Positions 1-9,651 of a DNA stretch of 9,651 bases are shown here, one piece after another. Source of the DNA: a virus (Duplodnaviria; Heunggongvirae; Uroviricota; Caudoviricetes); the IMG/VR virus record IMGVR_UViG_2585427793_000010. One strand, given 5' to 3'. The notes below the pieces were generated by a model. It saw nothing but the letters and a program-made list of their open reading frames with translations. It ran no database searches and was not told the origin of the DNA. How positions within the stretch are numbered: position 1 is the first letter of the stretch; the number at the start of each line of letters is the position of its first letter. The position numbers and the translations under genes are program-made.

Positions 1-1158
1 ATGCTCACCGTTAAGCAGATTGAAGCAGCAAAGCCGAAAGAAAAACCATACCGCCTTCTCGATGGTAATGGCCTGTACCTTTATGTCCCTGTGTCAGGGA
101 AAAAGGTATGGCAGCTTCGCTACAAGATTGACGGTAAGGAGAAAATCCTGACCGTCGGAAAATATCCGCTTATGACTTTGCAGGAGGCAAGGGATAAAGC
201 ATGGACTGCGAGGAAAGACATCTCAGTTGGCATCGATCCTGTAAAGGCGAAAAAGGCTTCGTCTAACAACAATTCCTTTAGTGCGATTTACAAGGAATGG
301 TACGAGCACAAGAAGCAAGTATGGTCAGTAGGGTATGCAACTGAACTTGCCAAAATGTTTGACGACGACATTTTACCTATCATTGGCGGCCTTGAAATTC
401 AGGATATTGAGCCGATGCAACTGCTGGAAGTAATCCGCAGGTTTGAAGATCGCGGTGCAATGGAACGAGCCAACAAAGCACGCAGAAGATGCGGCGAGGT
501 TTTCCGTTACGCTATTGTCACCGGAAGGGCTAAATATAACCCGGCACCTGACCTTGCTGACGCCATGAAGGGATACCGCAAGAAGAACTTCCCGTTTCTT
601 CCTGCAGACCAGATCCCGGCATTCAACAAAGCACTGGCAACATTTTCAGGAAGTATCGTATCGCTCATTGCGACCAAAGTTTTACGCTACACAGCCCTAA
701 GAACGAAAGAGCTTCGTTCCATGCTATGGAAGAACGTCGATTTTGAAAATAGGATTATCACCATCGACGCCAGTGTGATGAAAGGACGCAAAATTCATGT
801 GGTTCCTATGTCAGACCAGGTAGTTGAACTTCTCACTACGCTAAGCTCCATCACCAAACCAGTCTCAGAGTTTGTTTTTGCCGGGCGCAACGATAAGAAG
901 AAGCCAATCTGCGAGAACGCGGTACTGCTTGTGATCAAACAAATCGGCTATGAGGGTCTGGAAAGCGGTCACGGATTCAGGCATGAATTCAGCACGATTA
1001 TGAACGAGCACGAATGGCCTGCTGACGCTATTGAAGTGCAACTGGCACATGCAAACGGCGGATCTGTGCGTGGGATTTACAACCATGCTCAGTATCTCGA
1101 TAAACGCAGAGAAATGATGCAATGGTGGGCGGACTGGCTTGATGAGAAGGGGGAGTGA
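1..1158 (+). CDS. intS: Prophage integrase, P4-type tyrosine recombinase
   Basis: 385-aa ORF. N-terminal arm-binding-like region (MLTVKQIEAAKPKEKPYRLLDGNGLYLYV). C-terminal catalytic signature candidates: R in TALRTKELRS, HxxR in GHGFRHEF, and Y in GIYNHAQYLDKRRE. Confidence 0.95.
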   Translation: MLTVKQIEAAKPKEKPYRLLDGNGLYLYVPVSGKKVWQLRYKIDGKEKILTVGKYPLMTLQEARDKAWTARKDISVGIDPVKAKKASSNNNSFSAIYKEWYEHKKQVWSVGYATELAKMFDDDILPIIGGLEIQDIEPMQLLEVIRRFEDRGAMERANKARRRCGEVFRYAIVTGRAKYNPAPDLADAMKGYRKKNFPFLPADQIPAFNKALATFSGSIVSLIATKVLRYTALRTKELRSMLWKNVDFENRIITIDASVMKGRKIHVVPMSDQVVELLTTLSSITKPVSEFVFAGRNDKKKPICENAVLLVIKQIGYEGLESGHGFRHEFSTIMNEHEWPADAIEVQLAHANGGSVRGIYNHAQYLDKRREMMQWWADWLDEKGE

Positions 1159-1310
1159 GCGACCTTAACAACTATCGAATAGCACAAAGTCTTGCAATCC
1201 AGTGCAAAGCTTTGTGTGTATAAGTTTTGTCTCATCAACCACAGCAAGTATCGATCGATTAAGACTTGGATGATAGACTTCATTCCTTTGATTATTAGCT
1301 GATAGAAGAA
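1159..1310 (+). promoter_or_regulatory. Upstream regulatory region of the gtr operon; promoter not resolved
   Basis: 152-bp intergenic region. Contains inverted repeat TTGCA-N7-TGCAA (1192-1208), a TATAAG -10-like hexamer (1219-1224) and the 10-bp palindrome ATCGATCGAT (1250-1259) carrying the only GATC. No well-spaced -35/-10 pair found by eye. Confidence 0.3.
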
Positions 1311-1673
1311 ATGTTAAAGCTATTTGCAAAGTACACCTCTATTGGTGTGCTGAACACCCTTATACACTGGGTGGTTTTTGGTGTTTGTATCTATGTCGCG
1401 CATACAAACCAAGCTCTTGCAAACTTCGCAGGTTTCGTTGTGGCTGTGAGCTTTAGCTTCTTCGCGAATGCAAAATTCACATTCAAGGCATCGACTACAA
1501 CGATGCGCTACATGCTATATGTTGGGTTCATGGGGACACTGAGTGCTACTGTTGGATGGGCTGCTGATAGATGCGCACTTCCCCCGATGATAACTCTTGT
1601 CACCTTCTCCGCCATCAGCCTGGTGTGCGGTTTCGTCTATTCAAAGTTCATTGTCTTTAGGGATGCGAAATGA
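1311..1673 (+). CDS. gtrA: GtrA-family small membrane protein, bactoprenol-linked glucose flippase
   Basis: 120-aa hydrophobic ORF, first of a gtrA-gtrB-gtr(type) triad; its stop overlaps the next start (ATGA at 1670-1673). Synonym yfdG in K-12. Confidence 0.9.
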
Positions 1674-2590
1674 AGATATCTCTTGTAGTTCCTGTCTTCA
1701 ATGAAGAAGAAGCGATACCAATTTTTTATAAAACGGTACGTGAATTCGAAGAATTGAAGTCATATGAAGTGGAAATCGTTTTCATAAATGACGGCAGCAA
1801 AGACGCTACGGAGTCAATCATTAATGCTCTGGCTGTTTCAGATCCTCTAGTTGTTCCGCTGTCATTTACACGCAACTTTGGTAAAGAACCAGCATTGTTT
1901 GCAGGGTTAGACCATGCAACCGGGGATGCGATAATCCCAATTGATGTTGACCTGCAAGACCCGATTGAGGTTATTCCTCATCTTATTGAAAAATGGCAAG
2001 CAGGTGCTGATATGGTTCTTGCTAAAAGATCTGACCGCTCAACTGATGGACGCCTGAAGCGAAAAACGGCTGAGTGGTTCTATAAGCTCCACAATAAAAT
2101 AAGCAATCCTAAAATTGAAGAGAATGTTGGTGATTTCAGGCTGATGAGCCGTGATGTTGTCGAAAATATTAAACTTATGCCAGAACGAAACCTTTTCATG
2201 AAAGGTATTCTGAGCTGGGTAGGAGGAAAGACAGATATTGTTGAATACGTGCGAGCGGAAAGAATTGCTGGAGATACAAAATTTAATGGATGGAAACTTT
2301 GGAATTTAGCACTTGAGGGTATTACAAGCTTTTCCACATTCCCTCTTCGCATCTGGACATACATAGGGTTAGTGGTAGCCAGTGTAGCATTTATTTATGG
2401 GGCGTGGATGATTTTAGATACTATCATATTTGGAAATGCTGTTAGGGGATATCCTTCACTACTTGTTTCAATACTGTTTTTAGGTGGAATTCAGATGATT
2501 GGAATAGGAGTATTAGGTGAATATATTGGACGCACATACATTGAAACCAAAAAACGCCCGAAATACATCATCAAGAGAGTCAAAAAATGA
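1670..2590 (+). CDS. gtrB: Bactoprenol glucosyltransferase, GT2 family
   Basis: 306-aa ORF. N-terminal GT2 signature ([25 protein letters not shown] as DxD) and C-terminal hydrophobic segments. ATGA overlap with gtrA upstream and with the next gene at 2587-2590. Synonym yfdH. Confidence 0.93.
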
Positions 2591-3918
2591 ATAAAGCAAT
2601 AAAAGTATCATTGTATATATCTTTTGTTTTGATTATTTGCGCCTTATCTAAAAACATAATGATGTTAAATACATCTGATTTCGGAAGAGCCATTAAGCCA
2701 TTAATTGAAGACATACCAGCATTTACATATGACTTACCTTTATTGTATAAATTGAAAGGTCATATTGATTCAATTGATAGCTATGAGTATATAAGTTCAT
2801 ATAGTTATATTTTGTATACATACGTCCTGTTTATTAGCATTTTTACTGAATATCTTGATGCTAGGGTGTTATCGTTATTTCTAAAAGTAATATATATTTA
2901 TTCATTATATGCGATATTTACTTCATATATAAAAACAGAAAGGTATGTAACTTTATTTACATTCTTTATTTTAGCTTTTCTTATGTGTTCTTCATCAACA
3001 CTGTCAATGTTTGCATCATTCTATCAAGAGCAAATAGTTATAATTTTCCTTCCATTTTTGGTGTATTCATTAACATGCAAAAACAATAAATCTATGCTTT
3101 TGCTATTTTTTTCGTTGCTAATAATATCTACTGCTAAAAATCAATTTATATTAACCCCACTAATAGTGTATTCATATTATATTTTTTTTGATAGACACAA
3201 ACTAATTATTAAATCTGTAATATGCGTGGTGTGCTTGCTTGCGTCAATATTTGCAATATCTTATTCAAAAGGTGTTGTTGAATTAAATAAGTACCATGCA
3301 ACATACTTCGGTAGTTATCTTTATATGAAAAACAACGGGTATAAAATGCCATCGTATGTTGATGATAAGTGTGTTGGGTTAGATGCCTGGGGTAATAAAT
3401 TCGACATATCATTTGGCGCAACCCCAACAGAAGTTGGAACGGAATGTTTCGAATCTCATAAAGATGAAACGTTTTCGAATGCACTCTTTTTATTGGTTAG
3501 CAAACCAAGCACCATCTTCAAACTTCCATTTGATGATGGTGTGATGTCTCAGTATAAAGAAAATTATTTCCATGTATATAAAAAACTACACGTAATATAT
3601 GGAGAATCAAACATACTAACGACTATTACTAACATAAAAGACAATATATTTAAAAACATTAGATTTATATCATTGTTATTATTTTTTATTGCTTCTATTT
3701 TTATTAGAAATAATAAAATAAAGGCATCTTTATTTGTAGTATCTCTTTTTGGAATATCTCAATTTTATGTGTCATTTTTCGGGGAAGGATATAGAGATTT
3801 AAGCAAGCATTTATTTGGAATGTATTTTTCGTTCGACCTTTGCTTATACATAACAGTCGTTTTTTTAATTTATAAAATAATTCAAAGAAATCAAGACAAT
3901 AGCGATGTAAAGCACTAA
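2587..3918 (+). CDS. gtrS: Serotype-specific O-antigen glucosyltransferase, polytopic membrane protein
   Basis: 443-aa highly hydrophobic ORF in the third position of the gtr triad. Markedly AT-rich (about 28-30% GC by eye) compared with gtrA and gtrB, typical of horizontally acquired type-specific gtr genes. Synonym yfdI. Confidence 0.85.
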
Positions 3919-3926
3919 GTTTAAAT

Positions 3927-3948
3927 TGCGCGCCAATCATGGCGCGCA
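3927..3948. terminator. GC-rich hairpin between the convergent gtrS and tail-fibre-fragment ORFs; possible bidirectional terminator
   Basis: Perfect 8-bp stem TGCGCGCC / GGCGCGCA with 6-nt loop AATCAT, 9 nt after the gtrS stop and 5 nt beyond the stop of the minus-strand ORF ending at 3953. No strong U-tract on either side, hence low confidence. Confidence 0.3.
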
Positions 3949-3952
3949 CAAG

Positions 3953-4282
3953 CTATAATACCAACCTAATTTCTCCTCCTCTTAGAGTGACTATATCTCC
4001 TGATAGAATTGCGGTATTGACTATCAAATGCCCTGATTCGTTGTTTATTGTAATATCTCCTCTATCTGCAGACGATAACTTAAATGCATCATTGCCCACA
4101 ACAAACCCCCTCCAGAACCAAGTGCTGATATTATCATCAACAGTGATAGATACATATACTAACTGATTATCGTTATAAGTGATTCCTGTCTTATACTTAA
4201 CATAAGGACTTCCACTTTGATTCTCGATAGACACATAACATCCAGGGGTTATGTTTGTATGCGTCCCGCGACTATCGCCCCA
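3953..4282 (-). pseudogene. Tail-fibre-like C-terminal fragment, AT-rich and N-terminally truncated
   Basis: The minus-strand frame is open for about 109 codons (stop on the plus strand at 4283-4285) in about 35% GC DNA, where stop-free runs are improbable. Product is beta-rich and N/G/S/T-rich (…ITINNESGHLIVNTAILSGDIVTLRGGEIRLVL), as in fibre tip domains. GTG start at 4234 has no good RBS. Family assignment is inference. Confidence 0.3.
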
Positions 4283-4561
4283 TTAACGCCATACGATAAA
4301 TGGGATGGTGAGAAATGGGTGACGGATACCGAGGCACAGCATAGCGTCGCAGTAGATGCAGCAGAAGCACAGCGCCAGTCGCTGATTGATACTGCAATGG
4401 CTTCCATTAGTCTGATTCAACTGAAATTACAGGCTGGGCGGAAGCTGATGCAGGCAGAGACCTCCCGACTTAACACTGTGCTGGATTACATTGACGCGGT
4501 GACGGCAACAGATACCAGCACCGCGCCGGATGTCATCTGGCCTGAACTGCCGGAGGAGTAG
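4217..4561 (+). pseudogene. tfaS: Tail fibre assembly protein fragment, N-terminally truncated
   Basis: C-terminal two-thirds of a lambda-Tfa-like protein (…YDKWDGEKWVTDTEA…TDTSTAPDVIWPELPEE). ORF begins at TTG 4217 with an internal ATG at 4259; Tfa-like sequence starts only at about 4262, coinciding with the GC-content breakpoint. Confidence 0.7.
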
Positions 4562-4973
4562 GCCATTCAATATCTGGCGCACTGGAAGTATCGACCAGCT
4601 CCAGTGCGTCCAGATAATCCAGCCACAAATTATATTGCGCCAGTTCCTCACCTTTCAGACGACCAATAGCCGCTTTACCAGCCCATTGTTTACTGTTCAT
4701 ATAATCGTTGGCCTGATTAATCAATTGCTGCTTTTTCAGTTCGGCTGCAGCAATCTGTTCCTCATGTGTTGGTGGTGGAATTTCAGACCATGCAGGAAAA
4801 CCATTTTCTCCAGCGATACGGATTTTTCCTTTCGGCGGTAATCCGGAAAACTCAATATACACTTGCTCATCAACTTCAACAGCATCATCTGGCCATGAGC
4901 CAGCTTGCGTGTAATCCTCTTTCATCTCCAAGGGATAGAAAGAGTTTGTAGTCGCGGAATATATGTAATTCAT
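4533..4973 (-). CDS. yfdK: Tail fibre assembly protein (Tfa family), full length
   Basis: 146-aa ORF with Tfa-type C-terminus (…VDTSSAPDIEWPTPPAVQAR). GGAG RBS 6 nt upstream of the ATG at 4973. Its 3' end overlaps the tfaS 3' end tail-to-tail by 29 bp. Confidence 0.85.
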   Translation of the reverse strand: MNYIYSATTNSFYPLEMKEDYTQAGSWPDDAVEVDEQVYIEFSGLPPKGKIRIAGENGFPAWSEIPPPTHEEQIAAAELKKQQLINQANDYMNSKQWAGKAAIGRLKGEELAQYNLWLDYLDALELVDTSSAPDIEWPTPPAVQAR

Positions 4974-4999
4974 TTTTCACTCCATAAAGTTAAAAGAAA

Positions 5000-5641
5000 T
5001 TAATACCCTAATGCGAAAAATGAAGCACCGATACCGGGTACGCCTGCTCTGGAAATAAATTTCACCGGGTCCTGGTTATAACCGGCACAAGCTATATAGC
5101 CAACATTTGCACTGCCGGGAGTGTAATCCTGAGTCGCAAATACCCGCAGACATCTATTCGGAAATGCAATCGGAAAATAGGTTACTGTGTCCTGAGACGT
5201 CAGCGGAACATCAATTGGCCCCCATTGAATAATTAAACCGGATGGCAATTTTTGATATCCAGGAACTGAAGCAGAAAGCATAAAACTACCCATATCAGGT
5301 ATCTGATTCGCCCCTGTCCCTACATTTCTTTTAGCCGCTTCTCCCAAACCAAGGTTTTCGAGAGCCTTTTGCACCGTGCCGTCCAATTTGATATCGCCAA
5401 ACGGATTCTTGCGGCTTAACAGCAGCGCACGAAGCGCGGTAAGCAGCTGGTCATGCCGCCCCTTCTCCAGGCTGGCACCGGAGGCCTCCACAACGCTGCA
5501 AAGCTCCTCCTGCAACATGTCAAAGTAGTCATCATCCAGATCGGTGGCAGGCGTGCCGGTCTGGGGGTTACCACGGGTAAAACCGTTCTTACCCGCGCCG
5601 AACTTATCCTTCTGCGCGGTTTTCGTGTCTATACGATGCAT
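5000..5641 (-). CDS. yfdL: Tail fibre protein, short or rearranged
   Basis: 213-aa ORF immediately upstream of yfdK on the same strand (fibre then tfa order). The ATG at 5641 is preceded by GGAG with a 6-nt spacer, supporting the long form over the internal Met-42 start (172 aa). Fibre-like C-terminal region (…[19 protein letters not shown]…). Confidence 0.65.
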
Positions 5642-5644
5642 GGA

Positions 5645-5845
5645 TTACTCCGGATATTTAAAAATTACGTAGGTATGCGACGGGCAGAGTTTGTTAAGCA
5701 CACACTCGACAACGGTGTCACCCCAGATACGCAGTGCGGAATCACAGGGATCGCCACATGTCATCCAGGTGGTGTTGGCGGCGGCTGGCATGTTGACCTG
5801 CCAGTAATACCGCCATTCCGGCGCATTCACAGCGTCAGTAGGCAC
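5645..5845 (-). CDS. Hypothetical small protein upstream of and coupled to yfdL; possibly a gene fragment
   Basis: 66-codon ORF with GTG start. Its TAA stop lies 3 nt before the yfdL ATG, and the yfdL RBS (GGAG) sits in its last codons. No recognisable motifs. An in-frame stop lies immediately upstream, so it cannot be longer. Confidence 0.35.
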
Positions 5846-5847
5846 TC

Positions 5848-6144
5848 ATGTTAAAGCAGGTGTATGAAATGAAAGTCCAGATTTTAAACAATAACTGTGA
5901 AGTCGTTTGGTCATACGACATAGCCGCCCCTGTAGATCAGAGCGGCGATAGCTGGACCAATGGGAAACATCAGATTATGGCTGGAGTTGTGTTCTCTTTA
6001 CGCCGTGCTTTGGAACAGGCTGAAGTATTTCCATCAGACCCTGAATGGAAATGGCCTTTTTCTATTTGTCCAAATTCGGAGAGCACATTTCAGAAAATTG
6101 GTCAGAAAGTCGCACTCGAAGAGCATCAGCCAACTGTTTCCTGA
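5848..6144 (+). CDS. Hypothetical ORF; questionable
   Basis: 98 codons from ATG 5848 (alternative ATG at 5869 with AGGTG 9 nt upstream). No long minus-strand frame exists across 5846-6061. Its 3' end overlaps the convergent 81-codon ORF by 83 bp, so at most one of the pair is probably fully genuine. Confidence 0.2.
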   Translation: MLKQVYEMKVQILNNNCEVVWSYDIAAPVDQSGDSWTNGKHQIMAGVVFSLRRALEQAEVFPSDPEWKWPFSICPNSESTFQKIGQKVALEEHQPTVS

Positions 6145-6307
6145 TTTTTTCAGGTAACTCGTCGGCATCGCAGAAACAACAACGCTCGATCATGTTGAAA
6201 GCCGATTCGTAGAACTGTTTCTGCTGAGTGTCGCTGAGACAGGAAAAGAGCGACGTTACGATGATTTTATTAATTGCATTATCAAGTTCTTTTTCATCAA
6301 AAGTCAT
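6062..6307 (-). CDS. Hypothetical 81-aa protein with a Cys cluster, first gene of the leftward unit
   Basis: ATG at 6307 preceded by AAGGAA RBS (6-nt spacer) and an in-frame TAA four codons further upstream, so the ORF is complete. Product MTFDEKELDNAINK…ERCCFCDADELPEK…; no HTH recognisable. Transcribed divergently from the yfdP operon. Confidence 0.5.
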   Translation of the reverse strand: MTFDEKELDNAINKIIVTSLFSCLSDTQQKQFYESAFNMIERCCFCDADELPEKIRKQLADALRVRLSDQFSEMCSPNLDK

Positions 6308-6560
6308 TTGATTTTCCTTTTATGTATACGGGCTTAAAAGGATACCACCGAGCCTGAAGTGGTGAAAAGACAGGCACATAACAGCTAAGTATTTTCAACC
6401 AAAGAGAATCCTTAGCGTTGTGGTGAATGCGGCTCAGCGCACGCGGGTTAAGGTTGAGGCTGACAGTCGACCTTCTGTGGATACCCACCCGTCTGGTGTG
6501 CAACCTTCGCCAGGCACCGGGAGGCACCCGGCACCACAACTTTATGCTGTGTGTAGTCCT

Positions 6561-6607
6561 GGCGGTACCAGTTTGTGCCCTTGCTTCCGGCTGGTACCGT
6601 CCTTTTT
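6561..6607 (+). terminator. Terminator-like hairpin with T5 tract inside the GC-rich intergenic region
   Basis: Arms CGGTACCAG (6563-6571) and CTGGTACCG (6591-6599), extendable to 11 bp with one G-U pair, followed by TCC then TTTTT (6603-6607). The 19-nt loop lowers confidence. Confidence 0.25.
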
Positions 6608-6744
6608 ACAAAACAGAGAAGAGCATCACCGGACGACGGGCTCATAACCCAATCCATCCGGGCGGCTGCCACCGCAGGTGTTCTTCTCTGTTTTGTGGAG
6701 AAACTAATCGGCCTTGCAGCGTCGATATGATGAGGAGCAGCAAA

Positions 6745-7107
6745 ATGGCTAGCGAACGCAGTACTGATGTGCAGGCATTTATCGGGGAGCTGGACGGCGG
6801 CGTATTTGAAACCAAAATCGGCGCAGTTCTCAGTGAAGTCGCTTCCGGTGTGATGAACACGAAAACCAAAGGTAAGGTCTCACTCAACCTGGAAATCGAA
6901 CCATTTGATGAGAACCGTCTGAAAATCAAACACAAACTCTCATATGTTCGCCCGACTAACCGTGGGAAAATTTCCGAAGAAGACACCACCGAAACGCCGA
7001 TGTATGTCAATCGCGGTGGTCGCCTGACTATTCTGCAGGAAGACCAGGGACAATTACTGACTCTTGCCGGTGAGCCTGACGGAAAACTCCGCGCAGCAGG
7101 TCATTAA
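6745..7107 (+). CDS. yfdP: Conserved prophage protein of unknown function, first gene of the rightward operon
   Basis: 120-aa product from ATG 6745, preceded by GAGGAG (6732-6737) with a 7-nt spacer. The 106 in-frame codons upstream (from 6427) are Arg/Cys-rich low-complexity read-through of GC-rich DNA and are judged non-coding. Confidence 0.8.
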   Translation: MASERSTDVQAFIGELDGGVFETKIGAVLSEVASGVMNTKTKGKVSLNLEIEPFDENRLKIKHKLSYVRPTNRGKISEEDTTETPMYVNRGGRLTILQEDQGQLLTLAGEPDGKLRAAGH

Positions 7108-7172
7108 TATCATTCTTAATTAACTAATTATTTATCTCATCACTGAATATCTTAATATAGTGAGGACTTATT

Positions 7173-7997
7173 ATGTCTCAGAACTTAGACGCAACCGCAA
7201 TTAATCAAATCCATGCCCTTATTTCTGCTCAGGGTGTTAATGAAATTATCAGTAAGATTGGTGCCGATGCTGTGGCATTGCCTGAGAATTTCCGCATTCA
7301 TGATCTGGAAAAATTTAATTTAAATCGCTTCCGTTTCCGTGGTGCGCTTTCCACTGCCAGCATCGATGACTTTACCCGTTATTCTAAAGATCTTGCAGAT
7401 GAAGGCACCCGCTGCTTTATCGATGCTGATAATATGCGTGCCGTCAGTGTGCTTAACCTGGGTACTATTGATGAACCAGGTCACGCAGATAACACCGCCA
7501 CTCTCAAACTGAAAAAGACAGCACCGTTCTCTGCCCTGTTGTCTGTTAACGGCGAGCGTAACTCCCAGAAATCACTGGCAGAATGGATTGAAGACTGGGC
7601 CGACTACCTTGTGGGCTTTGATGCTAATGGTGACGCCATTCAGGCAACAAAAGCGGCTGCGGCAATCCGTAAAATCACGATTGAAGCAAACCAGACCGCT
7701 GATTTTGAAGATAATGACTTCAGCGGCAAACGCTCCCTGATGGAATCTGTCGAAGCGAAGACCAAAGACATTATGCCAGTGGCATTTGAATTTAAATGCG
7801 TTCCGTTTGAAGGTCTGAAAGAACGTCCGTTTAAATTACGCCTCAGCATTATCACTGGCGATCGTCCTGTACTGGTTCTGCGCATTATTCAGCTGGAAGC
7901 GGTGCAGGAAGATATGGCTAACGAATTTCGTGATCTGCTTGTTGAGAAATTCAAAGACAGCAAAGTAGAAACCTTTATTGGTACTTTCACCGCCTGA
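7173..7997 (+). CDS. yfdQ: Conserved prophage protein of unknown function; DUF2303-like by recollection
   Basis: 274-aa ORF with GAGGA RBS 6 nt upstream of the ATG. Acidic, soluble-looking protein with no catalytic motif recognisable by eye. Confidence 0.88.
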
Positions 7998-8009
7998 TTT
8001 CATTACTGC

Positions 8010-8031
8010 AAATGCCCCTGCGGGGGCATTT
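8010..8031 (+). terminator. Intrinsic terminator-like hairpin between yfdQ and yfdR
   Basis: AAATGCCCC-tgcg-GGGGCATTT: 9-bp stem with GC-rich core, 4-nt loop and A-tract/U-tract arms, followed by AU, 13 nt after the yfdQ stop. Short U-run, so probably partial or bidirectional. Confidence 0.45.
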
Positions 8032-8124
8032 ATGGAAACGTAATTAACTCAATAATCACCGGATGGTGAGGGCTTCCTTTTACCCAAACTCAGCGCGGTG
8101 CAGCGCATATACGTGGAGAACAAA

Positions 8125-8661
8125 ATGTCATTTATTAAAACTTTTTCCGGGAAGCATTTTTATTATGACAAGATAAATAAAGACGACATCGTGATTAACG
8201 ATATCGCGGTTTCCCTTTCAAATATCTGCCGCTTTGCCGGTCATCTTTCTCACTTCTACAGTGTCGCCCAACATGCGGTGCTTTGCAGCCAGCTGGTGCC
8301 GCAGGAATTTGCTTTTGAAGCATTAATGCATGATGCAACAGAAGCGTATTGCCAGGACATCCCCGCACCACTGAAACGCCTTCTTCCTGACTATAAACGG
8401 ATGGAAGAAAAAATAGATGCAGTAATCCGTGAGAAATACGGGTTACCTCCTGTTATGAGCACGCCAGTGAAATATGCCGATCTCATTATGCTGGCAACCG
8501 AACGCCGTGATCTCGGGCTTGATGATGGCTCTTTCTGGCCTGTACTGGAAGGCATCCCGGCAACAGAGATGTTCAACGTGATTCCACTGGCACCGGGTCA
8601 TGCCTACGGGATGTTTATGGAACGTTTTAACGATTTATCGGAGTTACGCAAATGCGCATGA
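8125..8661 (+). CDS. yfdR: HD-domain phosphohydrolase, YfbR-like 5'-deoxynucleotidase family
   Basis: 178-aa product from ATG 8125 (GGAG RBS, 6-nt spacer); the track ORF starts at an upstream GTG 8098. HD signature visible: H in SVAQHAV, HD in ALMHDATEAYCQDIP, downstream Asp in ADLIMLATERRDLG. Confidence 0.88.
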   Translation: MSFIKTFSGKHFYYDKINKDDIVINDIAVSLSNICRFAGHLSHFYSVAQHAVLCSQLVPQEFAFEALMHDATEAYCQDIPAPLKRLLPDYKRMEEKIDAVIREKYGLPPVMSTPVKYADLIMLATERRDLGLDDGSFWPVLEGIPATEMFNVIPLAPGHAYGMFMERFNDLSELRKCA

Positions 8662-9014
8662 ATGTTTTCGAAATGGAAGGGTTTCTTCGCGGGAAATGTG
8701 TACCGCGAGATCTGAAAGTGAACGAAACAAATGCTGAGTACCTGGTACGTAAATTCGACGCGCTTGAAGCTAAATGTGCGGCACTGGAAAACAAAATAAT
8801 ACCAGTGTCAGCTGAACTGCCACCAGCAAATGAAAGTGTTCTGTTATTTGATGCTAACGGAGAAGGCTGGCTGATTGGCTGGCGTTCTCTCTGGTACACC
8901 TGGGGACAAAAAGAAACCGGAGAATGGCAGTGGACATTTCAGGTTGGGGACCTTGAAAACGTCAATATCACTCACTGGGCAGTAATGCCAAAAGCACCGG
9001 AGGCTGGAGCATAA
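8652..9014 (+). CDS. yfdS: Conserved prophage protein of unknown function, Trp-rich C-terminus
   Basis: 120-aa ORF. Start overlaps the yfdR stop (ATG 8652, alternative ATG 8658 forming ATGA), with GGAG at 8640-8643, indicating translational coupling. Confidence 0.85.
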   Translation: MRMNVFEMEGFLRGKCVPRDLKVNETNAEYLVRKFDALEAKCAALENKIIPVSAELPPANESVLLFDANGEGWLIGWRSLWYTWGQKETGEWQWTFQVGDLENVNITHWAVMPKAPEAGA

Positions 9015-9319
9015 TGACCACATTTACCAATAAAGAACTGATTAAAGAAATCAAAGAACGAATCAGCAGCCTAGAGGTTCGAGACGATATTGAGCGCCGT
9101 GCTTATGAAATCGCACTCGTATCTCTGGAAGTAGAGCCAGATGAACGCGAAGCCTATGAATTATTCATGGAAAAGCGTTTCGGTGACTTAGTAGATCGTC
9201 GGAGAGCAAAAAACGGCGATAACGAATACATGGCATGGGATATGACTCTCGGTTGGATCATCTGGCAGCAACGAGCTGGTATCCATTTTTCAACAATGTC
9301 ACAACAAGAGGTGAAATAA
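9014..9319 (+). CDS. yfdT: Conserved prophage protein of unknown function
   Basis: 101-aa ORF. TAATG stop-start overlap with yfdS and GGAG RBS with 5-nt spacer. Confidence 0.85.
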   Translation: MTTFTNKELIKEIKERISSLEVRDDIERRAYEIALVSLEVEPDEREAYELFMEKRFGDLVDRRRAKNGDNEYMAWDMTLGWIIWQQRAGIHFSTMSQQEVK

Positions 9320-9375
9320 TAGAGCCATACAGCCTCACACTCGATGAGGCCTGTCAGTTTCTTAAAATATCCTGA
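9235..9375 (+). pseudogene. ypdJ: Excisionase/AlpA-like HTH fragment, truncated
   Basis: 46-codon ORF overlapping the yfdT 3' end in another frame. Only the segment after the yfdT stop (9322-9372, EPYSLTLDEACQFLKIS) looks protein-like and resembles the start of an Xis/AlpA helix-turn-helix; it stops before the recognition helix. Confidence 0.45.
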
Positions 9376-9415
9376 TCTACCATCGCCGTCATAGAGCGTA
9401 TTTTTATTACCTGAT

Positions 9416-9431
9416 TTGCAGGTTCGATTCC
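9416..9431 (+). other. tRNA T-arm-like 16-mer (TTGCAGGTTCGATTCC), isolated fragment
   Basis: Contains the canonical T-loop motif GGTTCGATTCC but no complementary 3' T-stem, acceptor or anticodon arm nearby. Lies between the excisionase fragment and torI. From memory it matches the T-arm of tRNA-Arg (argW); unverified. Confidence 0.4.
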
Positions 9432-9450
9432 CTATTCGGAGATAGCACTC

Positions 9451-9651
9451 ATGCAACACGAACTACAGCCTGATTCACTGGTTGATTTGAAATTCATCAT
9501 GGCTGATACTGGCTTTGGTAAAACCTTCATCTATGACCGGATTAAGTCAGGCGACCTGCCAAAAGCCAAAGTTATCCACGGGCGAGCAAGATGGTTATAT
9601 CGTGACCATTGTGAATTCAAAAATAAGCTCTTAAGCCGCGCCAATGGGTAA
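9451..9651 (+). CDS. torI: Excisionase (recombination directionality factor) and TorR response-regulator inhibitor
   Basis: 66-aa ORF recognised as TorI (MQHELQPDSLVDLKFIMADTGFGKTFIYDRIKSGDLPKAKVIHGRARW…). GGAGA RBS 8 nt upstream. Winged-helix Xis-like pattern. Confidence 0.93.
   Translation: MQHELQPDSLVDLKFIMADTGFGKTFIYDRIKSGDLPKAKVIHGRARWLYRDHCEFKNKLLSRANG

Follow-up and report, generated by a model that had tools for sequence, protein, structure and literature searches.

The left joint of the hybrid cryptic prophage CPS-53/KplE1 very probably unites a truncated P22/Sf6-type tailspike gene, the source of YodE, with a truncated tfaS

The region between gtrS and tfaS raises the question of why an AT-rich open frame on the minus strand and a tail-fibre-assembly gene on the plus strand are both incomplete, and why they meet at a point where the base composition changes. 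The window, that is the whole stretch of 9,651 nucleotides that was analysed, has a GC content of 38.3% in positions 4201–4260 and 53.3% in positions 4261–4320, exactly as an earlier note on this DNA had it (about 38 and 53%), and the maximum-likelihood composition change point within 3919–4561 is position 4260. The minus-strand ORF of about 109 codons described in the same note is also found, with 109 sense codons open from 3956 to 4282, a stop codon at 3953–3955 and an upstream stop codon at 4283–4285. The site, placed at about 4258, had been taken for a recombination or deletion breakpoint between a tail-fibre fragment and a tfaS without its N-terminus, and probably for the boundary of an AT-rich island with which gtrS had arrived.

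By comparison with K-12 the window is the whole cryptic prophage CPS-53/KplE1 of argW, with intS at one end and torI at the other, and represents a natural variant in which only 5580–6725 departs from K-12. The genes intS (1–1158) and torI (9451–9651) are the two ends of the 9651-base prophage at tRNA-argW, and positions 1–5579 and 6726–9385 match the K-12 element with three mismatches. Two draft genomes are collinear with the full window, GCA_918351575 with 99.96% and GCA_000700665 with 99.99% identity, and the same gene order is also present in GCA_003604495, between yfdC/argW and dsdC. The arrangement at 5300–7000 was seen only in draft genomes and metagenome contigs, and is absent from the complete E. 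coli RefSeq genomes searched. The gene map is the RefSeq annotation transferred from identical K-12 DNA, and places gtrA at 1311–1673, gtrB at 1670–2590 and, in agreement with the ORF list, gtrS (yfdI), which encodes a serotype-specific O-antigen glucosyltransferase, at 2587–3918 on the plus strand, with a gp53-like tail-fibre C-terminal gene starting from 5000 on the minus strand. GtrABS has a role in O16 glucosylation (PMC11990801). The GC content of gtrS is 27.6%, and the gene is convergent with the remnant on the minus strand.

This remnant, at 3953–4274 on the minus strand, consists of the last 106 codons and the TAG stop codon of a P22/Sf6-type tailspike gene, and is collinear with the end of a 655-codon ORF in E. 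coli HKUOPY1 (giant panda faeces), which is the only one of 365 complete genomes with this DNA that lacks the joint. At argW, HKUOPY1 carries intS-gtrA-gtrB-gtrS with 97.4% identity to positions 1–4288 of the window, followed by the open 655-codon ORF on the minus strand, and beyond it by P22-type DNA-transfer, tail-needle and head-completion genes; the order of intS and gtrABS followed by a tailspike gene on the opposite strand is common to HKUOPY1 and the window. The last 106 codons of the two differ at 3 nucleotides. The HKUOPY1 product matches the Pfam Head_binding family with an E-value of 5.7e-65, has a weak Beta_helix match (1.7e-5), and matches the YodE model at residues 608–655. Its first 110 residues are near-identical to the Sf6 tailspike gp14 (7sg7), and its N-terminal domain matches the tailspike structures of Sf6 and P22 with E-values of 2e-63 to 6e-44. 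The HKUOPY1 prophage is itself degraded: a further deletion joint has cost the tailspike ORF a few codons at its start, and the RefSeq annotation of this place is limited to an N-terminal pseudogene of 75 codons. Relative to HKUOPY1, about 530 upstream codons including the central right-handed beta-helix domain are deleted in the window, where the last 106 of about 640 remain, and since the head-binding domain (PF09008) is absent from the window and present in the collinear HKUOPY1 ORF, the window holds a remnant and not a functional tailspike gene. A P22-like contig in IMG/VR shows ant, a tailspike gene and then int on the opposite strand. The supposed tail-fibre fragment is instead, by the collinearity with HKUOPY1 and the Head_binding domain found there, the C-terminal domain of a P22/Sf6-type tailspike.

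Homology searches with the minus-strand translation, which the earlier note had proposed as a check, lead to the same type of protein. In tblastn against phage genomes the 109-residue translation corresponds to the extreme C-terminus of a tail fibre, that of Escherichia phage vB_EcoP_P64441 (E 2e-13), with a second match at the extreme C-terminus of a 1010-residue protein of Vibrio phage 150E35-1 (E 1e-10). Tailspike-type proteins of 519–758 residues are matched at their extreme C-terminus with E-values of 2e-19 to 6e-11. When 1.84 billion representative proteins were searched exhaustively with HMMER, 19 matched the remnant, the short ones being near-identical copies of the K-12 fragment and the 13 that are longer than 100 residues (265–862 residues, E-values down to 2e-19) being matched nearly all at the extreme C-terminus, while three weak matches (E 1e-6 to 2e-4) cover internal stretches only. 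This search was required to reach full-length relatives; a word-indexed search of 5.8 billion protein sequences with the 109-residue query returned near-identical short fragments only. The remnant is 28–44% identical to the C-termini of 10 full-length proteins and shares with them the conserved ending GGEIRL. Pfam scans of nine long homologues show differing N-termini, namely P22 Head_binding, CBA120-type Tail_spike_N and a tail-collar fibre domain, with Head_binding reaching 7.6e-66 in one of them (P0004) and Beta_helix also weakly matched in two (P0007 and P0011), as is typical of a receptor-binding module that is exchanged among virion anchors. An AlphaFold2 model built from the remnant and 10 homologous C-termini is an eight-stranded beta-sandwich with a pLDDT of 88.7. 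A profile of the C-terminal domain found nothing in the PDB (best E-value 1.6, spurious), and searches of solved structures with the receptor-binding and C-terminal part gave generic Ig-like similarity and no close match, so that the tailspike assignment rests on sequence and synteny and not on the fold.

The gene on the other side is tfaS, of which the 3' 96 codons and the stop codon are located at 4271–4561 on the plus strand. Its product matches Pfam Caudo_TAP (PF02413) only over profile positions 34–131 of 131 (E 7.2e-25), RefSeq marks 4271–4561 as a pseudogene "missing N-terminus", and the gene has lost about 100 codons at its N-terminal end, lacking about 311 nt in comparison with the locus L005, which bears out the suspected loss of the N-terminus. 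Positions 4271–5363 are 98.4% identical to a P2-like prophage, in which 311 nt of tfa precede the position of the joint. In a three-way comparison of the window, HKUOPY1 and intact tfa, the window matches the HKUOPY1 tailspike gene through 4274 and the intact tfa genes from 4271, leaving the four bases ACTA at 4271–4274 common to both parental sequences. In more than 2000 E. coli genomes the match to the window begins exactly at 4271, 4280 or 4283, and the joint is carried by 364 complete genomes. ACTA is also the start of a 21-nt patch of similarity, 4271–4291, in which the tailspike sequence ACTAGTCGCACCATTAACGGCA and the tfa sequence ACTA-TCGCCCCATTAACGCCA agree in 19 of 22 alignment columns; the patch has a score of 15, whereas 20000 position pairs drawn at random from the two genes score 13 at most. 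A 4-bp identity heading a patch of this kind points to short-homology illegitimate recombination as the probable mechanism. The parental sequences used here are present-day relatives (the HKUOPY1 tailspike gene and the tfa of a P2-like prophage) and not the actual partners, and we therefore only infer the exact extent of the microhomology at the time of the event. The interpretation as a recombination or deletion breakpoint, with two unrelated genes cut in opposite orientations, holds, and its position has to be moved from about 4258 to the homology joint at 4271–4274, which is 13–16 nt further right.

What lies on the two sides of this joint can be followed in related prophages. HKUOPY1 and the window share two arms only, 1–4288 and 9401–9651 (torI), and the centre of the HKUOPY1 prophage is P22-like with N, ral, kil, erf and abc. 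The int/att/xis module of KplE1 is of the type found in HK620, Sf6, CUS-3 and Kapi1 (PMC2951348, PMC8787464). In the window, 4271–5840 constitutes a tail-fibre cassette with the truncated tfaS', yfdK, the gp53-like fibre tip and a ymfQ fragment, and 5836–9375 is an early-left region that is also found, together with a pinE tail-fibre cassette, in the thrW prophage of FORC_031; this is an e14-type prophage with its own xis-int at thrW. E. coli strain 1409 (broiler) is 99.83% identical to window 1–5840, including the joint, and continues after 5840 with a complete ymfQ, baseplate J, gp46, baseplate V and a fragment of a DNA-circularisation gene, and matches the window again from 6957. A single hybrid with P22-like arms and an e14/Mu-tail-type centre thus underlies the versions in K-12, the window and strain 1409, each of which has undergone deletions of its own, and as all three inherited the same left joint, it must have been formed once and be older than the later erosion.

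The joint at 4271–4274 is thus very probably the left recombination joint of a hybrid prophage, linking an arm of the P22/Sf6/HK620 type to DNA of an e14/Mu-type contractile-tail phage and truncating both the tailspike gene and tfaS. The left arm would have supplied intS, gtrA, gtrB, gtrS and the convergent end of the tailspike gene, and the DNA to the right would stem from another lambdoid phage, one with a contractile tail of the e14/Mu type, and would have been entered inside the inverted tfaS of a Pin-type cassette. The crossover, taking place at ACTA by short-homology illegitimate recombination, would have removed about 530 tailspike codons together with P22-like virion genes in a single event, after which different internal pieces would have been lost from the hybrid in the lineages of K-12, the window and strain 1409. 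As to direction, a P22-like prophage may have been invaded by e14-type DNA, or an e14-type phage may have gained P22-like arms.

The alternative that survives best leaves the joint unchanged and reverses the history, in that an e14/SfV-type serotype-converting prophage would have imported gtrS and a cassette with the 3' end of the tailspike gene from a P22-like phage, by a left crossover in the conserved gtrA/gtrB and a right crossover at ACTA. The divergence between the window and HKUOPY1 is what speaks for it, since gtrB, gtrS and the stump differ by at most 1%, as against 3.7% for intS and 7.2% for gtrA; this low divergence suggests that gtrB, gtrS and the tailspike gene move as a unit by homologous exchange, and hints that they may travel as a serotype module. 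Such a history would need extra exchanges, because the intS arm at argW and the torI arm (9401–9651) are both P22-like, of the KplE1/HK620/Sf6 type, and common to HKUOPY1, and the e14-type relative FORC_031 has a xis-int of its own. We consider it rather improbable, though not negligible. Since the P22-like arms on the intS and the torI sides are both still present and the left one ends at the joint, the suggested edge of an AT-rich island is only roughly right: the AT-rich gtrS-tailspike module does end here, but it belongs to the arm of a P22-like prophage and is not a free-standing island.

The stump of the tailspike gene contains a gene that has already been published, ryeG/yodE, which is missing from the earlier note. 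CDS yodE is located at 3953–4099 on the minus strand, between gtrS and tfaS, with a GTG start codon at 4099–4097, and codes for a toxic small protein of 48 residues (RefSeq on identical DNA; Pfam PF23504). The DNA is 100% identical to that of the K-12 "protein YodE", and the Pfam family PF23504 is matched with an E-value of 8.5e-36 by residues 62–109 of the 109-residue translation. As the reading frame of yodE is that of the tailspike gene, YodE is made up of the last 48 tailspike residues, and it is essentially shown that this toxic K-12 protein, and with it the Pfam YodE family, is the C-terminal 48 residues of an O-antigen-specific tailspike. In the structural model YodE would correspond roughly to the second half of the predicted beta-sandwich.

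The transcript, RyeG (IS118), is 199 nt long and should extend over about 3923–4121 on the minus strand, with the transcription start near 4121. These ends are derived from the sequence, from the published length of 199 nt and from a toeprint at +37, located 14 nt away from the start of ORF2 (PMC7498339). RyeG has an extended -10 promoter and a Shine-Dalgarno sequence, and is associated with 30S subunits (Hoer et al. 2020, PMC7498339); in the window the extended -10 sequence TGATAATAT is located at 4136–4128 on the minus strand, and the Shine-Dalgarno sequence GGAGGGGG at 4113–4106 on the same strand, within the tailspike codons for W-R-G. A rho-independent terminator has been reported at the end of RyeG (Hoer et al., PMC7498339), and the 34-bp gap between the stop codons of gtrS and the tailspike gene holds a perfect 8-bp GC hairpin, GCGCGCCA-ATCA-TGGCGCGC, at 3929–3948, which is followed by AAUUU on the minus strand and serves as the RyeG terminator, with the 3' end of the RNA just after it. 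A consensus scan for promoters and terminators flagged neither the published promoter nor the terminator, the latter being missed because its T-run is short, and an Rfam scan of the whole window gave zero families above threshold, RyeG being without any matching Rfam model. The ORF is translated and toxic (PMC7498339; Weaver et al. 2019 as cited there). RyeG no longer inhibits growth in E. coli when ORF2 carries a stop codon, and RyeG overexpression also slows the growth of Salmonella (PMC7498339). A later preprint describes YodE/RyeG as a toxic peptide and states that cloning was not possible. CPS-53 has been stated to occur only in K-12 (PMC7498339), a statement that does not hold in view of HKUOPY1, strain 1409 and several draft genomes.

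Transcription, translation and toxicity, as well as the name of PF23504, might be thought to favour an independent family of small toxin genes, with YodE/RyeG as a bona fide gene and its resemblance to tailspikes secondary, and the stump is indeed intact in three differently decayed prophage variants. As these variants are more than 99.8% identical overall, the retention may reflect nothing but recent divergence. The homology does not stop at the GTG codon but continues in the same frame for 58 codons upstream of it, up to the joint; and the stand-alone short proteins are only near-identical copies, nearly all diverged homologues being the C-termini of proteins of 265–862 residues, so that the exhaustive HMMER search found no diverged yodE-like gene standing alone outside a tailspike context. 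The RyeG signals are present in the intact tailspike gene of HKUOPY1, where a C-for-T difference at 4126 lies just upstream of the predicted transcription start, but the promoter, Shine-Dalgarno sequence and GTG are absent, in a DNA alignment, from IMG/VR tailspike genes whose receptor-binding part is 72–77% identical at the protein level, which makes them look fortuitous rather than like a conserved internal start. An independent toxin gene is for these reasons very unlikely, and the derivation of YodE from the tailspike is preferred, a presumably fortuitous promoter, Shine-Dalgarno sequence and GTG in the tailspike frame giving rise to RyeG and YodE from the stump.

The stump might nevertheless have been kept as useful, and YodE, or the 106-residue domain, is a candidate for a dominant-negative decoy in tailspike assembly or for a growth-arrest toxin triggered by infection. 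Either of them derives from the domain by which tailspike trimers are closed, and could poison the tailspike assembly of superinfecting phages that have a related C-terminus. We regard this as a long shot; if true, the remnant of a pseudogene would have turned into a defence function, beside the receptor masking by GtrABS.

Downstream of tfaS, the intact tail-fibre-assembly gene yfdK is located at 4533–4973 on the minus strand (RefSeq), and its product matches Caudo_TAP over the full length (positions 2–130, E 1.9e-39). The two genes lie tail to tail in the U/U' arrangement of an invertible tail-fibre cassette, an arrangement that is also found beside a recombinase in L005 and beside pinE in FORC_031, and tfaS is accordingly best read, from its sequence and position, as the inverted tfa copy of a Pin-type cassette. 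Crossover sites for Gin and Pin are located at the constant/variable boundary of the fibre gene, as in the G segment of Mu, the C segment of P1 and the P segment of e14. This tail-to-tail pair, typical of invertible segments, and the pinE or recombinase gene that adjoins the cassette in relatives could be taken to mean that the joint was made by a Pin/Gin-type invertase acting on a pseudo-site and not by illegitimate recombination, but the breakpoint is about 100 codons inside tfa, away from the boundary at which these enzymes act, and the partner sequence is tailspike DNA. There is no invertase gene among the ORFs of the window or in its annotation, and the repeats in 3800–6200 comprise only an 18-nt imperfect pair between the 3' ends of both tfa genes and two other short pairs. 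Since the same search found no flanking inverted repeats, an origin from a Pin site or inverted repeat was rejected, and an invertase is very unlikely, leaving short-homology recombination as the likely source of the joint.

The composition and the open frame can both be accounted for by this joint. The HKUOPY1 tailspike gene has a GC content of 37–44% throughout and no step at the equivalent position, and the step in the window is therefore made by the joint. The first three codons of the open frame, W-G-D at 4274–4282, are antisense tfaS DNA, so that the true tailspike remnant has 106 codons and not 109. The joint also creates a predicted chimeric ORF of 100 codons at 4259–4561 on the plus strand, in which an ATG at 4259 and four codons for MRPA from antisense tailspike DNA are in frame with TfaS', and which gene callers list in draft genomes as a 100-residue Caudo_TAP product. 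A chance ORF in an AT-rich non-coding spacer, with the GC step as the boundary of a horizontally acquired gtrS island, could appeal to the shortness and AT-richness of the region, to an open frame of equal length in any of the six frames in 54 of 5000 mononucleotide shuffles of 3919–4282 (about 1%) and to the absence of a RefSeq gene over 4100–4270, but is refuted, to the point of practical certainty, by significant matches to the C-terminal ends of complete tailspike and tail-fibre proteins, by the frame being collinear with the open tailspike ORF of HKUOPY1, where the same DNA is no spacer, and by the confident beta-sandwich model.

As a feature of the genome the joint is an ordinary scar of prophage decay by deletion and recombination, of a routine kind and in one of the best-known and most thoroughly studied cryptic prophages. 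Only the ancestry of YodE and RyeG, the exact microhomology joint and the natural intermediates are new. The origin of RyeG/YodE is explained as the in-frame C-terminus of a tailspike with apparently fortuitous expression signals, an origin that is stated neither in the searchable literature on yodE and CPS-53 nor in RefSeq, and that reframes the question of a "function" of YodE and of the Pfam YodE family. CPS-53 can be described as a hybrid of a P22-like and an e14/Mu-tail-type phage, with its joint mapped and intermediates present in natural isolates, and the tailspike gene that accompanied gtrS is preserved almost entire in HKUOPY1, its product being a candidate O16-specific receptor-binding protein.

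Compared with the Lederbergvirus phages P22, Sf6, HK620, CUS-3 and Kapi1, the HKUOPY1 copy has the same succession of head-binding domain, beta-helix and C-terminal beta domain. In P22-like phages the tailspike gene, as the last late gene, is convergent with the O-antigen-modification genes or int; at argW in HKUOPY1 it is convergent with the O-antigen-modifying gene beside int, and the argW attachment site is common to Sf6, HK620 and KplE1. The Mu G, P1 C, e14 P and P2-like invertible cassettes have the same tail-to-tail pair of tfa genes, after which comes a gene for a fibre C-terminus containing a gp53-like domain, but the window has lost the invertase, the front half of tfaS and the second fibre tip (Sv'), and the segment can therefore no longer invert. 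The K-12 CPS-53 (KplE1) is identical to the window over 1–5579, and the missing N-terminus of its tfaS is already noted in RefSeq; the K-12 annotation does not identify the DNA left of tfaS as the stump of a tailspike gene, unlike the present analysis. The ryeG/yodE of Hoer et al. 2020 is the same DNA on the same strand and in the same frame, described there as a small prophage gene of unknown origin and recognized here as the C-terminus of a tailspike.

The joint between the tailspike stump and tfaS has created a chimeric ORF of 100 codons (4259–4561, plus strand), of which the ATG and the four codons MRPA are antisense tailspike DNA in frame with the C-terminal part of TfaS, and gene callers annotate it in draft genomes as a Caudo_TAP protein. 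The same joint is found in E. coli strain 1409 (NZ_CP063369.1, 37287–43061), where the argW prophage is a less eroded sister of CPS-53. It retains ymfQ, the genes for baseplate J, gp46 and baseplate V, a baseplate assembly gene and a fragment of the DNA-circularisation gene, and these are fused to a truncated yfdP.

Mismatches between 1–4274 of the window and the argW prophage of E. coli HKUOPY1 are unevenly spread, with 43 in intS (3.7%) and 26 in gtrA (7.2%), against 4 in gtrB, 12 in gtrS and 3 in the tailspike stump (at most 1% in each of these three). This uneven divergence suggests that the gtrB-gtrS-tailspike module may have been exchanged recently between P22-like prophages by homologous exchange.

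To the right, the gene arrangement at 5580–6725 is unlike that of K-12 MG1655, in which the counterpart is yfdM'-yfdN-yfdO' (1461 bp). The window carries here the continuation of the tail-fibre gene and a ymfQ fragment (5580 to about 5840), followed by two hypothetical genes that in other prophages are situated upstream of yfdP. This arrangement is absent from all complete RefSeq E. coli genomes, and is present in several draft genomes and metagenome contigs. From the limits of homology, two additional recombination or deletion joints are placed at 5836–5840 and at about 9375–9401. The first leads from the ymfQ fragment into early-left DNA, with homology to strain 1409 up to 5840 and to the thrW prophage of E. 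coli FORC_031 from 5836; at the second, FORC_031-type homology extends up to 9375 and P22-like homology to HKUOPY1 (torI) starts from 9401. In FORC_031 (NZ_CP013190.1, 3264–11194) the tail-fibre cassette of the related thrW prophage is adjoined by two pinE invertase genes and by an Avs2 (AVAST type 2) anti-phage gene, a neighbourhood that has no relation to the tailspike/tfaS joint.

At HKUOPY1 6034–8001 (NZ_CP019961.1) the RefSeq annotation is limited to an N-terminal tailspike pseudogene of 75 codons and, apart from it, a "hypothetical protein" of 48 aa, yet a single frame of 655 codons is open throughout. The opening 18 or so codons of this frame do not resemble a tailspike, and the true start has therefore been lost at another deletion joint, the one with a truncated DNA-transfer gene. 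The Pfam family PF23504, "YodE", takes its name from the K-12 protein of 48 aa. Its matches lie at the C-terminal end of full-length tailspikes; they exceed the family's cut-off in the HKUOPY1 ORF and the tailspike homologue P0004, and in three others (P0007–P0009) they score right at the cut-off or just under it. In reality the family is the end of a tailspike C-terminal domain.

Follow-up and report, generated by a model that had tools for sequence, protein, structure and literature searches.

How did two convergent tail-fibre assembly genes, tfaS and yfdK, come to lie beside a single fibre gene in a cryptic prophage, and were they once part of a switch? The genes lie within a 9,651-bp stretch of E. 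coli DNA (the window), a variant of the cryptic prophage CPS-53/KplE1 that is ~99.9-100% identical to K-12 and, over most of its length, 99.8% identical to strain 1409. A sequence-only reading had proposed a scrambled, partly deleted relic of an invertible tail-fibre cassette. Positions 4271-5840 are very probably the surviving half of an e14-type invertible segment (Pin/Din family), the invertase end having been lost in a module exchange at 4270/4271. The inversion system is well known, and the locus is an ordinary, degenerate example of it.

The genes of the window run in the order intS, yfdG/gtrA, yfdH/gtrB, yfdI, yodE, tfaS', yfdK, yfdL, a fragment of ymfQ, and then yfdP to torI (Table 1). 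The MG1655 annotation has the same genes as tfaS (a pseudogene), yfdK, yfdL and yodE. A promoter and terminator scan of 3850-6450 gave results no better than shuffled sequence.

Table 1. Features of the prophage window, in window coordinates
Feature	Coordinates	Strand	Description
intS	1-1158		
yfdI	2587-3918		
P22-like tailspike gene, 3′ remnant	3953-4270	-	last ~105 codons and stop; found by phmmer and tblastn
yodE	3953-4099	-	toxic 48-aa protein of the ryeG transcript; from annotation; within the tailspike remnant
tfaS'	4271-4561	+	C-terminal 96 codons (residues 105-200) of a TfaE-type assembly gene, U' equivalent; N-terminal half deleted
tfaS'/yfdK overlap	4533-4561	.	antiparallel 3′ ends, 29 bp; stops TAG 4559-4561 (+) and TGA 4533-4535 (TCA on the + strand)
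yfdK	4533-4973	-	intact tail-fibre assembly chaperone, U equivalent, cognate to the yfdL tip; Caudo_TAP
yfdL	5000-5641	-	full-length short tail-fibre gene, 213 aa; Gp53-like_C at residues 131-213, E 1e-18
yfdL variable tip (Sv)	5000-5350	-	residues 98-213
Orphan Pin-type (pix) crossover site	5339-5364	.	TTCTCCCAAACCAAGGTTTTCGAGAG; perfect 26 bp, inside yfdL
yfdL constant part (Sc)	5351-5641	-	residues 1-97
ymfQ fragment	5645-5845	-	C-terminal 64-66 codons of a baseplate gene (Mu gp48 family); 95% identical to e14 YmfQ residues 131-194

Both assembly genes are Tfa-like, as had been claimed: the Pfam family Caudo_TAP matches tfaS (E 7e-25, profile positions 34-131 only) and yfdK (E 2e-39, full profile). 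Their tail-to-tail overlap also holds, the stop positions giving exactly 29 bp. Since the P segment of e14 (tfaP/tfaE), L003 and L004 (described below), phage SfIV and vB_EcoM-720R4 all have the identical overlap, it is an inherited trait of this cassette type and not a product of chance. In Mu, by contrast, U and U' do not overlap but are separated by a 28-bp gap. The vB_EcoM-720R4 record starts at the tfaE start codon and ends in early genes, and so cannot show the state of an invertase.

The two genes are not equally preserved. The program listing places tfaS at 4217-4561 (+) with a TTG start at 4217, but by blastn the genuine TfaE homology begins at 4271, which is the exact start of DNA homology between the window and L004, e14, SfIV and 720R4. 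A tblastn match reaching out to 4229 is of low identity and was discounted as chance, since in five relatives the DNA homology begins at 4271. TfaS' is 93.7% identical to residues 105-199 of e14 TfaE and 89.5% identical to the TfaE of L004. The chaperone pair of a Din-family segment is thus present as two convergent genes, with yfdK intact and tfaS' shortened to residues 105-200.

Upstream of yfdK lies the fibre gene yfdL, which the sequence-only reading had placed correctly and which the Gp53-like_C match identifies. It had seen no crossover sites, whereas yfdL contains a perfect one, reading TTCTCCCAAACC-AA-GGTTTTCGAGAG, with its central dinucleotide at 5351-5352. The site is in frame and falls within the stretch encoding ALENLGLGE, its central dinucleotide being in codon 97; it occurs once in the window, with 0 copies expected from shuffles. 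It agrees at 26/26 positions with the stfP-side (Sc-side) site in the P segment of e14, and all relatives examined (L001-L004, L017, L020 and SfIV) have an identical site; it matches Mu gix at 18/26 positions (hand count). It also holds 15/16 bases of the e14 P-segment repeat CCTTCTCCCAAACCAA (PMC12529663).

The site divides yfdL as expected of a split fibre gene, for homology to both e14 and L003 switches there. On the fibre side, homology between the window and e14 covers only 5330-5840 (96%, taking in Sc and ymfQ) and stops at the crossover site, the tip beyond being different. The window and e14 carry different alleles of the tip (Sv, Gp53-like_C) and of most of YfdK: YfdL is 60% identical to StfP over its whole length, while YfdK is 61% identical to TfaP in C-terminal residues 51-146 only. 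In the window the yfdL-yfdK unit (Sc-pix-Sv-U) appears locked in the expressed (ON) orientation.

A second crossover site, an invertase and an alternative tip were sought in the window. Searches with the 26-bp site (up to three mismatches), with its AAACCNNGGTTT core and with the inner half-site (up to two mismatches) found no second crossover site there, and a generic inverted-repeat search gave no second arm for the site. Inverted-repeat pairs of 12-21 nt do occur in the window and look like chance. The earlier statement that no invertase is evident stands: tblastn with the L004 invertase, e14 PinE and L003 PinE detected no remnant anywhere in the window (best E 2.8). An alternative, promoterless tip (Sv') is likewise absent, tblastn of the L004 Sv' against the window giving nothing at E <= 1e-3, and its position is taken by the tailspike remnant. 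The Fis-dependent, cis-acting recombinational enhancer was presumably lost too, because it normally lies in the 5′ part of the invertase gene, which is absent. The segment, left with a single site and lacking an invertase in cis, cannot invert by itself.

What the intact form looks like can be seen in a prophage of E. coli 23CRST025 (L004), which is colinear with window 4271-5840 at 91.5% identity. Its genes run integrase, DinI, a 187-aa serine recombinase (56% identical to PinE, 51% to Gin), a 164-aa Sv', a 200-aa TfaE, then convergent homologues of YfdK (96.6% identical) and YfdL (86%), ymfQ and Mu-like baseplate genes. Two crossover sites in inverted orientation lie at 5178-5203 and 7064-7089 of L004, the distal one being TTCTCCCAAACC-AA-CCTTTGAAATAT. 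This is the window's layout with a serine recombinase and two inverted sites, and it bears out the proposal of a frozen, partly deleted relic of the Gin/Pin/Cin type. The further label 'shufflon' is a misnomer for a serine-invertase switch, because shufflons use the tyrosine recombinase Rci.

The same architecture is found in the G segment of Mu (Sc / site / Sv-U / U'-Sv' / site / invertase, downstream of the baseplate genes gp47/gp48) with its invertase Gin, and in the C segment of P1 with Cin. Unlike Mu, the window has a single site and lacks an invertase. PinE and Gin share 78% identity; YfdK is only weakly similar to U' (32% over 73 aa). The P segment of e14 has the window's gene order of ymfQ, a fibre gene containing the in-frame site, a tfa gene and a convergent tfaE, with DNA identity of 96% across Sc and ymfQ and 94% identity between TfaS' and TfaE. 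It retains what the window is without: pinE, a second tip of the stfE type, the pin-proximal site and TfaE residues 1-104. A 2025 study showed experimentally that PinE, PinQ and PinR invert this segment at TTGGTTTGGGAGAAGG / CCTTCTCCCAAACCAA repeats (PMC12529663).

An invertase gene is present in L003, L004 and e14, and the relatives appear to include both orientation states. In L003 (strain ETEC-2264) the same tip-tfa-tfaE cassette, bounded by the site, lies in the orientation opposite to that of the window, and a yfdL-type tip abuts the pinE-proximal half-site. The match of the window to L003 is interrupted within the 26-bp site or at its edge. These observations point to recombination at the equivalent site in relatives. 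Two chimeric 200-bp probes, of which at least 80% had to be covered, were compared with 5,426 complete E. coli genomes. The probe for the ON junction, in which the tip start adjoins the constant fibre part, matched 629 of them; the probe for the OFF junction, in which it adjoins the invertase flank, matched 725, where a recombinase gene underlies the match. Since part of the 100-bp tip arm (~5281-5338) is conserved across tip types, both figures count a class of tips and not strictly the yfdL tip.

A different case is SfIV, an SfV-like serotype-converting myophage of Shigella that is viable and inducible. It is syntenic with CPS-53 gene for gene (fibre, tfa, a reversed tfa remnant, gtr, int, xis and homologues of YfdT/S/R/Q/P), and it shares with the window a single pix site, the 29-bp overlap and the lack of an invertase, none being found anywhere in its genome. 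Its TfaE remnant extends further (residues 30-200) and has an IS element next to it where the window has a tailspike fragment, and its integrase module and Sv-U allele differ from those of the window. The Sv-U stretch between ~4595 and 5281 is a different allele from the window's both in SfIV and in an IMG/VR contig that shares the 4270/4271 junction; such allele differences are the familiar mosaicism of fibre tips.

SfIV bears directly on whether the convergent pair might instead be a fixed, never-invertible trait in which two chaperones serve one fibre and tfaS is an accessory second chaperone. A viable phage with the pair and no invertase is what that account predicts, and ORF-22 of SfIV has been treated as an extra, functional tail-fibre assembly protein (PMC3851460). 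We nevertheless consider it very improbable. TfaS' (residues 105-200) and SfIV gp22 (30-200) are N-terminally truncated versions of a 200-aa TfaE that, in its full form in L004, e14 and L003, follows its own tip and adjoins the invertase gene; the differing truncation points indicate independent decay, and yfdL retains a perfect crossover site. The sequence-only reading had named a fixed convergent tfa pair in a lineage with no invertase as the outcome that would count against it: SfIV goes some way towards that outcome, but invertases are common elsewhere in the lineage. If the locus is a surviving half-switch, the 'extra' truncated tfa of serotype-converting phages (SfIV and others) would be the remainder left once the int/gtr conversion module has replaced the invertase end.

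Nor do we expect the orphan site to work in trans, as one part of a distributed inversion system in which PinE, PinQ and PinR of K-12 recombine the yfdL site with the e14 pix. In favour of this account, the yfdL site is a 26/26 match to an e14 site on which PinE, PinQ and PinR act (PMC12529663). It is nevertheless rated highly unlikely. Din invertases, as known from Hin and Gin, depend on a cis-located enhancer and on a synapse of defined supercoiled form, and the two sites lie ~1.26 Mb apart in K-12. A BLAST survey with CPS-53 as query, moreover, found inversions in e14 only and none in CPS-53 (PMC12529663). The lack of inversion in CPS-53 in that survey agrees with a locked segment. K-12 does contain three active Pin enzymes together with an additional perfect target site outside e14.

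We return to the half-switch and to what now occupies its missing end. On the minus strand a tailspike reading frame runs from ~4273 down to the stop at 3953-3955 (the listed open reading frame being 3953-4234), so that tailspike homology reaches ~4271-4273, up to the start of tfaS'. All phmmer matches are to the extreme C-terminus of proteins of 519-862 aa; those at E < 1e-10, CPS-53 fragments aside, are to the last ~105 residues of proteins of 519-758 aa. By tblastn the frame matches the last 93 aa of a phage tail fibre/spike protein. The best full-length relative (P0005) has a P22 Head_binding domain (E 8e-66), is 43% identical to the fragment over 106 aa (residues 535-640 of 640) and is encoded after gp20/gp16/mnt-arc in a P22-like prophage. 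Other full-length relatives have a TSP1/Gp66 tail-spike N-terminal domain or a beta-helix region, while two weaker matches (P0016 and P0020) have tail-collar fibre N-termini. Of the full tailspike architecture (head-binding, beta-helix and C-terminal domains) only the C-terminal ~105 residues are present; 3953-4270 is a tailspike remnant, neither a tailspike gene nor part of the invertible cassette.

For the 93-aa ORF, a word-indexed homologue search and two IMG/VR scans returned only other copies of CPS-53, and no full-length donor tailspike at high identity. Contigs encoding P0003 show CPS-53 contexts only, some belonging to engineered strains with CAT or GFP.

The orientation of the fragment is explained by the neighbouring module. 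IntS shares 98-99.7% identity with the integrases of CUS-3, Sf6 and HK620, all of them P22-like phages (98.4-99.7%). KplE1 is known to share its recombination module with P22-like phages, and the IntS identities agree with that description (PMC2951348). The module order in P22-like phages (Lederbergvirus) is as in the window: xis, attP, int, gtrA, gtrB, gtrC and a convergent tailspike gene. HF4s has xis, int, gtrA, gtrB, gtrC and a convergent tailspike gene, and Sf6 has int, oac and a convergent tailspike gene. The window differs from these phages in that a myovirus fibre and baseplate module replaces the podovirus late region, with ~105 codons of the tailspike left.

The sequence-only reading had described an additional fibre fragment in the wrong orientation. 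It was right that 3953-4234 encodes a piece of a receptor-binding protein, but the piece is the 3′ end of a tailspike gene and not of a fibre cassette, and it stands in its normal place, convergent with int-gtrABC. Since this orientation is normal for an int-gtr module, as in HF4s and Sf6, the fragment is not a scrambled cassette element, and the locus is a chimera of two modules. That past inversions in a multi-segment (Min- or shufflon-like) cassette left 3953-4270 as a third tip in aberrant orientation is hardly tenable, although a receptor-binding-protein C-terminus does adjoin the cassette: its closest identifiable full-length relatives are tailspikes, it is placed and oriented exactly as the HF4s and Sf6 tailspike genes are, no crossover site adjoins it, and the tfaS' junction falls mid-gene at TfaE codon 105 and not at a site.

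The fragment also gives an origin for YodE, the protein whose toxicity has been reported with ryeG (PMC7498339). Its homology to the last 48 residues of a P22-type tailspike C-terminal domain can be regarded, from the alignments, as essentially shown, and offers a structural starting point for studies of toxicity. The ryeG RNA was not recovered in an Rfam search of 3700-6500, where no family reached the gathering threshold. It is conceivable, but improbable, that the relic is not inert, with the orphan pix a live Pin substrate or YfdL and YfdK acting as decoys, and with YodE exapted from the tailspike domain. A live pix could allow rare Pin-mediated recombination between CPS-53 and e14, leading to a megabase-scale inversion or to capture of a new tip cassette; in an active relic YfdL and YfdK could contribute to phage defence as surface decoys, in the manner of StfP2 and StfE2, the chimeras of e14.

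The origin of a half-switch can be reconstructed as follows. The carrier would have been an SfIV/SfV-like temperate phage with a lambdoid genome and a Mu-like tail. In its intact cassette the 26-bp site would join the fibre Sc in frame to one of two tips, each followed by its own chaperone, with the tip-chaperone units tail to tail and the serine invertase gene just outside the distal site. A single illegitimate junction, joining about codon -105 of a tailspike gene to TfaE codon 105, would then have removed the 5′ half of tfaE, the second tip, the second site, the invertase gene and the enhancer, and fused the remainder to the 3′ end of a P22-like tailspike gene travelling with the intS-gtrABS module for lysogenic conversion and integration. 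An L004-like lambdoid phage with a myovirus tail may thus have acquired a tailspike-gtr-int end of the P22-like kind in place of its own invertase/int end.

Such a loss is likely to have been a module swap in a live phage and not decay of a prophage, because a viable phage, SfIV, has a comparable frozen relic with no invertase. The swap could have happened while the phage was viable, since yfdL and yfdK make up a complete fibre-plus-chaperone set; on viability we draw on SfIV and on a 28.8-kb contig, seen only in part. The window has its 4270/4271 junction in common with K-12, with strain 1409 and with an IMG/VR contig in which baseplate and tape-measure genes are still present. Neither the donor tailspike gene nor the exact parental sequences of this junction were found, and the event is reconstructed from its endpoints.

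The main benefit of this reading is a cleaner annotation for a much-used model genome, in which tfaS, yfdK and yfdL become one locked half of a Pin switch of the e14 type and the 26-bp yfdL site becomes an orphan recombination site. A literature search found no publication that describes CPS-53 as a locked half of an e14-type switch.

On the right-hand side the remaining tail genes were removed by deletion. Homology of the window to L001, L004 and L017 ends at 5840, within the ymfQ fragment (which has a weak Pfam match to Phage_Mu_Gp48), and the resulting 5840/5841 junction was present in 0 complete E. coli genomes and had no exact match in GTDB species representatives. K-12 breaks instead at 5579 within yfdL, cutting off the yfdL N-terminus, and strain 1409 keeps baseplate genes as far as a fragment of the DNA-circularisation gene. 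As the end-points differ by strain (5840 here, 5579 in K-12 and further out in 1409), these deletions were probably later, strain-specific events, which would have taken the tail genes that the exchange had left in place.

Deletion to the right of the fibre genes has fused a C-terminal fragment of ymfQ to the region upstream of yfdP (junction 5840/5841 in the window), and this junction was found neither in 5,426 complete Escherichia coli genomes nor in the GTDB species representatives. In K-12 the join lies instead at 5579/6726, and strain 1409 has a third junction, which passes from 5840 to 6957 and retains the baseplate genes. Since the junctions differ among the window, K-12 and strain 1409, decay of the CPS-53 prophage is independent in several lineages. 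The yfdP ORF of the window is equal in length to SfIV gp34 (681 bp). In K-12, where yfdP is annotated at 120 aa, it probably lost its 5′ part to that strain's own deletion.

Across window positions 4595-5281, a CPS-53-like IMG/VR contig and Shigella phage SfIV share the flanks and carry a different tip-plus-chaperone allele, whose YfdK homologue is ~36-37% identical. The mosaic boundaries fall in the conserved Tfa C-terminus and ~60 bp to the tip side of the crossover site.

SfIV gp22, reported as a 'unique additional tail fiber assembly protein', is not an extra complete chaperone; it comprises only residues 30-200 of TfaE, its N-terminus missing, adjoins an IS element, and is what remains there of the invertible cassette also represented in the window.

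Coordinates of features (window positions unless another sequence is named)
Feature	Position	Strand	Remark
SfIV gp22	SfIV (L018) 6767-7291		N-terminally truncated TfaE
yfdP ORF	6427-7107	+	226 aa
P22-like tailspike C-terminal domain remnant	3953-4270	-	
yodE	3953-4099	-	inside tailspike remnant
yfdI	2587-3918	+	serotype-specific glucosyltransferase gene
IS3 in yfdH/gtrB	K-12 derivatives (L002) 3322-4484		window equivalent ~1756

The ryeG transcript encodes the toxic 48-aa protein YodE (PMC7498339). YodE is the final 48 residues of what is left of a P22-like tailspike C-terminal domain, and Pfam family PF23504 (YodE) matches full-length tailspikes at their C-termini as well. The Grad-seq paper characterising RyeG is silent on any derivation from a tail or tailspike, with 0 occurrences of 'tail' and 'tailspike' (PMC7498339).

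Among the gtr genes, yfdH/gtrB is free of IS3 in the window and in MG1655, and is split by it in several K-12 laboratory strains (GM4792, C600, RV308 and others). The yfdI gene is strikingly AT-rich (GC 0.25-0.34, versus 0.43-0.56 in its flanks), as is usual for gtr(type) morons gained by horizontal transfer.

Follow-up and report, generated by a model that had tools for sequence, protein, structure and literature searches.

Substitution patterns among diverged alleles show, beyond chance, that two convergent, overlapping open reading frames (ORFs) in the window, the 9,651-nt stretch of Caudoviricetes DNA analysed here, are both genes under purifying selection. Judging from their sequences and from their setting in related prophages, we think it rather probable that they together form a single compact accessory cassette found in SfV/e14-type lambdoid prophages, whose expression is mutually exclusive and excludon-like. 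What the window contains is most likely a convergent, “excludon-like” accessory cassette that occupies a slot already known to be variable; its notable feature, as read from codon alignments, is a dual-coded core that is conserved over deep divergence.

Both reading frames are genes

The minus-strand gene (6062..6307, 81 aa, with an ATG start given by the ORF list) belongs to PHROG 3311, its match to the profile covering residues 1-81 of 81 (E 1.2e-55). A Shine-Dalgarno sequence, AAGGAA, stands 6 nt before the ATG (6314..6319, minus strand), and a similar purine-rich motif is found at equal distance upstream of the minus gene in all lineages. For the plus-strand gene, the maximal ORF (5848-6144) gives a product of 98 aa from an ATG at 5848. 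The functional start is almost certainly the ATG at 5869, which gives a gene of 91 aa at 5869..6144, because every homologue of the protein begins with MKV, homology with phages of other immunity types starts at 5867, and an AGGTG Shine-Dalgarno sequence lies upstream of ATG 5869; the PGAP annotation, which is the 91-aa version, agrees. This protein is a member of the SfV orf33 family, PHROG 3195 (residues 1-98 of 98 in the profile match, E 6.4e-70).

Approximately 155 near-identical loci from viral contigs (40 haplotypes) were compared. The minus ORF is intact throughout, and the plus ORF is broken in a single locus (L137), by a 1-nt deletion; frame-disrupting indels in the 81-codon ORF are thus absent from its close relatives, as the original prediction required. 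Among the 40 haplotypes the SNPs in the minus-only part are 9 synonymous versus 3 non-synonymous, and those in the plus-only part 8 synonymous versus 14 non-synonymous, the common variants there being mostly synonymous. Comparison with diverged alleles (Nei-Gojobori counts at 57-67% nucleotide identity, no indels) gave pS of 0.72-0.91 versus pN of 0.18-0.37 for minus-only codons in the minus frame (Fisher p 1e-6 to 5e-11), and pS of 0.70-0.93 versus pN of 0.18-0.34 for plus-only codons in the plus frame; over the own-frame tests of both ORFs, Fisher p ranged from 1e-4 to 1e-14. Every other frame of the cassette is interrupted by stops. The claim that the convergent overlapping pair consists of two genuine genes is upheld by this purifying selection in both own frames, and the 81-codon ORF, proposed as a gene for its AAGGAA ribosome-binding site and defined start, is confirmed as one by the ORF list and by selection in its own frame.

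A conserved overlap with fixed geometry

The ORFs overlap at 6062-6144, which is 83 nt in the window; over the lineages the overlap varies from 83 to 173 nt (110-173 nt in the relatives). Codon-position identity across four lineages shows wobble periodicity of the plus frame at 5869-6085 and of the minus frame at 6121-6307. Between them, at 6086..6120, there is no wobble position in either frame and nucleotide identity is the highest of the cassette (0.74); therefore some 35 nt, or about 12 codons (plus codons ~73-84 and minus codons ~63-74), code for conserved residues of both proteins. The protein tails beyond this conserved core are unconstrained, and for this reason the stop positions drift.

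Measured from one start codon to the other, the pair spans exactly 439 nt in five lineages, which show no indels over 57-67% nucleotide identity, and 442 nt in a sixth. The 439-nt group includes the window type, L085 (a Logan assembly) and L094 (other viral contigs), L172 (Yersinia) and L168 (a metagenomic phage); the 442-nt distance is that of L176 (a Pseudescherichia MAG), and L208, a metagenome contig, is also paired. Altogether at least six diverged lineages have the pair, their sources being E. coli, Klebsiella/Salmonella, Yersinia, Pseudescherichia and metagenomes; scans of genome contigs yielded none in the first scan and one locus in the second. Comparative alignment thus shows a pair inherited as a unit with fixed geometry.

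All 28 of the 28 complete metagenome loci found via the plus protein have the minus gene, and the plus family without the minus family was not found in any lineage recovered through the plus protein; therefore both proteins probably act on one process. In one of the metagenomic phages (L168) the pair adjoins lysis genes rather than cI, so that the cassette moves as a unit. The minus family occurs alone in two lineages, a Cronobacter-type and metagenomic phages, in which it lies between Q and the holin gene, antisense to the operon. At L171 ~3900-3930 and L177 ~3395-3425 the solo gene is seen to sit antisense in the short stretch that separates the Q antiterminator gene from a strong, terminator-like hairpin (GGCTCGCTTCGGCGGGCCTTTTT as read on the late strand), and from this position the gene appears to lie opposite the late-operon leader.

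Placement at the head of the early-left operon

The original prediction had put the pair in the place of the head of a lambdoid pR operon. Intact relatives contradict this, placing it instead after the cI terminator and pL/OL, on the early-left side. In phage SfV and in E. coli prophages at thrW the pair is immediately 3' of cI, with the plus gene oriented as are cI and the early-left genes. SfV is 99.4% identical to the window across the pair, and its orf33 (NP_599065) is the plus ORF. The interval between cI and orf33 in SfV contains the cI terminator followed by a promoter, TTGACA-16-CATAAT, which matches the consensus at 11 of 12 positions and is overlapped by two operator copies, TGTACCCATGAGATACA and TGTACCCAAGAGAAACA, that match the OR sites (TGTACC... 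half-site pattern). By these sequence matches, this promoter and its operators between the cI terminator and orf33 are pL/OL. With pL/OL just upstream, the plus gene is therefore the first early-left gene and the minus gene is antisense to the operon.

Of the pL leader, a stretch of about 60 nt is conserved among prophages with different repressors and operators (L003, which is SfV, 5928-5990; L179, 1487-1547), and this stretch is missing from the window. On the minus strand the conserved leader has a terminator-like hairpin, GTGGGCGTCCTGCCTGT, with a T-rich tail (5944-5928 in SfV, and also present in L179), which would halt antisense transcripts short of pL. One type of prophage (L085) carries an extra ORF of 105 aa at 3664-3981 on the plus strand, between the repressor gene and the plus gene.

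Because the plus gene comes first after pL, its product was considered as a counterpart of the lambda antiterminator N; its N-terminus, MKVQILNNNCEVVWSYD, has no basic, Arg-rich motif, and with a pI of 4.95 and a net charge of -4 the protein was rejected as an N-type antiterminator.

An exchangeable slot between conserved flanks

On its left the slot ends at the cI-controlled pL with its leader; on its right stands a conserved block with an inverted repeat, and after this an STnc100-like RNA. As in other accessory cassettes, the content is exchanged between conserved flanks: the same place is taken by ymfJ/ymfI in e14, or by single antisense genes in L179 and L180. The cassette also has the deviant composition of a moron, with a GC content of 42.8% versus 51.2% in the left flank and 54.8% in the right. 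The single antisense genes (L179, 1615-2130; L180, 1627-2130; both on the minus strand) encode products of 171 and 167 aa that match no known family, and the gene in L179 has a strong terminator of its own.

The right-flank block, where the variable slot ends (6338..6376, delimited by identity across alleles), is 100% identical in the window, in the 67%-identical L085 allele and in e14. Within it lies an inverted repeat, ACCAC-N10-GTGGT, at 6344-6363, whose arms co-vary in other lineages (ACCACGC/GCGTGGT, ACCACA/TGTGGT and TTAACCTT/AAGGGTTAA). As a terminator this repeat was rejected: its fold z-score is -1.46, the T-run on the minus strand is unconserved and the plus strand has none. Candidate roles for it are those of a promoter spacer, an operator, a 5' hairpin or an RNA element of the pL transcript. 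It is overlapped by a candidate promoter for the minus gene, with a -35 element TTCACC at 6366-6361, a 16-nt spacer and a TG-extended -10 element TATCCT at 6344-6339; this site, TTCACC-16-TGgTATCCT, is weak (score of about 9, with 8 of 12 consensus positions plus the upstream TG). At -59 to -32 this extended -10 arrangement is seen again in five lineages, and e14 has it too; in L179 the -10 element is not kept. A search for a terminator of the plus gene found none.

Directly 3' of the cassette, on the early-left transcript, the next conserved element of the backbone is the STnc100-like structured RNA (6395..6610, plus strand; RF02076, E 1.3e-6), whose score of 39.5 bits is below the Rfam gathering score of 47. 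ORFs called over this RNA are probably spurious: the 226-codon ORF at 6427-7107 continues into yfdP, which really starts near 6745, PGAP has a “frameshifted hypothetical protein” in this region, and “ymfH” of e14 spans the homologous region. A relation of STnc100 to the prophage sRNA PasD is described in a 2026 preprint.

Two small, acidic, soluble proteins

Members of the 81-aa family were sought with a full HMMER scan across 1.8 billion representatives and then with a profile, which extended the family to Klebsiella, Salmonella, Yersinia, Cronobacter and metagenomes at identities down to 34%; the names within the family are “hypothetical” or “phage protein” only, and PHROG 3311 and PHROG 3195 are both annotated as being of unknown function. 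The positions conserved in the 81-aa family are hydrophobic helix residues and a few polar ones (K14, T18, L20, Q28, F32 and L63). An AlphaFold model built on an alignment of 16 sequences has three helices, at residues 5-22, 26-46 and 53-75 (pLDDT 81), and a search for structural neighbours of the model gave none that were informative. With a pI of 4.6 and no hydrophobic segment, the 81-aa product is predicted to be a small, acidic, soluble three-helix protein. Two metagenome assemblies encode variants of it with in-frame deletions: one (P0013) is without NMIERCCF, so that the CC of the cysteine cluster is gone, and the other (P0007) is without ESAFN; each is a single contig and may be an assembly artefact.

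The plus protein is likewise acidic and soluble, without a hydrophobic segment; its conserved core extends to approximately residue 84 and includes the invariant residues W14, D17, S25-G26, W29, H34, W60 and W62-P63. It matched no family of assigned function. The maximum Kyte-Doolittle value in a 19-residue window is 0.8-0.9 across both proteins, and sequence searches of Pfam, NCBIfam, PADLOC and PDB with both proteins and their homologues returned nothing significant, the best Pfam match having an E value of about 0.07.

The window as a variant of CPS-53/KpLE1

The window itself, at 9.65 kb, is a variant of the argW-associated cryptic prophage CPS-53/KpLE1, with the order intS, gtrA/gtrB/gtrC-type genes, tail-fibre remnants, yfdP-yfdQ-yfdR-yfdS-yfdT and torI; over 88% of its length it matches K-12 at 100% identity. 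Between the tail-fibre remnant and yfdP, K-12 has yfdM-yfdN-yfdO' and does not have the ORF pair; at that position the window has a baseplate fragment, the ORF pair, the conserved non-coding block and the STnc100-like RNA. The fragment is the C-terminal part of a ymfQ-like baseplate wedge gene (5645-5845, minus strand; PHROG 203 / Mu gp48-like). Comparison with SfV places a deletion junction, from the baseplate fragment to the distal pL leader, at 5836..5840. Homology with SfV starts at 5836, corresponding to position 6001 of the SfV locus, and therefore cI, cro, pR, OR and OL/pL are gone from the window together with most of the leader; to the left of the junction, the terminator that intact relatives have in their leader is missing as well. 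This CPS-53 variant has lost a segment different from that lost by K-12, and the junction occurs in none of the complete E. coli genomes of the collection.

A simple scan of 5600-6800 found no promoter-like site on the plus strand, the sole hit of the window lying inside the minus ORF. Because pL is deleted, the plus gene of the window is an intact but promoterless relic, whereas the minus gene retains its upstream region.

Comparison with known systems

The closest parallel in arrangement is e14 of E. coli K-12, which has on its left the identical YmfK repressor, the same pL and a leader identical over approximately 95 nt to that of the slot of our pair, and on its right a flank that corresponds to that of the window from ~6343 onward, with an identical inverted-repeat block and the STnc100-like region (“ymfH”). 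Between these flanks e14 has ymfJ in the pL sense and ymfI antisense to it (L167, 1878-2465), two small convergent genes that, like the window pair, overlap at their 3' ends, here by 63 nt. Homology of the two pairs was rejected, neither protein showing sequence similarity to its counterpart; ymfJ and ymfI have no match in Pfam or PADLOC. RNA and protein of ymfJ rise late in the SOS response, with a log2 fold change at the late stage of 4.8 for ymfJ versus approximately 2 for ymfI (PMC11002266), and ymfI-ymfJ has been listed from RNA-seq as a convergent excludon, together with sieB-ydaF of Rac (PMC12288877). The SfV record annotates orf33 alone; across the beginning of the minus gene it has a putative terminator.

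Excludons are opposite-strand neighbours with overlapping transcripts, a description that fits the window pair with its coding overlap of 83 nt; classical excludons overlap in long UTRs, whereas here the coding regions themselves overlap and about 12 codons are constrained in both frames. Accessory and defence genes have a recognised mosaic hotspot in the region from cI to N (PMC8585504). As in the window, lambda rexAB, HK022 nun and bstA of Salmonella BTP1 are repressor-adjacent accessory or defence genes of this hotspot, but their place is between cI and pL and they share the cI transcript, whereas here the plus gene follows pL and the minus gene is antisense. The gene sieB is expressed from the prophage, within the early-left region. 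Like the minus gene, sieB of lambda and Rac is an antisense gene in the pL region; however, SieB is a membrane protein of approximately 190 aa, whereas both window proteins are small and soluble. None of rexAB, nun, bstA and sieB is related to the window pair in sequence or fold.

Type I toxin-antitoxin systems with 3'-overlapping convergent transcripts are represented by bsrG/SR4 and txpA/RatA of Bacillus prophages. These resemble the window pair in being prophage-borne and convergent, with complementary 3' ends, but type I toxins are short, hydrophobic membrane peptides with a non-coding RNA partner, whereas here there are two conserved, soluble proteins. A type I system with 3' overlap was rejected on these grounds, neither protein having a hydrophobic segment and both strands encoding conserved proteins; a type II operon was also rejected, since the genes are convergent and gave no hit in Pfam, NCBIfam or PADLOC. 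The accession numbers and PHROG identifiers of the pair are mentioned in no paper in the literature searched.

Alternative explanations

That only one of the ORFs is a gene, the other being a by-product of codon structure on the opposite strand, is hardly credible, even though no annotation pipeline calls both (the SfV record, with orf33, and PGAP annotate the plus ORF only, and the vB_EcoM-720R4 record the minus ORF only) and an antisense frame whose third positions match those of a real gene (frame -2 or +2) can have a spuriously low pN/pS. The allele comparisons already contradict it: in the non-overlapping part, which is most of each ORF, the wobble periodicity is that of the ORF itself, stops are absent and substitutions are conservative, whereas the frames of the opposite strand are broken by stops; for each family, diverged members at 34-50% identity were found independently; and the solo minus genes are also under purifying selection (pS 0.67, pN 0.17). 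Unlikely, though a serious contender, is the idea that two independent accessory genes came to be packed tail to tail by chance, the overlap reflecting genome compaction without regulatory meaning. The solo minus genes of Cronobacter-type and metagenomic phages imply that the plus protein is not needed, the slot also accepts single antisense genes, and both tails are unconstrained past the core, with varying stops and an overlap anywhere from 83 to 173 nt; yet such chance packing does not sit well with the lack of any recovered lineage having the plus family without the minus family, with a start-to-start distance held at 439 nt at only 57-67% nucleotide identity, with an overlap of ~35 nt between the conserved cores of both proteins, or with the unrelated e14 pair, which in the same slot is likewise convergent and overlapping.

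Two further proposals concern what the proteins do. The pair might form a two-protein antagonistic module, either an early lytic effector (plus) with an inhibitor or immunity factor expressed in the lysogen (minus), or a defence protein with its self-immunity; in such a module exclusivity would be hard-wired by convergent transcription, and the dual-coded core of 12 codons would block separation by recombination. We hold this to be quite unlikely. Very doubtful is the proposal of the original prediction that its cysteines make the 81-aa product a small protein with metal-binding or redox activity. The motifs on which it drew, ERCCFCD, FSCLSD and MCSP, are all present, the residues C43, C44 and C46 are invariant over members from E. 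coli, Klebsiella, Salmonella and Yersinia whose overall identity is only 56-63%, and in the model the CCxC lies at the end of helix 2, where a site could be common to two subunits. However, the motif C43-C44-x-C46 (R-C-C-[FY]-C) is confined to that clade; elsewhere in the family the same position reads RRTYC, GLAYC or QSFEV, with a single Cys or none, so that C46 is the only Cys widely kept. C23 is not conserved across the family, and C75 is polymorphic, being replaced by Tyr in 14 haplotypes and missing from other alleles. This leaves three conserved Cys per protomer, two of them adjacent, with no His partner; four family-wide Cys/His ligands, as in a zinc ribbon or Fe-S protein, are not found in the 81-aa family, and the protein matches no zinc-ribbon, ferredoxin or thioredoxin family. 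Metal binding by the one clade with CCxC is possible, if weakly supported by these alignments, and would not define the family.

Expression and significance of the cassette

We return to the reading that we favour, of one accessory cassette with mutually exclusive, excludon-like expression, which we infer from the arrangement of the genes and their control elements. In the lysogen, cI would shut off pL and the plus gene would be silent, and a putative promoter of its own in the right flank would drive the minus gene, with antisense transcription crossing the plus gene and heading for the terminator in the pL leader. On SOS induction pL would fire and the plus protein would be made; the minus gene would then be suppressed, both by convergent transcription and by complementary RNA of at least 83 nt.

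Recognition of both genes settles a conflict of annotation, in that hundreds of E. coli and Shigella genome records miss one or the other of them. The slot at the head of the early-left operon in SfV/e14-type prophages is one in which the backbone provides pL and an antisense terminator-like hairpin and the cargo is exchangeable. The cassette itself offers a natural case of about 12 codons common to two opposite-strand proteins over deep divergence, and one that may be tractable for the study of dual coding and of control by convergent transcription.

Follow-up and report, generated by a model that had tools for sequence, protein, structure and literature searches.

STnc100 and PasD are prophage-borne, Hfq-associated sRNAs of Salmonella and pathogenic Escherichia coli. 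Strain EDL933 contains 11 STnc100 copies, which are expressed as discrete RNAs of ~200 nt, one of them verified by Northern blot (PMC5331693), and the Hfq-bound sRNA EcOnc27 overlaps the STnc100 copy located downstream of stx2B (PMC12711010). Homology between STnc100 and the EPEC sRNA PasD was described in a 2026 preprint (bioRxiv 10.64898/2026.05.13.724894). Canonical STnc100 copies are typically found in the Q/stx/lysis region, carry a TGTTAAA-type extended -10 at the closing helix P1 and a terminator of their own, are often arranged in tandem and precede no gene. Two other sRNAs are relevant for comparison: DicF of the Qin prophage, which is processed from the dicB operon transcript and acts on host mRNAs via Hfq, and RprA, a chromosomal, core-genome Hfq sRNA under Rcs control. 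Structured RNAs of a different kind, the lambda nutL and HK022 putL leaders, closely follow PL and precede the first terminators; HK022 put, a two-stem RNA of ~70 nt that renders the polymerase resistant to terminators, occurs after both PL and PR.

The locus described here is the interval 6308-6744 of a 9,651-nt stretch of viral DNA (IMG/VR record IMGVR_UViG_2585427793_000010), hereafter the window. Based on the evidence presented below, this interval is probably the non-coding leader of a lambdoid early-left (PL) operon with an embedded, divergent Hfq-dependent sRNA of the STnc100/PasD family. Positions 1-5579 and 6726-9651 of the window correspond, with 99.9-100% identity, to the cryptic prophage CPS-53/KplE1 of E. 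coli K-12 and include intS, yfdGHI, tail-fibre remnants and yfdP-yfdT. Positions 5836-6725 match the early-left region of the Shigella phage SfV at 97-99.7%; in K-12 this middle segment is occupied by yfdM/N/O, and for this reason CPS-53 of K-12 lacks the element. A junction such as that at 5836 was found in no complete E. coli genome of the collection searched. Matches to the element were detected in 2864 of the 5426 complete E. coli genomes searched, where it is either unannotated or called a hypothetical protein, including the copy in the e14 prophage of K-12, which is 90% identical to that of the window and is annotated as gene ymfH.

In SfV, ST64B, mEp460, phiNP, e14, a Klebsiella phage and the Cronobacter phage phiES15, the element invariably occupies the space that separates the immunity region from the first early-left gene. 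It is followed by yfdP in the SfV-like phages; in the Klebsiella and Cronobacter phages, small ORFs and kil take this place. In the window, yfdP (+ strand, CDS 6745-7107, Shine-Dalgarno GAGGAG at 6732-6737; PHROG 204, E 7e-49) is the first gene after the leader, its start at 6745 marking the end of the interval. The other flank given in the original prediction, a divergent gene of 81 codons, is doubtful, as this (-) strand ORF overlaps a 98-aa ORF on the + strand (5848-6144) that the SfV authors and PGAP chose instead. A PHROG family exists for each of the two ORFs, few substitutions are available for either, and neither of them resembles YmfI or YmfJ of e14.

It had been proposed that the repressor and the operators would be expected in this interval, and that it might be the relic of a deleted immunity gene. 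Neither proposal held. The intact phages SfV, SfII, SfIV, ST64B, mEp460 and phiNP, as well as the intact ECONIH4 prophage, have this non-coding region at the same place, with up to 99.7% identity, and in these phages the repressor, the operators and PL are located 0.6-1.3 kb further upstream. Specifically, SfV PL (TTGACA-16-CATAAT, 11/12 consensus, SfV positions 3376-3403) overlaps TGTACC-type operator repeats right after the cI terminator and is separated by ~600 nt and one small ORF from a region 99.7% identical to the interval. Since SfV has repressor and operators further upstream, by PL, the interval never housed them, and since SfV carries the nearly identical region, the interval is not a deletion scar. 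The homology between the window and SfV begins at SfV 3497, i.e., downstream of PL; according to this alignment, the remnant has lost everything upstream of window position 5836, PL included, and nothing within the interval.

The base composition and the open frames first drew attention to the region. A G+C content of about 58% had been given; it is 52.4% for 6308-6744 and 55.7% for 6395-6744, and only the local peak stood, with 68% over 60 nt. The interval exceeds the window mean (43%), but ~5% of all 437-nt windows reach the same value. The open frames with Arg-rich translations are real, four of the six frames having only 2-4 stops. These stop-poor frames, the 103-aa ORF annotated as ymfH over the e14 sequence, the "frameshifted hypothetical protein" placed by PGAP at the element in ECONIH4 and a weak, partial PHROG match to YmfH are what speaks for a decayed protein-coding gene, be it an immunity or repressor relic or a real small protein gene such as ymfH. 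This explanation is extremely unlikely and is already contradicted by the substitution pattern. In 71 distinct homologs, the 151 distinct substitutions of the interval are distributed 46/48/57 over the three codon positions, without a third-position excess in any frame, whereas in yfdP, used as a control in the same test, the split is 4/4/32 (32 of 40 at third positions). In addition, at least 10 different, independent 1-nt indels occur among the homologs, the e14 ymfH ORF falls into two different frames in the window, no Pfam match was obtained, and the same region persists in intact phages that keep their own repressor. A pseudogenised remnant, as had also been suggested, is likewise at odds with the absence of codon periodicity and the frequent 1-nt indels. 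Conservation tracks helices, not codons, and the interval is a non-coding structured RNA, neither junk nor a dead repressor gene.

The fold resides in the + strand (z-scores of -3.1 and -5.0), which folds better than the - strand. From 5' to 3' this RNA contains an upstream hairpin, a hairpin P0, a five-helix core, a single-stranded seed, a terminator, the hairpins HP2 and HP3 and the ribosome site of yfdP, and the comparison of related phages, from E. coli, Salmonella, Klebsiella, Cronobacter and Citrobacter, reveals covariation in every helix. The upstream hairpin ACCACCGAGCCUGAAGUGGU (6344-6363) with its tail GAAAAGACAGGCAC (to 6377) belongs to a block (6342-6384) that is 95-100% conserved even in Klebsiella phages, some matches covering this block only; in other subtypes the hairpin is formed by a different yet complementary sequence (UUGGCC...GGCUAA). 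P0 (6384-6416) pairs GCUAAG (6384-6389) with CUUAGC (6411-6416) across a 21-nt loop, is present in the MFE fold and is replaced by UAAGAG/CUCUUA in ST64B, AAGAGCAUUC/GAAUGCUCUU in variant L094 and AUGAAGCACAUUCC/GGAGUGUGCUUCAU in variant L091.

The core (6417-6540) is closed by P1, in which GUUGUGGUG (6417-6425) pairs with CACCACAAC (6532-6540), and continues after a GAAU junction with the bulged-A hairpin P2 (6429-6444), a variable insert P3 between P2 and P4, P4 (GUCUGGUG, 6491-6498, with CGCCAGGC, 6508-6515) and the invariant P5 (6517-6531). P5 is the GC hairpin CCGGG (6517-6521)-AGGCA-CCCGG (6527-6531) noticed from the outset amid three copies of GGCACC, which are indeed present at 6513, 6523 and 6530. 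Among 13 early-left variants, 96.5% of the cells in core helices are standard pairs vs 32-48% when the partners are slid; P1 is paired in 100% of cases, with double changes at four of its nine pairs. Substitution counts in 6420-6439 and 6520-6539 of the core are 0-1 per 20 nt vs 17-22 in the terminator loop.

The core is followed by the single-stranded seed region UUUAUGCUGUGUGUAGUCCU (6541-6560) and by an intrinsic terminator, the stem followed by T5 of the original prediction. Its 11-bp stem (GGCGGTACCAG, 6561-6571, with CTGGTACCGTC, 6591-6601) encloses a 19-nt loop, which is the reason why a simple terminator scanner missed it, and is followed by U5 at 6603-6607; compensatory changes occur at four stem pairs, e.g., GUCGGCGUC/GACGCCGAC in ST64B. 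Downstream, HP2 consists of a 25-bp stem (6603-6627/6679-6703) with two small hairpins on top. As the base of this stem includes the terminator U-tract, HP2 can form only in read-through transcripts. Its fold z-score is -5.04 on the + strand vs -2.43 on the - strand, 98.7% of the cells are paired, with double changes at three pairs, and invariant U.G pairs exclude a DNA palindrome, evidencing that the downstream structure is RNA of the + strand. HP3 (6709-6724), a small hairpin located 8 nt 5' of the yfdP Shine-Dalgarno sequence, is degenerate in the window (CGGCC/CGUCG, two mismatches) and covaries in relatives (CGACC/GGUCG, GGCGG/CCGCC, GCCCC/GGGGC; double changes at four of five pairs). Altogether, the terminator, HP2 and HP3 are 95.6% paired vs 43-51% with slid partners, and include 14 double-change pairs vs 4.1 +/- 1.7 in shuffles.

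The search with Rfam covariance models yielded STnc100 (RF02076) as the sole match in the window, at 6395-6610 on the + strand (39.5 bits, E 6.4e-6, model positions 1-206), a score that does not reach the gathering score of 47 bits. The relatives scored 39.5 (SfV), 35.1 (ST64B), 29.2 (e14), 40.6 (phiES15) and 35.0 bits (Klebsiella phage). The GGCACC hairpin corresponds to the invariant CACCGGGAGGCACCCGGCACCA of the STnc100 family, and the stem followed by T5 is used in the Rfam alignment as the family terminator. Two pattern scans of IMG/VR provided 240 loci, and a comparison of the 122 unique cores revealed a common layout of P1, GAAU, bulged-A P2, variable P3, P4, P5, the 3' strand of P1, 20-40 variable nt and the terminator. 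Within this set P1 occurs in 43 distinct versions of 3-24 bp that are always complementary, P4 is represented by dozens of unrelated yet complementary sequences, and P5 is invariant. Klebsiella-type variants have a closing helix of 20-24 bp and no terminator and run directly into small ORFs; therefore, sRNA function alone cannot explain the conserved core.

The layout is reminiscent of an aptamer, in that a multi-helix domain, closed and with junction nucleotides that do not vary, precedes by 20 nt an intrinsic terminator and then the operon, and in the MFE fold the 5' strand of P1 alternatively pairs with the upstream CACAUAAC. These features would fit a riboswitch-like attenuator in which the five-helix domain senses a ligand or factor and the terminator serves as the expression platform for yfdP-int. 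Such a role is very improbable, however, as no competition between terminator and antiterminator involving the 3' strand of P1 is evident, the 20-24-bp P1 of the Klebsiella-type variants could not switch and these have no terminator, the canonical copies have no gene behind them to control, and the RNA behaves as a trans-acting partner of Hfq.

This behavior is documented for the e14 copy. In Term-seq data of K-12, three sense-strand 3' ends map within it (Adams et al., 2021; PMC7815308, suppl. file 1): at 1201195, after CUGGUACCGCCCUUUUU, in M63 medium; at 1201257, after CACCACAACUUUA, in LB at OD 0.4; and at 1201423, after GACAGGCAC, the strongest of them, in all three conditions. They are equivalent to window positions 6607, which is the end of the predicted terminator, 6544, at the junction of core and seed, and 6377, respectively. 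In Hfq RIL-seq experiments of K-12, mepS.5UTR:::ymfH chimeras were recovered in two libraries (60 chimeras, odds ratio 332, p 1.6e-119; 40 chimeras, odds ratio 269, p 1.2e-74) together with 159-196 sdsR:::ymfH chimeras, and "ymfH" was the second RNA of the mepS chimeras, as known sRNAs are there, with its end at 1201194-1201195, i.e., window 6607 (McQuail et al., PMC10954441). No ymfH entry was found in the Hfq CLASH supplement. The sense transcripts of the e14 copy thus end at the terminator U-tract, and on Hfq the RNA is found as the 3'-terminal member of chimeras that contain the mepS 5'UTR or SdsR.

The chimeric mepS segment holds CACAGCAUA, a perfect 9-nt complement of the seed sequence UAUGCUGUG (window 6543-6551), located in the 5'UTR ~135 nt upstream of the start codon, and the seeds of window and e14 are identical. 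The chance expectation of such a match is estimated at ~0.006; the RNAduplex energies of seed and mepS were not significant by shuffling (p 0.03-0.12), and the exact 9-mer alone was counted as evidence. It is also known that ymfH belongs to the SOS/e14 "YmfT" iModulon and that over-expression of "ymfH" triggers the toxin of retron-Sen2. The ymfH gene of K-12 is a mis-annotated protein gene, in reality an Hfq sRNA and operon leader, and the alternative of a leader, attenuator or small RNA contained in the original prediction is borne out as a covariation-supported structured RNA with a working intrinsic terminator, whose K-12 homolog is bound by Hfq.

From the 3' ends, a mechanism can be proposed in which the transcript initiated at PL would be cut 14 nt after the upstream hairpin and most polymerases would stop at the terminator, giving rise to an RNA of ~230 nt (window 6378-6607). 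The terminator hairpin and U-tail of this RNA would bind Hfq, and the seed UAUGCUGUGUGUAGUC would base-pair with host mRNAs, mepS included. A fragment of ~63 nt with seed and terminator may arise, as with RprA, from another cleavage, after UUUA (window 6544). Polymerases reading through would produce the yfdP-to-int mRNA with a 5'UTR folded as HP2 and HP3, the 25-bp duplex of HP2 being similar to a substrate of RNase III. Since PL is deleted in the window, this copy would be made only via read-through from upstream or from an unrecognised internal promoter.

Concerning promoters, none had been seen by eye in the interval, and scans for a sigma-70 consensus likewise found none on the + strand adjoining the element in the window, e14, SfV and two Klebsiella-type loci; the sole promoter retrieved was SfV PL, ~600 nt upstream. 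A possible -10, TAAGTA (6386-6391), was discarded, given that GCUAAG serves as the 5' strand of P0 and covaries with its partner, and the stretch where canonical copies carry their -10 is base-paired in the P0 of the window. IpeX/DLP12 was considered as a family member and discarded, as it has no core motif. The ideas of a CRISPR-repeat mimic, a tRNA-like structure and a CsrA site, which came from sequence alone, were abandoned because the P2 of the variants does not keep the resemblance.

The location of the core, always between PL and the first early-left gene, raises the question of whether it is mainly a cis-acting part of the early-left leader, either for put- or nut-like antitermination past the terminator 20 nt downstream, to xis/int, by modifying the polymerase or recruiting a factor in phages with no recognisable N, or as a processing or stability scaffold, sRNA activity being secondary. 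We consider this unlikely, although several observations agree with it: Klebsiella-type copies are located ~100 nt after the terminator of the repressor gene, behind operator-like palindromes, and lack an intervening ORF as well as a terminator of their own; types A and C have a strong terminator directly downstream and yet the operon runs on to xis and int; and conservation is much stronger in the core sequence than in seed or terminator loop. Conversely, canonical members possess this core as stand-alone genes, equipped with their own promoter and terminator, and accumulate as discrete ~200-nt RNAs, and therefore the core does not prevent termination there. In e14, termination was seen at the terminator itself, and no second copy exists downstream of PR in SfV, ECONIH4 and e14. 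Likeness to HK022 put was rejected, since the put region shares no motif with the element and the early region of HK022 has none of the core motifs, and so was a boxA/boxB arrangement, because P0 engages the boxA-like UGCUCUUU of some variants in base pairs and AGGCA, the loop of P5, departs from the GNRNA pattern of boxB.

A related possibility, to which we attach modest weight, is that the five-helix core is the functional module itself, as a leader that binds a protein or the polymerase or as a scaffold for sRNA maturation, which lambdoid phages would position at the start of the early-left operon and combine with interchangeable cassettes of seed and terminator. RprA, with its seed segment, and DicF, with its terminator, might then share the same modular pool, and ymfH might be an overlooked Hfq sRNA connecting e14, via mepS, with the remodelling of the cell wall.

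Recognition of the element as a combined sRNA and leader, the reading preferred here, would remove a spurious protein family and would add to the list of K-12 Hfq sRNAs a member for which mepS, encoding a murein endopeptidase, is a candidate host target. The STnc100/PasD family would also be extended to the niche of PL leaders and to phages of Klebsiella, Cronobacter, Citrobacter and Salmonella, and this reading offers a lead on how N-less lambdoid phages pass the first early-left terminator. The invariant core is kept even in some variants that have neither seed nor terminator.

With respect to the systems described at the beginning, the element resembles the lambda nutL and HK022 putL leaders in its place shortly after PL and ahead of the first terminators and in being a structured RNA, and P5, with a 5-bp stem and a 5-nt loop, has the size of a boxB. 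Unlike these leaders, it shows no similarity to put in sequence or fold, is accompanied by no N gene and has a loop other than GNRNA; in contrast to put, it is found in a single copy, none following PR in SfV, e14 or ECONIH4, and termination was observed right after it in e14.

The 3' module of the element appears to be a mosaic, as suggested by its similarities to two other sRNAs. A stretch of 14 nt immediately 5' of the terminator, UGCUGUGUGUAGUC, is identical to RprA, the identity extending to 19 nt plus GCCC in the variant of a Cronobacter phage. The RprA model (RF00034) gave no match in the window at E<=1, and the phiES15 variant scored 41 bits against it (cut-off 70). The 3' end between the structured part and this shared segment parallels the RNase E processing of RprA, while the 5' domains of both RNAs are unrelated in fold. 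Over its full length, the DicF model (RF00039; UUGGCGGUAYCAGUUUU...CCGCCC) can be aligned with the terminator module of e14 at 28.5 bits vs a cut-off of 48, and no match to this model was obtained in the window. Like DicF, the element is embedded in a repressor-controlled early prophage operon, has a 3' end defined by a terminator and would act on host mRNAs via Hfq; unlike the window RNA, for which processing is only deduced, DicF is devoid of an STnc100-type core, and seeds and targets differ.

The closest relatives are STnc100 and, by its reported homology to STnc100, PasD. Differences concern P2, which is GCGGCUCAGCGCACGC in the window and CCCCCUGUGCGGAGGGG in canonical copies, the additional P0 and upstream hairpin, the structured 5'UTR that follows, and the lack of a terminator in some variants. 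The setting differs as well, the element being located in the leader of an early-left operon and not as a stand-alone late-region gene with its own promoter at P1. On the other hand, it shares with STnc100 a closing helix P1 that brackets GUGAAU...CCGGGAGGCACCCGG-CAC, the internal bulged-A P2 and P4, the invariant CCGGGAGGCACCCGG, a variable single-stranded stretch and a 3' intrinsic terminator (stem 6561-6601 plus U5) that defines a discrete RNA, as the e14 3' ends indicate. It is prophage-borne, as STnc100 and PasD are, and its e14 ortholog, from which all the experimental data derive, is associated with Hfq and pairs with mRNA according to the published RIL-seq tables. With scores below the Rfam cut-off, the element is a divergent relative of STnc100 and PasD in both fold and behavior.

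The window corresponds to the CPS-53 prophage of Escherichia coli K-12 in which the yfdM/yfdN/yfdO segment was swapped for an SfV-like one (window 5580-6725 compared with 6124-7586 of the K-12 CPS-53 region). A survey of 5,426 complete E. coli genomes turned up no instance of the left junction of this replacement, near window 5836, suggesting that the source of the window may be Shigella or an unsampled lineage. Within the SfV-like segment, predicted ORFs of 98 aa (5848-6144, + strand) and 81 aa (6062-6307, - strand), each with a PHROG family of its own, lie on opposite strands and share 83 nt. The e14 genes ymfJ/ymfI display the same layout with unrelated sequences. Elsewhere in the window, the yfdH/yfdI segment (2600-3900), which belongs to the gtr-type O-antigen glucosylation systems, has a GC content of only 23-27%. 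Such values are far lower than elsewhere in the prophage and are characteristic of serotype-conversion cassettes gained horizontally. In the ECONIH4 prophage, a pair formed by a DarT ssDNA ADP-ribosyltransferase and a NADAR antitoxin (L001 11405-12721) directly adjoins the integrase end.

Canonical STnc100 genes are found in tandem, with two or three copies inside 1 kb and a variable region that differs from copy to copy. In some Klebsiella-type phages, a single early-left variant is accompanied by one canonical STnc100 on the opposite strand, 3-9 kb apart. Tandem arrays and dual-copy phages were detected in loci L166 (4385-5454), L139 (377-730), L211 (3835-12851), L098, L099 and L105. Other RNAs were detected in SfV (L003 1231-1432), mEp460 (L004 1323-1524) and ST64B (L005 1407-1608), in all cases on the - strand: a C4 antisense RNA of the P1/P7 type, scoring 80-84 bits, and an RNA resembling isrK, at 64-67 bits. 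Both lie in the early-right operon, inside the antirepressor gene or "immunity region". The two RNAs would amount to a second, RNA-based layer of immunity in the three phages.

In the e14 copy, annotated ymfH, the most abundant sense-strand 3' end of the region in Term-seq data lies at ~1201423 (equivalent to window 6377), 14 nt downstream of a hairpin lacking a U-tract. This end was present in all three Term-seq conditions and classed as not Rho-dependent; a processing site and the terminus of a short transcript are both candidate origins. Over-expression of a "ymfH" clone was reported to trigger RcaT, the toxin of retron-Sen2 (bioRxiv 10.1101/2020.06.22.160242). What this clone encodes is a structured RNA and no credible protein, so the RNA itself may act as the trigger.

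The seed-plus-terminator module of the e14 copy (L007 5201-5254, - strand; equivalent to window 6548-6602) matches the whole DicF model with 28.5 bits, below the cut-off of 48, in an alignment running via UUGGCGGUAYCAGUUUU...CCGCCC, and terminator cassettes appear to be shared among prophage sRNAs. Directly 5' of the terminator of the element, UGCUGUGUGUAGUC (window 6545-6558) is identical at 14 of 14 nt to K-12 rprA (L253 236-249), which encodes a core-genome sRNA. The Cronobacter phiES15 variant (L009 3110-3135) has AUUGCUGUGUGUAGUCUUU and GCCC in common with RprA and was matched by the RprA model with 41 bits (cut-off, 70). In addition, nt 29-47 of RprA, GCAUGGAAAUCCCCUG, are similar to GCAUGGUGAAUCCCCCUG at the 5' end of canonical STnc100. 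Altogether, these likenesses suggest a possible common origin of host and phage sRNAs, or a possible exchange of seed modules between them.

Follow-up and report, generated by a model that had tools for sequence, protein, structure and literature searches.

Comparative analysis points to a composite origin for the yfdP–yfdT early operon of a cryptic lambdoid prophage

[quoted passage not shown] The yfdP–yfdT genes of Escherichia coli fit the same description, and overexpression inhibits host DNA replication in both systems (PMC10834534; PMC4776307). The passage of PMC10834534 that cites Sergueev 2002 links the lambda region to this inhibition and to cell-cycle synchrony. DUF551 is found both in YfdS and in the V2 variant of Ea22. 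Unlike the yfd block, however, lambda exo-xis has no homologues of YfdP, YfdQ or YfdR, and whereas the yfd block acts on DnaA domain I, the corresponding lambda gene and target are not named in the literature consulted.

The yfdP–yfdT genes are named, annotated in RefSeq, and the subject of one functional paper (Noguchi and Katayama 2016, PMC4776307) and a 2025 comparative note; the original prediction of an operon of unknown function was therefore out of date. In the 2016 experiments YfdR bound domain I of DnaA through an interaction dependent on Phe46, and multicopy yfdQ and yfdR together with either yfdS or yfdT inhibited initiation at oriC in vivo and suppressed hda-185 overinitiation. The inhibition holds in wild-type, dnaAcos, seqA, DARS and diaA backgrounds, and an excess of YfdQRST in extracts inhibits replication from oriC in vitro. 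YfdR alone inhibits moderately, with YfdQ plus YfdS or YfdT needed in vivo; yfdQ is required for the phenotype and yfdP is dispensable. YfdQ, YfdS and YfdT showed no strong affinity for YfdR or DnaA in pull-downs. Deletion of yfdQRST leaves initiation and hydroxyurea resistance unchanged, and the functional data all come from multicopy overexpression, which the authors concede might be an artefact (PMC4776307).

Bacillus subtilis SirA, E.coli Dps and the competitor DiaA are also DnaA domain I binders that inhibit initiation; the Phe46 on which YfdR depends belongs to the surface used by DiaA and DnaB, and SirA needs the equivalent Phe49. The lambda P protein is likewise a phage inhibitor of host initiation, but binds DnaA domain III (PMC4776307). 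YfdR has no sequence relationship to SirA, Dps, DiaA or lambda P.

The window analyzed here is a 9,651-nucleotide stretch of viral DNA. As predicted, it contains five intact, co-oriented open reading frames on the + strand between positions 6745 and 9319, a segment with 100% nucleotide identity to E.coli K-12 MG1655, C600 and J53 that is annotated in K-12 as yfdP, yfdQ, yfdR, 'phage protein' and yfdT. The genes are yfdP (6745–7107, 120 residues), yfdQ (7173–7997, 274 residues), yfdR (8125–8661, 178 residues), yfdS (8652–9014, 120 residues) and yfdT (9014–9319, 101 residues). A mechanical reading frame for yfdR opens at a GTG at 8098, but the ATG at 8125 has a GGAG 6 nt upstream. Reading the junctions base by base bore out the overlaps that had been proposed: yfdR stops at the TGA at 8659–8661, so that the yfdS ATG at 8652 gives a 10-nt overlap and an alternative ATG at 8658 a 4-nt ATGA overlap, and the yfdS stop (TAA, 9012–9014) has one base in common with the yfdT ATG (9014–9016). 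At its distal end the operon is bounded by the excisionase gene torI (9451–9651, + strand; so annotated in RefSeq and matching the phrog_66 excisionase family).

These genes make up the early-left (pL) operon of CPS-53/KpLE1, a lambdoid prophage of the SfV/ST64B type that is cryptic here. The proposed placement of the genes in a pL-type operon reading toward xis agrees with their position in the two intact related prophages examined, where the order is cI, a small open reading frame, yfdP-Q-R-S-T, xis and int, and in phage SfV, where the equivalents of yfdP–yfdT are orf32 to orf28, with identical order and spacing, flanked by cI and xis-int-gtrABV. At least 80% of the yfdP–yfdT block is found in 1936 of 5426 complete E.coli genomes, or about one third.

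The upstream part of the operon is altered in this window, whose center (5580–6725) differs from the K-12 reference. Homology to the intact prophages begins at ∼5836–5840, about 10–30 bp ahead of the first open reading frame past cI, a 98-residue frame at 5848–6144 on the + strand that is equivalent to SfV orf33 and has matches in the intact relatives (phrog_3195, E = 6e-70). A short distance ahead of this frame is the deletion junction, where the side of the frame meets tail-fibre DNA; the junction is absent from all complete E.coli genomes compared. The K-12 reference instead carries yfdM, yfdN, yfdO and a spacer bound by SrsR ahead of yfdP. The region expected to hold pL is missing, and a promoter search found no sigma-70-like site on the + strand. 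Regulation of yfdP by SrsR as in K-12 was considered and rejected, the SrsR boxes of the K-12 yfdO/yfdP spacer being absent from the window. Because the region expected to contain pL and its operators has been deleted, we infer that the genes of this remnant are probably expressed at most weakly and are largely silent, which would fit the absence of a deletion phenotype.

A structured, GC-rich leader precedes yfdP (6390–6745, + strand), with a folding energy of -146.9 kcal/mol (z = -4.7) and an inverted repeat at 6608–6632/6672–6696. Positions 6395–6610 match the Rfam small RNA STnc100 at 39.5 bits (E = 6e-6), under the gathering score of 47. None of eight diverse relatives reaches the gathering score at this locus, and the match is therefore confined to the E.coli/Shigella type.

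To compare gene content across prophages, we used a scan of species-representative genomes, since a neighborhood scan of viral contigs returned only copies that were 99–100% identical and was useless for co-occurrence. The resulting set holds 82 YfdQ loci, 80 of them from species-representative genomes, and the position of YfdP could be tested in 81. YfdP lies directly upstream of YfdQ in all 81, and the two genes are also adjacent in three unrelated phages. YfdR follows the pair in 61 of the 82 loci, whereas YfdS is present in 8 and YfdT in 6, and the full five-gene block is restricted in this set to the SfV-like lineage of E.coli and Shigella. The original prediction of an enzyme locked to three or four small partners does not hold at this scale: P, Q, R, S and T do not co-occur as a block, and true coupling is limited to yfdP and yfdQ. 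Independent occurrence of homologues in unrelated contexts, which had been named as evidence against a single module, is what we find for YfdR, YfdS and YfdT; YfdP and YfdQ stay paired.

Judged from these sequence comparisons, yfdP–yfdT would be put together from three units with separate evolutionary histories, not a single locked machine of five genes. One unit is the obligately paired yfdP–yfdQ with its conserved hairpin, widespread in temperate and Xanthomonas/Vibrio phages of Gammaproteobacteria. Another is yfdR, a predicted HD-domain dNMP phosphohydrolase gene that phages appear to have acquired independently. The third comprises yfdS and yfdT, two mosaic accessory genes that appear to be interchangeable and to belong to the lambdoid 'ea' type.

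The pairing of yfdP and yfdQ is also evident from phage records, of which 184 match YfdQ and 181 match YfdP with a nearly equal breakdown by organism; the pair spans 1825 sequence clusters. YfdQ is an acidic, stand-alone single-domain protein (family median pI 4.9) that matches DUF2303 (PF10065) over residues 7–272 with 311.9 bits against a gathering score of 26.6. YfdP belongs to a family whose Pfam label, PF27127, is a precomputed one borne by its homologues, the model itself not being part of the local Pfam copy. YfdP is predicted to fold into a single long helix and a sheet of three strands, with a highly conserved C-terminal tail (residues 78–115) for which the prediction has low confidence. 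Searches of PDB libraries found no fold relative for either protein. A YfdQ homologue from the Xanthomonas phage CP2 has been deposited as PDB 9o7m, with 36 chains; this entry is not in the fold libraries used, and a literature search yielded no publication on it. The neighboring CP2 proteins ORF38 (YfdP-like) and ORF36 have no PDB entry.

A GC-rich hairpin with a 9-bp stem begins 13 nt past the yfdQ stop (8010–8031, + strand; -17.5 kcal/mol, z = -3.0). A stable hairpin follows yfdQ in 78 of the 82 loci, with differing stem sequences, compared with 25 of 82 control windows inside yfdQ. The element at 8010–8031 probably serves as a weak terminator or as an RNA-stabilizing structure and closes the yfdP–yfdQ cassette at its 3' end.

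YfdP and YfdQ are present without YfdR in phages of Xanthomonas, Vibrio, Marinobacter and Hahella, and the pair must therefore have a YfdR-independent function. Its neighbors are RecT, exonuclease and SSB genes in phage TL-2011c; Erf, exonuclease and SSB genes in Xanthomonas CP2; DnaQ-like and YqaJ-like exonuclease and SSB genes in a Vibrio phage; and genes for an Rv2179c-like exonuclease and a MazZ-like dATP/dGTP pyrophosphohydrolase in enterobacterial prophages. In every case the early genes around the cassette serve replication, recombination or nucleotide metabolism.

The distribution of YfdR is different. Its homologues are found in 333 phage records with an organism breakdown unlike that of YfdP and YfdQ, and include proteins of Bacillus, Caulobacter and Rhizobium phages that lack the pair. 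In agreement with the original prediction, YfdR is the sole product of the segment with an enzymatic signature, the HD motif being found in no other. YfdR matches phrog_318, 'deoxyribonucleoside 5' monophosphate phosphatase', with an E-value of 1.5e-109, and the HD protein Atu1052 (PDB 2gz4) with an E-value of 1e-13 and the HD motif aligned; H50, H69, D70, D78 and D119 are at least 95% conserved among 58 aligned sequences, the window protein included. E.coli YfbR and Atu1052 have the H...HD...D metal-binding motif and fold family in common with YfdR, and RefSeq names YfdR a 5'-deoxynucleotidase. However, it scores just under the cut-off of the Pfam YfbR-like family (PF12917; 24.3 bits against 25.9) and far under that of the NCBIfam equivalog PRK03826 (YfbR; 19.9 bits against 122), and because both cut-offs are missed YfdR would be a distant HD-superfamily relative rather than a YfbR equivalog. 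Compared with YfbR, its reported nucleotide affinities are much lower, and it has the additional activity of DnaA binding (PMC4776307).

YfdS and YfdT are mosaics. YfdS combines an Eae-type N-terminal module (residues 1–45) with a C-terminal DUF551 (PF04448, residues 50–117), the latter a borderline match at 22.2 bits against a cut-off of 22. It matches phrog_583 over its full length, and phrog_614 and phrog_14548 through its N-terminus only. YfdT matches phrog_660, phrog_5117, phrog_60 and phrog_3323, in each case partially, and its N-terminal 42 residues are common to proteins of Stx phages and HK022 annotated as Ea22, EaA or DUF551. The 224 phage records matched by YfdS include 41 with at least 80% coverage, and the 196 matched by YfdT include 13; most of the matches of both proteins span only the N-terminal ∼45 residues and are to proteins that annotators named Eae, EaE, Ea22 or EaA. 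There is no detectable similarity between YfdS and YfdT, and similarity was thus rejected as the cause of their genetic redundancy.

The reading of the locus that we favor, and consider somewhat more probable than its negation, is that these are early phage proteins that take over host DNA replication and nucleotide metabolism. YfdR would dock onto the Phe46 surface of DnaA domain I, shared with DiaA and DnaB, and, acting with YfdQ and either YfdS or YfdT, would block initiation at oriC; its catalytic site may also hydrolyze dNMPs. The replication inhibition ascribed to lambda exo-xis would be a parallel, by analogy. Both replication takeover as the native phage role and a contribution of YfdP and YfdQ to it are what we infer, starting from the published binding and overexpression results. 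Some observations sit awkwardly with takeover: yfdP, the tightest partner of yfdQ, is the gene that can be dispensed with, and the single-gene phenotypes (H2O2 and MMS sensitivity for yfdQ, H2O2 sensitivity for yfdS) are not obviously related to replication.

These same phenotypes bear on two of the alternatives. As cited in PMC4776307, deletion of yfdQ or yfdS raises H2O2 sensitivity (Wang 2010) and deletion of yfdQ confers weak MMS sensitivity (Rooney 2009). The former would suit genes that, like lambda Ea22 and the exo-xis frames, tune the lysis–lysogeny decision or a stress response, for example induction under oxidative stress, with replication not the target as such. The N-terminal modules that YfdS and YfdT have in common with proteins annotated as Eae, Ea22 or EaA, together with DUF551 in YfdS, point the same way, and YfdQ production in a strain that carries phage SW1 led to the release of plaques (bioRxiv 10.1101/413146). 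But such tuning leaves unexplained the strict pairing of yfdP and yfdQ in Xanthomonas CP2-type and Vibrio phages, where repressor, excisionase and integrase are not annotated in the stretch examined; we consider it improbable as a separate account, and it is compatible with takeover rather than exclusive of it. The MMS phenotype would suit a second alternative, in which YfdP–YfdQ, with or without YfdR, is an accessory of recombination, repair or end processing (DNA-end protection or nuclease modulation) that works beside a Rec module or replaces it. The pair adjoins exonuclease, single-strand annealing protein and SSB genes in Xanthomonas, Vibrio and E.coli phages; it is also present in LLS and ST64B phages without a recognizable Rec module (PMC12315714) and in both intact prophages examined, neither of which has an annotated recombinase. 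The 36-chain deposit of the YfdQ homologue suggests a large oligomer. By analogy only, annealing proteins typically form large ring or filament oligomers. However, neither YfdP nor YfdQ resembles a recombinase, Gam, Ku or a nuclease in sequence or fold, and both lack homology to the members of lambdoid Rec modules (Redbeta, RecT, Erf, Sak, Sak4; Exo, YqaJ; Gam, Abc2); the pair is found alongside complete Rec modules in TL-2011c and ArgO145 and is not universal among Rec-less phages, and the acidity of YfdQ argues against direct DNA binding. We therefore regard an accessory role of this kind as unlikely. Its strongest form, in which YfdP–YfdQ would be an unrecognized recombinase replacing the missing Rec module of SfV-like prophages, was rejected as the main reading given the coexistence with RecT or Erf, exonuclease and SSB in TL-2011c and CP2 and the lack of fold similarity; the authors of PMC12315714 likewise judge a recombinase role unlikely.

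Lambdoid early-left operons hold exclusion and anti-restriction genes, such as lambda sieB and ral, and the original prediction had raised, as a hypothesis, a role in superinfection defense or counter-defense. YfdR and its small partners would manipulate the dNTP/dNMP pool against superinfecting phages or host nucleotide-depletion defenses, the host keeping them for its own benefit. The intact and conserved HD catalytic motif, the dNMP phosphatase label of the YfdR family in PHROGs, the second nucleotide-pool enzyme (the MazZ-like protein) in related pL operons and the frequency of the block in E.coli are all consistent with this proposal. On the other hand, the partners of YfdR vary between loci, its substrate affinity is reported to be low (PMC4776307), and its wide distribution in large Bacillus, Caulobacter and Pseudomonas phages favors a role in phage replication over host defense. 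No report of a phage-sensitivity phenotype was found in the literature, and PADLOC-DB 2.0 has no family match (E ≤ 0.01) to YfdP, YfdQ, YfdR, YfdS, YfdT or the upstream 98-residue frame. Considering also the absence of an effect of the yfdQRST deletion on initiation or hydroxyurea resistance (PMC4776307), the defense proposal is unsupported rather than refuted, and we hold it to have little chance of being correct.

The yfdP–yfdQ pair is the main lead that remains, ranking with the most broadly conserved uncharacterized early-gene cassettes of Gammaproteobacteria phages. We tentatively suggest, as a possibility that we would not yet call probable, that it is a distinct two-gene early phage module in which YfdQ forms a large homo-oligomer, as the 36 chains of 9o7m suggest, and YfdP uses its conserved tail to dock on this assembly. 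Together they would target a conserved host component, for example the replication-initiation/helicase-loading machinery or a DNA-end-processing enzyme. If true, this would represent a new class of host-takeover factor common to temperate and Xanthomonas CP2-type/Vibrio phages of Gammaproteobacteria. Knowing the mechanism of the pair would clarify how Rec-less lambdoid phages take over host DNA metabolism and would also explain structure 9o7m. The small-gene-before-larger arrangement was also considered as a toxin–antitoxin system and set aside, there being no Pfam or PADLOC toxin–antitoxin match and no reported toxicity of YfdQ overproduction. A 'yfdPQ' operon appears in a table of PMC9181523, and the cassette often follows the repressor gene, opening the left operon or lying close to its start.

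The block yfdP-yfdQ-yfdR-yfdS-yfdT (6745–9319, plus strand) lies in a CPS-53/KpLE1-type cryptic prophage that runs from intS (1–1158) through gtrA, gtrB and a serotype-specific gtr gene (1311–3918) and minus-strand tail-fibre remnants (to 5641) and then, on the plus strand, to a 98-aa ORF (5848–6144), a GC-rich stretch without a convincing ORF, the block itself and the excisionase gene torI (9451–9651). Direct reading of the junctions shows the original observation of five co-oriented genes, the last three coupled by short overlaps, to be exact to the base. yfdP (6745–7107), yfdQ (7173–7997) and yfdR (8125–8661; stop TGA 8659–8661) are followed by yfdS (8652–9014), whose start is either ATG 8652, with GGAG 8 nt upstream and a 10-nt overlap with yfdR, or ATG 8658, with a 4-nt ATGA overlap, and by yfdT (9014–9319), whose ATG shares one base, the last, of the yfdS stop TAA (9012–9014). 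The annotated yfdP ATG at 6745 is backed by the start positions of homologues. An in-frame upstream extension of yfdP listed as a 226-aa ORF (6427–7107, plus strand) and a 122-aa antisense ORF overlapping yfdP (6642–7010, minus strand), for which a family search gave no match, both look spurious.

This early operon is a composite, and we regard its identity and composite nature as nearly certain. Iterated profiles of YfdP, YfdQ, YfdR, YfdS and YfdT were run against all ORFs of 82 loci; the sample comprised 80 loci encoding YfdQ relatives (identity from 100% down to 41%, one genome per species) and two intact E. coli prophages. yfdP lies directly upstream of yfdQ on the same strand at 81 of the 81 loci that include upstream DNA, with an apparent gap of ≤66 nt in all loci except one, and this adjacency extends to Marinobacter, Hahella, Photobacterium, Kistimonas and Pontibacterium. 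yfdR is found at 61 of the 82 loci, mostly as the next gene after yfdQ, and is absent from every non-Enterobacterales locus among them; yfdS and yfdT occur at 8 and 6, respectively. In Xanthomonas phage CP2, Vibrio phage 24E35.2 and Stx phage TL-2011c, too, the profiles place YfdP as the direct upstream neighbour of YfdQ, and a profile search detected YfdR in none of the three. In the annotated phage collection, YfdQ (184 records) and YfdP (181) have nearly identical organism breakdowns; the 333 YfdR records come mainly from Bacillus, Caulobacter, Rhizobium, Vibrio, Pseudomonas and Stenotrophomonas phages. YfdS and YfdT, which show no similarity to each other, match 224 and 196 phage records with at least 80% protein coverage in just 41 and 13. 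Most of the others are confined to the N-terminal ∼45 residues and fall in proteins of HK022, P22-like and Stx phages whose annotation is Eae, EaE, Ea22, EaA or DUF551.

The expected co-occurrence of all five genes thus holds for yfdP and yfdQ, which are always paired, and fails for yfdR, yfdS and yfdT, which are not constant; the counts leave no fixed block and speak against a locked five-gene module. Given this distribution, the tight R–S–T overlaps are a local E. coli/Shigella trait and provide no evidence of an obligate complex. Between yfdQ and yfdR, five species (loci L094, L095, L097, L110 and L134) encode a protein of ∼262 aa that carries tandem repeats of 'TGITSLPENLSVGG(S/Y)L', marking the Q–R junction as a site of gene insertion.

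A hairpin with a 9-bp GC-rich stem (AAATGCCCC-TGCG-GGGGCATTT, −17.5 kcal/mol) is located at 8010–8031 (plus strand), 13 nt past the yfdQ stop. Stable hairpins follow the yfdQ stop at 78 of the 82 loci, in many genera and with differing stem sequences, versus 25 of 82 for control windows inside yfdQ. This recurrence marks yfdP–yfdQ as a discrete cassette, in agreement with the 'yfdPQ' operon listed in PMC9181523, and the hairpin is likely a conserved terminator or stabiliser ending a yfdP–yfdQ transcription unit.

This universal cassette, together with a 36-chain structure of a YfdQ homologue, is the sole point worth pursuing. A PDB sequence search returned one entry, 9o7m ('YfdQ Protein', 274 residues, 36 chains of that sequence), which matches YfdQ with E 2e-44 as a single sequence and 7e-59 as a profile and shares 98.8% identity with a protein from the CP2-like Xanthomonas phage MET23-P3. 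The 36 copies suggest a large homo-oligomer. The fold libraries searched do not include 9o7m, our literature search found no paper for it, and the PDB holds no entry for the CP2 YfdP-like protein or the CP2 protein downstream of YfdQ. The predicted YfdP structure combines a helix and a three-stranded sheet with a C-terminal tail that is strongly conserved but modeled with low confidence, as is typical where folding takes place on a partner; a structural search with YfdP gave no meaningful matches.

In the two intact E. coli prophages, the gene order is cro (leftward), cI, a 91-aa ORF, a 'frameshifted hypothetical', yfdP-Q-R-S-T, xis and int. The same order is found in SfV (cI, terminator, orf33, terminator, gap, orf32 to orf28, xis, int, gtrABV). 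This shared order identifies the block as an SfV-like lambdoid phage's early-left operon and upholds the pL-type position originally assigned to it.

The block itself is already known and is not a discovery. Its description as being of unknown function was only partly true because Noguchi and Katayama 2016 (PMC4776307), who published replication-inhibition data, and the comparative literature already describe it. [quoted passage not shown] Deletion of yfdQRST had no phenotype in initiation or hydroxyurea resistance. The authors also pointed out the SfV homologues and noted that the overexpression effect could be an artefact (PMC4776307). The best-supported activity of the block would be interference with host replication initiation through a YfdR–DnaA interaction, an effect that requires YfdQ and is aided by YfdS or YfdT, with YfdR probably retaining nucleotidase activity besides.

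Several rival functions can be weighed against this mechanism. One is modulation of the stress response or of the lysis–lysogeny decision, on which the H2O2 sensitivity bears; yfdQ and yfdS deletions conferred H2O2 and MMS sensitivity according to Wang 2010 and Rooney 2009, as cited in PMC4776307. For a role in defence or the nucleotide pool, the enzymatic signature noted in YfdR stands: YfdR is an HD-superfamily protein in which H50, H69, D70, D78 and D119 are at least 95% conserved among 58 aligned sequences, and it matches Atu1052 (PDB 2gz4; E 1e-13) and PHROG 318 'dNMP phosphatase' (E 1.5e-109). [quoted passage not shown] Separately, YfdR is ruled out as a YfbR equivalog (NCBIfam 19.9 bits versus a cut-off of 122; Pfam 24.3 versus 25.9).

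A recombination or end-processing accessory is the remaining rival, and across hosts the pair does sit among early DNA-metabolism genes. Directly upstream of it in TL-2011c are a Gam-like protein, RecT, an exonuclease and SSB; in CP2, a replication initiator lies upstream and a DUF1351-like protein (a weak, sub-threshold match), Erf, an exonuclease, an endonuclease and SSB lie downstream. The Vibrio phage has YqaJ-like and DnaQ-like exonucleases upstream and SSB downstream, and enterobacterial prophages encode an Rv2179c-like 3'-5' exonuclease, a MazZ-like dATP/dGTP pyrophosphohydrolase, a ParB-HTH protein and a methyltransferase farther along the operon. In Psychrobacter phage Psymv2, a repressor gene and one small ORF again precede yfdP–yfdQ. 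A published comparison recorded the pair with or without a Rec module, and its authors thought unrecognised recombination proteins unlikely (PMC12315714). Interference with replication initiation is the reading we prefer, with moderate confidence because the functional data all come from overexpression and the pair occurs in many phages without YfdR. A parallel comes from lambda, whose exo-xis region sits at the equivalent place in the operon and has been associated with cell-cycle synchrony and host replication inhibition (Sergueev 2002, as cited in PMC10834534).

The block is 100% identical to K-12 MG1655, C600 and J53, and at least 80% of 6745–9319 is found in 1936 of 5426 complete E. coli genomes. 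Window positions 1–5579 and 6726–9651 are 99.95% and 100% identical, respectively, to a K-12-like chromosome; the center (5580–6725) differs, standing in place of 1461 bp with K-12 yfdL'-yfdM-yfdN-yfdO. Compared with intact prophages, 5200–5840 is 100% identical to tail-fibre and ymfQ genes, and 5840–6725 is 97.5–99.5% identical to the cI-proximal part of those of SfV-like type. Near 5840, tail-fibre/ymfQ DNA is fused straight to the cI-proximal ORF of an SfV-like prophage. A search of 5426 complete E. coli genomes did not turn up this junction; the sequence is either a natural deletion variant of CPS-53 that has escaped sampling or a chimera. Similarity to the intact prophages starts just about 10–30 bp ahead of the first post-cI ORF, so the interval expected to carry pL and its operators is gone. 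A simple promoter scan found no sigma-70-like sites on the plus strand of 5600–9651, and the window lacks the SrsR boxes that PMC9181523 describes in the K-12 yfdO/yfdP spacer. Because the expected pL region is missing, expression of the operon in this remnant is probably close to silent, judging from the sequence.

The GC-rich yfdP leader (6390–6745, plus strand) has an unusually stable fold (−146.9 kcal/mol, z −4.7) and carries a 25-nt inverted repeat (6608–6632/6672–6696). The Rfam prophage sRNA family STnc100 gives a sub-threshold match at 6395–6610 (39.5 bits versus 47, E 6e-6), and its gathering score was reached in none of eight diverse relatives. RefSeq annotates this stretch in relatives as 'frameshifted hypothetical protein', and the SfV counterpart is located after two annotated terminators. 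The leader could be an sRNA or a cis-acting element. In a Proteus terrae prophage (L139), a tRNA-like match (7347–7415, plus strand; 35.9 bits) just upstream of the yfdP homologue occupies the place of the E. coli structured leader.

In K-12 CPS-53, the RyeG RNA is antisense between yfdI and tfaS and encodes a toxic 48-aa protein (PMC7498339). The corresponding interval is present in the window at about 3920–4230, where Rfam gave no match. A 46-aa ORF (9235–9375, plus strand; ending '...LTLDEACQFLKIS') overlaps the yfdT 3' end and resembles what is left of the N-terminus of an SfV-type excisionase (ypdJ in K-12). SfV shows the same kind of overlap between xis and orf28.

Follow-up and report, generated by a model that had tools for sequence, protein, structure and literature searches.

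Noguchi and Katayama (2016, PMC4776307) describe YfdR of E. coli K-12, a product of the cryptic prophage CPS-53 (KpLE1), as structurally homologous to YfbR, with an HD domain. YfbR (PDB 2paq, 2par, 2pau; PF12917; NF003009) and YfdR have the HD core in common, and both contain the motif HDA(S/T)E....D(L/I)P.P.K. The affinities of YfdR for nucleotides are given as much below those of YfbR, with reference to Zimmerman 2008 (PMC4776307), and a metabolic-engineering paper, again citing Zimmerman 2008, refers to YfdR as a CMP phosphatase (PMC10870394). Deletion of yfdR gave no gain in CMP yield in the latter work (PMC10870394). Furthermore, a nitric-oxide transcriptome paper places yfdR among regulated prophage genes.

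Three other systems are close enough to be instructive. Atu1052, a chromosomal protein of the alphaproteobacterium Agrobacterium tumefaciens that is represented by a structural-genomics entry (PDB 2gz4), is 26-27% identical to YfdR and has a longer insert than YfdR separating the first His from the HD doublet; no paper on Atu1052 was found in the literature. DatZ of cyanophage S-2L (PDB 6zpa) is a dATP triphosphohydrolase, which removes the triphosphate and partners PurZ for Z-DNA. Finally, orf30 of phage SfV and sb35 of phage ST64B encode proteins that are 97% and 67% identical to YfdR, respectively, and lie in the same early-left position as yfdR. SfV and ST64B are complete, functional temperate phages, whereas the CPS-53 element is without structural, lysis, replication and immunity genes.

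Identity and boundaries of the gene

The DNA analyzed here is a stretch of 9,651 nucleotides (the window), in which the gene at 8125-8661 is the known gene yfdR of CPS-53. E. coli K-12 yfdR (b2361) is 100% identical to it and agrees in sequence, coordinates and neighbors (yfdP, yfdQ, yfdS, yfdT and torI), and the RefSeq CDS at this interval is yfdR, with the product name "5'-deoxynucleotidase" (WP_000008183.1). The gene is already named, annotated and partly characterized biochemically, and the binding of its product to DnaA has been published. No purZ or other Z-genome genes were present among the ORFs or annotations of the window, and an Rfam search of the whole window gave no matches.

From 7000 to 9651 (2.65 kb), the window matches E. 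coli K-12 strains at 100% identity. When compared with MG1655/K-12, the window matches at 99.95% over positions 1-5579 and at 100% over 6726-9651, while 5580-6725 consists of 1146 bp in place of the 1461-bp yfdM'-yfdN-yfdO' of MG1655; this replaced segment rules out that the window is plain MG1655. Within it, a ymfQ/tail-fibre fragment with 100% identity to other prophages abuts an SfV orf33-like gene (5848-6144), the junction falling near 5836-5847, and positions 5300-7000 were found in one piece in none of 5426 complete E. coli genomes.

The yfdR reading frame extends from an ATG at 8125 to a TGA at 8659-8661 and comprises 178 codons. A mechanical list of ORFs traces the frame back to a GTG at 8098, which was rejected as the start in view of the GGAG preceding the ATG and the conserved MSFI N-termini of the homologues. 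Because the homologues begin at MSFI and RefSeq annotates exactly 8125-8661, the ATG at 8125 is taken to be the true start. A promoter scan upstream of yfdR found no promoter-like site on the + strand. Coordinates of yfdR, its predicted active-site codons and its neighbors are collected in Table 1.

Table 1. Positions in the window of yfdR, of codons discussed in the text and of neighboring features.
Feature	Position	Strand	Basis or remark
yfdP, first of the co-oriented genes in the early-left block	6745..7107	+	RefSeq, phrog_204, SfV orf32
yfdQ (DUF2303), upstream neighbor of yfdR	7173..7997	+	PF10065 (E 4e-93), SfV orf31
9-bp G+C-rich hairpin, AAAUGCCCC-UGCG-GGGGCAUUU, in the yfdQ-yfdR gap	8010..8031	+	MFE -17.3 kcal/mol, z -3.2
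Shine-Dalgarno GGAG	8115..8118	+	6 nt before the yfdR ATG at 8125; read from the sequence
yfdR CDS, 178 aa, HD-domain nucleoside 5'-monophosphate phosphohydrolase, YfdR/Atu1052 type	8125..8661	+	RefSeq annotation
R36-F37 codons, equivalent to R18 (phosphate binding) and W19 (reported 2'-deoxy selectivity) in YfbR	8230..8235	+	hhalign, conservation
H50 codon, predicted first metal ligand (SVAQH)	8272..8274	+	Conservation 80/80; alignment with YfbR H33 and Lin2634 H34
H69-D70 codons, HD doublet	8329..8334	+	BLASTP, hmmsearch and hhalign on YfbR H68-D69
E73-D78 codons (EAYCQD), equivalent to E72 and D77 in YfbR and to E70 and D75 in DatZ	8341..8358	+	Alignments
K116-Y-A-D119 codons (VKYAD), D119 being the predicted fourth metal ligand	8470..8481	+	hhalign, conservation, Atu1052 IKKAD
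D129 codon (end of ATERRD), out of register with the ligand	8509..8511	+	Kept in 63/80; Glu in Atu1052
yfdS (DUF551), start overlapping the yfdR stop by 10 nt	8652..9014	+	SfV orf29
yfdT, ATG overlapping the yfdS TGA (ATGA)	9014..9319	+	RefSeq, SfV orf28
torI, excisionase-like, last gene of the block	9451..9651	+	RefSeq; SfV xis at the same position

Family, fold and predicted active site

The preliminary description of this gene had proposed a prophage-encoded HD-domain nucleotidase closest to YfbR. The first half of that proposal is borne out by the phrog_318 profile ('deoxyribonucleoside 5' monophosphate phosphatase'), which matched YfdR over its full length (residues 1-178; E 1.5e-109), and by the aligned conserved residues, which make up a full metal and catalytic set. 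The likeness to YfbR extends to the HD core and catalytic residues and stops short of orthology: YfdR scored below the cut-offs of both PF12917 (YfbR-like; 24.3 bits against a gathering score of 25.9, over residues 41-104 only) and the NF003009 YfbR equivalog model (19.9 bits against a cut-off of 122). As regards DatZ, the profile phrog_7076 gave only a weak partial match (E 1e-4, residues 54-121). YfdR is, accordingly, a single-domain phosphohydrolase of the HD superfamily, belonging to the YfdR/Atu1052 subfamily (phrog_318), and is an Atu1052-type enzyme and not a YfbR orthologue, despite the shared RefSeq product name.

When 1.84 billion cluster representatives were scanned exhaustively with HMMER, 22,724 relatives of YfdR were found at E <= 1e-3 and 15,283 at E <= 1e-10, a family match far beyond chance. 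Although the family contains more than 22,000 sequence clusters, no Pfam model scored above threshold in the copy of Pfam that was searched, and the precomputed Pfam domains are '-' for nearly all of the relatives listed. Five database members of 350-410 aa (P0122, P0127, P0129, P0139 and P0146) contain two matched stretches and are tandem double HD domains; Caulobacter phage CcrPW likewise encodes a 396-aa double-HD form (L007 4614-5804).

The AF2 model of YfdR (pLDDT 97.7) has the all-helical HD fold and matches the solved structure of Atu1052 (2gz4) over its full length, while full-length structural equivalence with YfbR was not found. Several features set YfdR apart from YfbR: an N-terminal beta-hairpin, a much shorter hairpin linking the first His to the HD doublet (H50 to H69, 19 residues, as opposed to 35 from H33 to H68 of YfbR), a Phe at the position of YfbR Trp19 and a different C-terminal third. 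YfdR is also without the large dNTPase architecture, including the allosteric and oligomerization regions, of dGTPase/SAMHD1-like enzymes, and its fold is distant from those of dNTPase defence enzymes.

Conservation of individual residues was counted in an alignment of 80 full-length YfdR relatives with 39-73% identity. H50 and E126 are kept in all 80 sequences, R36, H69 and D70 in 79, E73, D78 and D119 in 78 and K116 in 72, and D129 is kept in only 63. Correspondence with YfbR, for which the reference sequence used is identical to PDB 2paq, was established in several ways. BLASTP and hmmsearch both placed H69-D70-x-x-E73-x-x-x-x-D78 of YfdR on H68-D69-x-x-E72-x-x-x-x-D77 of YfbR. Plain addition of YfbR by MAFFT aligned only the HD core, misplaced the first His and last Asp and was left unused, and comparison of the family with YfbR alone by hhalign likewise recovered the core only, skipping H50; it was replaced by a profile-profile alignment. 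The comparison profile for this step was a four-member alignment of YfbR, OxsA, Lin2634 and HDDC2 taken from PDB search output, with which the YfdR family aligned over 137 columns at a probability of 96.3% (E 1.6e-9). In this alignment, ICRF (R36, F37) falls on INRW (R18, W19), SVAQH50 on NVSEH33 and VKYAD119 on VKQAD137, so that R36, H50, H69, D70, E73, D78 and D119 of YfdR correspond to R18, H33, H68, D69, E72, D77 and D137 of YfbR; H50 was also aligned with H34 of Lin2634.

These results revise one part of the signature that had been read from the gene. All three strings on which the H…HD…D arrangement was based occur in YfdR (SVAQHAV at residues 46-52, LMHDATEAYCQDIP at 67-80 and ATERRD at 124-129), and alignment to YfbR and other HD phosphohydrolases placed H50, H69-D70, E73 and D78 in register. 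The final Asp is a different one, as D129 of ATERRD sits 10 residues beyond the position aligned with YfbR D137, which is occupied by D119 of VKYAD; Atu1052 has IKKAD at the D119 position and Glu at that of D129. As judged from the alignments, the H...HD...D signature of YfdR is intact and in register with known ligands of the HD superfamily, its predicted metal ligands being H50, H69, D70 and D119, and D129 is predicted not to be a ligand.

The metal ligands of S-2L DatZ are H34, H66, D67 and D119, with K116, E70 and D75 used nearby, E70 and D75 serving the second metal site and contact with the sugar 3'-OH (PMC8065100). Homology with YfbR and DatZ, whose structures include bound substrate, suggests that H50, H69, D70 and D119 of YfdR would bind one divalent metal, that E73 and D78 would form a second metal and sugar-binding site, and that the 5'-phosphate would be held by R36 and K116. 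A metal-activated water would then attack and remove the phosphate of a nucleoside 5'-monophosphate. Position 37 of the YfdR relatives is Phe in 73/80, Tyr in 7/80 and never Trp. Residue roles for E72 and D77 of YfbR were taken partly from the abstract of Zimmerman's 2008 study, in which Trp19 is reportedly the proposed selector of 2'-deoxy substrates and YfdR is said to be described as "another 5'-nucleotidase in E. coli" that supports this assignment of Trp19 as the deoxyribose selector. The presence of F37 in YfdR in place of YfbR W19 fits a looser preference for deoxyribo- versus ribonucleotides.

Prophage context, preservation and decay

The five genes yfdP, yfdQ, yfdR, yfdS and yfdT, followed by xis, are the early-left block of a lambdoid, SfV-like temperate phage. 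Over 3.5 kb (5836-9375), the window is collinear with SfV at 97.5% identity, from orf33 through orf32-orf28 (yfdP, Q, R, S, T) and into xis, and in SfV this block spans the interval from the cI repressor gene to xis/int. The same placement of yfdR, downstream of a repressor gene and upstream of xis/int, recurs in ST64B and in E. coli prophages at other attachment sites. The 10-nt overlap of yfdR with yfdS and the ATGA shared by yfdS and yfdT suggest that these genes are probably translated as a unit. The ORF containing yfdP begins 318 nt before the start annotated at 6745 (6427-7107; 226 aa, compared with 120 aa), and the extension had no Pfam match.

In spite of this arrangement, yfdR is not tied to its K-12 neighbors. 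In strain elppa10 (L004 4582-6537), yfdP and yfdQ are absent and no gene is annotated between the ymfK repressor gene and yfdR. In strain 357900 (L006 6528-7406), a phosphoadenosine-phosphosulfate-reductase family gene takes the place of yfdS and has the same overlap with the yfdR stop. Homology of the elppa10 prophage with the window ends at 6713 and restarts at 8014, inside the hairpin of the yfdQ-yfdR gap; yfdP-yfdQ therefore behaves as a cassette, of which the hairpin is the right boundary. This hairpin begins 13 nt past the yfdQ stop, and none of 200 shuffled sequences folded as well (0/200). It has no proper T-tract, and a terminator scan made no call at 8010-8031; it is possibly a weak terminator or RNA stabilizer, in addition to a mosaic boundary.

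Relatives of YfdR are found in 324 phage records, including SfV orf30 (97%), ST64B sb35 and Stx phages, and extend to lytic and jumbo phages of Caulobacter, Bacillus, Stenotrophomonas, Pseudomonas and Vibrio. The range of the family takes in phages of Proteobacteria, Firmicutes and Bacteroidota, and yfdR itself is carried by 2971 of 5426 complete E. coli genomes (55%), with up to four copies per genome. The homologue of Bacillus phage Tsamsa is surrounded by genes for dihydrofolate reductase, thymidine kinase and DNA polymerase. In lytic phages, however, only some neighborhoods involve nucleotide metabolism, and the neighbors in two further large phages are mostly unnamed or hypothetical early genes.

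This distribution bears on the proposal, made in the preliminary description, that yfdR could act in defence of the lysogen, either lowering the supply of dNMPs or dNTPs or acting on modified or damaged nucleotides, so as to keep incoming phage from replicating. Known defence enzymes include HD-domain dNTPases of the dGTPase and SAMHD1 types, yfdR is intact and under purifying selection, and its frequency in complete E. coli genomes would suit such a role. Nevertheless, a search of YfdQ, YfdR, YfdS and YfdT against the 5027 defence models of PADLOC found no match at E <= 0.01, and yfdR occupies a repressor-controlled early-left block next to xis/int and not a moron position expressed in the lysogen. 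Strictly lytic phages carry the family as well, and a monophosphatase of weak affinity would be a poor device for depletion. Deletion of yfdQRST left replication initiation and hydroxyurea resistance unaffected (PMC4776307). A published test of yfdR for phage resistance was not found in the literature. We take the position of yfdR and its presence in lytic phages to indicate a phage-side function; as a widespread early phage gene, yfdR is extremely unlikely to serve in defence.

The preliminary description had also taken the intactness of the motif, in what it called a largely degraded element, as a sign of selection. The element is indeed largely degraded in comparison with SfV, having lost its structural, lysis and replication genes together with the immunity region and its promoter. 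For selection, the evidence is divided. Across five alleles (K-12, SfV and three other prophage alleles), dN/dS of yfdR was 0.05-0.12 and dS 0.08-0.27 (Nei-Gojobori), so that purifying selection acts on the protein among phages and prophages. However, because the whole block at 5836-9375 is equally preserved, the intactness of yfdR is not special and is uninformative about selection inside the cryptic element. Furthermore, decayed alleles occur in other E. coli strains, two of them frameshifted near residues 145 and 132 (P0018 and P0027) and one fused to IS-derived sequence after residue 125 (P0077), which indicates that yfdR can be lost without obvious harm. Database entries of 126 and 131 aa were not counted as decay, as their sources label them 'partial' and they are probably contig ends.

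It is quite possible, if short of probable, that yfdR is a neutral remnant, intact in this element only because the prophage decayed recently and by large deletions, and neither expressed nor used by the host. The ORFs from yfdP to yfdT and torI are all open within a block that is collinear throughout with SfV, the immunity region and promoter have been deleted, the upstream + strand is without a promoter-like site, the yfdQRST deletion was without consequence for initiation and hydroxyurea resistance, and disrupted alleles exist elsewhere. The disrupted alleles are, however, a small minority of the database members, and CPS-53, yfdQ and yfdS are reported to aid tolerance of peroxide, acid and MMS, in work cited in PMC4776307. 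The neutral-remnant account addresses only the present use of the gene and does not conflict with the protein identity given above.

Function of YfdR and its alternatives

We consider it highly probable that yfdR is the known HD nucleotidase gene of CPS-53, with an early function in phage replication, and that it persists as a well-preserved passenger in a degraded prophage. YfdR would act in phage replication by reshaping nucleotide pools, or by binding domain I of DnaA and damping host initiation. The genomic context points to an early phage function, which would lie idle in the degraded CPS-53.

The second of these activities has been proposed in its own right, and protein binding could be the selected function of YfdR, the HD site being secondary or a nucleotide sensor. 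Under such a model, YfdR together with YfdQ and YfdS or YfdT would bind DnaA domain I at Phe46, compete with DiaA and DnaB and, under stress or while a phage develops, block host chromosome initiation. In pull-downs, purified YfdR binds DnaA, with DnaA Phe46 being important for the interaction, competition with DiaA and DnaB was observed, and initiation was inhibited both in vivo and in vitro by multicopy yfdQRST, with multicopy yfdQRS or yfdQRT inhibiting initiation at oriC (PMC4776307; reviewed in PMC5448010). The low reported nucleotide affinities of YfdR and its position in an early operon, typical of phage host-takeover genes, agree with this model. On the other hand, the residues that are invariant in the family are the catalytic ones, while DnaA domain I varies among hosts, and some prophages have yfdR but no yfdP-yfdQ, while others carry a PAPS-reductase-family gene where yfdS would be. 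In addition, the effects required overexpression, and a possible artefact thereof was conceded by the authors (Noguchi and Katayama, 2016, PMC4776307). We regard protein binding as an unlikely basis for the selection on YfdR, bearing in mind that DnaA binding and catalysis are not mutually exclusive.

Given affinities as low as those reported, YfdR may have a natural substrate other than canonical (d)NMPs. The true substrate might be something that phages must remove early, for instance a nucleotide that is modified, terminates chains or is produced by host immunity. This idea arises because (d)NMPs are reportedly poor substrates, yet the catalytic residues are near-invariant across a huge early-region family. 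We consider it very doubtful; if true, the YfdR family would be a counter-defence enzyme and not a pool-balancing one.

Under the favored interpretation, namely an early phage nucleotidase carried along in a decaying prophage, yfdR matters little as a discovery, since the gene is already known and is of an ordinary phage nucleotidase type. The interest that remains lies with the family as a whole, which comprises more than 20,000 sequence clusters, and in particular with its physiological substrate and its role in phage development.

Follow-up and report, generated by a model that had tools for sequence, protein, structure and literature searches.

Upstream of the excisionase gene torI, the KplE1 (CPS-53) prophage appears to carry two unrelated features side by side: the joint of a mosaic exchange of recombination modules and a conserved element in the torI leader that is a candidate protein-bound regulatory site. 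On the basis of sequence comparison we give this reading a probability of roughly 0.55. The leader element is probably a previously undescribed control site rather than a scar, while the gene stub and module swap next to it are routine phage mosaicism and have already been annotated in outline.

The window, that is the whole 9,651-nucleotide stretch of DNA analysed, matches E. coli K-12 genomes at 100 % identity and spans the prophage from intS to torI. The annotated intS (1-1158, plus strand) encodes the integrase of the torI cassette and the annotated torI (9451-9651, plus strand) is the intact excisionase, or recombination directionality factor (RDF), gene of the argW cassette; its product is 100 % identical to HkaC of HK620 and gp18 of Sf6. 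The argW recombination module of KplE1, HK620, Sf6 and CUS-3 was reportedly described by Panis, Mejean and Ansaldi in 2007. In these four elements the module has the same locus and the same genes, torI and intS flank attP, the 16-nt core is CTGCAGGGGACACCAT, the TorI-site core is GTTCG, the IntS arm sites contain TAAA and the integrase promoter overlaps binding sites. The true attR core lies 75 bp past the torI stop codon, outside the window, and arm-type sites (GGGTAAA) and RDF repeats are located downstream of torI and upstream of intS. The module has been described in print as attL, attR and two genes (PMC2951348; PMC3509656). The T-loop copy discussed below is mentioned in neither of these two papers, to which this statement is limited, and a literature search on hkaC and ypdJ returned nothing relevant. 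According to the KplE1 study, excision control should target the RDF gene, whose promoter PtorI is uncharacterised (PMC2951348).

The initial annotation noted a degenerate excisionase fragment upstream of torI, and this fragment is real. It is contained in the 46-aa ypdJ frame of the ORF list (9235-9375, plus strand), which matches no Pfam family above threshold. The first 28 codons of ypdJ overlap yfdT out of frame and are not Xis-derived. Only the last 18 codons (9319-9375, plus strand; IEPYSLTLDEACQFLKIS and a stop) are, and alignment to SfV and to the translation of its Xis identifies them as the dead 5' stub of an SfV/SfII-type xis, made up of an ATA that was ATG, 17 further codons and a TGA at codon 19 that was AGA. 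Positions 9200-9375 share 95.5-96 % DNA identity with orf28 and the xis 5' end of the Shigella phages SfV, SfII and SfIV, in all of which an intact ypdJ-type excisionase exists. SfV Xis begins with MEPYSLTLDEACDFLKISRPTAINWIRTGRLQ and scores 36 bits against Pfam HTH_17 (cut-off 27 bits); apart from the start, 17 of the 18 stub residues are identical to its N-terminus. The homology of ypdJ is to an intact excisionase, of which the window holds no complete frame with a start codon and a whole helix-turn-helix/wing domain, the similarity ending by about 9378. On these alignments ypdJ is a pseudogene stub of xis. IME10 and many prophages have the same stub without the ATG to ATA and AGA to TGA mutations. 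Within it, a palindrome read directly from the sequence (GCCTCA-N7-TGAGGC, 9332-9350) is a conserved left anchor in many lineages, and the sequence upstream varies between them.

The order of the KplE1 early-left genes yfdP-yfdT follows that of SfV orf32-orf28, and gtrA/gtrB are common to KplE1 and the SfV/SfII/SfIV group. The annotated yfdT (9014-9319, plus strand) is the last gene of this SfV-like block and corresponds to orf28. SfV has the order xis-int-attP(thrW)-gtrA, with an intact xis followed by int and a directly readable fragment of thrW (tRNA-Thr CGU) at attP, whereas the circular order in KplE1 is xis stub-torI-attP(argW)-intS-gtrA (yfdG), with 18 xis codons remaining and a different integrase, RDF and tRNA target. 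The joints in KplE1 fall at about 9378-9400 on the left and, from the alignment of the SfV int-gtrA spacer, at about 1159-1172 on the right. SfV homology has already ended by about 9378, and 9401-9651, including the 16-nt argW match described below, is 98 % identical to HK620/Sf6; identity to IME10 is 92 % over 9306-9651. At 9384-9405 (plus strand), alignment, terminator prediction and RNA folds reveal the decayed remnant of an intrinsic terminator. Intact versions with a GC-rich hairpin and a T-run are found in HK620 (GCCGCCtgatGGCGG plus T-run; predicted, L002 2483-2502) and IME10 (CGCCGCATcaATGCGG plus T-run; from the RNA fold), while in KplE1 the stem of 9384-9405 is decayed and the terminator scan finds none.

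Comparison with these relatives shows the xis stub and decayed terminator to be the left joint of an ordinary module swap. The modular replacement suggested by the initial annotation is thus borne out by the collinearity with SfV, by both joints and by the block homologies. The active phages IME10 and HZ41 share the left joint of KplE1, and among 80 IMG/VR contigs with identical TorI the stub-type joint occurs in 26 and the HK620 type in 53, so the joint was inherited from phages and not formed in situ. In this swap an SfV/SfII-like backbone traded its xis-int-attP(thrW) module for a torI-attP-intS(argW) cassette. A crossover inside the conserved 5' end of xis left the stub of 18 codons, behind which the cassette brought its upstream terminator. 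The swap itself occurred in free phages, with KplE1 adding only decay (ATG to ATA, AGA to TGA and the broken terminator stem). As with the linkers of lambdoid mosaics ('bsq' in the Sf6 record), the KplE1 stub and terminator lie exactly at a module boundary, and a short conserved piece beginning GCCTCAcactcgaTGAGGC recurs at joints in many lineages. In the Sf6 record bsq2 covers torI and its leader; the 'bsq' features are descriptive homology blocks and imply no role for the T-loop-identical core.

That core belongs to the 16-mer TTGCAGGTTCGATTCC (9416-9431, plus strand), an exact copy of argW nt 46-61 (L001 1896-1911). The 16-mer lies between the stub and torI as first reported, although one base to the left of where that description implied. 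It contains the end of the variable loop, the 5' strand of the T-stem, the T-loop and the first two bases of the 3' strand of the T-stem. It is the longest match between the window and argW and is beyond chance: none of 300 first-order Markov shuffles of the window gave a match above 13 nt, and the analytic expectation is about 3e-4. The first description, of a T-arm motif lacking the remaining parts of a tRNA, was correct, because ARAGORN predicts no tRNA gene in the window and Rfam gives no match. The T-arm itself is incomplete, with 2 of 5 T-stem pairs possible in KplE1 as read from the sequence. The 16-mer ends where the 16-nt att core starts and overlaps the core by only 1 nt. After GATTC the argW crossover core CTGCAGGGGACACCAT is absent; the sequence there is Cctattcggagatagc, matching at 5 of 16 positions, and neither integrase arm sites (GGGTAAA) nor RDF repeats occur within 9376-9450. 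The exact 16-mer is kept in 75 of the 80 IMG/VR contigs with identical TorI, and HK620 and Sf6 have it with no xis stub.

A survey of RDF leaders across genera delimits an invariant core, GTTCGATTCCC (9422-9432, plus strand). Its first 10 nt, GTTCGATTCC, are argW nt 52-61, directly left of the 16-nt identity block, and are identical to the argW bases abutting the crossover region, as expected of an integrase core-type half-site (B of attB). The element core, GTTCGATT(C/T)CC, is placed 5-6 nt upstream of the ribosome-binding site (GGAG at 9438-9441 on the plus strand for torI, in a CGGAGAT block kept in all leaders). It is found upstream of RDFs in E. coli, Serratia, Citrobacter, Pantoea, Edwardsiella, Erwinia and Salmonella elements with otherwise unalignable flanks. 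As GTTCGATT(C/T)CC(C) it accompanies three kinds of P' arm repeat (GTTCG, RTTACC and GACCA) and two kinds of Int arm site (GGGTAAA and GGGCATA), and all major lineages of RDF-attP-int cassettes that target argW retain it. The argW core TGCAGGGGAC is common to every cassette compared. Since it is kept with excisionases only 36-48 % identical and with different arm repeats, the element appears to be under selection and to follow the argW target, not the excisionase. Its conservation across genera makes it more probably a control site than a scar. The conservation case is strong in qualitative terms; the lineages are related by descent, and about 10-12 of them are independent. A pattern scan of IMG/VR (element, SD and ATG) matched TorI-family RDFs and true tRNA genes only.

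In some lineages the element is in tandem and in others it is cleanly deleted. Several apparently intact phages (Chronis, Eho49, L245-270) lack it, so any function is non-essential. A natural deletion reads TTGCCTGG followed directly by AGATAA, and CAAGCTAAGG is a designed substitution of the leader core GTTCGATTCC. In Serratia and Pantoea lineages the argW match extends 2 nt, to GATTCCTG, which weakens the idea that an integrase event made the match end at the core. The related P4-type integrase phages YeP6, epsilon15, VW-6S and phi297 do not have the RDF-attP-int order and therefore give no test of generality on other tRNAs.

We propose that RDF expression is regulated by a protein bound at the element, which would be a dispensable site. 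The argW segment that it copies lies at the expected position of the left core-type (B) half-site of attB, and the ligand that we consider most likely, a choice made by elimination only, is the core-binding/catalytic domain of the argW-recognising integrase, which is common to all these cassettes. Integrase bound to the element, perhaps in a bridge with the arm sites that closely follow torI, would keep excisionase synthesis low. The leader has no conserved RNA structure, no sigma-70 promoter and no Rfam family, which fits this reading. The genuine core-type site adjacent to the core in attP itself (TTCGATGTA abutting TGCAGG in most lineages, AGTAGATGTC abutting TGCAGG in KplE1) is far less conserved than the leader element; this is odd for two sites of a single domain and counts against integrase as the ligand. 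In its widest form, the proposal that the excisionase leader of all argW RDF-attP-int cassettes carries an attB mimic on which integrase sits and throttles the excisionase is unlikely but worth stating.

186 Apl, P2 Cox and P4 Vis are recombination proteins that act as transcription regulators at their promoters. The leader element resembles these systems, and IntS/TorI at PintS, in that a recombination-site-like sequence, with repeats sometimes in tandem, would control a recombination gene. Unlike the sites of Apl, Cox and Vis, it copies the bacterial attB side instead of a phage arm site and does not covary with RDF specificity. By analogy with the same three proteins, the element could instead be an operator at which TorI binds GTTCG in its own leader and autoregulates. 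The GTTCG at 9422-9426 is the published TorI-site core, the TorI sites of attL having GTTCG, GATCG or GTCCG as their core (PMC2951348). Site I4 (GGTTCGCTTC) and the element (GGTTCGATTC) share 9 of 10 positions, and in some lineages (L021, L020, KplE1) a second GTTCG, GTCCG or ATTCG lies 12 nt downstream, with tandem elements elsewhere. Because the element holds GTTCG, binding by TorI is possible within the TorI clade. However, the conserved GTTCGATTCC exceeds the 5-nt TorI core and its flanks differ from the attL consensus yAGTTCGC. An operator would be expected to change with the RDF repeats of the cassette, yet the element is unchanged where the P' repeats are RTTACC (phiEt88, L255, L246) or GACCA (L304) and where the RDFs are 36-44 % identical to TorI. 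We consider autoregulation through this site unlikely.

Another explanation is that the element acts as RNA, the UUCG pairing with the CGGA of the ribosome-binding site and TTGCCTGR with the start-codon region, keeping RDF translation low. The second partner is the box TTACCTGA (9407-9414, plus strand; TTGCCTGR in relatives), for which pairing with the start-codon region is possible. The leaders of HK620 and IME10 do adopt this fold (z = -2.8 and -1.9 with the terminator included), and RDF leaders conserve both the C that precedes GGAG and the C that follows ATG, as this model would have it. In 19 box-clade leaders 81 % of cells are paired, whereas slid controls do not exceed 46 %, and one pair covaries (A-U to G-C); the tested set, however, includes the member from which the structure was taken. 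Against this, RNAalifold finds no consensus structure over 18 diverse leaders, the KplE1 leader has no excess stability (z = -0.16), and the inner helix has only 4 bp, one of them G-U. The box is missing in Edwardsiella, Erwinia and g341c-type lineages, which nevertheless keep the element, and pairing leaves the invariant GATTCC unexplained. We consider an RNA role improbable but conceivable.

It is also conceivable that the 16-mer is an inert scar, without present function, of an older att/RDF junction or of nested argW integration, as the initial annotation proposed. It is undoubtedly argW sequence, and the RDF gene and P arm stand between two copies derived from the T-loop, one being the leader element and the other the degenerate TTCGATGTA beside the core, as if a longer tRNA block had once been interrupted by an insertion. 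Since attP has its own degenerate T-loop copy beside the core, the leader element is a second copy and not the other half of such a block, and insertion of torI into a longer tRNA block was rejected. That the stub and the 16-mer form one relic is not supported: they belong to separate mosaic blocks (SfV to about 9378; HK620/Sf6 from 9401), and HK620 and Sf6 lack the stub. Nested integration at argW fares no better, since the 16-mer corresponds to argW sequence on the left of the crossover core, a part never duplicated in normal integration, and the joint is phage-inherited. Neither core nor arm sites adjoin the 16-mer. Relatives with an intact ypdJ-type xis directly before an att core, which the scar reading had looked for, are not what is found; these phages are thrW integrators in which xis is followed by int. 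Tandem-island integration likewise leaves a partial tRNA in a prophage beside recombination genes, and the scars at attR start from the crossover and take in the 3' part of the tRNA, core included. Unlike them, the KplE1 16-mer is restricted to tRNA sequence 5' of the crossover and has been conserved in evolution. Ten bases are invariant among lineages in which the RDFs have diverged to 36 % identity and the flanks are unalignable, a divergence that a neutral scar would not outlast. We regard an inert scar as quite improbable; the element itself probably descends from argW DNA captured long ago.

Least probable of all, and in our view very nearly dismissible, is that the region is the cII-activated pI integration promoter of the GenBank HK620 annotation, with the 16-mer merely its spacer and second TTGC repeat. 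In the HK620 and Sf6 records this region does bear a promoter and a cII site (TTGCCTGATTTGC), and in HK620 the box at 9407-9414 is annotated as belonging to the latter. Promoters of the lambda pI/pRE type have TTGC-N6-TTGC straddling the -35 and a -10 about 12 nt downstream, and the torI leader does not match this description. The repeats are spaced N5, compared to N6 at HK620's own pRE (TTGCgagtacTTGT); the first is TTAC in KplE1 and many prophages and the second is TTCC, TTAC or TGAC in other lineages; there is no conserved -10 hexamer and a promoter scan finds none; and a promoter spacer would not be the part conserved most. Further candidates were rejected. A sigma scan and inspection by eye gave no match to a sigma-54 or sigma-70 promoter, and no IHF site was seen by eye in the leader. 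The single copy of the element in the entire HK620 genome speaks against the regulon of a phage DNA-binding protein. A small upstream ORF as the main constraint has no conserved start, its Val/Arg third positions are invariant and its frames differ between lineages; in the frame GTT-CGA-TTC most leaders end at TAG, TAA or TGA and some changes are synonymous.

The element in the torI leader is short, sharply conserved and easily mutated, lies at an uncharacterised RDF promoter and is independent of which excisionase is encoded. It may offer a handle on how the widespread argW phages (HK620, Sf6, CUS-3, Kapi1 and g341c; P22-like and others) silence the excisionase during lysogeny and integration. 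To our knowledge, control logic based on sensing a decoy has not been described for lambda, P2/186 or P4. Should integrase prove to be the ligand, the element would represent a new coupling between the two recombination proteins, and the direction of recombination would be set by an integrase sensing a decoy of its chromosomal target.

The 16-mer TTGCAGGTTCGATTCC (9416-9431), which lies upstream of torI, the recombination directionality factor (RDF, excisionase) gene of the argW cassette, reproduces argW nt 46-61 without a mismatch. The copied segment starts with the last two variable-loop bases, continues through the 5' T-stem strand and the T-loop, and closes with the first two bases of the 3' strand. 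With both strands compared, the window and argW have no match longer than this one, and in 300 Markov shuffles the best match reached at most 13 nt. No tRNA and no Rfam family was found in the window. A one-mismatch copy of the element, GTTCGATTTCC, is present on the minus strand at 6891-6901 within a yfdO-like pseudogene; it is identical to the Citrobacter-type variant, and such hits are expected by chance at about 0.16.

We drew RDF loci from species-representative genomes, IMG/VR and GenBank phages. The element is positioned immediately upstream of the RDF ribosome-binding site (CGGAGAT) in E. coli phages, in prophages of Serratia fonticola, Citrobacter, Pantoea, Edwardsiella and Pantoea stewartii, in Erwinia phages Midgardsormr38 and phiEt88, in Salmonella phages g341c and Emek and in many uncultured contigs. 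Within it GTTCGATT(C/T)CC is constant, mostly with a further C behind it, while the bases to the left vary (TTGCAG-, TTCCAG-, TGACAG-, TCA-, CCT-, CAA-) and sequences further upstream are unalignable between lineages. The E. coli clade and its nearest sister clade have TTNCAGGTTCGATTCC in common, and the 16/16 match to argW in the E. coli clade results from a G that happens to stand at the N of this sequence. In Serratia and Pantoea the argW match extends two bases more (...GATTCCTG).

The whole genome of HK620 holds a single copy of the element. Erwinia phages have it twice in tandem with a 16-nt period (CAGGTTCGATTCCCGT CAGGTTCGATTCCCAC; cassette locus L006, 2485-2516); this Erwinia-type duplication, which recurs in loci L328, L329, L332 and L325, sits some 40 nt before the RDF start. 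In one contig the two copies have a period of 13 nt. The element is missing in Chronis, Eho49, L016 and L245-270, where it was either cleanly deleted (TTGCCTGG joined to AGATAA) or never present. Ten bases are invariant though the adjacent RDF proteins drop to 36-48% identity, which argues for a leader element under selection rather than a neutral scar.

The initial annotation had paired this 16-mer, a T-loop without a tRNA, with a truncated xis-like frame and read the two as the scar of an older att/RDF junction. Both features are real, the former by its argW match and the latter by homology to Shigella phages SfV, SfII and SfIV, but they belong to separate mosaic blocks, and the att-junction reading is not supported. 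The ypdJ ORF (9235-9375) has 46 codons, and only its last 18 (9319-9375, IEPYSLTLDEACQFLKIS and stop) are excisionase-like. The region 9200-9375 is 95.5-96% identical to orf28 and the xis start of the three Shigella phages. SfV Xis, whose N-terminus is MEPYSLTLDEACDFLKISRPTAINWIRTGRLQ, is a true member of HTH_17 (36 bits for a cut-off of 27), and in KplE1 the stub has mutated from ATG to ATA and from an AGA codon to TGA. Intact xis genes of the ypdJ type do exist in thrW integrators, where they are followed by int and not by an att core.

We split the interval by sensitive search of phage genomes followed by a five-way alignment. SfV-type homology runs from 9200 to about 9378. HK620, Sf6, Kapi1, HK633, N7 and others are 96-99% identical over 9401-9651, and IME10 and HZ41 are 92-93% identical from 9306 or 9329 to 9651. 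HK620 and Sf6 keep the 16-mer and all downstream sequence without the xis stub, in whose place an intrinsic terminator (GCCGCCtgatGGCGG and T-run) lies directly upstream. In IME10 the order is stub, a different terminator hairpin (CGCCGCATcaATGCGG and T-run), then the same leader, and KplE1 has this arrangement with a decayed terminator stem (9384-9405). In 80 IMG/VR contigs whose TorI is the same as that of K-12, the upstream type is HK620 in 53, stub in 26 and other in one, and the exact 16-mer is kept in 75. Since the joint occurs in many contigs and in phages deposited as complete genomes, it is old and widespread; it was made neither by decay nor, as had been suggested, by nested integration at argW in K-12.

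The palindrome GCCTCAcactcgaTGAGGC (9332-9350) is the conserved left end of the stub and is found again at variously built joints (IME10-type, g341c-type, L240-246, L259-260). This fits a short common sequence at which homologous recombination may exchange modules, a role that agrees with the "boundary sequence" annotations of the Sf6 record. The IME10-type stub (L005 400-545 and stub-type IMG/VR contigs) retains AGA and, in IME10, is without a start codon; its frame crosses the terminator and the leader element (...CLICRFDSLFGDSTHATRTTA and stop) and enters torI out of frame. In the g341c type the stub is joined to the leader element in the same frame.

Modular replacement, also part of the initial annotation, is borne out by gene order. 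SfV is arranged orf32(yfdP)-orf31(yfdQ)-orf30(yfdR)-orf29-orf28(yfdT)-xis-int-[attP]-gtrA-gtrB, and its attP holds a fragment of thrW, tRNA-Thr(CGU), namely the 3' portion beginning at the anticodon loop (minus strand, L004 4024-4070). The circular order of KplE1 is yfdP-yfdQ-yfdR-yfdS-yfdT-[xis stub]-torI-attP(argW)-intS-yfdG(gtrA)-yfdH(gtrB). At the right joint (window 1159-1172; L004 4011-4133) similarity to the int-gtrA spacer of SfV begins again about 15 bp past the intS stop, at about 1172. From these orders and joints, a torI-attP-intS cassette of about 1.7 kb occupies the place of xis-int-attP in an SfV-like phage. The thrW attP fragment of SfV falls in the stretch missing from KplE1. 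Elsewhere, in argW prophage L248 (IMG/VR 2602041673_000004), a second P4-type integrase gene follows straight after attR, an arrangement that resembles a real tandem array at argW, of the kind pictured for KplE1.

The window begins at the intS start codon, ends with the torI stop codon and spans the defective prophage KplE1/CPS-53 minus its attL and attR ends; over its final 1052 bases it matches E. coli K-12 genomes at 100% identity. In the annotated K-12 locus (L001; window coordinates are L001 minus 2086) argW precedes intS by 161 bp, the attL core CTGCAGGGGACACCAT (1911-1926) is the 3' end of argW, and the attR core (12127-12142) is 75 bp past the torI stop, outside the window. This layout is consistent with PMC2951348.

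The core TGCAGGGGAC of argW is common to every cassette compared, and arm sites (GGGTAAAATA) begin directly past the stop codon of torI. In every argW cassette the P arm contains the inverted repeat TCCCCTGC(A)-N15-17-TGCAGGGGA (L001 12101-12136, in attR just outside the window; also L002, L006, L007, L008, L391 and others). The att core itself makes up the right arm of this repeat, and the left arm may be another core-type site for the integrase or may form a hairpin. Directly left of the attP core is a degenerate T-loop copy, TTCGATGTA before TGCAGG compared to TTCGATTCC before TGCAGG in argW (L006 2795-2806; L002 2813-2824; equivalents next to each attP core), so that the RDF gene and P arm are bracketed by two T-loop-derived direct repeats. 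This bracket is compatible with a very old insertion or capture as origin, and the second copy contradicts the idea that torI split a longer tRNA identity block.

What might recognise the element? TorI sites have GTTCG, GATCG or GTCCG cores and IntS arm-type sites have TAAA in common (PMC2951348). We compared the element with the RDF repeats between core and int and with the integrase arm sites. GTTCG-like repeats number 3-6 in the TorI and g341c clades, RTTACC/GTAACC occurs four times and GTTCG not at all in the phiEt88, L255, L246 and L265-269 clades, and L304 has six GACCA/GAACNA repeats; arm sites change from GGGTAAA to GGGCATA between cassettes. The leader element is unchanged across these three repeat classes and two arm-site classes.

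The ten invariant bases are exactly the argW bases abutting the identity block. Judging by lambda-type integrases in general, a tyrosine recombinase would be expected to have its left core-type half-site (B of attB) there, given that attP and attB differ immediately left of this block. Since argW is the target common to all cassettes, the core-binding/catalytic domain of the integrase is, by elimination, the probable shared recognising factor. We therefore favour, from sequence comparison, an attB half-site mimic through which the integrase would act on RDF expression, possibly by bridging from the element to the arm sites just past torI. Against this, conservation is far stronger in the element than in the real core-proximal attP site, which reads TTCGATGTA in most lineages and AGTAGATGTC in KplE1.

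An alternative, in the clade with the TTGCCTGR box, is an RNA hairpin in which the box pairs with the start-codon region (YCATGCRA) and UUCG within the element pairs with the CGGA where ribosomes bind. Over 19 sequences 81% are paired, compared to at most 46% in slid controls, with one covarying pair (A-U to G-C). However, the structure was derived from one member of the tested set, the inner helix has 4 bp, the box is absent from other clades and the KplE1 leader does not exceed shuffles in stability (z = -0.16). RNAalifold found no consensus structure among 18 diverse leaders. Our first idea, a TorI operator, is suggested by the GTTCG within the element, but the element stays constant while RDF repeat classes switch. 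A leader peptide seems unlikely, as coding leaves the invariant four-fold-degenerate positions unexplained and the start codon is not conserved. The GTT-CGA-TTC frame (window 9422-9445 and homologous leaders) ends at TAG, TAA or TGA within GGAGATAG, GGAGATAA or GGAGATGA and has some synonymous changes (TTC/TTT, CCT/CCA/CCG, CAG/CAA). The cII-dependent pI promoter annotated in the HK620 record is not supported by conservation, by spacing (N5 compared to N6 at HK620 pRE) or by a -10 element.

Most of what was first noted is ordinary. The argW recombination module at this locus is a published one, the stub is a pseudogene that already has a name, and the mosaic joint is nothing unusual. The attL, attR, torI and intS features are described in PMC2951348, PMC3509656 and PMC8787464, where PtorI is termed uncharacterised; these three papers make no mention of a tRNA-identical element in the torI leader, and an earlier description elsewhere is possible. 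The nearest functional analogues are proteins that act in recombination and in promoter control alike, namely 186 Apl, P2 Cox, P4 Vis and, at PintS, IntS and TorI, whereas the leader element copies the bacterial att side and does not track RDF specificity. The conserved argW T-loop/B-arm copy in the RDF leader of argW cassettes is a modestly novel and directly testable regulatory candidate.
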